A stretch of 64,000 nucleotides of DNA, from assembly GCA_964035545.1 (NCBI GenBank), contig OZ037769.1:15530633-15594632 (forward strand), written 5' to 3'. The notes under the pieces are model-generated. The model did no database searches, had not been told where the DNA came from, and was given only the letters and a program-made list of their open reading frames with translations. The position numbers and the translations under genes are program-made. The first letter of the stretch is position 1. Each line of letters begins with the position of its first letter. This stretch comes from Bugula neritina. Its lineage: Eukaryota > Animalia > Bryozoa. Shown one piece after another: positions 1-64,000 of the stretch.

Positions 1-80
1 TTTAGGGCCTAACTGAAACCCAGGAAAATAATACAAAAAAAGAATGCTTTTGGGAGGTAAATTACACAGGAAACGAAGCA

Positions 81-1110
81 ATGTACTATACAGTAGACGA
101 AGAATCATATTCACTACAAAGTCCAACTATTACCACCATATACCCTACAGAAACATCTTTGACTTGGCCCGTTGACAGAGGTGTGTATGTTGTATGGTGT
201 ATGTTCCCATTCTTGTCGAGTTTTCTCAACAGTTCTCAACTGTTAATTTGTGTATTTTATATCTATATAAAGTAACTGTAATATATTTGATATGTTTCAG
301 ACTTTAACGACCTTCTTGAACTATATGATAGCGATCAACTAACTGCAGACATGACTTTCAAATCTGTAAATGAGAACTCTCTTGACTATACGCCTCTCAG
401 TCCATCCTTACCTGTCGCAGGTGAAGAACTCGGCCACTGGCAGCTCAACGAAGTCTTCCAGGATTTCACCCAGTCTGATTTAGACAGAACACAGGTGAGG
501 ATAAGCTGTTTATATATTATTACTTGTTCCATGCTGCCTGTTGATTATGCATTATTGCAGTTCATTTCAGGTTTTCTGTTATATCTGGAAATAATGATTG
601 TAATGATTGTAGGAAATGGGCGGCAGTCGAGATCTCTTGGCCGAAGCCTTTGGCACGGTAGAGCCAGCATTTCCTGTCAAATTCTTGGCTGATGATGAAC
701 CTTCTCAACTCGTTCCCGTCACTGTAGACGATGTCCTGTCACAAGTTACTCACAATACCTCTTCGCCATCCACTTGTCAACTTTCTAATGACGACCGTCT
801 TCACAAAGTCTCTAAGAAATCTAATTCTAAAATAACCAAAAGATCTAACAAGGCAGCAGTCAAGCTCGCTGACTGCGTCGTCAAACCTAACGAGACGGTG
901 AAGGAGGCACAGCGACGTATCAAAAACAACTCAGCTTCTCGTGAATTCCGATCTCGAAAGAAGACGAAGCTGGAGGAGATGTTAGTCACTGAAGACAGTC
1001 TGAGAACTCACAACTCCGTGATTAGAAATGATTTGACCTTGGTTGAAGAGGTCGTGCAGATTCTTAAAGACGGCCTTGTCAATTCTGCACGACAATTCCG
1101 CCAAAGCTGA
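81..1110 (+). CDS. bZIP transcription factor (basic region RRIKNNSASREFRSRKK plus leucine zipper), 3 exons, ~263 aa
   Basis: Exons 81-180, 301-494 and 613-1110 join in frame across GT-AG introns. The C-terminus has a basic region with the NNxASR motif followed by a hydrophobic heptad repeat. Subfamily not assigned; further upstream exons cannot be excluded. Confidence 0.8.
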
Positions 1111-3466
1111 TTTTATTTTTTTTTAACTAAATTTTATTTTATTTAATGTATAATTATATTTTGCCTTATTCATCTCTATTTATAGTTGTTAGTTATATGT
1201 TTTCCCTAACAACTTTGTTATATTCCATGTGCATTAAAATACTATAGTATATATAAGCTATTTATTATATTTCATGTGCATTAACACGGGCTGTATTTTT
1301 TTAGCTTGTTGCACATAATTAGATGGTTTATTTTCATACTCAAGCAAACATATTAATCAGTATTGTTTTTTTTGTGATGTCATGAATTTGACTTTAAGTT
1401 CTGTATGCAGTAACAAAAAACTGTAAACTACTAAATACAATCGGCATTTATGTAAGATTTTACATACACTACATAATATAATATACACATATACATTACA
1501 ATTACTTGTGGGATTTGATTTATTTTCTATCGAGGCTTGTAGCGAAACAAATCAACCATTTGCAATAGCCAAATAAATTGTTTAAAAGAGAAGCATATCT
1601 TACACAAAATTGATCCAGAAAGATCTGGAATTTACTCAAAATGATAGAAAAACTACGAGCTAACTAGCAGAATGAATAGATAACTTCATTAAAACATAAA
1701 ATGTGCATTCCAAACCATAAAAACATCAAATAGATTTAGATTTGTTGTATACACAGGGAACACAAGTTAGATTATTTACCTTAATTCACTTGGTCTTGCA
1801 TTAAGAGTTGATGACTTCATGCAATCTATAGAAACTATTCCATGGAGTTGTCTCTTTTTTTTATTTGTCTCGTAGTACAAGGCAACATAACTCATACATA
1901 TACGTATGTGAGCCATATTATTATAGTCGAAGCATGTGTGTTCACTTTAGTCGTTGTTCTCTCATATCACAACCTTGACGGATTTAATTTAAGAATCTCG
2001 ACACACTTCATTTATGCAGTATTAAAATATCCATACATATTATAGATGTCTTCTACAGACTATTTGAAGGTTGCAAGCCCAATTTTGTATATATAAGTAG
2101 TATTAGATTCAAATTATCATATGCATAGCAAATGTAATTAGTAGTAGTGAAGCTTTCACATTTAAAATATATAGTCACAATACAGATTTCTTTTTAAAAG
2201 GTTATAGTGAAATGCTTATGGTGAATCATCACTACACCTACAAAAGAAATACACACACCTCTTATATTTACTATAATATTGTGTTAGCAGACTTGTATCT
2301 GGTGAAAATATGTTGGAAATGAACTATAAGGGTTGCTGGTGAAGAGAAATCTCATTGCATGCATGGAGTGGATATGTCATAGTTAGGTGTGCATAAACCT
2401 GATTTTATCCTCGTGAATAGTCAGATGATAAGGTACACCGCTGAGGTAAGAGATTGTTATTAGATTTTAACTGACATATGAAGGCCAGTACTTGCAAGCA
2501 CTTGTCATATGGTAGTCACCAAGGGTCACCTGATGTGTCACTGTTAACTTTTTTAACAAAGTATGTTGTAGGTTCGTAGTTTGTTGACTGGTTGACCGCA
2601 GTGCAAACATTATTTAGAGTTGAATATCACTAAATTACAGGATAATGTAGTGCTACTGAATTTGTATTAAAAGGAAATTGAATATTGTACTACTATTTGC
2701 ATAGGTTCAATCAATTGGTTAATCAATTGTTTTGTGTTTGCCTTACATAATCGGTTATTTAAAAAATACACAGTTAGTGATCTATGCATACACACGTGTG
2801 GGGCATGGCATAGGCTTTGTGAAATATGCTTGCACACTGAGTGCAACGAACAACTTTATATCAGACTTGCCAACTATGCACAAATTTTATTTATATTGAA
2901 ATAATTATATTTTATAAAAAAGAAAGATAAATATCTTTGAAAATACATAAACATAATGCTGGCCAAAATTATATATACAAAATATGTAATTTCAACAAAA
3001 TTGGACATTAAGAAAATTAAAAAAAATTTAGAATAAAACTAAAAAAGTAAATATTATTGTACATACTTTGTTTTTTTGGCAAATCTGACTTTTCAAATAA
3101 AATACTATATAAATATTAACCAATTAATATTTCATATTAGTTCTAGTTCCCAAGCCTTCAGTAGTCTACAATATAGTATAACCACAATACTCCAGCCAAT
3201 ATGGCGATGTGTACAACTATCGTCTCTATCAGAGATAAAAACATAAGACACCTGTACTCTGGTACACCTTGCAACATAATATATCGCACCTCAGGTGAGT
3301 TGTACACATTTCCTGTACCATTCTATTCATATATGTGTCCTGCAACTTTTCTCATATAAACGGTGATATAACAATATGTTTTTATATATAATGTAGTACG
3401 GATAATATATTATAATACAATATATTATATTATATTTCATTACTCAATATATAATTAGTTATTTGG

Positions 3467-3470
<4 letters not shown>

Positions 3471-3522
<52 letters not shown>
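3471..3522. repeat. (TA)n microsatellite
   Basis: Pure TA run. Confidence 0.95.
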
Positions 3523-3524
<2 letters not shown>

Positions 3525-3674
3525 TATTTTAATTATATATTATATATAATACTAGCTATTTTAATATATATATATATAATAATATTTTAATATTTAATGA
3601 ATATAATATTGTTTCATTCCACAGCTGACTATCCAAATCTGGACCAACTAAGATTAGCCAAGATGGACAAGGAA

Positions 3675-4129
3675 CTAAAGTTGCGTTTATACCTCTGCTG
3701 AAAAAAGTACCGAGTTTAAGTTAATAATGCTTATCCGGGTACCCCTTTATAGTCAAGCTGAAACTCGTTGAAATCATATTGATGCGGTTGCTCACTTTCT
3801 GAAATTGAAATTTGACTCGCATAATAGCTATTTGATGCCCTTTGTAAACGTCGTGAATTAGTGAAGCGGAAAGCATAAAGGCGATAATTGAGAAGGCGTA
3901 GGCTATATTATTATAACCGTATAAGTACGTTGTCTAATCGCCAAAGTAATAACTAAATAACGATGTTTACAAGGAGTTATTACTCTTATTCTAAAATTGG
4001 CCGATTAAGTTATCGCAGTACAAAAATTTCAACGGGTGGCTTTTACAATGCAATGCAACTCGGAGAAATTTCAACCCGGCCAAATTGAAATTTTGACCGA
4101 AAATCGTGAAGGTATAAACGCAACTTTAG
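3675..4129. mobile_element. MITE-like non-autonomous DNA transposon
   Basis: Perfect 20-bp inverted repeat CTAAAGTTGCGTTTATACCT (3675-3694) / AGGTATAAACGCAACTTTAG (4110-4129). The interior is richer in CpG than the flanks and has no ORF. Confidence 0.6.
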
Positions 4130-4701
4130 AGAAAACATCTTGAAGTCGGCTAAACAGAGCTATGCCCCGGCAGAGGTACGTGCTGTCGGCTTTTTGGAAC
4201 TTAGTCTTGCTGCTGAAAGCACCTGACCCTGCAGTGAATGAGTTCCGCATTGTCATCACCCCATTATATACAGTAGTTGTGGTGAAAATTTAGATTTGAA
4301 TATCTTTCGAGTTTCTCGGAAAGAATTTATATAATAATTTACTGTGCATTTATTATTTTAGTCATATAGTGAAACAGTATAGTATTATATGCTAGCTGCC
4401 ACAAATATTATGTAACAGAGAGAATATACTGAGAGTTGATAAATTACTGAACACAAAAATTCAGATTTGCTTTTGCTGACAATGCTTGGGAGAGTTCTGC
4501 AGATCGTCTCCAATATACCTGGAATATACTGTAGATAGCACCTTTTAGGTGAATTTTAATGTGAATTACATCTGACAGAGGTTGGAGTTGCTAAAAATAT
4601 TCATCTCAGGAAACTCTGAAGTTACACACAGTCTAAAATTTTGAGACTTTTGCAAAAAGCTATACAGTGTTCACTAAATAACCATTCTCATTATGACAAT
4701 A

Positions 4702-7567
4702 GAGGGGTTTCAGACATCCCTCCAGAGGAATTTGTATTTTAAAGTTGTCTCCCCCTACAGGTATTGGGGGCAGTCTCCATGATATATAGAAGGCCCATAA
4801 AATAAGTAGAGATGTATGGTTTGAGTGAAGACTACTACTAGTATAAGTTTCATTTTTTCTGAGATTAATATTTTGGCATAGGTACACATATGAGCAGTTT
4901 CAGAAATTTTTTAAAAAATTTTGTTAATGATAAATGGCACAAAAAGAAAACTTCAAAGCATATTTGTGGTTTTGGTTATTGAGCAAATCTGAAGCTGGCA
5001 GCTGTCATTATTATTTGCTTTGCTGACTGTAACCAGTCTGGTTAGAGCTGCTAACCTTTCAACTCTTAGAACAATAATAACATGCTCGTACACTATATAG
5101 CTGCACTAGTGGGCTCTGTCTTACTGAACTCCAAATGCTCCAAATTATGGGTTGGAACACATGCCTGTACGTTTATGAAGGCACTGGCTCATTTGTATTA
5201 ACATGTTCACGTACTTACACACCTATACTATGAAAATAACTAAGCCACCCTACTATCTAATATTTCTATATATCAAAAAAATTATTATAAATATAAAGAT
5301 ATGTATTAAAATAGATAGATTAAATTTGTAATTTCAAACAACATCTTATCTAAAAATGCCAAACACTGTATAACTATATATATTTTTTAAAAGCATTTGT
5401 TTACATGGCATGCCTGCAAGTCAATGAAAATATTTAGAGAACAGTAAAAAGAAGCATATAAATTTCAGAATAGTTTCTTCTTTTCTGAGATGAATATTTT
5501 GGAAATGTCCCACCATTCAACATTTAAATTAAGTCTGTAAAAAAAATTTCACAGTGTATTTTCAATAAATAACTATTCTTGCAAGCTGTTTGTATACCAA
5601 CATTCCTAATAAAGAAATGTTTTTGGAGCATTGTAAATTGTATACTGCTGCATTGCAGAAAAAAAATCATCAAAAAAAAGCACTTTTCAGCCAAAGCAAC
5701 TTATTTTGTTTTCAAAAAAAGTTGAAATGTACATTTAGTACCAGCTGTAAAGTATAGAAAGAACGAACTGTGTCATAATGACTGCATTCTTATGACACTA
5801 ATAAAATTAAGATTGGCTTTACTCCATACGGGTCTTGCTCAAAGGTGGAGTTCTAAATAATGCTACTAAGTTTCACTAAATTCCCAGATAATACTTTTTA
5901 TATCAAATCATTTGGCTTTACTGATTTAGCTATATTATGTACATTTTGTACTTATTTATCTCTAGGTCAGATTTCAGCCATATATTTGACCGCATTGCTA
6001 TACTTCCTTTGTGCCAGCATTCTCTCCTTTATATCTTTTCTGTGGTTTCTAATAATTTTCAGTGGTATGTCACTGTATGTAAACTATGTGAACCATCAGG
6101 CTATCTCTTATACAATGCATGCTGCTATAAGAATAACAGCAGCTGTTTTGTATTCAATCAACCTCGTTGCAAGAATTTTGTTTGCTTGAAGCTCTCTGTT
6201 GAGTAGCTGTCTCTCTATATTACATAACTGCTTATTCAAGAAAGTGCACGATGAGAACTGTCCAACTTTAGCCGTCTAACTTAAATTACATTATATAGGA
6301 TTACATCACTACATAATAAGCTGATTAAACAACACATATAAATCAGCCAAAAACACCACACACTTGACTAGCTCTAGTTGGACTCATTTATATTTCGAGT
6401 TTTTTACATTACTTGAACATGCTTTAGCCAATTTGTTGCATTATTTTTCATCCATACATGTAATACAAAGATTTAGTATATTATTTTTTAGGTTTGGATT
6501 GTCTAATAGGCAGGTATCGCAGATATTTAATCAGACTGCGAAGTTGCTTAGAGAAGCTCTAAATCCAATGATAGTATTTTATCGACACAAGGAGGTTAAT
6601 AAAACAATTCCACCTCAATGAACTTTGACCTAGTTAACTAGACCACTGTAAAATGGCATGCCAGAACAAACACAAACCAGCTTGCAAGAATAATTATTCA
6701 TTGAAAATACACTGTGAAAAATTCTTTTACAGACTTAATTTAAATGTTGAATTGTGGGACATTTCCAAAATATTTATCTCAGAAAAGAAGAAACTATTCT
6801 GAAATTTATATGCTTCCTTTTACTGTTCTTTAAATATTTTCATTGACTTGCAGGCATGTCATGTAAACAAATGCTTTTAAAAAATATATATAGTTATACA
6901 GTGTTTGGCATTTTTAGATAAGATGTTGTTTGAAATTACAAATTTAATCGCTATCTATTTTAATACATATCTTTATATTTATAATAATTTTTTTGATATA
7001 TAGAAATATTAGATAGTAGGGTGGCTTAGTTATTTTCATAGTATAGGTGTGTAAGTACGTGAACATGTTAATACAAATGAGCCAGTGCCTTCATAAACGT
7101 ACAGGCATGTGTTCCAACCCATAATTTGGAGCATTTGGAGTTCAGTAAGACAGAGCCCACTAGTGCAGCTATATAGTGTACGAGCATGTTATTATTGTTC
7201 TAAGAGTTGAAAGGTTAGCAGCTCTAACCAGACTGGTTACAGTCAGCAAAGCAAATAATAATGACAGCTGCCAGCTTCAGATTTGCTCAATAACCAAAAC
7301 CACAAATATGCTTTGAAGTTTTCTTTTTGTGCCATTTATCATTAACAAAATTTTTTAAAAAATTTCTGAAACTGCTCATATGTGTACCTATGCCAAAATA
7401 TTAATCTCAGAAAAAATGAAACTTATACTAGTAGTAGTCTTCACTCAAACCATACATCTCTACTTATTTTATGGGCCTTCTATATATCATTGAGACTGCC
7501 CCCAATCCCTGTAGGGGGAGGCAACTTTAAAATACAAATTCCTCTGGAGGGATGTCTGAAACCCCTC
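4702..7567. mobile_element. Foldback-type DNA transposon with ~890-bp terminal inverted repeats (non-autonomous; Sola-like GAG termini or TA-target element)
   Basis: 4702-~5593 is the near-identical reverse complement of ~6672-7567. Termini GAGGGG...CCCCTC are flanked by TA on both sides (AATA left, TATA right). The ~1.1-kb spacer has no intact transposase ORF. Confidence 0.85.
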
Positions 7568-9193
7568 TATAGAAAATGAAATAGCTAGACATAACACTTT
7601 ACCAAGCCAATGCACTAACACGAAATTATTAGCCCCTTGAATTCATACAATGAAATAAAACAATGGGACACAGAAATAAAATGTAAATAAGTGCAGTAGT
7701 ATAACAGTCTACTGAGGGCTATAAATATCCCATATAATTAATAGTATATACAGCATCATGCTGTGATTAGCATTGAAATTAGCTTGTTTAAATATGCATG
7801 TAGTGTATAAAACATTACTATAATATATAATTAAATTTTGAAATATAATATTTTTGGTTTAAATTCTTGTCTATACAAAAATAACCAAGTTCATTGATGA
7901 TTTTTAGATTTGACTATGCTGTTATAAAAAGCCTTAAATTTAAAGGAATGTAGTATAAGGAATATGTCGTGTTTATTTCCTCTAGCTGGAACCAGCGGCA
8001 GCATTTAGATGTGTCAGCGCTGCCGAAGCAGAGGAGATTGGAAACCGACTTTATGCTGGACACAGAAAGAAGAACAGTGATGGAGAGTCTGCTGCCAAAA
8101 ATGGTCAGGGTAGGGGCACAGCGGCAGCACCTAACAAACAGAGCAACCAATCAGTTGTGAGTGAGGCTAAGTTAACTAACCATCAGCTGTGCGTACAGTA
8201 ATATGTCACTCTCTTTGCACGTAGCACCTTGCACTCTCTTTTAACGTCTGCATGTGTATCATAGCTATAATACAGTATATATAGTTTTCTGCATGTAGTA
8301 TGATTAGTGCAATGTATATAGCAGTGTGCATGTTGTTTAAGAAGTTGCTCTCACCTCTCAATTAATGAAACTTTTAGCATAAGACTACAGGTAACATTTT
8401 AAGTTCCTTAGAGTAAGGAAATTAATTTTAGTCATTAGAAATTTTTTTAGATTGTTTTGTTTTAGATTGAAATACACTAGTTATAGTAAATTTTAATAAC
8501 TGGAGACTGTTTTTAAATATTATTTTGGCTAACCTATTATAACAGTGTAAAATAAAATTTAAAAACTTTTCCAGCTTGTATTAACTAATATTCATTGAAG
8601 TAGTTTATTACTAGTCTTTTATGCAAGTGTATTCTGCAAAACACTGCATGCAGCTATTGCTAACCTATTATACCCCAGCACTAACCCCCTCCCCCTCTCC
8701 CCCCCCCCCCGTCTTATATTATAAACTACATCATCTATCCACATTCTAGAGATGAAACTAAATAACTGAAGTAGCATTTACTAACCAATTCAACTAATAC
8801 TAATATATTTATTTTAATATAATATATATTTGATAATTCATAACAATCAGTATAATTATATAAATAATTTTGGATGTTACATTTAGAAAGACATAATTAG
8901 AGTAATCTGACCAATATATACAGGTATTTTCAAACATTGCTTATTATTTTATTGAGAGCGACATTTCGAAGTGATGATATATGTTGCAGAAGTTCCACAA
9001 AAGAGAGGGAGAAACACCGTCGGCTCATCAGCGAGACTCCACACCAACCTCCCCTACTCCGCTAAAGTAAGATGCTCAAGGAATCCAGTCAAATTTATTG
9101 GTAAACATAAGTACGTCAATGACATTGCTCAGACCCAACCCCATCAGTACTAGTTCAACTTTCGCTGTGACCAGAGAATATATGCTAGATACT

Positions 9194-9346
9194 CGCCACC
9201 AGAGGGCGTATTCATTCTGACTCTGTAAGCAATATTTGTACTGTTTTCAGTACAAATATTGACCCCTTCCTTGATAGTTTCATACATTGAACAATGGTTT
9301 CAGTTCGGTGGTTTCATAAAGTTGTCACGTGACACACCAGCCAATC
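9194..9346. promoter_or_regulatory. Motif cluster: CTCF-like site, perfect hairpin, E-box palindrome, CCAAT
   Basis: CGCCACCAGAGGGCGT (9194-9209); 14-bp perfect inverted repeat 9230-9261; GTCACGTGAC (~9324-9333); CCAAT (~9341). Confidence 0.4.
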
Positions 9347-10762
9347 AAATCATAACTTTCTGAAAAAGACTATCCCCCTCACCCATAAGGCTATAACACC
9401 ATATTTCAACTATTTATAGTTTTTGCTATAAATATAATCAGTTTTTCAACTCAATGAGTTTATTTCTTACTTCTCATATTTCTTATTTTATTTCAATAAA
9501 AGTTCAGTGGAAAACAAAGTGTTTGAAATATTACCCAGCTAAGAGATCAAATGAGTTCAAACGCTGCAAACATGCTAAGGCATTGCACTAGGTTATTGTC
9601 TGCATTAGAAATAGTCACATGACCTGTGTTGGGTTTCAAAACACCAGCTGTTTATTATGTAATCAACTTAGTGTTACAAGATCAGGTTTCAAAAGCCATA
9701 CCGCATAACAAATGACCAATTGTTTTACATATAAAAACATAAAATATATTTGCAACTAATTAATCAGTTAAAACTATTACAGCGAGTTGAACATGATTAA
9801 AAACTAAAACATTTTTGATGTTAGCTGAATGAATAACAATATAGAGAAGTTAATGAGATGGTATGATTAAATAAGTAAATGAATTGGACAAATAGAACAG
9901 TATAGACAGACAGACAGACAGGTTTTTGTGAATTTCATCGTCCATAAGTTTTATAATTGAAGCCAAAACCAAACTCTAAAATTTGTATATTCAATTTCAA
10001 TAGCAAAAACTTACATGAGTTACAATACCTTCTCAGAAGAGTGAGAATTAAGTTAAATTTCAATTTAATTTTAAATCTCTCACAAAAACATTAGGGAGAA
10101 ATTAACCAATAGAAGTAAGAATATGACTACAATGAGATGTACAGTCATAACTACTACAAAATTTATTAAAAAAAAAACCAAGCATAGCATAGAAAAGAGA
10201 GACTCTATAAAATAAACTCAAATAAAATGGTAGTAGAAAACTCCAAAATAGAGTGGTTTCTGCAGACTTAAAGTGAAACATGCAGATTATATGCACCAGA
10301 ATACGAAAACTATTAGCAACAGGAATATCTCATTTTATAACATGTGAGTTTCTAATTGCAATGAACTTAAAGTAAAACAGACAATGTTTAACAGAAAAAT
10401 AATGTCGGAGCAACTAAATAAAGGAGAAGATAACTCTATAATCGAGTGAGAGCCTTCAAACCTTTCCTTCTACCGGTATAAGTTGAGATTTACCAGGTTT
10501 ATGCGAGAAAGTAAAAAAGTGGGTGAGAGAAATTTAAATTGGTCAGCTCAGCTACTTCAAAAAGTTGATTTATAAAATCAATTTTGATTTATAGTTTTTG
10601 ATTTTGAATAATTATAAATTACTAGCTAAAATAAAATAAAACTTGAAGCAAAGGTCACCAAAGACGACGAAAAGTAAATTGCATAACTAGAAAAATATTG
10701 GAAAAATAAAGCACAGGAGATGACTACCAAGGTGAAGGTCATTCACATAGCCTAAGGTTTCC

Positions 10763-13700
10763 TCAGACATTTACAGCATTGGCTGTGGCTCTCCAGGCCT
10801 CTGCCAGCTTCCCATTAAGTATGTGAAGACAATGAACATCCGCCTTCCACTCAATACACTCTCCTCGTGTGTACGCAGGATGCAGCAACTACAGACCAGG
10901 TACAAGGGTACACAACTTTCAACACATCAAATACAAGGGTAGACAACTTTCAACATAGCAGTATATAAGAGTAGACAACTTCCAGCAGCAGAGTTTGATT
11001 AGTTAAGTTGGAAAACTAAGCACGTAAAAAAGTAGCAAATCAGCAATTGACTCCAAAAGGCATTGCCAAGCCAACCAAGGAATAATTTTGAACAGTTCAA
11101 TGACTTCTAAAACAAACAATTTAAAAAGAGCAAACACTTGCATGGCAATGAAATTAAAAGAGGTACATAAAAAATTTTAGGATTCAGAATTTGAAGAGGT
11201 GAAGCCAGATGAGTAAAATGGCTGAAGAAGTAAATGAGCCAACACAAACGCTGCTAAGTATGGCAGAACCAACCTTGGGGAGATATTTCACATTAAATCC
11301 CTCTTCACAGAGCAGAGCTATGATTGGCCTCTTCACTTCAAAAGAGCAGTCCAGCACCATTTCACACAGCCTGTCATCTCTACAGAGAAGGAGCTTATGA
11401 CTAGTAATAGTACATATTGAGGCCAATGCATATAGTAGGCTTATTAAATTTTTAGCTTTAAATTTCCACACATTCGCGTGTAATTTGAGTCTAGTAAATA
11501 TTTTCAGCTTGACACAAGAAAAGGAAATGCACAGTTACAATGGCCAATCAAAATACTTGAAGCTATAGTTTATCTGATCAAGAAACTAGTACCATACAGG
11601 AAGTCCATGCTCACCGGTAATGCTTGCAGACGTACACCAAGATTGAAGCACTACTGTTCAGATTATCAAATATGTTGGCAATTCTAGTCTTCCCAGGATC
11701 ATCTAGCTCTCCGTGTGCTATTGGGAAATCCCCCTCATGAGCTCTGGAAAACTCCTAGAAAACACAGACATGTGACAATAGAAGACAACTACCAACAGTG
11801 AGTTCTACTCACATAATCTTATATGAAAAGCAGAGAGTAACTAACTAGCGTAACACTAACTACAGCCACTGCTATGTCATGTACGAAGATCATACGTTAA
11901 GCAAGAAATAGTCTGTGGCTTAATTTAGCAGCATGCTTTCTTCACGCATCTTCTATCAGCATGAAGCCTGTACCTTGTTGTTATCAATGCGGGGGAGAAG
12001 CTGCCTGCAGACGAAATCTTTACACGTCCTTTTCGAGCAGTGGGATAGAAATGCTGCAAACTTGTTCTGTGAGCCAATCAGTGGCTGCCGTTCACCGACA
12101 GCGGACATTGTGGTGACCTTATAGATAGCGTACCTTATCTTCCATCTGTACCGATAGAGGGTGCACACGATCACCAACATGATTATCACACCTAAAGAGA
12201 ACAGATAACTCTTAAATATCAATAGACACTAAGCTTAGAGTTACGAAACTGGCACTTTCGAAGGCTCAAGGTAAAATTTTACTAAAGAAAGTATTACAAA
12301 AACAATATTCTTAAAATTTAGACACAAAAGCTACAATAAGTATGACAGAGAGATTGGTGTTTGGGCAAAGAGTGAGTAGATAATCAGAAGTTATAGCGAG
12401 CAAGAAGAGTTGCAGAGGTACGAGAGATATTTGTGTGCGGAATAGAGACTTACCTGCACCAACTCCCGTAACAATCCACACCCACTCTGGCAGACACTGT
12501 ACTATGCTCAGGTCATACTCTATAACCTTAGTTCCACGCAGATAGAGAGGGGAGGCACATGTGTATGTCCCGCAGTTCTTCACATTTACCCTTGAATACA
12601 TAATGACTGTCCAAATGAAGGCTGCGTGACATGACTATCTGGAACCACTGTTTGGCAAAATACTCAGCAACAGTATTTTAGGTTCTGTTAAAATTTTAAA
12701 CACCAACTGACACAGTAATTATACACTAACAGGTGCTGTATGACATCACAGGATACTGTATGACATCATAGGATACTGTATGACATGACAGGATACTGTA
12801 TGACATACTGTATGACATCACAGAGTACTGTATGACATCACAGAGTACTTACTGTATGATATCATAGGATACTGTATGACATCACAGAGTACTGTATGAC
12901 ATCAGAAAGTACAGAGAAAGCACATAATAGAATTGAACTTACTTAGTAGTCTTCAGCCAGTCCCTAAAAGACCTCATGTCACATGTGCAATCAAAGGGAT
13001 TGTCAGTCAAGTCTAGCAGAGAGAGATTCTGGAGGTCGGAGAAGGAAGTCTTGTTGAACAGAGCCAGTCTGTTGCTGTTTAGAAGAAGATTGTTGAGTCC
13101 CACAGAACCCTGAAGTAAACAAAAAGTTGTAGAATATGACGTGGACATACTATACAACCCAACACAACGAAGAGCTAACTGTAGACTCAGTACCTTGAAT
13201 GTCTGCTGAGCATCCCAGCTATAGATGTTATTGAATCCAAGGTTCAAGGTCACTAGCTGCTTAGTTCCGGATATCATCTGCGAAGGTAACATTTCGATGT
13301 CATTAGCCGACATATCAACTTCCTGTAATTTCTTGAGTCCCGACAGAAATCCTTCAACGAAAAAAATTTGACATTAAGACGAATTTGATATCTTATCTTG
13401 TAAAATACAGGAGTAGAGAAAAGTTTTCAGTGACTTACAAAATAGTTGAAAACAAGTAACTATGACCTATGGAAAGAATCACTTGCAAATAATAACACCA
13501 CCAAATAGAAATAATAACTCTATCAACACAAGAATGTGTGTGTGATTCTCACCTGCATATAATTGCAGTGAGGGACCGACAAAAGCAGTCCCCAATCGGT
13601 TGTTGTGCAAGTCCAACTGAGAGAGATTCGGTAAAGATTTGAAGAGCTGATAGTGGAAACTGGTCATACCGTTGTCACTGAGATTGAGATGTGAGAGCAT

Positions 13701-14901
13701 GCCCAGTGTGCCTTGGAATACTAAAGAAAATAGTTGGATCTCTGGTAAGCTATGAAAAAGTATCATCGTGTGGAAATTAACAAATCGTTATTCAAGTAGT
13801 GCCGTGATATCTACTGAAGTCTTTAGGATTTTATCTTTACGATAATTGAATGCATTGTTACAGCTCAAATTCAGCATATTTGTAATATATTAGGTTTTCC
13901 AAACCAGTTAAGGCAGAACAAGTGTTACTATGTTCATTCAAAAGTTAAACAAACACTAGAGAATAACTCTAATACTAACTGTTGCCATTGATAGACTTGA
14001 GATTGTTATGGTTGAGATCAAGAGATCGAAGTTGGGCGAAGGCATCAAATATACCGTTGGGCAAGTAGCTGAGAATGTTGTCTGACAAATCGAGAGTTTG
14101 CAGACTGATGAGACCTTCTAACGCCGCTGACGGCAGCTCCTGTAGTTGATTTGAGTTGAGAGTGAGAGTCGTCAGCTTGGTGAGGTGTTTGAATGGAGAG
14201 GAAATGAGCTTACCGATCCTGGAAATAGAGGAGTGATTCACACCACATAATATGAGGTGTTAACTCGTGAACAGTAGATAAGACACGCCAACTCATTCAA
14301 TTCATCAATAAAATCACAGTAGATCTGTTATAATTCAGTTCATTATCAATACAACTTTCATTATATAATGCAGACAATCTTCAAGCCTAAGTTCTGAGAA
14401 AAATAGGTTATAAAATCTCTGCAACACACATAAATTTAATACAAATCCGTACTGATTGTGATTTAGCCTGAGAGTGATGAGGCTGGAAGGAAACCTTGTA
14501 GCCGACACATATCTAATGATGGCATTAGATGAGAGGTCAAGGTTGGTGAGACGTAAGCAACCGTCAACACGAGGAGGCTCCGTAATACCAGTAGAGGATA
14601 TGAGAAGTGTGGTGAGATAAGAAAGGTGTGAGAAGGCTCCATCTTCTATGACCCGGATGTTCTTGTTACGGGAGAGATTAATTGTAGCGAGTCTGGTGCC
14701 AGTTCCTGTAATAGAGACTCGTTTGACAATGCTTGCAGACGTCAAACTGATTAGAATAAAGTGGCTATGACTCATAGTTCAGAGGAACCAAGGGTCACTG
14801 CTCCTAGGACACAAATTTAAAAACATTAGACTTGGTATTTTGAGGAGTTAAAATGTTTTTTGCAAATAATGTTTGCATAGAAGTGGTGAAAGTATTTCAT
14901 G

Positions 14902-14982
<81 letters not shown>

Positions 14983-15001
14983 CAGTAGAAGCAGTAGTAG
15001 C

Positions 15002-15059
<58 letters not shown>

Positions 15060-15956
15060 TTATTGGTAGTAGCAGTATTGGTAATAATAGTAGTAGTAGA
15101 ACTAGTAGTAGTAGTAGCAGTAGCATTGGTAGTAGTAGCAGTAGTAGTGGTAGTAGTAGTAGTAGTATTAGTAGTAGTAGTAGTAGTAGTAGCGGTAGTA
15201 GTAGTAGCAGTAGTATTAGTAGTAGTACTAGTAGTAGTAGTAGTAGTAGTAGTAGTACTAGTAGTAGTACGAGTAGCATAAACTTACCGAGTACAGTGAA
15301 AGTAGTATTGGGCACTTTGTTGGAAAGACCAAGATCAGATAATTCCAGGGAAGTAAGAGTTTTGCTGTTGGCAAAATCTTGTAAGATTATCTAGAAATAA
15401 AAAAAAAAATTTGCAGAAGGACATCTCAAATAGTTGAAGGAAGACACAGTCATGACTAATTAACGTTTTGACTGCGGCTTTGTTTCTGATAAACGAGAGT
15501 TGTGTTCACCACACGATTATTTTAATCTCAAACCAAAAGACAGAAGCATTGGCCACTAAATGCTAATAAGGCCCATGCGCGCACACACACACGTGCGCAC
15601 ACACATATAAATTTACCTGCAGTGTCTTGGCTCCAATCTCCGGGTTTTGTGATAGACTGAGAGAGCCGAGAGTTTTGAAGGGAGAGAAGCTGCCGGGCTC
15701 CACATGTCTGATGGCACAGCGACTCAGGTAGAGTCGAGACAGCTGAGTGCAGGATGAGAGACTTTGGAAGTCTGTTGTGTTGATGGCATCCACAGAGGGA
15801 TTGTTGCTCAGAGTGATTCTCTAGAAATTATTTACAACTCAAGATAAAGTCCCAGAATAGTGTACATGTATTACAACATTAAATACTGCGTCACAGAGCT
15901 CTGTTATATCTATATTATAAAATAAGGCAGTATAGATTAGCTATATACCGTAATAG

Positions 15957-16007
<51 letters not shown>

Positions 16008-17696
16008 TACAAGAAAACTCAATTATACATAATTATATTATACTATATATCAACAATATAAGTACTATAAAATAATATGCATGTCATAGTCACTAGCCAC
16101 ATTGTTATATTACAGAATAAAGTCATATATTACCGCATAGCTGGGTATATCACGACAACATAAACAATATATTACAAACAGGACCAGCGTATTACCTTCA
16201 GATTGACTGCAGTTCTCCAGTCATCAGAGAAGTAGAAGGACCTGAGTTTATTGTCTCCCAGGTACAAGTACTCTAACTTCTCGTTGCTTCTCAGACTAGG
16301 CACGGCTTCTAGATGGTTCTGGGATACCTGGATGAAACACATTATTTCGTCGGTTAGTTTAACGTGTATACTATCAATGACTATACCAATCACTGCATTT
16401 AATAAGAAAACTCACGCAAATTTATAGTCACCATCCGTGTGAGAAAACGCCTGATGGAAAGGGGTTTTGTTAAATCGAGCTAAGAACTTATTTACATAAG
16501 CAATTATGACTGGATGCTCTTCCTAACATCACCTTTGTTGGAGCTTGAACCCATGACCTTGTGTTTACTAGGCAAACGCTCTAACCCCCTAGACCCTAGA
16601 TCACTGCATTTAATATTTACTACTCAATCAAAACCTTTCAACTTGCTGAATCTGGCTAGATCATGTACAGTATTATTGAATTATGTGATATTGAATAGAA
16701 GTGGGGAAAGAGAAAGGATGACATAATTTTACGAGATCAACTGGAAATATTTCAGTTCAAATTGCATCAGGCTTGGGTGGAGCTAAAGCTAGAATACTTA
16801 GCTTAAGAAAGATGCGTTCCCTGTAAATTCAATATAGTAATGTTAGAAGTTTTATAGAAGGTGCTAGTAGATATATACTTACATCTAGTATAGTGAGATT
16901 AGAAGTTTTATAGAAAGTATCAGTAGATATATACTTACATCTAGTATAGTGAGATTAGAAGTTTCATAGAAGGTGCCAGTTGATATATACTTACATCTAA
17001 TATAGTGAGATTAGAAGTTTTATAGAAAGTGCTGGTTTGTAAAGCAACCAGCAGATTATCATTCAAGTATAACTCAGAAAGACTGTAACAATCCGCAAAT
17101 GCATCGCCAACAGTATTTATTTTGTTATGAGAAATGTCCAACTTCTGTAGCCTCGATAGGGTGGCGAATGCATCATCCTGGAACAGTAACGGATAATATA
17201 CGTCTGCAATAATATTGAGCTAACAACTTTACGTCTGCAACATGGCTGTAACATAAAAATACGTCTGCAAATCACTTCTGCTGAAGCTTTCCAATTTAGT
17301 GTTTAATACACCAATACAGAATAAGGTAACAAAATACACCAATAGGAAACCTTGTAACAAAATACACAGATATAATAAAGTATCAAAGAAGGGGATTGGT
17401 TGAATAGCAACTACTGGTGATTTTAAGGAAAGATTATGCATTCAAATGCATTACTAAACAACAGTAAAAATTCAGACCTCAACTTCAACTATTTGATTGC
17501 TACTCAGGTCAATTCGAACTGAATTCTTAGGGAAGCTAGTAGGTATGCTATGAAGATTCTTTCCCTTGCAGTTGATGAACGTGTAATCAGAAGAACATTT
17601 GCACGGCGATGGACAACTAAAAGGCTGGGACTGACCCCCCTCCACCTTGTACACCAGTATTGCTAGGAACAGCAGGCACCATCTGTAAGTACACAT
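10763..17696 (-). CDS. Toll-like receptor (signal peptide, LRRNT, many LRRs, LRRCT, TM, TIR), ~16 coding exons
   Basis: N-terminus MCTYRWCLLFLAILV...CPSPCKC; repeated LxxLxLxxN motifs; LRRCT NPFDCTCDMRSFRDWL...CASP; TM followed by YRYRWKIRY; TIR box 1 FAAFLSHC. Approximate exons: 17478-17696, 16995-17177, ~16725-16820, 16196-16327, 15617-15821, 15288-15390, 14453-14705, ~13981-14217, 13553-13720, 13194-13347, 12943-13109, 12453-12590, 11974-12191, 11615-11754, 11273-11379, 10763-10888. Confidence 0.92.
12736..12905. repeat. ~20-bp intronic minisatellite (TACTGTATGACATCACAGGA-like)
   Basis: Tandem degenerate copies within a TLR intron. Confidence 0.9.
14904..15277. repeat. (GTA)n/(TAC)n trinucleotide microsatellite in a TLR intron
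   Basis: About 370 bp of imperfect GTA repeat; source of the poly-L/V/S spurious ORFs. Confidence 0.97.
15958..16007. repeat. (TA)n microsatellite
   Basis: TA run in a TLR intron. Confidence 0.9.
16389..16615 (-). mobile_element. tRNA-Thr(AGT)-derived SINE-like insertion with 16-bp target site duplication
   Basis: Direct repeat ATCACTGCATTTAATA at 16389-16404 and 16600-16615. The minus-strand head reads ...GGTTAGAGCGTTTGCC-TAGTAAA-CACAAGGTCATGG-GTTCAAGC..., i.e. D-arm remnant, AGT anticodon loop and box B, followed by ~125 bp of non-tRNA body. Confidence 0.75.
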
Positions 17697-19522
17697 GCAC
17701 TCGACACCTTTGAAATTGATAACAAAAAGAAATATGTTTGTTTAGTAGATAATAGCAGAATATACAAAATTTATAAGAATAAAACATAATTTAGAACAAT
17801 TCTAAGCAAATTTGACATAGTTTGAGAAGCCAATAGTGTATTACTACAATAAATCGTTACTAGTATAAATTGGTGAAAGTTTCTAGTTTGATGATGCTAT
17901 AAACTGTAGTAGCCCCTGCATACTAGTGTTTTACAATACAGCTGGAAAGTCTGGAAGTATTTTATTCTTAATTTGACACGCATGCAATAATACTTTAAAC
18001 CTGGATCTAGCAAATGTACATCAGTACTACCCTTATGTCTCACATAGAATGGAGACTAAAAAATGTTGATGAAAAGAGTAAACAGAGAATAACAACTCAA
18101 ACTGCCATCATGCAGAAGTAACCATAACCCAGAAGAACAGTTCAACTTGCTACATGCTATAGCCTTAATTCCAACAATTCATTAGAATATATTTAACTTT
18201 ATTGCAAACACATTCACTAAAATCTAAACATGTTTAAACAGTTTTGAAACAGAAGAAAGTTTTAGCAGTTTAAATGCCAAAAAATAATCTTGAAGTGGGC
18301 CATTTCGTTAAAGTTCATCTACATTCTACACTCTACAGATTGACAAAATAGTTACCATAGTAATAATCAAAACAATCATCTGCAATATATTATACACATA
18401 GAATTTTAGTTGCTCAGCCTCTTACTATAACGTATGAATGCATAAAATTAATCCTATATAATTTTTTGTTGACCGATTATCTAAACTACTTGTTAAATAA
18501 ATATTGAGAAAGACCATTACGTATCAAAGATGTTTACAAAAAAATTCATTTACCATCAAAATAATCCACATGTGAAAAAGATAATCCAAGAACAAAATTG
18601 TAGTTGAGACAATTTACCGATTTAATTACTGCCATAATTTACACTTTATTTTTCTATGTTTGAAACTTAACAATTTGTGTTTTCTATAATGATTGGGTGT
18701 TAACTTCATCTACACAAGTGCCTGACTTGATTCGAACTGACTCAATGTGACTCACCTCAAATATACTGGCTCTGACTTGATCAGCTAACTAATTTTACAA
18801 ACTGTATAAAATCTTTAAAAATTAAGGCAAGTCAAAATTCTTCAACTAACTTTTCAAAAAAGACCAGAGAGTGAAATTAGTTAAATTAAGTCTGCACAAA
18901 AATATTGTTAAATTACGATGGTCATGGTCATGGTAAAAAAACAAAATTGTGAAGATTTATTACGAAAAAAACCATTTGAATCAAATCACACAACTGACTA
19001 TATCTGAAATGCTATTTCAGTACCTATTTAAAATATTTAATTGACATGGTATTGTTCAAGAAAGCAACTAAGTGGGTGATAAATATAAAATTCAAATTTA
19101 AAAGACAACTGAGACTAAGAATAAGATTCTGCTGTGCTGGGTGCGAGGTATATCTACTTATCTAAAGGAACTATTATAACTACTAATAGTAACAGTAATA
19201 GTACTGCTTTACGTTTGAAATTTCTATCACTATGTGAAAACAGTCGTCAATTTAAACTTTACCTGGTGGTAGTCGGTTGAAGTCTTCTTACTCTTAGATT
19301 TATAACAAAATTAATATAAATAATCATAATGATAATGGTGTTGGTCCTCCGAGAATGCAGCTGTTTGTTTTTAAATTAAAAGTTAACTTCACCCGTATAG
19401 GTGCTACTAACTCACAACTAAACTTTTATGAGATCAACATATTAAATAATCAAAAGTAATGCTATTTACCAAAGGAAGAAAATTTTTGCACATGATCGAA
19501 GGATATAATTAGCCCCAGTGGT

Positions 19523-19532
19523 GGGAATTCCC
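19523..19532. promoter_or_regulatory. Palindromic NF-kB/Rel site GGGAATTCCC between the divergent TLR and esterase-like genes
   Basis: Exact match to the kB consensus GGGRNWYYCC. It lies upstream of putative TLR 5'UTR donors (~19262, ~18755) and of the esterase-like gene. Confidence 0.55.
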
Positions 19533-19859
19533 CTAATAACACAAATCTCACTTTATGCGTAAATTATTGAGATAGGTCAAGGCCATCAAAATATTGATTG
19601 CGTTAGTTTATTTACAGCCATTTGTTGAAGACAAGAGAAGAAAACCTCGACCTGTTAAGAAAGTACGTATATAAGTTGCATATGCAAAACCCTATTTTTA
19701 ACGAAGTTACTTCTCTTGTAAAGCAATATAAAGCATCGCAGTTATGCTTACAAAATTAATCATTTTGATGGTGATTGAGTTTGCTTTAGTGAAAGTTATG
19801 CCATAATAATAACATATTCGTCTTACAATATTTTCAATTCATTTTAACCAACTTTCAAA

Positions 19860-22800
19860 ATGAAAGTTGTGGTGACGTTCCTCATCAATATAACCTTACT
19901 ACAATCATGTTATTGTTATTGGGACAAAGACAGAGAAAACACGGAAAACCCTCAGCATGACAACAACAACTGTAACTCGTATTGCCGTAATGGAATACCT
20001 AATTACATGAACTGGAAACTTGGATTAGACTTTATAGAAAATCAGGGCATTGCCCGAATTATTAAAACAACTAAATATGGTCCAGTTGAAGGTTTATCTG
20101 TACCTGGTGTTCATGACACAAGCAGCTTTGTTAACATTTTTCTTGGTATCCCTTATGCTAAACCTCCTGTAGGAATTGAAATGTTCAAGGTAGGTCAATG
20201 ACTGGAAAAGTGCCAATTATTAGTTACAACTTGTTTACAAGTTTATTAAGTAGATTTATTATTTTGGCTGCATTATAATGGTTAGAATCTTTAGTTTTAA
20301 GTATAATATGAATATTAAAATTAATATTAAATTTAATATTATACTTAGAACTAGTACTACTACTAATAATAATTTGAAATTTAAAAGTTCATATAACAAG
20401 CGTCAAAATTAAAATTTATCATCAAAATAATTATTAACAAAAATTTGAAATGGTAATCACAACTGTAGTTAAATAGATTTTTCTAACCTGTCAACACTTT
20501 ATTCTTGTCAAAGGTACTAGTAGACCCTTGTGAATTCAGATAGTTCTCTGATGTAATTCCAGTCTCAAACTCAGGCAGTGTACTATAATATAACCAATGA
20601 AAATGTAAATATATGTATGCGTATTGGTAATGTGGGTATATGTAGCAACAATGAAGTTAGAAAGAGAAGACAAAAGACTGAGACTGTCATAACTAGACCA
20701 CTAGAAGGACAATAACTTTAGCGCAGTTATATAATTATTTGAATGTTGATAACACAAGCTACCGTCAGTGCATTTACTTCAAATACAAATATGAAACTAT
20801 TACCAGAGTATTGTCTAATACCTGTTAATTGACCCTATAGGCAGCCCAACCCTACCCTGACGCATGGGAGGCGTACGACGCGACGTACTACCGACCAGCC
20901 TGCCCTCAGATTGAGGACCTCATCCAGGAGGACATCCCGGGCTTTGAGTACTCCAATGAAGACTGCCTCCATCTCAACATCTTTCAACCAAATGTAAGCT
21001 AGTGAGATATTTAGTGTAAGTTAGTACTTAGTGTAAGTTAGTACTTAGTGTAAGTTGGTGATGTACTTAGTGTAAGTTAGTACTCAGTGTAAGTTGATGA
21101 TGTACTTAGTGTAAGTTAGTACTCAGTGTAAGTTGATGATGTACTTAGTGTAAGTTAGTACTCAGTGTAAGTTAGTGATGTACTTAGTGTAAGTTAGTAC
21201 ATAGTGTAAGTTAGTGATGTACTTAATGTAAGTTAGTACTTAGTGTAAGTTAGTACTTAGTGTAAGTTAGTACTTAGTGTAAGTTAGTACTTAGTGTAAG
21301 TTGATGATGTACTTAGTGTAAGTTGATGATGTACTTAGTGTAAGTTAGTACTTAGTGTAAGTTAGTACTTAATGTAAGTTAGTACATAGTGTAAGTTAGT
21401 ACTTAGTGTAAGTTAGTACTTAGTGTAAGTTAGTACTTAGTGTAAGTTAGTACTTAGTGTAAGTTAGTACTTAGTGTAAGTTAGTGATATACTTAGTGTA
21501 AGTTATAAGGCGTCTGGTGTTGCAGAGGACAGACGAAGAGAACCTCCTCAGGACGTACCCTGTGATGGTGTTTCTACACGGAGGTGGATTCAAAAAGGGG
21601 TCGGCTGTGCAGTACCCGGGCATTGTTCTAGCTCAGCGCGATATGATAGTGGTGACCTTGAACTATAGACTGGGGCCCTACGGTGAGTATGACAGTGGTG
21701 ACTTTGAACTATAGACTGATTATGACAAACACATGCCAGAGTTTAATAGACTGAGTTCCCATGGAATGCTGTTGTAGGGTTCCTATCGACTGAAGACAGT
21801 ACCGTCCCCGGTAACATGGGCCTGACCGACCAGAGGATGGCCCTGGCTTGGGTCAAGGAGAATATCCACCATTTCCATGGCGACGCATCTCGAGTGACTC
21901 TGATTGGCCATGAAGCGGGCGCTGCCTGTGTTGGCATTCACATGCTGTCGGCGCTGTCTAGTGAGTGCCATCAGCTTAGAGATATCATGTCTTCATTACT
22001 ACAACTATTTAAGAGTTGTCTTATTTTTTTATATTGTCTGTGAACAACTTGGAGTTATCATTACTTGTTTTGTTATCTAAATCGTATTAGATGGGCTGTG
22101 TTTTACTTTACTATACAGCATAGTATAATTAATATATTATAATTAATTATTGTATAATTCATGGTATTGTAATATAATATAGTATAATGTATTATAATAG
22201 AATATTGTATGGTTCATAGTGATGTCATATAACACATTATAATATAATATGGTATAATGTACTATAATATGGTATATTGTAGCATAAGATATTATAATAT
22301 AATCTAATATAAGAAAATATAATATTATGCAATGCGATAAATTGCAATATAACATGATACAGTAATATATATTGCAATGTAATATAATATGATACCCTGA
22401 TGTCTTCTTGCCTGAATTCTTGAATTTATTTTAGTCCTATGTTTACTTTGTTTGCTATAACTAACTTGTACCACAATCTCCATGTAGGGGGCTACTTCTA
22501 TCGTGCCATTATGATGTCGGGCTCTGATCTAAGTTCCTGGGCTGTGATGGACACGCCCCAACACCCCCGGGAGTACGCCTCGCAGCTGGCCAGCGTCGTC
22601 GGCTGCAACCCCGAGCCCGGGGAGGCCATGATTCGCTGCTTGCGGAGCAGAAGTCCTCCCGACATTGTCAACGCGGCAGAAAAAGTCTCACTCAGGGTAT
22701 GCTTTCCACTAAACTGTATTACAAGTAGTACTAGTGTATGCTTCCCACTAAACTGTATTACGGGTAGTTGAAGTGTATGTTTTCCACTAAACTCTCATGG

Positions 22801-25200
22801 GATATTTTCTGCCTCAGGGAGGCCACTATGGTGAGTCGGCTGGCCCCTTTGCGCCGATAGTGGACTACTTTGATGACCAGTGGAACTGGTTGAGGAAATC
22901 TCCCAAGGAGCTGAGGAAGGACCCTAGGAATATCATGAAAGTAGACGTAATGGGAGGGTTTGCTAAGGATGAGGGAGCCTGGATCCTTCAGAAGAACTGT
23001 GAGTCATTGTCAATGTGATAAGTTGGTGAACTTTCAATGTAAACCCTTGTTAATTTGGGTTTATAAATACTATTATCGAAATAAATATTACGAGATAAAG
23101 GTTTAGCTAATTTTCAAAAGGGTTTTTTTATATAATTATAAATTTAAATATATAGTTTAATTATGATTCAGTCCGGTGGAAAACTTGTAAGAGATCTTCC
23201 TTTGCTTAATTCAAACATCTCAACTTTAATACCATTTCTTTTTATACTGAGAGTTGTATACTCTTTTGATTTGACACATTTGGGTAGATAACTCTCAACT
23301 GTGTGATGAATAGTGTCAGTATGCAGACGTATTGCAGTTTCCCACGTGTTTGCTGACATCCAGTCTGGAGTCAGCGAGTTGGAGTTCATGTCTGTCATAC
23401 ACAACGTCACCAGACGACGACGAGCTCGCGACGAAGAGCAGGTGGCAGACGCCATCAAGTTTCTCTACACGTGGTGGGTGAACCCTGACAATAGCACTGC
23501 TAGGAGGAAGATGCTGATAGATGTAAGTGTGGCGATGTAACGGCGGCATTTCTAGAGTAACTTAACTGAATGTAATTTAATTATAATTCTGTTTACTTGC
23601 AAAATGTAGTACAATGATGTCTACACTCTAGTACAATGATGTCTATTCTCTTCAGGTGTTCACAGATGAGCTCTACGCCTCTGGAGTTGACTCGGCAATG
23701 AAGTCTACAGTGAGAGCACTGCAGGACACCAACAAGAATGCCTACATGTACAAGTTTGACTATCGGTCCGAGACTGACAACAGGAGTAGTTATTGGATGG
23801 GTGAGTTATCCCCCCTGCTTAGCTCAGTATTAGTACTGAGGGTAAGGATGGGCTCGCCTGTTTTATTTATTTACCTGCCCCACCTGATAGTGTACTACGA
23901 TAATGTATCTCAGTCTAACTAAACTTAAACTCTAGTTGTGAGCTCCAAGTATACAAGGGCTACTGAGATGGTAATATTATATAACATATTTATAGGTGCG
24001 TATCACAACTATGATGTACAGTTTCTGTTCGGTTGGCCATATCTGGCTGCCAACGTAACCTACCAGAAGTTGAGCTCCATTAACATCAACAGACAGTACA
24101 ACGAGTTGGATAGAAACATTAGTAATGGTACCATGAGAATGTGGAAGGACTTTGCCATCTACGGGTGAGCTGAAAATATAACATATATTTGGAGCTATTG
24201 CAAAATATCTCTTTTATAAAGTGATATTTTCATATGAATGTAGTTAATTACAAAATTGCAATTACATGAAAATTTGTCAATTATAATTTTACAGTCAAAT
24301 AATAATGTAATTAATTACAATTATATTTTTATACATCAATTACAAATTACATTTAATTACTCGAAAAAATGTAATTACAACCAATTACAAATTACAATTA
24401 CCCTAACCCTGTGGTCTACATTGCTATGTTGGATAGTTCTTAATATTCTTCAATTATGTTTACTCAGCAAAGCAAATCTAGTGTTGGCTGAGTTGAGAGG
24501 TCAGTGTAGCATCTTTATATACCTTCTCTCTTACTGTAGAGATCAATTATGCTCATATTCTTACAGAAACCCGATTCCGGTAGAAGGAGAATCCTCCATG
24601 CCTATGAATTTCCACAACCTCACCTGGTATCCCATGAACATCAGCAACTTGACCTATTTTGAGCTGGACTACAATTCGACCAATGAGAAAGAGTATCACC
24701 AGTCACTGCTGGCCTTCTGGCAGGACTACATTTACGATATTCTCTACTTAGAGCCTTGTAAGCTAATTACGATACCTTATGATACAGTGTATTATATTGA
24801 TGTTTATTGATGAGTGGTATTGTTTGATTTCAAAGGTAGAGTATAGTTATTAGGCTAAACATCAATTAATATTATATTGATTGGTGATGCATTCTTTGTT
24901 TGATGAGTCATTTGGATATGCAGTAACTAAACCAAGGGTCAGCAACTCCTAATACGGTTGTTAAACCAAGCTATTTTCCTCTTACAAATAGTACAGTTAC
25001 AGATTTAACTGAGTCTGTTATATGTTGTAGACACGACTACACCCATCTACTCCACCACGTACAAGTACGAGCAGTACCTCATAGCCACATACTCTCTGGC
25101 AGCTCTACTCACACTGGCTCTGGTAGCCCTAGCTCTTGTATCTATTGCACTCATAAGATCTCGGGGACCGCCACCTATCCGCAAGACCGCCTACTACTGA
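19860..25200 (+). CDS. Carboxylesterase type-B / cholinesterase-like type I membrane protein, non-catalytic (neuroligin-like), ~11 exons
   Basis: Signal peptide; motifs [58 protein letters not shown] (no catalytic Ser), RAIMMSGS; C-terminal TM and short tail [14 protein letters not shown]. Approximate exons: 19860-20189, 20841-20993, 21526-21682, 21778-21961, 22489-22696, 22818-22998, ~23363-23523, 23656-23800, 23996-24164, 24567-24757, 25031-25200. Confidence 0.9.
20994..21505 (+). repeat. 17/22-bp intronic minisatellite (GTAAGTTAGTACTTAGT)
   Basis: More than 20 tandem units fill intron 2 of the esterase-like gene. Confidence 0.95.
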
Positions 25201-26164
25201 AGTGCTTGAACTATAGTACTAGAAGGCTAATCTATCCTTTCATAATAATCAAATGTGATTTCCATGTTTACCCAGGCACTAGCAAATCATAATCTTCAGT
25301 AGATTTTTATACACTTGATGTTATTTCTCAACTTTTCATTACTGCAAATACCCTCCATCCAGTTTTATAATTGAACTGTTTGTACATCCTTGTATTATTT
25401 TTCACATTCCACACCACCCACCTTTTTTATCAGGCATTTCAGGTGTATTTACATGCATACATTCCATGTTTAGATATAATATATATTTATTTTCATACTC
25501 CACAATTTTATTACTTTCTATACCAGAGGTGGGAAACTTCAGTGCACAGGGCCAAGATCAGTAGTTGGCCAAAACGAAGGGTCGTATGTTGAATTGCATT
25601 GTAAGGTAACCAAACCTACACCGTGCTAATTAGAATGCAAACTACAGCTTTTCACCATCGCCGGGAAGCCTTTCTAGACCACATTTGCAGGCACTGTAGT
25701 GAGCACACTGCTCACAGCAAGAACTATTAGCCGAACTACAATATGCAACACTGGAATTGCAACTGACGACAGAAGCAAATACCTGACACTAACGAAATTT
25801 GATGCCAGACTGGCTTATACAATGCATTTTTCTCCAATTTTATCAGTTACGAATAGGTATTATTGCATTGTATTACTGTTTCTATACAAGCATTCAAAGA
25901 AAAAGCCGAGTTCAATAGAAAATGCTGAATTAATTTTAGCATTTCATCACGTCCTGTGTACAACAAATATCACTCATCTCAATTATATACAACATAAAAT
26001 TTAATTTGTTATTTTAGCAGAATATTTATTTCAGTAAAGAACTAACAGAAAAATGTAATGAATTATTCAGGACGTTCAATCCAGTTCTGTGCAGTCGCCA
26101 ACCTCCTTAGCAATCTACAATGGATAAACAAGACATTATTATAAATCACCATTACAGTGATCTA

Positions 26165-26296
26165 AGATGTCATTTTCATTTGGTATGCACATTAGCTGAA
26201 TAATACTAACATGCGACCGTTGGAGAACAGTTGTTCTAGGACAAATATTGACTACCAAAGTACTAAGAATTGTGCCAGATAGCTTCGATATGTCCA
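26165..26296 (-). ncRNA. Box H/ACA snoRNA, target unassigned
   Basis: Hairpin closed by GGACA/TGTCC, H box AGAACA, second hairpin (GCATGTTAG/CTAATGTGC), ACA 3 nt before the predicted end; located in the last intron. Confidence 0.7.
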
Positions 26297-26480
26297 GATC
26301 GGTATATAGATGATATGTCCAGATCTTATATAGATAGAACAATTACTTCACACCTACCAATAAATAAGGAAATGTTCTCCACAGTAGTTTGCCATTATTG
26401 TGTGAGCAGCACCTGAAATACAAGGTTAAAATTGTAACAGAAATAGGAACACTAATAATTAGGAAACTTTTGTAGCAATA

Positions 26481-26546
26481 GGCTCAGAATCCTCGAAAGT
26501 AGCTCATTATATATCGTTCGCCCAAACACTTAGTTACATCACAGCC
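26481..26546 (-). ncRNA. Box C/D snoRNA, target unassigned
   Basis: GGCT-GTGATGT (variant C box)...CTGA-GCC with a terminal stem; intronic. Confidence 0.7.
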
Positions 26547-26716
26547 AAGAAGAACCAGATAGTGATAGCAGCATTAACTAACCGAAGTGAAGAATCCTCA
26601 ACACCAGGTAGAGCAGAGTTACTTGGCAGCTATAAAGTCTGGCACCTGCAAAAGGAACTGAAGTGTACGACAACTTTTGAAACTTGCTCCGGCACTATAC
26701 ACAGTAAGATACATTA

Positions 26717-26784
26717 GCCATCAGACGAACAAGATTCTTATATATAAAATCACGAGGGTCAACACGATATGGTATCATCAGAGC
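26717..26784 (-). ncRNA. Box C/D snoRNA, predicted guide for the 18S Am1383 (human numbering) equivalent
   Basis: C box CTGATGA, D box CTGA. The D guide TCTTGTTCGT pairs with 18S ACGAACGAGA (one G-U pair); D+5 falls on the second A of GAAC. Confidence 0.75.
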
Positions 26785-26916
26785 TAATACACTGAAGGGA
26801 TCATCACTGAAGGATAATAAACACTTACCTGTAACTAAAAAGTGTCACAACAGCCAGGCAACCCGCACACCCTGCAACAGAAACACCTAGATTAACAAAG
26901 CAGTACAAATGGCTTC

Positions 26917-26953
26917 CATCACATACAGTTGGTGGTGCAAATCATCAGCGCTT
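26917..26953 (-). pseudogene. 3'-truncated copy of the SNORD33-like snoRNA (no D box)
   Basis: Matches 28901-28937, then is joined to unrelated intron sequence at the duplication breakpoint. Confidence 0.75.
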
Positions 26954-27109
26954 CAAGAAATAAACCCACAAATCATTTAAAAAGCTAACAACTTACTAAT
27001 GATACCTCAGATGACCAGGTGAGAAGCAGCACGAACAGCACCTGAAACACAGCAATGACGTTATGTAGCCAGCAGAATGACATAGCAGCATTACTTGAAG
27101 CTATCACTA

Positions 27110-27185
27110 GTTTGCGTTCAGATATTCGTGGTTTGCAGTATCAACAGGGAACTCTGCGTGGTGCATGAATTTCATCACATCAAAC
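27110..27185 (-). ncRNA. Box C/D snoRNA guiding the 18S Gm1328 (human) / Gm1271 (yeast snR40) equivalent, copy 1
   Basis: C box GTGATGA; guide CATGCACCAC followed by D' CAGA; D box CTGA; flanking stem GTTTG/CAAAC. Complementary to 18S GUGGUGCAUG. Confidence 0.85.
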
Positions 27186-27352
27186 TCACAGGTTATTATT
27201 ACACATGAATCTTGGGTAACATACCTTAGGCAAGGGTGGATCAGACAGCAGGTGAAGTTGCATCAGACAGGTAGAAACATCTACAATAACAAGGGAACCA
27301 GTGAGATACGGACACAACTAAGATTAAAACACGTGAAAGAAATACAAGCGAA

Positions 27353-27439
27353 CTGTCAGACACCCAACAAAGATCCGTCTCAGGACTCCTGCCTCAGGAC
27401 TAATTCTGCGGAACGGCTGTTGGATTCTTCATCATACAA
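27353..27439 (-). ncRNA. Orphan, hairpin-structured box C/D RNA, copy 1
   Basis: C box ATGATGA, D box CTGA; internal nested stems TCCAACA/TGTTGGG, CCGT/ACGG, TCCTG/CAGGA. Confidence 0.75.
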
Positions 27440-27588
27440 GCTTAGAAAACACATGAAATAGATTAGAAAGCAATTCTTACCTAACAGAGATTGGAGACCT
27501 GCATCTAGCCATATTCTAAAACAGCGAAAAACACAAAATTACTAATTGGACAAAAGTTTAAAAATAGAACTAACTTTAATTGAGAAAT

Positions 27589-27660
27589 ATGGCCATCATT
27601 TGGTTGATCCAGCCTACACAGACGAGTCTAAGGCAATAAAACTAATCATTTTGTAGCCAT
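27589..27660 (-). ncRNA. Box C/D-like snoRNA complementary to the 18S rRNA 5' end, copy 1
   Basis: Variant boxes ATGATTA / ATGA; terminal stem ATGGCTA/TGGCCAT; guide GGCTGGATCAACCA versus 18S UGGUUGAUCCUGCC (one mismatch). Confidence 0.7.
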
Positions 27661-27868
27661 TAGCATTTAAACAATGAAACAGTTTTTGCAGCAGTCACAC
27701 TTGCAATAAACTGCTTTTACATAAATGTCTATAAAAACCTACAGGGTTTTCAATTGGTTAACAAGATCCAACATCACAAATGGTCATTCCACATTTCTAG
27801 TATTCTAAAACAGTAAACCAAACACTGCAGGTGCCAAAACTGAGTAAATGCATGCATATTGAGATGCT

Positions 27869-27946
27869 AGGCAGCATCAGCCTAAAGGTGGCAATGTGTT
27901 TCATGTATGTCAAGTGAACTTGTTATGATACCATAATCTTATCATA
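27869..27946 (-). pseudogene. Degenerate paralogue of the 28S A807/A817 double-guide snoRNA
   Basis: Retains the D box and central region, but the C box and both guides are altered (CCACCTTTAGG). Confidence 0.65.
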
Positions 27947-28093
27947 GAATTTAACATACCTTGAACTTAAAGTTGAGTGGATTTTTCATATGGCTGAATT
28001 TTAACGCCATAAGGCAACTCCCACATCCTGCAACAGAAACACCAAGACTAACAAAGCAGTACAAATGGCTTCCAACATCCCTTGTAGAGAGGA

Positions 28094-28172
28094 GGCTGCA
28101 TCAGACCCGAAAGGTAAAGATCACTGAACCACGTTCATCACGGAATAAATATATTTCATCATACAAGCAGCC
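28094..28172 (-). ncRNA. Box C/D snoRNA guiding the 28S Gm805 (yeast snR39B; human SNORD2 site) equivalent
   Basis: Perfect stem GGCTGC/GCAGCC, C box ATGATGA, D box CTGA. Guide ACCTTTCGGGT versus ACCCGAAAG; D+5 is the G of CCCG. Confidence 0.88.
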
Positions 28173-28325
28173 ACACAAGCACTAGGCTGATAGCTACACA
28201 ACTTACCAGTTAGCCAGTAGTGAGGTTGCCGGAAGGAGACAAGCGCAGCCCCTAAAATCGAAAAAGATCTTGTATAAGCAGCATGAAGAGCACAACACAT
28301 GGAGGAGAAGCTACTGCAAGACAAA

Positions 28326-28394
28326 GGATCAGACACAAAGTTGTAATCAGATAATATCAGGTGAAACACGGGTTCCGGAGAACCCATCACATCC
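28326..28394 (-). ncRNA. Box C/D snoRNA with D' guide to 28S UGAAACACGG (predicted Am at the yeast A646 / human Am1323 equivalent)
   Basis: Stem GGAT/ATCC, variant C box GTGATGG, guide CCGTGTTTCA followed by D' CTGA, D box CTGA. Confidence 0.8.
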
Positions 28395-28562
28395 ACAGAC
28401 CAGAAACAAATGTAATACTTATTAATATTTACCTGGCTGTGGACAGAACATATCAAGACAGAACTTTAGGAAAATATCCATCAGTTCACCACCTGCAATA
28501 ATAAATGACAAGATGAGAAAAAATACTGACAAGTTTTAAACTAAAGCAATTTGCACAACATG

Positions 28563-28693
28563 AGTTGTCTAAGCTGTAATAGTTAGCCACTGGGCATTAG
28601 AATCAGCACAACAGCATATTTACAGCCAGGTTTATCTCTGCACGCTAAACGCCAGTGGCAGCAGAGTATTGCTGCCCTGGAGCTGGGGTGCAT
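28563..28693 (-). ncRNA. Box H/ACA snoRNA guiding the 28S Psi2944 (yeast snR37; human SNORA10 site) equivalent
   Basis: Hairpin TGCAC..CCAG-GGCAGCA/TGCTGCC-CTGG..GTGCA, H box AGATAA, second hairpin GCTGTAA/TTACAGC, ACA plus 3 nt. Pocket strands CCCAGCT and CGTT fit AACG-U-G-AGCUGGG. Confidence 0.88.
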
Positions 28694-28857
28694 TACACAA
28701 CTAGAAGATTCTATTAGTTTAACTTACCATATCCAGTTTCAAACAGAATGGCATTACTTCAACAATAGTTCTTTCTGGCCACATCATCTAAAATCAAACA
28801 CTACATTAACAAAGGGGAAGATAATACAACCTGAAGAACATGCAGCAAGAGTAGAAA

Positions 28858-28937
28858 AAGCTCAGCGTTATGTTGATTCAGTAATATACAAAGTTATCAT
28901 CATCACATACAGTTGGTGGTGCAAATCATCAGCGCTT
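28858..28937 (-). ncRNA. Box C/D snoRNA guiding the 18S Um1326 (human SNORD33) / Um1269 (yeast snR55) equivalent
   Basis: Stem AAGC/GCTT, C box CTGATGA, guide TGCACCACCA followed by variant D' CTGT, C' GTGATGA, D box CTGA. Confidence 0.8.
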
Positions 28938-29090
28938 CAAGAAATAAACTCACAAATCATTTAAAAAGCTAACTTACTAATGATACCTCAGATGACCAGG
29001 TGAGAAGCAGCACGAACAGCACCTGAAACACAGCAATGACGTTATGTAGCCAGCAGAATGACATAGCAGCATCACTTAAAGCTATCACTA

Positions 29091-29166
29091 GTTTGCGTTC
29101 AGATATTCGTGGTTTGCAGTATCAACAGGGAACTCTGCGTGGTGCATGAATTTCATCACATCAAAC
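29091..29166 (-). ncRNA. Box C/D snoRNA, 18S Gm1328-equivalent guide, copy 2
   Basis: Same sequence as 27110-27185. Confidence 0.85.
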
Positions 29167-29352
29167 TCACAGGTTATTATTACACACGAATCTTGGGCAA
29201 CATACCTCAGACAAGGGTGGATCAGACAGCAGGTGAAGTTGCATCAGACAGGTAGAAACATCTACAATAACAAGGGAACTCGTGAGATACAGATATAACT
29301 AAGATATACAGATATAACTAAGATTAAAACATGTGAAAGAAATAAAGGCAAA

Positions 29353-29439
29353 CTGTCAGACACCCAACAAAGATCCGTCTTAGGACTCCTGCCTCAGGAC
29401 TAATTCTGCGGAACGGCTGTTGGATTCTTCATCATACAA
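29353..29439 (-). ncRNA. Orphan hairpin-structured box C/D RNA, copy 2
   Basis: One visible substitution relative to 27353-27439. Confidence 0.75.
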
Positions 29440-29583
29440 GCTTAGAAAGCGCATGAAATAGATTAGAAAGCAATTCTTACCTAACAGAGATTGGAGACCT
29501 GCATCTAGCCATATTCTAAAACATCGAAAAACACAAAATTACTAATTGAACTAATGGTTAGAATAGAAAATTGAATCAGGAAT

Positions 29584-29655
29584 ATGGCCATCATTTGGTT
29601 GATCCAGCCTACACAGACGAGTCTAAGGCAATAAAACTAATCATTCTGTAGCCAT
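29584..29655 (-). ncRNA. Box C/D-like snoRNA complementary to the 18S 5' end, copy 2
   Basis: Near-identical to 27589-27660. Confidence 0.7.
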
Positions 29656-29881
29656 TAGCATTCAAACAATAAGACAGTTTTTGCAACAGTCAGTTTATTT
29701 TTTTGTAAAAAAACACTTGCAATAAACTGCTTTTACATAAATGTCTATAAAAACATACCAAGTTTGCAACAGGTCTACAATATCACAAATGGTCATCTCA
29801 CATTTCAGTATTCTAAAACAGTAAACCAAACACTTTGCAGGTGCCAAAACAATTGTGTAAATGCATGCATATTGAGATGCT

Positions 29882-29958
29882 AGGCAACATCAGTCGAAAG
29901 GTGGCAATGTGTTTCATGTATGCCAAGTGAACTTGTTATGATGCCATAAACTTGCCAT
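29882..29958 (-). pseudogene. Diverged paralogue of the double-guide snoRNA (D guide largely intact, C box and D' guide degenerate)
   Basis: GCCACCTTTCGA-CTGA retained; no RTGATGA. Confidence 0.6.
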
Positions 29959-30114
29959 AGAATTTAACATACCTTGAACTTAAAGTTGAGTGGATCTTTC
30001 ATATGGCTGAATTTCAACGCCATAAGTCAATTATTACACTAGTCTAAAACATCAACAAAACGCGTATTTTAACTACTCAGCAGCTAATAAATTATTTTTT
30101 TGGTGCACTAAGAT

Positions 30115-30193
30115 GGCAGCAGCTATCAGTCGAAAGGTGGTAATATGTTTCATGTATCTCAATTGAACTATGCTGACTCATCACGTTGCTGCT
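30115..30193 (-). ncRNA. Double-guide box C/D snoRNA for the 28S Am807 and Am817 (yeast numbering) equivalents
   Basis: C box GTGATGA; D' guide GCATAGTTCA plus TTGA pairs with UGAACUAUGC; D guide ACCACCTTTCG plus CTGA pairs with CGAAAGRUGGU; terminal stem AGCAGC/GCTGCT. Confidence 0.88.
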
Positions 30194-30420
30194 ATTGAAG
30201 AATTAGTATTTATTTGGTTTTAATTAGGGTTTTCTACAACAATTATTTGGATAGTGATAAAATTTAACATACCTTGAACTAACAGTTGAGTGGATTTCTC
30301 ATATATCTTGACTTCAACAACATGGGTCAACTATTATACATTAAGCTGGTCTAAAACATCAACAAAACGCGTATTTCAATCACTTGGCAGCTACTAACTT
30401 ATTTTTCTTTGTACTAAGAT

Positions 30421-30502
30421 GGTAGCAGCCATCAGTCGAAAGGTGGTAATATGTTTCATGTATCTCAATTGAACTATGCTGACTCATCATGTTGATGCTA
30501 CC
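30421..30502 (-). ncRNA. Double-guide box C/D snoRNA, second intact copy
   Basis: Core identical to 30126-30183, C box ATGATGA, with a different terminal stem (GGTAGC/GCTACC). Confidence 0.88.
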
Positions 30503-30639
30503 AGAGATTTAATTTAATGGTTTAAGAAGCATTGTGTCGAGTAAATGACAAGAAAATTAACTATGGATGCACCGCGTTTTGACTAATATTAACAGATGAA
30601 AATACACGTCCACTCACCTCGAATACCAAGTTGAAAAGG

Positions 30640-30810
30640 ATGAAACTGCCCACCTCTGTTTCAGAGTGCAAGTTCAAGCGTGCGCGCGCTGATTTTACTA
30701 CAAATTTCCATAGAATGTAATTTATAGCCTCAGATTCTAATTATTCATGTTTCCGACTTGACCAAACGAATATTACCTTGAAACAGGGGTTAATAACACT
30801 TTTTGCAAGA
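30640..30810. promoter_or_regulatory. Compact bidirectional promoter shared by the snoRNA host gene and COG4
   Basis: Divergent starts less than 300 bp apart; GCGTGCGCGCGC (NRF1-like) at ~30678-30689. Confidence 0.55.
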
Positions 30811-30933
30811 TGTCAGCCCCCATAAAATGTACTAATGCAACGTCTACAGTCTGAGGGTTACACTCGCTAAGTCCAGTTTCTCCAAGCCCATGGTCTTCTA
30901 GTAGTAAAAATTCAGATAGATTTAAGTCCTACT

Positions 30934-33900
30934 ATGTCTACTATAGAAGAGATACAAGCTGAGTTAAGAGCTCTCACAAAACATGAAGTAAGAAATTCAA
31001 ATCTAAAATTAGTTTTCATTTTTATTTTATTTCATTATTTTAATATTTTATATTAAATTTATTTATTTAGTAATTTAATTAAATATAATTCAAATTGAAT
31101 ATATTTGCAGTTGTATTTTTACTTTTAGACTCACTCTTGGCATTAAACTTATCACTTACAAGTACTCGAGTTTCAGTTTCTGTTTCAGTTTGTCTTTGAA
31201 TTGAATCACTAAGTCTAACACTTGTTTCCTTAACTTTAATCTGTCAAGATAAATGAAGGTCTAAATTAAGCTCAATTTTAACTTTAATCTTTAGTTACTT
31301 AAGTCATTTTTAGCTCATTATAATCTTTGAATATTATTTCATGTGATGCTACTACTTTAACTTTAAGATAAAAATTGTAAATAAAGTTTAACCTTCTTTA
31401 GTATTGAATTAGTCTTTGTAATTGTTATTTTATAACTGATTTTAAGGACTTGAAAGTTTTTTCAGTAGTTTTATTCAAGTTGTATGACATTGTTAACTAA
31501 ACTTATGCCTTTCCTTGACTAGCACATCTCTGTTTAGGCTATGACAAACTTGACTTGACCTGATCGTAGCTTTGAAATCAACTTTGAGCTGGCCTAAAAG
31601 TCAGTAATTGTTCTATGACTAATTAGCTAAAATAACTTTACCGAAACCTAAACTAAATAAAAAATCAAACTACTTTAGTTGATTATAGTTTGGTTCTAAA
31701 ATTATTCGATATTTTAATCAAGTTTGTAAGTAGTTGAACCATATTTTTACTTGGTAATATGTCTAGTAGTTTGTATGAAATACACTGTTTGTCCTTGGGC
31801 AGGATTAATGCCATTGTGTAATGTTATTAGGATGAGATAAATGAGAGTTTAGATGCTCTTCTCCAAGAACGGGGTGTCCTCGAAGATCAGCTTGCATCTC
31901 TACATAAACTGATGTAAGAATCCTTCCATAGCTTTGGATTGTATATTTTTTGTAACAGTCAAGGTTATAATGAACGTTATATGTATAACAGTTAAGGTTG
32001 TAATGAAATAAATATCGGTCCATTGCCACTAATCAATTAACCTATGCTGTTACTCTGTAAGCATCTGCTTTAGGCCGAACCTCGGATTGATTCACAACGA
32101 TGCCAAGCAACTTACGGGTATGATATCATTCACCTCTCAACTGGCTGACAATGTTAGTGGGAAAGTTAGACAGTTGGATTTGGCAAAGGTATCAGTTTAT
32201 CTAGTTTTGTTATCTTGTCATTGAGGTAAAGTCAGACTGTTTTATTCCCATATTTATGTTGGAAGTGTGTATTCCTCTGCGTTGTTAGAAATAATTCTCG
32301 CGCTTTGTTGAAACTCTCAATTTTCTTACTTGTGTAGGGTCTTTCATAGCTGTGATTATAATTTATAAGCGGTGATTTTAAAGCTTCCCACAAAGCATAC
32401 ATGTATATAATGTATTTATGTGTATACTTAGAGTCGGGTGTTGGCTGCATCTCTTAGAGTGGAGGATGTGTTAGATCTTAAATTCTGTACAGAGGGAGTA
32501 CAGACCGCCCTACACGAAGAGTCATACGAAAAGGTATAGAATACTCCTATAGTAGTTATCTTCTCTCTATTCTGTATATTCTACTCTTACAGTAGTTATC
32601 TTCTCTGTATTCTGTATATCATACTCTTACAGTAGTTATCTTCTCTCTATTCTGTATATTCTACTCTTACAGTAATTATCTTCTCTCTACTCTGTATATC
32701 ATACTCTTACAGTAGTTATCTTCTCTCTATTCTGTATATTCTACTCTTACAGTAGTTATCTTCTCTCTATTCTGTATATCATACTCTTACAGTAGTTATC
32801 TTCTCTCTATTCTGTATATTCTACTCTTACAGTAGTTATCTTCTCTCTACTCTGTATATCATACTTTTACAGTAGTTATCTTCTCTCTATTCTGTATATC
32901 ATACTCTTACAGTAGTTATCTTCTCTCTACTCTGTATATCATACTCTTACAGTAGTTATCTTCTCTCTACTCTGTATATCATACTCTTACAGTAGTTATC
33001 TTCTCTCGCAGGCAGCAGCACTGATTCACCGGTTTCTTTCCATGGACGAAGCTGTACTACAGTTGAGTGAAGATGCAGCAGAGGGTGAGTGTAGTTAGAT
33101 GTCATTGTATTATATGTGTTGAGCATGACAGTTGTGTTATTAGATGTCATTGTGTTGTGTGGAGCATATAATACTCGACTCTGAGTTTTGGGAGTTTGGG
33201 ATGGCTTTAGTTGCAGTAGAAGTTGTCATCCCTGTAGTTTTGTTTTCTCGTGTGAAATACAATGTTAATGCTCTGCTATGCTACAGCATTAAGACTCACT
33301 CTTGCTGCAATGTGATTGGCTATTTCCGCAGGAAGTAGTTTGAAGCAGTCGTTCACAACGCTGCACGAGGCAGCGGCTAAACTGAGATCTCTGACTCACT
33401 CTAAGTTTGACAGCGCTGTCAATTCCGGGGACGTGGCTTCTGTTGAGAGGTTCTTCAAGATCTTCCCACTGCTGGGCATCAAGGAGGAGGGGCTTACCAA
33501 GTTTGCTAAGTGGCAATCGGCTCAGGTAAGTTGACCACGCCCACAGTTAGGTAGACCACACCCACAGTTAGGTAGACCACACCCACAGTTAGGTAGACCA
33601 CACCCACAGTTGGGTAGACCACGCCCACAGTTAGGTAGATCACGCCCACAGGAAATAAACCATACCTGAACGATGTTGAAGTTTTTAGTTTTTCTGCTGC
33701 TTCCACAAGTTAGTGTTTTATCTCGGTTATTGAAATAAAGAATGTCGAAAGATGTTATCCAATAAATGGAGACATTTAAAGTTTTCACTATAGTAATGTT
33801 TGAGTTTAACTACTAGAAGTACTACAGTGCACTATGAGTTATTCACTCACTCGTTCAGGTGCAGAGTATAACTAGTAACTAGTAATATTTCAAACTTCAA

Positions 33901-36900
33901 CATGTCCACTCAGATTGAAGCGTAGGTTCTGGCAACATCAGTGTTCTCTCTGTCTATAGATCTCATTGTTTTATTATTTTCTACAGATTTCAGAAAAAGC
34001 CAATGATAGACTGAAAGTCTCCTTAGCCATGCAGTCTACCGACAAGAGGGCAGGAGTTATCTTCTCTGATCTCATGGAATCTCTATTTGAGAATATAGCT
34101 AAAGCCATCGAGATGCACCAGCCACTGATTGAGACTAAATATGGTAAGCTCTTACACATAACCTACTCTTCTAGTCACATGGCATTTACTTACTATATCT
34201 TTGCTGAGTTCTTGAAAACAGTTTTCTATATACAAAATGTTTTTTAATTTTGACATATTTCTGTTTAGATCACACTTTATGTAGGTCATGTTATATTTAG
34301 GTCACACATTATGTAGGTCATGTTATATTTAGGTCATGGCTGGCTGCTGACATTTGCAAAATGTGTTCAGAAGGAGTGTGATCGTCAGGCTAGACGGATA
34401 TTAGAAGAGTTTAAAAGCAGACGTCGGTTTGATCATGTGATCAGTAAGATACAAGAAGGCATGTCACACAAATCTGCCAACTCTGAGAAGTATGCTATAT
34501 GTTACAAGTTATAATATATATGTTACTAGTTATAATATATATGTTACTAGTTATAAAATATACGCTGCAAGTTATAAAATATATGCTGCAAGTTATAATA
34601 TATATGTTACTAGTTATAATATATATGTTACTAGTTATAATATATATGTTACTAGTAATAATATATATGTTACTAGTTATAATATATATGTTACTAGTTA
34701 TAATATATATGCTACTAGTTATAAAATATACGCTGCAAGTTATAATATATATGTTGCTAGTTATAATATATACGCCACTAGTTATAATATATATGCTGCA
34801 AGTTATAATACATATGCAACACAGTATAATATGTTGACATATGTAGTAATATATTGTAGTATATGTAGTAGACTAATTAGATACTTGGTAAACTCTGTGT
34901 GCTGTACTGTCTACTTATACACTCTCTGTGTTTTACTATTTGGTAATATTCTGTTTGCTTGGAATGAAGATCTCCTCTGAAACTCTCCCTTTAATCCATA
35001 GTTTTTCATATAAAGCCATTCAAGGTATTTCAACAGACTAATGGTATTCAATATAACTTCTGGTAAACATACCGTCTGTTTCTTGAACAGATACGACCCA
35101 AAAAGCCTGGATGTGCTGCTCGGTGAAATGACTATGATGAATGCCAAGTGTGAGCTTTACCTCCGCTTTCTCAAACGCCGAGTTACTGTGAGTTTCCGGA
35201 ACTTTCTAGCATTTCCTAGAACTAGTAATACGTTGATATGTTGATAGAACTAGTAATATACGGATAATTATGTTGATAGAGCTAGTAATATGTTGATAGA
35301 ACTAGTAATACGTTTCAGTCAGACCTCGAGAATGTGGCATTGGAGAAAACAGATTTAGAATCGAATCTTGCGGCGACTGACGACTTAGTGAGAAGATGTG
35401 ACCTGTGCAAGGAAATGCAGGTCATCATAGGATATTACATCATGATGGAGGAGTATTACATGAGAGAGATGGCTTCCAAGGCAGCATCACTAGACGTGTC
35501 CGACGCTGACTCTCTCACCTCCAGTATTGTTGATGACACGTTCTACTTGGTGAAGAAGAGCATCCGGTATTACTACGCCGTATTACTACGCTGTATTACT
35601 ACTCTGTATTACTACACTGTATCACTACTCTGTATCACTACACTGTATTACCACTCTGTATTACTACGCCGTTATCACAGGAGAGCACTCTCCAGCTCCA
35701 GTATAGATGGCGTCTGCGCCGTCATAAACCACGCCTGCTCCGTGCTGGACGAGAAGTTCATAGAGTTACTCAGAGGGAGGCTGAAGCTGGGCTATCCTTC
35801 CGGAACCTTCTCTCAGGCGTACACTCTCGTCTCCTCCAGTATTCAGCAGGGCAAGATTCAGTCCTCCGACACGGAGCAGAGCCGTCTGCAGTTTCTGGTG
35901 GGTGTTTCCTGATCCACCCCCTCATGGTGTTTCCTGATCCACCCCCCCTCTCATGGTGTTTCCTGATCCACCCTCTCTCATGGTGTTTCTTGATCCACCA
36001 CCTCTTACACGTTCTCATATGTTATCTTCTTCAGTGTGTTCTACACAATATAATGAATCCTGATCCACCACCTTCTCTCATGGTGTTTCACGTTCTCATA
36101 TGACATATGTTATATTTTTCAGTGTGTTTTACACCACGTAACAAATATATTTACCTACGTGTTGCTATCTGTGTGTTGACTTCAGTCTAAGAATTACAAT
36201 CCATAAAAATGATAACAGCTCAAAATAAAGCTAAAAGTTATGTCATGAACATCATTACATTAAATTCTAGCTGTGTTTTATGTCGAGTTTTGTTTGTTTT
36301 GTAACATTTTTTCTTGTAATCTGCTACTAATACGTCTGCATATTGTTGTGTGATACTCTACTAATACGTCAGCATATTGTCTTGTAGCTAACGCTGAACA
36401 ACTCGGAGGCGAGCAGTGAGAATATTCAGACTCTGAAAAGCAGCATCGAATCAGAGATTCCCAGACTCCTCAGCTCAGATAGTAAACACACAGATGAGAA
36501 ACTCGAGGTAGAGAGATTTCTTTATCACAGCTCCACTTTATTTAACCCTTAATGTTTTAGACAGTTTTGTCTGTACAGAAAGTACTGACTTAGCTACCAC
36601 ATATTCACTGTGTGTTCCCATATTAGATTTCTGTTCAAACGGTATAGTGGAAGTTTTAAAGTTTAAACTAATAAGTTTGATACATGATGGTGTAAGAGTG
36701 TGTTTGTCTAAAAACCTCCTTTTAGACTCATTTGACTTGTGTTTATGCTCATTCACTGCTGTTTTGTATTAGCAGTATTTATTTTGAATATAGTGGTTAT
36801 ACAAGCTATCTGTCATTTAATTGATGTATTGATTGATAATCTTTTTAGAGTTGTCTGACCGATTTGGGTCAAATGACCAAACGGTTCAAAGACCTCGTTG

Positions 36901-39900
36901 ATTTCGGATTCGATCAGCTCAGATCTTCAGCCATAAAGTCGAAATTGAAGTCAAGCATGGAGCAGTTTCTCTCTACTAGTCACAATATAGACGAGGTGAG
37001 TTACTAGATGGTGACTGGTAACTAACTACTCACTAGTAACTAGTATAACTACTAACTAGTAACTACTCACTACTAACTAGTATAACTACTCACTACTAAC
37101 TAGTATAACTACTCACTACTAACTAGTATAACTACTAACTACTCACTAGTAACTAGTATAACTACTCACTACTAACTACTCATTAGTAACTAGTATAACT
37201 ACTAGTATAACTCTTCACTAGCAACTAATAACTAGTAACTACTCACTAGCAACTACTCACTTATAACTACTAACCAACTACTCACTACTGACTACTCACT
37301 AATAATTAGTAACTACTCACTACTGACTAGTAACTACTAACTACTGACTACTCACTAGTAACTACTCACTATTCACTAATATAGCTACTCACTACTGTCT
37401 GTAGGAAACCTTCTCTGAATACGAGGCTGAAGACACGTGGATTAAGAACTTCATCGTGATGCTGGACACTTTCCTCAAGGGCTTCAAGTCGTACCTCACC
37501 CCCTCTAACTATGACAAGTTTGTGGCTCAACTGACTGCAGAGCTCACCTTGCAGCTGGAGAAAGCTGTCTTCAAGATGGCCTTCAACCGGGTAACGCCCT
37601 CTTTTCACCTCACTACTTGTTTACTGCCCATTTACTGCGTGTGCTGTATGCGCTGGCGTGTAGTAGTTAATGCCATGCTCCCTTGCCACATGATTTATAT
37701 TTCTATCATCACGAATAGTCTTTCTAATTTCTATTGCTAACTAAGAGTGTCTAGACATTTGCCAGAAATACATTGTGATAAGCAGCCATTTCCTGTTTCT
37801 CGTGTCACCTGACTTCTGATGTCGTATGGCAGAGCACTTGACTCTGCGTGTCAGTGTCACTCTTATTGGATGAAATGACACTTTTACAGCTGGGTGGTCT
37901 GCTGTTTGACAAGGAGTTGCGGGCCTTGCTGGGATATCTCGCTAACGTCACCACTTGGACCATCAGGGATAAGTTTGCCAGACTAACACAGATGGCCACA
38001 ATTCTAAATCTTGACCAGGTAAATTGGCTTATTTTGTTACTCACTCAACCTGAAGTTATCTTCCCCTAGTGTGTGTGCGCATTTAACATTGTAAATAGAA
38101 GGTCTAGAAGCTTCTATTTTATTATATAAAATCTATCCACAGTTATAAACATAATGCTTTAAGTAAAAATAGGTGGTTAACAAGTTGTTAGCTTAAGAAA
38201 AACCATCGTGTTGTTCTGTAAATTACAAATAATTCAGAATATTTACAATTGTATTATATTACAGCGTTAGTATTACACTCATGTATGTGTAGTGCTGTCT
38301 CTTTGTGATTGCGTGTTGTGGTGAGAAAGAGGAGACAACTCTGTGAGGTTGTTTATGTGACTGATTACTAAGAGCAGTTCAATATTGTATTTAATAACGA
38401 TATTGATTATAACAATATGTATAATATTATAATTATTATATCGAATGTATAATATAATAGTTACTATGTATAATGCTATACTAATTATATTTATAATATT
38501 ATTAAATATTACTAGCTTGTATATTGCTAATCACCAGTATATAAGATAGTGTATGCTCTAAAACAGTGTGTTTGCTGAAGTTAGGTCCAGCTGCTACACT
38601 GTACTGTATTATATTACTGATTATATCTTACTGATGTATTATCGTGCAGGTCTCAGAAATACTAGACTACTGGGGCTCAAACTCTGGCCCGGTGACTTGG
38701 AGACTGACTCCATCAGAAGTGCGTCAAGTCCTCACACTCAGGTACTACTTGAGCTACTCAAGTTGTAACTCAACATGTACTCGGTTAGCTCGTACTTGTC
38801 TGTTTAGTTTTTCTCCATGAGCAACAAAAGCTGATGAAAGTACTAAGTAATACATACGGTGTTGCTGAACTACTGGGCTGTAACAGTAGACTAGCTGCTT
38901 TGTATGCAGTTACTTGAATTTAGTTTGTTTTCTTCAATATTTGCTCCATTATATGCATTTATTTAATTATGATAAGTTTTATATATTTAAATGTATTACT
39001 TTTAATTGCATAATATGTGCATAATATAATATTATATACATTATGTTGTATTATATACACTACGTTGTATTATATACACTACGTTGTATTATATTCGCTA
39101 CGTGTTATGTCGCATGTATGACGTTGCGTTGTTTATTTTCCTTCTCTCTGCTAAGTGTGTCCTCTGCAGTCTGTTTACTCTGTCAACACTCTCGTGATGT
39201 CCTTTCTCTCAGGCAGCGGGTCGGTGCGCGAGATCGGCAGCAGCAGCTCCTTTATTTATGTCCTGTTTGTGGCTGTCTGTTTAATCAACGGACTTTAATC
39301 CAAACATCGGCTGTTGTGACAGTCTTGGTACTTGACTGTTAGAATCGTCTCCCCAATGTATATTAATAGTTTATACTAAAAGTTGAAAAAAATAGCTAAA
39401 CACATTCATGAATTCTACCTCTAAGCCAGGGACCTCCGTGTGAGGAGAGAACGGTTTGCTAACTCATAATACTGCCTTCTCTTTCAAAGGTGCAGTGGAT
39501 ATGAGTTCCACACTTATAGGGGAGTTTCTGTTTGTCCTGATTCAGTTTTATACATACTTCATGTTTCCCTGCGACGTGTTTTTCTTCTCTCAGTGTGCGT
39601 TTCCTTGAATAGTGGAAATGTTGCAATTATCTTGCCACCTGAGTCTCTATGCCTGCCTCTGGTTTCACTGCATCTCCAAAAGTTACCTCAGCATGTCATT
39701 TGACCTTCCTCCAACTTCATCTTGTTTCGAACTCATTATCGGCCAGGGTGTTTGTAAGTTAACATTCGGTATGTAGCTACCCTCCATCTTAGATATCACG
39801 TACCAAACCTCTACTACTTCTGCACGTCTCTCTCTTCTGCTGTGAACAGGGCTGAGTCATCCCGCTAAGTCTAATTAATTACCTCTTCCTATTATAGTTC

Positions 39901-40254
39901 TAGTTTACTTGTAAACATTTCGTATTGTATTTGCCTAATTTATTACACTGATTAGTTACATGCTCTTAGGGTGGTGTGTTTTAGCTGGAGGCATTACATA
40001 ATACATAATATAAGTTATTTGTGATGATCACTACATGAGGTAAAGGGAAGGTATGCCCCAGGTGTGCCAAGATTCTCCTCGGTGGAATGATTCTTCTGGA
40101 ATTCAAGGTTGCACCTGTATAAACTGGCTGTGTTTTCTTACACTTGTTGTGATTATCATATACTCTACTCTTGGCTAGCTGGGATATTGACAATTGTATT
40201 GCCGATTGCAGAGTAGACTTTGGCCATGAGGAGATTCGGCATCTCAAGTTGTGA
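30934..40254 (+). CDS. COG4: Conserved oligomeric Golgi complex subunit 4
   Basis: Peptides [129 protein letters not shown] and final exon [13 protein letters not shown] (40212-40254) match the COG4 family. The start codon could instead be at 30809 via a short extra intron. Confidence 0.95.
32534..33011 (+). repeat. 40-bp minisatellite (~12 units) making up an entire COG4 intron
   Basis: Unit GTATAT(CA/TC)TACTCTTACAGTAGTTATCTTCTCTCTATTCT. Confidence 0.95.
33526..33650 (+). repeat. 21-bp minisatellite starting at a COG4 donor site
   Basis: Unit GGTAGACCACACCCACAGTTA. Confidence 0.9.
34490..34830 (+). repeat. 21-bp AT-rich minisatellite in a COG4 intron
   Basis: Unit AGTTATAATATATATGTTACT. 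Confidence 0.92.
37000..37395 (+). repeat. Degenerate ACTA-rich tandem repeat filling a COG4 intron
   Basis: Recurring ACTAACTAGTATAACTACTC motifs. Confidence 0.9.
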
Positions 40255-41186
40255 CGTCTTTTCATGGCGTCCAAATCTCCGACAGCGAAGTTACCAGTCC
40301 CTGTCACGCAACGTCGTGTAGGTTACAGCACCTACAGCCTGTACCAACCTGGCCACAGAACTCTGCTGTACCAACCTGGCCATGGAACTGTAAACCTAGT
40401 GGACTGGTCAATACCATGACTCACACATCCATTCCATTCGGATATCCTAGTGTTATATTTTTTTGTAAATGATAATCGGATATCTAAGCTTACTGTTTAT
40501 CCAAGTATAGATTACCAACACATCTGTCTGAAGGTTTTTTGCTGAATAAATGTTTGTCGTTAGCTTATGTTAATCACACGATTAGAAGAATGAGGGAACC
40601 TGTAGTTGTTACTATTGAATTTAATTCAATTCTATATTTATTCAACTATTTATTCTATGAACTAGAACTATATGCAATTGTTATAGAACACTTATTGTAA
40701 AATGGCTATAATTTGTTAACCTTTGTATCACCATTCAAACTAGTTTTATTTATTGTGTTGTTACTTTAAAAAAAATTTATTATATACAAAATAATAATGG
40801 TTACTATAATATATTAAAATATGAATTACAAAGTACAAGTTGTGTTTTGTATTTGGCACACAATATCTCAACTAACTTTTTAGAAAATAGGATAAATTTG
40901 TACACAATAATAAAAACAGCTACACTAAACGTTTAAGTTATATTGTATGAGCACCATTTGAAATCTACAGCTATGGTCCATATACATAATGCTATATTCT
41001 TATATCATCTAAAATAATGTTTAATAAGTTACATTCAGAGTTCAGGAAGGTAGATTTACATTTCCAAGCAGCTGCTAAATTTAATATAATATGTACATCT
41101 TATCTTGTAGATTATCTTGTAAATAGGATAGTGACAAGTATACTAGTTTGAGATCTTAGCTACCCATATAGGGCTGATCCGAATTG

Positions 41187-44100
41187 TTAGTTTTCAGTCA
41201 ATTCTTCCATCCCATTAGCCGGCTGCTTAGGGAATGAATCACCACTGGTATGTTTCTTTCTCCATTTTGTCCTTCGATTTTGGAACCACACCTGAAAACA
41301 GAAAAAAACAAAATGTTGTAATGAGAAGCCCTCTACTCAACAGTGTTACTATGCTTTTGCTATGAGCTCAAGACATTTAGCATTGTGAACTATCAACAAT
41401 TGGAACATAAAGTTGCTCCTATTCGTACCTTGACTTGGTTTTCGCTCATTCCGACTCTTTTAGCTAATGCCGTTCGCTCCGCCCCTGCTAAATATTTCTG
41501 CTGCTCAAACTTTTTTTCTAAAGTAAAGATTTGCAGACCAGTGAAGGTTGGTCTCATCATTTTCCTTCTCTTCCCATTCGGTGACTCACACTGGGGAACT
41601 TGTGCTACGTCTGCAAAACAGAAACCCGCTGTCAACATTCTTTAATAATGACTAACACAAGTCTAAATAATTTAAACCTAGTGTCACATAAACAAATAAG
41701 AACCTTGCTTAACATGTCTCTACACATAAAGTGCTTGAACCCATGTGAATTGTAAGGAGTGTATATTTTTCTACAGGTGTTCATCATTAATACATCAGTG
41801 CGACAAATGTTCCCACCAGTGCCTGAAATTATGTGTGTATTTTTATTTAAGAGTTAGACACTTTGCATAACTGGTTACATGGATTAACAAGTGGCAGCAA
41901 GTGCCCTAAGCAGTGTGCAGCGTTTGTGGCTTGCAATATATGACACCTGAGGACAGGTGGTTACTCTGTAAGTTCTTTACCTGCTATTTCAATCTGAAAT
42001 GCATCCTCATTTACCATAATGATAAGCAAATCGATGTCACTTTTATGGCTCAAGAATTATTTAGTACAATAATAGTAGCAATGTGGGTTTAATAACACTT
42101 TTTATTTTTATTTCTGGCCTAAATTTAGAACATTTAGAATTGGGTAACCTGCTAGACAGCTATTGTCAGTGGTTGTTGTGGTATCACTGTGGTCAGCTGA
42201 AACAACATTACAATTATTAAAAATACTATTATTCTTCAATAGAATACATAATGCACCTTGTATGGGAAACTCTATCTCCAACCACCAAAATGCTTACTGT
42301 TGGTTTATTATACATAGGTTGTTTCTAAAATTGACATTACATTTTCGTTGTGAAGCACTAAAGATAAGCATACACTGCTAGCAACTTTAAACTGCTTTTT
42401 ATCATGAAAGGTTAGTCTTTAAACAAAATGAACAGTTTTTGACTGCAAAGTTGGGAAATGAAGATGTGCTTACACTGACATTGTCAACAGAGCTATACAT
42501 TGTAAGAAATTGCTTTTTTTACACAAATGATACATGAGCTAGTCAAGCTTCAACATATAGTTCTTCAGTATATACTCTGTGTCCCACGGTGTATAATATT
42601 ATGTACATCTTAGTATGTTTGTACATATAGTAGTTGTGGAGCTAGAAACATGGCAATTTTACCTGGCCACCTTGGCGTATATGTTTACATGTAAACGAAG
42701 CAATTGTTTACTTGTTCAGATATTCTTAAATTAAAAACACTTGGGAATCAACAAATTTTCCACAGATTCAAAAAGCAGCTAGAGATGGGAAATGCAGCTT
42801 CCAAATTCTACAAATTATAAGGAGGGGGAAGGATGGGGAGGTTGGAGGAGAGACCCCTAGTGAGTAACCAGCGACTAGAGTTCTATTTCGAGGCAGAACA
42901 ACTCTGCTAAGTTAAAATCATAGCCCAGGGGACATGATTTCTGCTGTATGTAGACGAGAGGGGCAGATATAGTTTGAACTTTTCAACTTGACAGATTTTG
43001 GGAAAATAGGACTAAACTTACAACTTTGGTAACTTCAGTTATTAAACTTGCCGTTATAAATTATAATGTAGTAGAACAATTTTTCTTGCAAGAATTCATA
43101 TATTAGTGTTACTATAGCCTACTAACAGTGATAGTGATAAAGTGATGGGATACTAGTACTATATGGTGCTGTATTAGTTCAGAGTACAGCAAGCATAAGT
43201 ACTAGTAGCTGTGGGTACAGGGTAATTAGTCATTATAGGTAAGGTGTTGCGAAATTAAGTGTCACGGAGCTGGACATTCATTTCCTAATGCAATTAACTA
43301 CAAGCTGTATTTTTGTTCTTGCTTATGAAAATATTATCAAACTTATAATAATAATTCTAATGAAACATACACCAGCTTCAGCAACAACTCTGAGTAATTA
43401 ATAATCAAGGCCTGCTAGCTTCCGCCTGTAAACTCAATTAATTTTGAAAAAAAACTTTTATACTCAAATCAAAAACCACAAATTCCACCCTAGAACTTGA
43501 TATTAAAATTTGTAAAACATGCTGAGATGGAACTGATGCAACAGCCACAGCTGATGAAGTTGTGATTGCTAGTGCCTCAAGTGTTGGCTGAATAAATTAT
43601 AAGTCAAGTGGATAACCCAGACTAGTACCGACACTTATGGTGACCAACTTCTGTTCGGCCTCCTTTTCAGTAACCTCATTACTCATTACTTTGTAAGAGA
43701 TGCACTTGAATAAGAACATAACTGCTAATCTGTGACTACTGAAAGTACTCTATTAGAGGAAAGTAAATCAAAACAAATTGTTTCTCCCCAAAGTCTGCTA
43801 ATTTTTGAATTAAAGTTTGTCAAGAAAGATTTCCTCCAAATTAACTTAAGTTGAAATCTGAGGTAATGCAACAACACTAAGACTGAGAGAGTTGTACATC
43901 TTGAGTTTGTTAACTTCCATAGCTACAGCTATTAGCTATAGAGTATAGAGAGGTACCCCCCTGCACTCCCCACTAGATAAATACAACTAAGTAAATATGG
44001 CACTATAAGCATAGACTTTGCTACTCACCTTGACCTTGGTAGTGGTACATGCAGTCTGTGGGCTTTACATAGTTAGGAGTTGTCTGCCAGTATAAAGAGT

Positions 44101-44695
44101 TGGGAGATGGTTTGGTCTCGAGGGGAGATGGAGGGAAGTATGTGGCGCTAGAAGGAGCGTGTAGAGGATTCGTGACGTCTGCATTACTTACTGGGTGTTG
44201 CGCTGCCGCCGGCGAATATGACTGACTATGCTGAAACTTTCGCTTAAAGAAACCACCTGCAAGCTCCTGCTGGTAGTTTCGTATACAGTTACTATAATAC
44301 TGTCCTGCATCTACAGCGTATGACATAGTGTGACAGGTGCTCATGGCACTGCTGGCAGGTGACTGCAGGCTCTCTGGAGGAGATGGTGGATATTGACTGG
44401 TGGGCGATGAACCAGCAGTCGAGTGAGCGTATTCTTTCGGCAGATTCGACTTTATGGAGTCGCCGGACTGACTGTACGTCTGCTGGGGAGAATACTGTTT
44501 TACCTGCGGAGAATATTCTTTTACCTGCGAAGAATATTCTTTTGCCTGCGGTTTGATTGCCTCGTTGAAGTGCTGTTGAGAGTAGATATAGCCTGGGTAG
44601 TAGCTGTCCAGAGAGTTGTATATGCCATAGTTCTTAGAGTTACTGTTATCTATCAACCCGTGCTCGGGCACCCTAGGACTGCAGTCTACGAGCAT
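41187..44695 (-). CDS. NKX6: NK6-family homeobox transcription factor, 3 exons
   Basis: Homeodomain [46 protein letters not shown]|[14 protein letters not shown] carries the NK6-type RPTF, KYLAG and RRTKWRKKH signatures. Exons ~44029-44695, ~41429-41610 and 41187-41291. Confidence 0.85.
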
Positions 44696-45585
44696 TTTCT
44701 GCTGCTAATAGCTTGTATGGAGATGATAGTGAGGAAGACACGGCACTACTGATTGATATTCTATAATACTGTCTAATTTATTACCTTTCACAATACCTGT
44801 CTGCTATTAGAATAGGGGGCGGAGCTAATGTTTCCTTGTTCCTATTGGCTGTTGATTCTAAAGCTAATTACTGTGTTTCAGCTGCATTTCTTCAATCAAG
44901 TTTCACTTTACTATAATGTGCTTCACCTGTATTTTTGAAAGTTTAATTTATTTAGCAGTTTATCCCTTCAAGTATTTAGTTGAGACTTTTGTTCATAAAT
45001 TTTGCCGATTTAATGTTGTGAAGTGATGGACTTTTTAGTATAACGGATAGATGATAATTAGTTAGTTGAATTCTTATGAATCATTCGAATATTGAACAGC
45101 TAATAAAACGAAGCATCATTAAACATATTTTCATAAGCTCCTTTTGTAGTGCCATAGTATGATATGACATAAAATAATATGATATAATATAGTATGATAT
45201 AATGTAATATGATATAATACAATGCACTGCAATATAATACGATATAATAGAAATAAAATGCAATATATTATGCAAAAACATTTATAAATATATTGAACAA
45301 AGTTTAAAGTAAGAGAGACTCTATAAGGTGCTATTTCATATCCAAATTTCAAAACTAAAATCATTTTCACAAACAGAAATGTTGGTAATATGTAAAAGAA
45401 ACCAACTTATAAAGAATATGTGTATGCATTAATTTGTTACGTAAGAATAATTAATACTCATCAATGATAAAAAAAGTTTTACACTTCTGATTGAATGTAA
45501 AACTCTTGCAAGTTATTTTTGTTTCATCAACTCAAGATTCAATGAGTCATATTTGGGACATGCACTCATCAGCCTTCACAGCATA

Positions 45586-45750
45586 GTAGAGGCAACAGAG
45601 TAGAGGCAGCAGGGTACAGGCAGCAGGGTACAGGCAGCAGGGTAGAGGCAGCAGGGTAGAGGCAGCAGGGTAGAGGCAGCAGGGTAGAGGCAGCAGGGTA
45701 CAGGCAGCAGGGTACAGGCAGCAGGGTAGAGGCAGCAGGGCACAGGTAGC
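45586..45750. repeat. 13-bp minisatellite (GGCAGCAGGGTA(G/C)A-like)
   Basis: About 12 tandem units. Confidence 0.92.
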
Positions 45751-48700
45751 ACATCAGCGTACATGTTCGTATAGATCACCTGCCAAGTTGATAAAAGTTT
45801 TGTTTTAATTAATGAAGACATCTTTATACATCTCATATCATGATTAAAGTCAGCATTGATTGGCTGTCACAGAATATCAATTGATCATACGGCAGCAATA
45901 ATATGAAGTTTGTCCACCGAGAAGTGAGATGACTAAGTGATCATACTTGACAATAAAACAAACAATTCACAATTAGTAGAGCAGTAAAATAAGTATAAAT
46001 TTTTATTTTATAATAGACATGCTCTTTAATGATGGAAATAAACTTTCACTATAAACATTAAATTCTGGAAATTATCCCTGTAAGTGAATTAACGACAAAA
46101 ATGTTTTTAGGTTTATCTAAATTTTAAAATAATAAAGTCGATTGCAAATGCCTCCATGGTTGGAGTTGTCTTTTTTAATAAATATTACGCGACATCTAGC
46201 TAGCTCTGTAGTGAAGATGATGGAGAATGTTAGAGGTCTTTGCAGCCTTAACATGTTGAATTAGTGAAAAGAACAGTTCCATGTAATATAGAACTCTACG
46301 TGAATCTCAACAGCTAAGTTTGTGTTGGTTTTTTGCTGCATACAAAAGTATCACTCCAATTGTTTCTGAAAAAACTTCACCTGCGGAAATGCTAAGAGAA
46401 TCAAAACCCACATTCAATAGTGAAAAGTCCAACCATATCCCATACACTGTCTACTCAAACCAAACCTTTTCATTAATATGCCGTATTATTATTATTTCAC
46501 CTTATTAAAAATATACTTCTGCAGCTAGCTGGTTTAACAATGCTAAAATAAAAAACCAGCTAATGACCACAAAACTAGCTACTGTTGGGAGAAAATTGCT
46601 AAGGAATTAAGTCACTTGCTACAGATATATATTGTATTCTGTCCACCACCTCTTCAGTGTTAAACTATTCTCCAACTTACCATTATTGATATATGTTCAC
46701 ACTAATAGCCTAATAAACATAGTTCTATAACATAATACAATTAATTAAATGGTGTATTATATGAATGGCGCAATGTACTATAGTTATAGCCAGAATATGC
46801 AGATATCTATTATTAGTAACTGAGTTACCAAAGGTGTCCGTAGTCTTACCACAGCATTCCCAGGTTCTCAGTCTATGTGAAAGAAAGTGACACTTGCAAC
46901 CACCTGTGGCAGGAAATACATGCAATATAATTTAGTGGTTGAGACTACCCATATAGTGCTTCTATATTACACTGCAGGTAAATGAACTTATACTTTATAT
47001 AATTGTAGATAAATGAATTGTTATTTTGTACAAGGTTGTAGGTGAAAAATCCTGGTTTTTTGGTCGTATAGCAAAAGGTGTTTTAATTAGTTTTAATGTG
47101 TTTCAAGAGCTAGTTGATATAATACATGACATAGTAGAAATGTTAAACTGGAGAAAGAGCATTATTATTTATAATTGCTGAAGTTATTAATAATTGCACT
47201 TGAGGAAATAAAAAAATTCTTAAAACATTTAAAATAAATGCCAACAATCATCCAAAGAAGCAGTAACTAGTTACACACATCTTGTAGCTTGCCTTTGAAA
47301 TCTTTAAAAAAACTTTTTATATAATCTAAAATATACAGAATATTTTTTACATCAGGTTTCAATAATTAAATAGCTATTTACTAATTAAAACTGCTGATTG
47401 TAAATGAACTTTTTTTATGAAATTAAAATTCAAAGTAATTACTGAATCAGCTGAGTAGATGGGTCCAAGACATGCAGCTTTGTTCAGTTCTGAGTTGTAG
47501 TAGCGAAGACAATGCAGACGGTACAGCTTTGTTTATTATTGGCTGTAGAGTTCCACATGATTGATTGGTAAGTGTCACATATCGAAATGCGGTCTGGTTG
47601 TAAACCACTTACCAGAAAGTATGCATGTCTAATGTAACTTCTACATTTGTTGAGAGACCAGATAAGTTCTTGCTAAATCTTTCTTGCAATTAATTAATAA
47701 AGAGTATGGAATTGCAGACAGAATAAATTAATACACTTATTTCAGAGTAAGTGATGGCAAAAGCTATAATCATTTATCTAATTACAAATTACCATTTATA
47801 TACTAGAGTATAATATTGATATATCGTTACTGATAGCCATTTATGTGGTTTGGTAAATTTAAATTTTAAAGCAAAAAGTTTGTTAAACTTTTTCTTTGCA
47901 ATAATATTAAATTATATAGCCATAGAGTTGAAGTTCAAATTTACCCAAATTACACACTCAAGTGACAGCAAAATAAATTATATATAATTTGCTTGCATAT
48001 ATAAGTTATTTGGATTAATGCTATCCAATATAGGCATCTTTTTAAAATTTCAGCTGAACAAAAAGCTGCTTAAAGAGTCTGGTAACTAAAATAATTTTAA
48101 ATACCACTAACCATAGTTGAGAATGTGAAAGTCAGTTTAATTGTTAAAAAGCAAAAGGGGTGACTTTTCTAATCATAATTGGCAGTTTTCCAAACAACAG
48201 GGCACATGGTAATAAAAAATTATTTTACTTCTATAATAGAGTAATGTCATGTATATAACACTTGGAGTATAACACTCTATTTTGGCAGTTTTCAATACTC
48301 AATGCATCAACATCATTAACAGGAATTGACTGCCAACTTTGTGCATCTTATTCAACATTTCTATGTTTTTTTTCTGGTCATCTGCTCTGTCTGAAACATC
48401 ATTGTGAAAATGCTAATTTAAAATTAAGTTTATTGATTATAGAAGTTCTATTATTGATGCAGACATGTTTTGGGCAATAAGAAGCTAAATAAATTCAAAG
48501 TTTTGGAACACCCAAGTCTATTGTAGTAATTATAATTATTGCAATTATTTCAGAAGGAATGAGATGAACAGCCCAAGACGTAAGAAGCCTTAGAGCAGCA
48601 AGTCACTTAGTCTGAGATCACTAATCAACCTTTAGATTATTGTGACTACTATAATTAAAGACAGAAAGGTGTCTAGTGCTAAGTTAGGAAAGGCTTTAAA

Positions 48701-49525
48701 AATCTCCATTAGTTTTATTAAACAGGGCATTGTTTAATTTCAGTAACATGATGAATTATCTAAACTCCTTTATATTAAACTAGAGTTCAGTAAAGATGTC
48801 ACTTATTTCAATGAGTAGCCGGTTAGACTGGTTTCTGAAAGAAGTTGAGGTTTTATGGTAATAAACCCTGAGGCTCAGCGTTAGAAAAAGAATTCCGTGC
48901 TAAAAGAAGGTGAATGTGGGCCCTGAATGTAGGAATCTTTTGTGGATATTTTTGTTTTCTGCAATGTAATATATGTTACAAACTTGGTGAAAATCTCTGA
49001 TTTTTTACGTTAGAATTATTCTAAAAATAGATACATTGCAGTTGATTAGATGGTCACTGAGACCAGAAGATGAATATATTACTTCTATTTCTGTTTTTGA
49101 ACCCAGAGTGATTATGTTGACAAGATGTCAAGTAATTATAAGTATCCAGTCCCTAGAATTATGGATGGAGAAGAGCATCTTAAAATGTTACTTTGGAATA
49201 ACAGGATATGCACTAAGGACTGATGACACAGAGTTGATACCTTCTCCCTGACATTCATTTCATCCACAAGTACAATTAGTTTAAAAATTCAAAAATATAA
49301 AACGTATTTATAAAAAATGCCATCAAGAAATACTTTTAACTGTCTAATAGACAATATATCCTATGATTTGCAGTTCTTAATTTTGTTTTAAAATATTTTT
49401 ATTTAGATTATACACTTTTCATAATATTATGTACATGAAATATGTTTTGGATAAATATTAAGTTTAGATTCACTAAGGTTGTGGTTACAGTTCACTATTT
49501 ACATAAACTGGTGTGAAAAAGAGGT

Positions 49526-52500
49526 TCAAGTTAGAAACCCGCTCATTGGATCTTCGGAGAGTTTCATTCGCCGTCTGTAAGCTTCCATTTCCTCTTCGCT
49601 GGGCTCCTTCACGTCTACCATAGAGTTAAATGGCCGCTTTCTTTCATCCATCTTCAGCAGAAGTGCGTTTCGCTTTTCTTCATTTTCTTGTTTCTTCATA
49701 TACTGTAAAGGAGCAATTTGACGCATGAAAAAATATCACTAATACCAGTTAAACAAAGAATTTACCTGCTTGCAAGGAAACATGCAACTTGGTAATACGC
49801 TACATTGCTAGTTTGTTAGTAATCCAGCTAACAGTTTAAAATTTTTATTTTTTTGAAACTTTATGAAAATTGAGAATTGATAAACGACCTGTAAGATATT
49901 CCGGAAGCCATAGAACGTTGAATACTTAGTGAGCTGGTGTGGCATGGCAGTTCTAGTCTGATAAACTTAATTAGATTTGCTACCATTTACATTATTATAC
50001 AACTTGAAACACATAGTTCCATTAGCTTTTCAAATTTACAAAATTAACAGAAAAATAGCAAAATATAATGACATTACAAGGTGGTTTTAGTGTTTAACTT
50101 TATAAAAGTTTTTCATTTTAGCACAAATCATTTAGCAATAAAAATTGGAGTTTAAAATTTTTGTACAATCAGTTATATTCCTTCACAGCGTGGTGAATGT
50201 GTAGTAGATAAGTGTGGTATCGTGGGAATGCAAATGATTTTACATTTTTAACCTTAATTTGGCAATCTGCGCAGAATCTGGCAAATTTGCAAAACAAATT
50301 GTTAACAAAACAAATTACAAACCGTTATTATTAAAACTGAAAGTTGCTAAAAAAGATTATGCAATTTAGACTTCCAAATTGACCTCGGTGCAAATGCAAT
50401 TTTAATAAATTAGAATTTAGAGTTTTACTAAATATACAGACATGTCTCAGTTTATTAGCATCAGCATAATTGCCATTATGTTTTAGATAAAATATTAATG
50501 GGAAGGGAGTAGCCAGAAATTCATCATTCTAAATCATGGCAGCCGACTTGTGCAACTGTGGTGATAAAATTGAATAGAAATTAATGTCAAAGCACTGAGC
50601 GCAGAGTGTCTCCAGTGTGTAGCAGGTTGGTGAATGGCAGCAAACGCAAGGTGCCATTCTACAAATTGCTTTACAGTGCATTTGACATCTTCCGTCCAAT
50701 ATGCAGATTGAAGAAGTAGTTTCAAGGTTTGTAAAATAGGAGTCTCCAGAAATGTGCAAATGCTTATTATAAGATCATTACTCAAACGGAATCTTTGCGC
50801 CAGTTTATACCCCATAGGTGAGCTCGGGGATCTTCATATGAATTGTTATTATTATTATATTTTTAACATCAAACTTATGTTTGCTTGCCTATCAAAAGCC
50901 AACTTTTGATAGAAGTAGTTTTCGGTATCTGGCTGCCCAACTAATGACTTCCTGTTTAATAGCTATTTATGTATTTACATCACACCCGCAGAAGAAAATA
51001 CGAAGCACTACCATCTTTTTAAACAAAATGTAGCAGTTGACTAAGGACAAAGGTATTCCAAATATATTTTCAGTAATTTCAATCATTTTAATTTTAAAAA
51101 CGAAATTGAAAGTCTAGTTGTTGACTAGGTATAAAAAAGATTAATGATGAAACGGACACTATTTTAAGATTAAGACATTTTAGGATTTATATTGTTTACT
51201 ACATTACTGAATAAGAAAATTAGGCTACATTTAATTGAAGGATATGAAAGCTGTCGGTTTATGTCTGTAGAGATGTGACACCAAGTAGAGAGATGTGACA
51301 CCAAAAGGGGAGGGGGAGACTACACAGTATGAACCTTGAGCTCTGAAGTATTGCACATTCTCACACATACAGACGTGTTGCGATGACCTCAGGAGCTCAC
51401 GTAAACTCTAGAACTGTTTGCACCACAGTGAGACATCATTGGAAACCAACCAGTACAACAACTAAGAATCTTCCAGCAAACCCACCTATTCGGAAGATTG
51501 CAAGTCAAGTTTTCATAACACTGCAATTCTACAACAGAAAACCTATCTAATGTCCCAGCTATGTCTTTTTCACTAATAATACACAACATACCAAATTGAC
51601 TCAGGGAAACAAAATAAATAACTAATATTCTTTTTCCTAAATGTAATCAAGATTCCTGGAAGCAATGCCAAAACAGAAGTTCAAAAGAGCAGCAGTTGTG
51701 AGTAAACACAGAGCATGTGCTGCCCTTCCTTGGAAAGGATGCTTGGAGGAATCTATAATTTGGTAACCAGCTGACAATGCCAGTAGAGTATAGCTGGCTG
51801 TGTGTGGTATTCTATGTAACACCACTGTGTGTGGTACTCTGTGTGCGGTACTCTATGTAACACCACTGTGTGTGGTACTCTGTGTAACACCACTGTGTGT
51901 GGTACTCTGTATAACACCACTGTGTGTGGTACTCTGTGTGTGGTACTCTGTGTAACACCACTGTGTGTGGTACTCTGTGTAACACCACTGTGTGTGGTAC
52001 TCTGTGTAACACCACTGTGTGTGGTACTCTGTGTAACACCACTGTGTGTGGTACTCTGTGTAACACCACTGTGTGTGGTACTCTCAGCTGTAGTAGAAAA
52101 GGGACAGGCCATGACTCAGGTTTACCACCGAACAAACCATGACTGAATATTCAGGGCTCTTTTAATGGTAACTGAGCTAGAAATCGCAGCAGCTGGGGCC
52201 ATAGTAATTACCATACTACTATTGTTAGAACTGAATAAATTAAATCCTTAAGAAAAATAATTTATCAAAACCATTTAGTACATGAATAATATGCATCTTG
52301 CAAAAAATTGGAGCAAAGAAAACTTTTTAAAAATCTTTTCCAAAATAAATTAGAAGCTGTAGAAGCAACTCATCTGAAATGAAAATTTGCAGAGCAAAAA
52401 ACTAACTTCCAATGAATTAACCAAAATAGGAGTTTTTGGAATTCTTATATAGGATTTCTCACTCATTGAACAGCCAGGCTGTTTACTTACTAGCTGGTAT

Positions 52501-55500
52501 GATAAATAAACAATTAGTTGAACTTTGGTAACCCCCCTCTAGTACATCTCTAGCTAACAGAAAACAAACAGGGAGATAGTAGGAGTGCCTGGTAATCAGC
52601 TTATATCCTCAGGAAAATGGCCCCTAATCCTTCACATGAATTCTTTCAAAATTTCACCAAAAGGGGGAGGCAAAAGGTGGGAAAGAAGGGGAAGAGAAAA
52701 ATGGTGTAAAATTGGAGAAGTGATTTCAAAATTACCAAAACCTAGTGGCAGAGGGGGGAGATAATTCCTTCTAACTAGTTGATGCCAATTCACTAAGATA
52801 TTGCAGATGTCACTATGTTGATCAACGATGAATAGATTTATTTCAAGACAAAAAATTTCTGTCTGTCTGTTACATAAGAAAATTGAGTAGAATTAAAACC
52901 CTAAATGTGATAAAATGAAGGTAGATTTATCACTTGTCTAAAAAACCACAAATCTGTAATGCTAGTCAGTTGCACTAAAACCAACAACTTTTTATACCTC
53001 AGCTGAAAATAGTTCAGACTGTGAACTTTCAACATCAGAAGTAGAGAAAGACGGCCATATACCTAAGTTCTGATTTTTGATAGTTTTACTGAGCTTACAA
53101 ATATGGATTAGCAGCAACTGTATGGTGTGCATAAACAGTTGCAGTGTGTGTAGTGTGTGTAGTGTGTGTAGTGTGTGTAGTGTGTGTAGTGTGAGTAGTG
53201 TGTGTAGTGTGTGTAGTGTGTGTAGGGTGTGTAGTGTGTGTAGCGTGTGTAGCGTGAGTAGTGTGTAGCGTGTGTAGGGTGTGTAGCGTGTGCAGTGTGT
53301 GTAGTGTGTGTAGTGTGAGTAGTGTGTGTAGTGTGTGTAGAGGGAGATTGGAAAGCTTGATTTGTAAAGTGTTGTGTATACATAATGCTGTAGTGTATAC
53401 ATAGTGTTGTAGTGTATACATAGTGTTTTGGTGGAAGTCATACTTTGGGCTTTATTGTGCTAACAAAAATAATTTTTTTCCCCCCAAGAAGTTAAAAAAC
53501 AAGACTTTCAAGGAAGATATTTATTTGGATAGTGAAAATGGAGAGGTTTGTGTATTTTATACCCTAAAATGAAACTCAACAAAACTGTCATTCAATTTAC
53601 ACTAAACTCTATAGAACTGTGTATGCTATATAAGACAGTGTAGAATACTACAGCTGATGGTAACATACTACTGTGACTTCAACAACTAACGGACTCTCTA
53701 ACTCACCTCCCGTATTTTCTTCTCCCTCTTGACTTCCTCATCTTCTGACTCCGCTGACTCGCTGTCGCTGCTGCTGCTGCTCTCCTTCCTCCGTCTTTTC
53801 TTCTTGCTGCGCTTGTTTTTTTTCTTTTTATTCTTGGAACGCTTTTTCTCCAGTTTTTCCTGATGTTGCTGGAAAAGAGTTAAGTGAAAGTTTATAAGAG
53901 ATAGCCTGGGAATCTTCAGCAAGTTTCACGAAGTTCTACTCCCCCCCCCAAACTAGATATGCTACCCCAAGCAGTAACCACAAACCTCTCAGCTGTTTGA
54001 AAAGGGCATCAGTTTTCAAAAGAATGATTCATTTTAAATTTTAAGAGCTTGAAAATTTGCAATATTTCATAAAAAACAACAAGAGTGAAAAAAGAATTCG
54101 GTAATTAATCAGTTTGCACAACTTTTCATGCGGCCAAGAGTGACCTGCATTAGCATTGGTAATTAAGCGCAGGCTAATTGCGATAAACAAAACAACAATT
54201 AAATAATATAATTAGTATTCTGCAGTTTATTTCGATAGAGTAGAGAAAGACCACACCCCTGCACCTCACACCTCTGCACCTGCTACATTCACAATACCGT
54301 CGTATCGTCTGCACGTAGAGTATTATTCAAATTAACCATTACCTGCATGAATGGGTTAATTTGTAATTATTATGAAACATTTCCAGAGATAAAATAATAT
54401 TCTGCATAATTTCTGCATATTTTTAGAATCCTTTCGGTGATTGAGGTTCAGATTTTTGTCCAAAATAACAGAACATATTTTTTGCCTTTTAATTTGATTT
54501 CAAAACCAGAATAAAAACAAGTCTTTCTACAGAGAGATGGAGAGACCATAACCTGACTGCCAGACCACAAATTTCTCCAGAAAATGAGGTGCTAATGCCT
54601 TCTGCATGTTACCAGCCAGCCACCAGCACCTCTGGAGAGGATGGTGACACTTCCACTCCACATGAACAGACACCACAATGACTCAAACATTCAAACCTTC
54701 TGGGCACCTCCTGAATATTTTAGAAAGAATTATGAGCTCAAAATTTGGTGGTTGGCTAGCCAGCAAGTGTAGGATTGCACAGCTGGAGTAACAAATATCT
54801 TTTTATTGAATATTGAACCCCCAGTAACAAATAGGCAACTGTTGGAAATTTGAGAACTATTAGTAACTAGTAGCACATAGTATGGCACCAAGTGTCACTA
54901 GTATTACAGAGTATGACACCAGGTGTCACTAGTAGTACAGAGTATGACACCAGGTGTCACTAGTAGTACATAGTATGACACCAGATGTCACTAGTAGTAC
55001 AGGGTATGACACCAGGTGTCACTAGTAGTACAGAGTATGACACCAGGTGTCACTAGTAGTACATAGTATGACACCAGATGTCACTAGTAGTACAGGGTAT
55101 GACACTAGATGTCACTAGTAGTACAGAGTATGACACCAGGTGTCACTAGTTGTACATAGTATGACACCAGGTGTCACTAGTAGTACATAGTGTGACACCA
55201 GGTGTCACTAGTAGTACAGAGTATGACACCAGGTGTCACTAGTAGTACATAGTTTAGTACCTCCATGAGAGACTTCACTGGCTCTTCTGTTTCACTGTCT
55301 CTCTCTCCGGCGGCTTCTCCAACGTCTCCCAACATCTGAGAAACGGCCGACTACAAAACAGAGCAACTCGTTCACATGTACCCAGACTCCACCCTTCGTT
55401 CCAACGCAGTGAATCAGGAATTGCGTGTTACATAACAGAGCTGTGTCATTTGTGACATGACAATTATAATCCGATAAATCGTGTGTCTGATAATTGTGTA

Positions 55501-58500
55501 TCCGGGTGTGAGGATATGTTGCGTGCTTTCGGCAAACTGAAAAATGCCTAGCAGTGTTGATATTGGAAATGATGAAACAAGGTGATTCTTCCACGACAGC
55601 AGATGATTCTGTGGTAGAAATGTGAGGCATGACTGTGGTACCAGAGAATTGGAAGGAAAAACGGAAGAGTAGAAATGGAATTTATGATTTCATCGTTTGA
55701 CCAGCACATGTGCGCTAATCAAACTAGCTTTAGCACGGCAAGGTCATAATATATCACGTAATATATCTAAATAATATATCATGATTTCATAATGTATCTG
55801 TAACATAAACTGTTTATAATCCATTATATAACCCTTTAATGACTGTATGACAAGACATGGAAAGACAATATATCATTACAAGCAAACAGCTGATTTGATA
55901 AAAGCTTACCTAGTCTGTACATAAACTAGAACTGTAACAGCTCTGAGTTACTGTTGACCTTGAACAACTATAGAAACCTATCAATACTATACTAATAATA
56001 TTGTAACCAATTTTTAATATTATACCATTAATATTATATTACCCATACTGTATTGTCATGACAGTAATCAATATTATATTATCAACACTATAATATTATA
56101 AAAGGGCACATTGGCTCACCTGCTCCATGCCAGCTGCATCTCTGCCCTTCTCCCCAGTGCAGTACGACTCTTTGATGGTGGAGTAACAGCACTTGTATCC
56201 CCACTTGCCACAGCTCCAGTACGAACCCCAGACACTCTGAAGAGAAAGTAACGTATGCTTAACAGGAGGGATAACTCTATTTATATACAAGAGACATTAC
56301 TTGGTATCCACACAGGAGAGGAATCATTTGGTACAACATACAGGAGGGATAAATCAGAAAAAATTACCATATACATTATTTAGCATACTAAAAAACACAT
56401 TTATAACAATCAATGGTATTTTACATTAAGAAAGCCTAGCTGACAGTAGCAAAACCGTACGTACCGTGTGATTGTTGAAATAAACATCTTCTTCGTATCT
56501 AGACTTGATTACTGCCTTCTCCTGGCCTTTCACAACCATCCCCGTTCTAGAATATTCCACGTAGTTCTCCTATAACAGTCAACAATATATAATATAACCC
56601 ACTCAGTAACAATATAATTATGATAACCCACTCAGTAACTACAAGGACAGTCTTTAGAGTGTAAAAGAGAAACAATACTTTTTCCTGACACAATTAATTT
56701 GAGTAGCAACCCTGTTATTATACTAATAATAATGCACACTTGAAAATAACCAAACTGTATTCACACAGCATACCCAGTTATGACAACAGCTATTTATCAA
56801 AACTCTTGATAAAATTAATGGCCATAATTTATAAAGCTGCACAAAGGAATACATGAGTTTGGGTCAGTATAAGGTTGAATAGACTGTATACAGTGTTAGT
56901 GGCTGAGACAGATGCTATCTCACCAGGAGGTGAGGTGAGGGTTGGAGAGGGCAGGATGGGTGGATGGTGTGTTTGTATAAGATGAGATTAGCTAGAAAAT
57001 GGAGTAGCTGTGAGTAGATTGCAATGATAGCTGAGGTGTAATGCTATAATACTCTCATCAGTGTATTTGATAACAGATCAGTACAACAAAATTCACCACC
57101 TGCAAATATGCAGTCTAAGTACTAAACCTGAAGGTCGAAAGTCAATAATTGTTTTCCAATAGAAAACAAAATAGTCTCAAAATTTAACAGTTTCTTTGTG
57201 ACTATATTTTCTAATGAATAACTTATGTTGTTAGGTTTGGAGCTGATTGTGCTGACCTAAATGAGTGAACTATAAAAGAGCCTCTTTTGAAGGACGAGAA
57301 TTGCCCACAACTCCAAAATATGAATTATTAAAATATGGCAAGAATTCCTCACTCGAAAACACTGGAAAGAGGGGAGTTTAACTGCACCACCCTTAATCTG
57401 TGTGTTTAGCCACTGTGACTGACTTACCAACTGCTTGAAGCATGAAATGGGGTGAGAGAGAAATTAATCTATTCTCAGTACGATATGATACCAACACGAC
57501 AATTATTACTTACAAGATAAGAATACAGTATAACATGCAACATGAACTGTTTAACTGCCAATAAATATGCATAATATGTTATATAATACTGTAATTATAT
57601 TATATATTACTATATGCCTGCATCTATGTACTCCTGTATAATGTATATATCATAGCTAAGCATGGTATGTTACAGTATTGTATATATTACAATGTCACAC
57701 TACAGGTATCTGTTACACTAATATCACATTATTTTGGTAGCTCTAATATTGAAATGATATTTAAACAAGACAATAAAAGCATCTAATCGTTTCCTAATGG
57801 AAAAGAGTTTTATTGTTGTGTTTCTATAACAATTAAACCAGGTCATGCTACACCAGCTAATGTCTTTTTGAACTACTCTAAAACAACATATCGGGCTGTG
57901 TGCTCCATCTCGTGATGGGCAGGTAAGAATGCAGACCAAAGACTATACAACACAGTCCCTAACACCCACCGAGACTTTGGTCTGCGCGTCTAACTCTGAC
58001 AAGGGGGTAATTGGCAAGAGAAAAAGTGCAACCTACTAAAATTTAATAGAGATAATGGAAAAGAAAACACACACACATGTCTAGCACTACTGAGCATAAA
58101 CATTGCCATGTTGACTTTGGCTGTTTTAGCGATTGCTTTACATTTCGTAGGAAGTTAGCTAACAGTCCAAGTATTAACAAAGTCAACAAACTGGAACAGT
58201 GAACAACAGCTAAAATGTAGCCTGTGTGCTCTTCAGTTAGACTAAAACTTATTATTAGTAACAGATTTACAGGCTATGGTAATTAATTAGCATGGGATAA
58301 CACTGTTTTCCATTTTGAGTAGAAATAATTTTTAAAAAAAAAGGGACACCTGGCACCTATCTTAAAAAATCTATTTCCTGGGAAGAACATAGTCTAAGAT
58401 TCTAGTTAGAACTATGGTAGTTGTTTATTTCAAAGGTTTGCCTTGTGAAAAATTCTTTAATAATGGTTCTGTAGAATATAATATGAAATATAAAGTTATG

Positions 58501-61500
58501 TAAAACATAACAGAAGTGTAATTGGAGTCAAAACAACCCGGAAGAACTGTTTAGTTGGTAGAGATGTTTAGCGATGAGAGAGAAACTTTAGAGTTTGTAC
58601 CTCTGTGACACATTGCCATCAGAGAGAGAGCACCTGCAGTGACTTGCCAAGATAAATTTGTTGGTGTGAATCAGGGCTGGAGAATTTTGTGGTGAGTTGG
58701 AAGCCTTAGAGGGATTATTAGTAGCTGGTGATTAGGAAAGAGATAAATAAACAGTAGCTAAGAAAATAAACATTGAGGAGAGGAGAGATGATTGTTAAAC
58801 AGAAGCTGAGCTGATATACACTACATACGGCTTTCTAAACAGAATATTTCAGCAATCATCTCCCCATACGTATTTTAAAATACCAAGTTGAATAATCAAC
58901 AGCAAGTCTATATATTACTAACAACATTATTCCATAATATAACTTATATAACAAAATAATATAACCACAGTTAGGTATTGGAACTAAAATGATACTTTTC
59001 CACTTATTGTTAGTATAAATTATAAACAAAATTCTGATATGGGCTGAACTATTTACTTGGAAAATAGTTTTAATAAAATATTTTTTTTAATTTTTATAAA
59101 TTATCCTATTTTAATATAATCTATCATATTAAACAAAAAACGCCACATGTTTCAGAGATGAGATTTTGAAACTGTAAACACCTGTTATATACCTGTTATA
59201 TGTACATGTAAGAGGGGAAGAAGTTAGAGCTGAATGACCTAATTTGAGTGATAAAGGTGGATGTTTGATCAGGTGAAAATACGCCCTGTCAGGTGATCAC
59301 ACCTGGATGTTGGTGATTCCAATACAAGAAACTAATATCAAATAAACAACAAATTTTAGAACTGAATTCCATATGAATATCTCCTGACAACTGAAGCACT
59401 GTCTTACTTTCTCTCTAACAGAACTCTATGACAATCATACACTGAAAGTGTGGCTACAGACAGAGTTGACCAGGAATATGCTATGGCACTGGGCCCCACC
59501 TTAAATAGCAAATCAGTGAGATACCCTACGACAGACAGACAGACAGACTCCCTACAAGTGCAGTGGACGTCTGCGGTAAGAATGTCAACATTTCATGTCC
59601 TCCAGACTCCGCCTGCTGCGGCTGGAAGGGCAGGTGAGGATTGTAGCCAGCAGAGAGAGAAACTGAGAAAACTTTTTTGCACAATATAAAAATGAGAAAA
59701 AGTAGATTGTTACTTCTTGATTTATTGCTATGAATATAAATACCCTGACAGATAATTAGATGTAAACATGAATAATATAAATACTGTTGTATAGAAGACT
59801 CTGGCTGTACGAATAATAACACAAAACACCCCCTCTCTTTCCTGCACCCCCTTCTGAACTCCCTCTACACCCCCTCCCTTTCAATTATACTCAATTCTAT
59901 GAATTTGAAAGTAATGCCATAAACATATCCTGAATGTGAAAAGTAATGCATAGAGTAATGTGAAGGTAATGTGATCAGTAATGTGTATAGTAATGTGAAG
60001 GCAATGTGTATAGTAATGTGAAGGTAATGTATACAGTAATGTGAAGATAATGTGTATAGTAATGTATACAGCAATGTGTATAGTAATGTATACAGCAATG
60101 TGTATAGTAATGTATACAGAGTAATGTGAAAGTAATGTAATCAGTAATGTGAAGGTAATGCATACAGCAACGTGAAGGTAATGTATACAGCAATGTGTAT
60201 AGTAATGTAAACAGCAATGTAAAAGTAATTCAGCTAAAACAGGAGAAGAAGCCCTGTAACTATGAGATAAAATTAATAAAACACAATTCACCAACAGCTG
60301 GGAGGTTCTACTCACTGTTTGAGCTAAGAGAAGCTCTTTGGGCGGGGCCTGCAGATGCTCCACCCCACCATACTTGTTCAAGATGGCGTCTTTCTTGGAA
60401 TCTTCGTGTGTGTCTTTCCTCTGTTTGTATTCTCTGTTTAGGAGTTCCAGCTTGGTCGGGTCTGCCTGTAGGTGTACGTCTGCCCCTCGTTCAAACGCAT
60501 CCCACGCAAACTCTACACATGGGGAAAATACATGAATATAATGGAATAGATAACTAAATATAGATATAATGGAATGGAATATGATGGAATAATTATGATA
60601 TTGCCTAATGTTTGATGATAATAGTTGTAAACAGGATGCAGCTTTGTACCAGAGAATGCATATAACATAGAAAGACATAAACTCTAGCAGCTAATGCAAC
60701 AGAAACTTCCAGATAAACAAATGGTTTTAAACCATGTTGATTTTCAAAAAACTAAGTGAAATAAATTTAAGTTTGCTTCTTTAGAAAATCATTAAGAGTA
60801 TCTATTTTATTAAAAATTAACTGAATAAATGAGTGAATATAAGCAACACAAAACATTGCGAGTGTGACATTATTTACTATTACTTGTGCTAGCATTCAGT
60901 GATGAGATAGAATTGTAGACAGCAGGGTATTAGAGTACGGCTAGGACTGCATTCAATTATGTATGCGATATATTTCTGTATGTGTTTTGTTTCTGATGTG
61001 TTATGCTTTTGCAGACTCATGCATTTCAGCTAGTAAATATTACACTCACACTTGACACAAGCGTTGACAAGATGGTGAACCAAATTTTTGATTAATAGCC
61101 GGTTTGTGGTGTTTTCGGACCCCTAGCAATGCATAATTATCGTTACATAACACTGTTGATTGTTGCGTTGAAAAGTAAATGACAGATTTTGGCTTGTAAA
61201 AACCGACAGAGAGTTGGAATGAGTTGGCGGTGGTCACAGCTAAGTGACTGACTGCACAGCCCTTCCACTCCACCCGATACGCGTAGTCGCAGCTCATTGG
61301 CTAAGCTCCCCCGTCAGGAAACGAGTATGAAATATGCACAAGATTGAGACGGAGAGATGAAATTATTCTGGTTTGATGGATGAGAAGGAGAATTAGCATA
61401 AACTGGCTGTCTTTTCTCTGCTATGTCGGCAGACAAATACCAGAGCTTTAGAGATACGCTGCAGCAACTGGACACGCCTTTCTGCTCATTATCCTACCAG

Positions 61501-62188
61501 TAATTACACCACGAGGAATGTTTTACTTTTGGCTGCCCATTCCAGAAAAATAGTTTTAAATTAATTTTGAAGTTGAAAATTAAACTGGAACCTGATTCCT
61601 TTAGCTGCCGATACTGAGGCAGCTAAAGTTGTCAACAGCTTGTCCAGTCAAAAATATAAAAGAGAAATTTGACTGCGTGCTAGAGGCAATGAATTACCCT
61701 AATTAGTATAAAATTTGCATTTATATTAATTATTTTTACTAGATTTACTATTTCATATTTAAATCCAATTTAAAATTTGTAAAAAATTCAAAATTGCCAT
61801 AAAATATTGTTATGGAGATGAGGTTGGACAGATACCATTCCTGACATACTCAATGCTACAAACAAAACACATAGGAATGATGAAGAGAGAAGAATGATGG
61901 CTGAGAAGAGATGGAGGGAGAGAGAAAGCGCACGCAGTGGAAAAATAGTCTGGTGGTAGAACTGGCAGAATGAAAATTTAGCATTTTATTTTACAAATGT
62001 ATGGTGATATGAAATCTAGTTGGGAGAATAGCTAAAGAGGGCTCAGGCCATGTGTTCTAGAAAGAGCAGGTAACTCTGAATCGAAGCTGCTGTCGAAAGA
62101 GTAAAGTCAGCGTAATACAAACTCACTCTGCTGTAGGGCCATGTTGTTGGCATCACCAGTAGCTCTAGCAAAGTTCTCTCCTTGGTAC
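49526..62188 (-). CDS. SLU7: Pre-mRNA splicing factor SLU7, 3' portion (5' exons not found; probably beyond the window end)
   Basis: Exons 62127-62188 ([12 protein letters not shown]), ~60316-60512 ([24 protein letters not shown]...[10 protein letters not shown]), 56465-56569 ([10 protein letters not shown]...SRYEEDV..NNHT), ~56120-56236 ([15 protein letters not shown]), ~55261-55350, ~53707-53868 (K/S-rich) and 49526-~49702 ([10 protein letters not shown]...EEEMEAYR...EDPM). Confidence 0.95.
51798..52085. repeat. 24-bp minisatellite (TGTAACACCACTGTGTGTGGTACTCTG-like)
   Basis: Tandem units in a SLU7 intron. Confidence 0.92.
53143..53340. repeat. 9-bp tandem repeat (GTGTGTGTA)n
   Basis: Tandem units in a SLU7 intron. 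Confidence 0.95.
54865..55252. repeat. 31-bp minisatellite with an internal palindrome
   Basis: Unit GTGTCACTAGTAGTACAGAGTATGACACCAG, about 12 copies, adjacent to a SLU7 donor. Confidence 0.95.
59935..60225. repeat. Degenerate 11/12-bp tandem repeat (GTAATGTGTATA / GTAATGTGAAG)
   Basis: Tandem units in a SLU7 intron. Confidence 0.88.
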
Positions 62189-64000
62189 CTTCAACATCAA
62201 CAATTCAACGAGTCACAAATAATCATATTTAAACAAATAATTAAGAAAAACTAATTAAAATATTAACTTCAATCTCGTTTAGCGAGTATATAAATGTAAA
62301 ACTACATGTAGGAAGCCGCCCTAGTACTAATTACACAGCTAATGACACATTGCGGTAGGGCTGAACCTCCCCCCAAACTAGTATAACAACCTAGCCTTAG
62401 GTCTAATTAAATGAAGTGAAAGAGGAACATCAAGGTGGAGCTACAGCTAGTAAATTAATTACATAGGTTGGGTGGGCAGCAATTAGTAACATTCTAAATA
62501 ATTATAAAAAATACTGAAATTAATTCTGTCATGCAGCAGACAAGCTATGCTACTGTAGTACAGATCTTGACAAATGCAATGCACGCACCTTATCCATAGG
62601 CATTTCTAATGATATTGATAATTTGCCGGAGAAAGACTACCTTTCCATTCAACTAAGTGTTAATTTATCTTAGAAGACAACATTAGTTAATTAAATAATC
62701 AGAATTTAAATATTTAAAATTCAAAAAGTTCAAACTACAATTTACAGAGGCCATGGCAAGATGAATGTACTAATTATTCATATGACAAATTACTATAAAT
62801 ATTACAGATTTGAATAAATTGTCTGACACGTTAGATTATAGAGACAATGTCAAGCGATGAATTGGGAACTGCCAGGAAAATGGCTGCATTTACTTAATTA
62901 TTTTTTAAATAATTAATATTTTTAGTTTACGTTGAAGAAATAAAAAAGACGCTAATGTAGTTACATGAACCAGGTTGGAGAGATACTGCTGTATGAAATA
63001 GAAACCCTCTAGCCAACGCCAGCTGAAAACTTTGCTATTTTTATCAAATTGATAGGAGATTGCAGCACAACATAATACCGCCAGATTATCAAAACCTCAT
63101 TGCAAGGAAATCATAAATGCATTAGTAATAATCATAAAATCATAGGACATCAATTAGCAGACATATATATTGTGTTACTACATAGAATGCATGTATGAAT
63201 CTATTACCTCTACTCCCACTACCACTGCTTACTGTCATGACAAGAAGTATAGCATTCGCAAGGCACACTTATTACTCCTTTGAAGATAGCTAATAGGTGT
63301 CATTCTATATACCTCCACCAACTTAAACCCTAATTTATTCTGGTTAAGTTGAATATCATTGACATTGTTTGCTGCCCTTAGTTAAGGCAGCGCTCAGTGT
63401 CGCGTGCAGGTGCTAATTAACCCAATTCAGTCGACACTTATCAGTTACAAGTTGAGGTGATAAAGATAAAAGAGAGAGGGTAGCCCTGCTAGACCACCAT
63501 GCACTCTCCCTCAGTATACTGTTCCTACTTCATACAAAAGAAAACAAAAGTGTGCCTACAGTATTTCCACAGCCATGGAAGAGATACACTTGGCCCGGTT
63601 TCCACTGGCAGCTGCATTAACACAACATGTAAAACTAAACGGAGAAATCCTGTTCAGATCATATTAAATTATTATTGTTTTTTATTTACCTAAAATATAT
63701 CTAGGTAAAAGATACACCCAGGTAAAATATTCAGTCTTAGCCAGGCACACAAACATTGCTTAGTCATTATTGTCCCTCCCTATTTATCTGTTCAATAAAA
63801 GTGACAAGAATATTTCTACCTCAACTTTCACCTCAACGTGGCCACTGTATTACATAACAATATTTTAATTACAGATTAATTGGTCTATTAATAACATTGC
63901 AGTATTATTTGTGCTTTAACTGGCCACACATTAAAAGCAAATTAGACACTGAAAGAGCTGAGGTGAATATTGATGCTGTAACCAGCTCTTGATGGGGTTT

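Follow-up and report, generated by a model that had tools for sequence, protein, structure and literature searches.

A putative non-coding host gene for C/D and H/ACA snoRNAs in Bugula neritina

Multi-snoRNA host genes form a class in which a non-coding transcript is spliced, each intron yields a single snoRNA, transcription starts at a pyrimidine and the exons are disposable, a design shared by the vertebrate genes SNHG1 (U22HG) and GAS5 (PMC7277114, PMC6954239). The Uhg genes of Drosophila, Uhg1-Uhg8, are likewise invertebrate non-coding hosts. They hold 42% of the fly C/D snoRNAs (PMC11014333) and one of them, Uhg4, hosts seven snoRNAs including H/ACA (PMC9710044). The host gene design is therefore already known from humans and flies, and the gene described here is a new example. 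It lies in a 64,000-nucleotide stretch of Bugula neritina DNA (the window) and, judged from its sequence, is very probably a non-coding multi-snoRNA gene of the SNHG/GAS5/Uhg class, with predicted splicing and expression.

Layout of the predicted host gene

In the consensus model, 18 GT-AG introns separate exons of 21-110 nt (Table 1). Each intron contains one snoRNA-like element. Thirteen are intact C/D copies (introns 1, 2, 4, 5, 6, 7, 9, 10, 12, 13, 14, 16 and 17), two are H/ACA (8 and 18) and three are decayed (3, 11 and 15). This reproduces the counts of the initial annotation, including its roughly 19 exons, with two corrections: the acceptor of intron 7 fits better at 28788, and the C box of intron 16 at 26781. 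The predicted donors at 27742 and 26582 are weaker than the rest. In the 13 C/D copies the C and D boxes are closed by a terminal stem, I4 and I12 being a compensated variant, and the distance from D box to acceptor is 71-82 nt in 12 of the 13. A strict test for a donor, a C box, a D box and then an acceptor 65-100 nt on gave 13 matches on the minus strand of the host region and none on the plus strand. Elsewhere, in 118.7 kb, the test matched once, and 300 shuffles averaged 0.11 matches (maximum 1), a contrast that is inflated because the pattern was fitted to the host region.

The predicted ends of the gene also agree with what had been noted before, a 5'TOP-like start and a poly(A) signal. 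The predicted start is 21 nt upstream of the first donor. It has a counterpart, CCTTTC, at the matching position of an orthologue (L026, see below), and the start of a second host (L109) is almost identical to it. The genes on both sides lie on the opposite strand.

How would such a gene work? RNA polymerase II would start at the TCT/5'TOP initiator, from a promoter presumably shared head to head with COG4, and the 4.6-kb transcript would be spliced. The released introns would be debranched and then trimmed to the core protected by the snoRNP. The spliced product, about 1 kb long and with a first ORF of four codons, would probably be cleared by nonsense-mediated decay, as is expected of the class. 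Fibrillarin would be directed by the C/D RNAs to 2'-O-methylate the position five bases from D or D', and the H/ACA RNAs would guide pseudouridylation, at rRNA sites mostly conserved across eukaryotes.

Table 1. Features of the host locus, with positions in the window and predicted rRNA targets
Feature	Position	Strand	Description
COG4, first coding exon (predicted)	30934-30987	plus	head to head with host, about 300 nt from host start
TCT/5'TOP-type initiator	30633-30640	minus	TCCTTTTC; predicted +1 at 30638
Host transcript	26005-30638 (end about 26005)	minus	19 predicted exons; splice sites from consensus
Exons 1-5 (predicted)	30638-30618, 30350-30273, 30043-29973, 29812-29759, 29515-29481	minus	
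Exons 6-10 (predicted)	29261-29206, 29022-28987, 28787-28728, 28492-28433, 28251-28207	minus	
Exons 11-15 (predicted)	28027-27960, 27804-27743, 27515-27481, 27280-27225, 27041-27006	minus	
Exons 16-19 (predicted)	26871-26829, 26645-26583, 26412-26358, 26114-about 26005	minus	
I1, double-guide C/D	30420-30503	minus	D' to 28S A968 (yeast Am817, human Am1534); D to 28S A958 (yeast Am807, human Am1524)
I2	30116-30194	minus	second intact I1-family copy
I3	29880-29961	minus	decayed member of the I1 family; D guide almost intact, C box and D' guide degenerate
I4, C/D	29584-29655	minus	boxes ATGATTA/ATGA, 7-bp terminal stem; predicted target 18S U8
I5, C/D, long hairpin	29350-29443	minus	D' box CTAA; 18S C1371 as tentative target (human Cm1391 by spacing)
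I6, C/D	29092-29170	minus	D' to 18S G1308 (human Gm1328, fly Gm1359); orthologue at L026 6745
I7, C/D	28858-28938	minus	D' to 18S U1306 (human Um1326, fly Um1357)
I8, H/ACA	28563-28692	minus	first pocket (5+7 bp, 14 nt to H box) to 28S U3319 (yeast Psi2944 by offset from A-loop)
I9, C/D	28324-28396	minus	D' to 28S A786 (fly Am796; human Am1323 by spacing)
I10, C/D	28094-28173	minus	D to 28S G956 (yeast Gm805, human Gm1522)
I11	27866-27949	minus	decayed member of the I1 family; mismatches in the guide at -2 and -3
I12	27589-27660	minus	second copy of I4 (18S U8 guide)
I13	27350-27443	minus	I5 copy, D' box intact (CTGA); tentative target 18S C1371
I14	27111-27189	minus	I6 copy
I15	26917-26956	minus	5' half of I7; ends at duplication boundary, no D box
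I16, C/D	26713-26789	minus	C box 26781; D to 18S A1363 (human Am1383, planarian Am1323), 14 Watson-Crick pairs; orthologue at L026 6509
I17, C/D	26480-26546	minus	D' box ACGA; to 18S C1252 (fly Cm1303; human Cm1272 by spacing)
I18, H/ACA, SNORA16-like	26165-26297	minus	first pocket (4+9 bp, 14 nt to H box) to 28S U3240 (yeast Psi2865 by offset)
AATAAA poly(A) signal	26025-26030	minus	
Tandem duplication, about 2.0 kb	26917-30039		26917-28026 versus 28901-30039, about 93-98% identical

Guides, rRNA targets and the 18S U8 element

Guide pairing was judged on rRNA of the same genome, the rDNA unit having been located via 5.8S, and scored against 400 control guides. Eight of the nine C/D families pair with this rRNA by 10-14 pairs beside D or D', and for eight of nine the box-anchored guides fall in the top 0-3.5% of the controls. 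The weak family is I5/I13, whose guide self-folds and whose score for 18S C1371 is equalled by 18% of the control guides. The two H/ACA elements have the hairpin-H-hairpin-ACA layout and first pockets of canonical 14-nt geometry. All the targets named in the initial annotation (18S Um1326, Gm1328 and Am1383; 28S Gm805, Am807, Am817 and Psi2944) were recovered. Spacing supports the assignments, since 18S 1306/1308/1363 are spaced as planarian 1266/1268/1323, and 28S 956/958/968 as fly 1005/1007/1017 and yeast 805/807/817. With the exception of 18S U8, the predicted targets correspond to modification sites that have been mapped in other species (yeast, fly, human, plants or planarian). I7 also has a conserved accessory element that pairs with 18S 1292-1299.

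No rRNA target was found for the D sides of I5, I6, I7, I9 and I17, or for the second pockets of I8 and I18. Three other candidates were dropped. With the C box at 26781, the letters of I16 that match 18S A167 fall into its terminal stem, a 14-bp match of I9 to 18S 1136-1149 is I9's own hairpin, and box-anchored matches to U2 and U6 do not exceed 8 pairs.

The earlier target list lacked the 18S U8 guide, which is the most unusual element of the array. The I4/I12 guide covers 18S nt 5-18 with 13 of 14 pairs, and these two copies are the only 18S U8 guides detectable in the Bugula neritina genome. The family recurs in introns of four other eukaryote contigs. Its C/D motif co-varies, with a G-C pair in the form ATGATGA/CTGA replaced by a U-A pair in the form ATGATTA/ATGA, and no Rfam family matched it. 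The same guide is found in a compact archaeal-type sRNA, which suggests that the site may be ancient; the metagenome pattern scan gave 120 matches, mostly chance matches in prokaryotic genes. We tentatively propose, at somewhat less than even confidence, that I4/I12 represent an undescribed snoRNA family that is spread over distant genomes of invertebrate type and whose members methylate 18S U8, in the first helix of the central pseudoknot and in the stretch bound by U3.

Um8 is absent from the fly, planarian and plant modification tables and from their human and yeast columns. A literature search for it returned only papers on other sites, and the main text of the ribosome-structure papers does not name it. 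It is probably present in kinetoplastid ribosome models. Perhaps the site has been overlooked, because end-proximal positions are probably poorly read by RiboMeth-seq. What if I4/I12 do not methylate U8 but, like U3, act as a chaperone that helps the 5' end of 18S to fold or be processed? The missing Um8 would suit this, as would the guide's position inside the listed U3-pairing region, 18S 5-22 (PMC2655684). However, all eight eukaryotic copies keep the same spacing between guide and D box, with one free base and with U8 at position 5. A methylation guide requires this, and a purely chaperoning role is unlikely. If I4/I12 are methylation guides, they offer a testable new rRNA modification, one that would have to be made in competition or in succession with U3 binding during small-subunit assembly.

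Duplication, orthology and alternative readings

The list of 18 elements stands, but they make up only 11 families, because much of the array arose by recent duplication, in two internal events of 2.0 kb and 0.3 kb. Between the copies of the 2-kb duplication, snoRNA cores differ at 3 of 281 positions (1%), whereas exons differ at 12 of 218 (5.5%) with three indels and intron flanks at 28 of 395. Core divergence is lower than that of exons and flanks (P 0.006 and 0.0001), and exons do not differ from introns (P 0.5). In the only public run that holds the stretch (X1), 0 of 23 substitutions fall in an intact core, although this run may derive from the very sample that was assembled, and the variants lie in clusters. 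Selection thus acts on the snoRNA cores and not on the exons.

Could the 2-kb duplication itself be an assembly error, the true gene having about 12 introns? X1 has no contigs over 29039-29400. However, the twin of this stretch has roughly twice the usual depth in X1 (213 against 95-120), as a collapse of both copies would give. The copies diverge by 2-7% with indels, and one contig crosses the unique part between them. An assembly error is accordingly very improbable.

A distant relative has the same locus (L026), between a carboxylesterase gene and COG4 and with the head-to-head COG4 arrangement kept. It retains 6 of the 11 snoRNA families in changed order, among them two copies of the I1 family and an I17 orthologue in which ACGA is retained and which pairs at -2. 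Conservation is confined to the snoRNA cores and the CCTTT start, and no exon can be aligned, whereas the relative's coding exons are about 70-75% identical to those of Bugula neritina. Three of the Bugula neritina families occur, in the sample of the relative, in another host. The I10 guide and the first hairpin of I8 are also present in L109, and I18 has a partial paralogue on C9. These patterns indicate that the exons serve as splicing scaffolds, and that the snoRNAs have been gained, duplicated, lost and moved between hosts. Locus position and pyrimidine start stay while exons turn over completely, which shows how a host of this design evolves.

A non-coding polycistronic host, as initially annotated, is thus supported by guide pairing with the genome's own rRNA, by selection on cores and not exons, by the D-box-acceptor spacing and by the syntenic orthologue. 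One other reading is that the snoRNAs are real but are cut by endonucleases from an unspliced polycistronic precursor, in the style of plants and yeast, with incidental splice sites. X1 contributes no spliced reads, as this would predict; however, since it lacks joints and covers introns and flanks evenly, it was treated as DNA. It is also hard to see as incidental that every element has a GT donor before it and, at an almost constant distance, a pyrimidine-rich AG acceptor behind it, that splice-site columns changed at only 2 of 86 and 0 of 14 positions in the two duplications, and that L026 and L109 repeat the layout. We regard an unspliced precursor as very improbable. The same holds for a host that encodes a small peptide or belongs to a coding gene as its long, spliced 5' or 3' portion. 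The spliced model (about 1.04 kb) does contain ORFs of 60-61 codons, but 32% of shuffles reach this length and many ATGs lie upstream. Moreover, exons gain indels at intron-like rates, none matches the orthologue, and the predicted transcript comes with a start and an AATAAA of its own, while both neighbours lie on the other strand.

Comparison with known systems

A check against Rfam, part of the initial annotation's plan, did not assign any element to a family. Nothing in the window reached gathering score in a profile search, elements searched singly also stayed below threshold, and the best E value was 0.0077 (SNORA16). The guide elements nevertheless align letter for letter with the consensus of snR60/Z15, Me28S-Am982, Me18S-Gm1358, snoZ221/R21b and SNORA16, at 21-29 bits against gathering scores of 35-50. 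The host snoRNAs therefore seem to work like SNORA16, snR60/Z15 and Me18S-Gm1358 while falling below the membership threshold. Unlike the Rfam families, I1 and I2 each carry both the Am817 and the Am807 guide on a single RNA. U3 and I4/I12 both pair with the 18S 5' end, but I4/I12 are intronic, 54 nt long and of the C/D type, have their guide anchored at the D box and lack the U3 architecture; the Rfam search of the host elements gave no U3 match.

SNHG1 and GAS5 carry 8 and 10 snoRNAs, all C/D, whereas the Bugula neritina host has its own combination of 18 elements in 11 families and both classes, a mixture already proposed in the initial annotation. It is not orthologous to either gene. The human counterparts of its guides are presumably dispersed over RPL13A, GAS5, SNHG1, SNHG12, EIF4A2 and EIF4G1. 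Compared with Uhg1-Uhg8, the snoRNA set and the neighbours are different, and no sequence relation was found, nor is one expected. What is shared is the host design, which this case extends to a poorly annotated invertebrate lineage.

Anatomy of the host gene and its neighbours

The window (G000:C5:15530633-15594632 of the 216-Mb source genome) contains a stretch that lies between two plus-strand genes, one of the carboxylesterase family and the other COG4. On the minus strand of this stretch, head to head with COG4, 19 exons (21-110 nt) and 18 GT-AG introns (134-267 nt) are predicted, with one snoRNA-like element in each intron (I1-I18, numbered by intron). The initial annotation had described the same arrangement, and its inventory agrees with our element-by-element analysis: 13 intact C/D RNAs, 2 H/ACA RNAs and 3 decayed copies. 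Because of 2.0-kb and 0.3-kb duplications, the 18 elements make up only 11 families.

A strict pattern of donor, C box, D box and acceptor matches 13 times in the host, not at all on the plus strand, once in the remaining 118.7 kb and 0.11 times per shuffle, a contrast inflated by the fitting of the pattern to the host region. The distance from the end of the D box to the acceptor is 71-82 nt in 12 of the 13 C/D copies, which is where intronic C/D snoRNAs prefer to lie. The remaining copy, at 94 nt, carries a small local repeat. On the joined exon model the first ORF has 4 codons and the longest 61, a length attained by 32% of shuffles.

Two other features of the window are minisatellite arrays in the COG4 introns (32550-33010, 33520-33620 and 34490-34850), which produce spurious repetitive ORFs, and an exon of a SLU7 splicing-factor gene (Pfam PF11708; 59881-60678, minus).

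Features of the host gene, predicted guide targets and related loci
Feature	Sequence	Position	Strand	Assignment
First COG4 coding exon (predicted)	window	start 30934	+	about 300 nt from predicted host start
Start motif TCCTTTTC	window	30640-30633	-	predicted start of host
AATAAA	window	26030-26025	-	poly(A) signal of host
I1/I2	window			predicted targets 28S A958 and A968
I10	window			predicted target 28S G956
I9	window			predicted target 28S A786
I7	window			predicted target 18S U1306
I6/I14	window			predicted target 18S G1308
I16	window			predicted target 18S A1363
I17	window			predicted target 18S C1252
I4/I12	window			predicted target 18S U8
I5/I13	window			tentative target 18S C1371
Second non-coding multi-snoRNA host	L109 (relative's sample)	9306-6150	-	includes U8 guide
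U8 guide	L100			PRPF8 intron
U8 guides	L090			three SF3B3 introns
U8 guide	L044			beside snR60 RNA over gathering score

Guides and their predicted rRNA targets

Targets were sought in the species' own 18S, 5.8S and 28S rRNA, numbered from Rfam-defined starts, with C/D targets placed by the D+5 rule; U6 and U2 were also obtained from the genome. The divergence of this 18S and the abundance of introns in its genes point to an invertebrate, perhaps a cheilostome bryozoan. All of the 18S and 28S sites named in the initial annotation were recovered by D+5 and pocket pairing. When 400 control 20-mers that precede a CTGA serve as reference, the guides rank in the top 0-3.5%, the exception being I13 (18%). 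Target spacings in 18S and 28S agree with sites mapped in planarian (18S Um1266, Gm1268, Am1323; 28S Gm935, Am937, Am947; PMC11649923), fly (18S Cm1303, Um1357, Gm1359; 28S Am796, Gm1005, Am1007, Am1017; PMC11014333), yeast and human (yeast Gm805, Am807 and Am817 equal human Gm1522, Am1524 and Am1534; PMC11542601).

The first pockets of the H/ACA RNAs pair with 28S U3319 (5+7 bp) and U3240 (4+9 bp), in both cases at a distance of 14 nt to the H box. Offsets counted from the A-loop equate the two sites with yeast Psi2944 and Psi2865. In the relative, GGTCGC and TGCATAC are retained in the SNORA16-like RNA's second pocket (26172-26230, minus), and this pocket could be directed to 28S U3330 (yeast 2955 by offset), a site unscored in the pocket scan. 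A partial SNORA16-like copy on another chromosome (L002 1500-1620; G000:C9:10123721-10123856) lacks the 5' pocket and is probably a decayed transposed copy. I10 also has a 15-bp match (28132-28146, minus) to 28S 259-273, which may be chance as it includes the probable C' box.

In the Rfam check proposed earlier, no match in the window reaches gathering level, but there are 20 weak matches, 17 of them on the minus strand and 18 of them to families of guides (snoRNA or archaeal sRNA). The elements work like named Rfam families but score below membership.

Selection and the locus in a relative

Between the 2-kb copies there are 3 differences in 281 positions of snoRNA cores, 2/86 in splice signals, 12/218 plus 3 indels in exons, 28/395 plus 9 indels in intron flanks and 8/82 in the decayed copy. 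Cores differ from exons (P 0.006), whereas exons cannot be told apart from introns (P 0.5). In X1, the only public run holding the stretch, 0 of 23 substitutions fall inside intact cores, which are 29% of the locus, although these substitutions lie in clusters and X1 could be the source sample itself.

In a distant relative, three public contigs (L026-L028), reached via a COG4 fragment, have the gene order of the window: carboxylesterase, then a gap, then COG4. Identity between the coding exons is about 70-75%, and in the gap the snoRNA cores alone align; host exons, searched singly, gave no match above chance in the orthologue. The relative's locus holds 6 of the 11 families, intronic and on the minus strand in changed order, and its start, CCTTTC, precedes the first donor by 20 nt. 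This comparison fixed the unusual D' boxes TTGA and ACGA, and the accessory element of I7, which pairs just upstream of its target, is retained. The second host, in L109, begins almost exactly as the window's host does, and its cargo combines relatives of I4, I8 and I10 with SNORD36-, SNORD57- and snR75-like RNAs. It follows that the host locus is old and its cargo mobile.

The orthologous host also has an extra C/D RNA (L026 5531-5428, minus) that is missing from the window and for which a target was not found. In L109 (8451-8392, minus), the sole ACA of the relative's Psi2944 guide overlaps the apparent acceptor.

The U8 guide family and the class of the host

The part of the locus worth following is the U8 guide family. 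I4 and I12, the only detectable copies in the source genome, have a 7-bp stem and the boxes ATGATTA (C) and ATGA (D); therefore the kink-turn's usual G-C pair becomes U-A. Of the 14 positions in 18S nt 5-18, their guide pairs with 13. A metagenome scan, in which many other matches are chance, placed the guide at equal D-box distance in introns of four eukaryote contigs. Its C and D boxes co-vary, since L100 and L109 have ATGATTA/ATGA whereas L090 and L044 have ATGATGA/CTGA. L090 is from a distant organism (its SF3B3 is 51% identical to the source genome's SF3B3 piece), and its third copy, which had no part in the model that detected it (E 5e-8), has a degenerate C box.

No Rfam family covers this guide, the tables for fly, planarian and plants list no 18S methylation before Am28, and a literature search for Um8 found nothing relevant. 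Nevertheless, the novelty of the site is uncertain, since kinetoplastid ribosomes presumably carry Um8. What if I4 and I12 have a chaperone role? Their guide stretch overlaps the region with which U3 pairs (18S 5-22; PMC2655684), which leaves room for this idea, though we give it a low probability.

L044 (1-1134), from a marine sample, is apparently another non-coding multi-snoRNA host, whose consecutive introns hold snR60 (52 bits), the U8 guide and a SNORD16-like RNA. An archaeal-looking contig (L105 900-947; also L125) has a compact 49-nt C/D sRNA with the same guide, GGATCAACCA, one base before CTGA, which suggests that an archaeon has a guide for the corresponding position of 16S.

The best reading of the window locus is a non-coding multi-snoRNA host, as initially proposed and as its anatomy, rRNA pairing, selection and synteny uphold. 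Of the features of this class (PMC7277114, PMC6954239), two are shown here: one snoRNA per intron, and a predicted spliced product that is non-coding and has unconserved exons. Transcription would begin at the TCT start, the transcript would be spliced, the introns trimmed to snoRNPs and the spliced RNA would decay. Since X1 behaves as DNA, we only infer start, splicing, accumulation, modification and decay. That the gene is real and of a known kind is well supported. Although orthologous to none of SNHG1, GAS5 and Uhg, it belongs to the same class.
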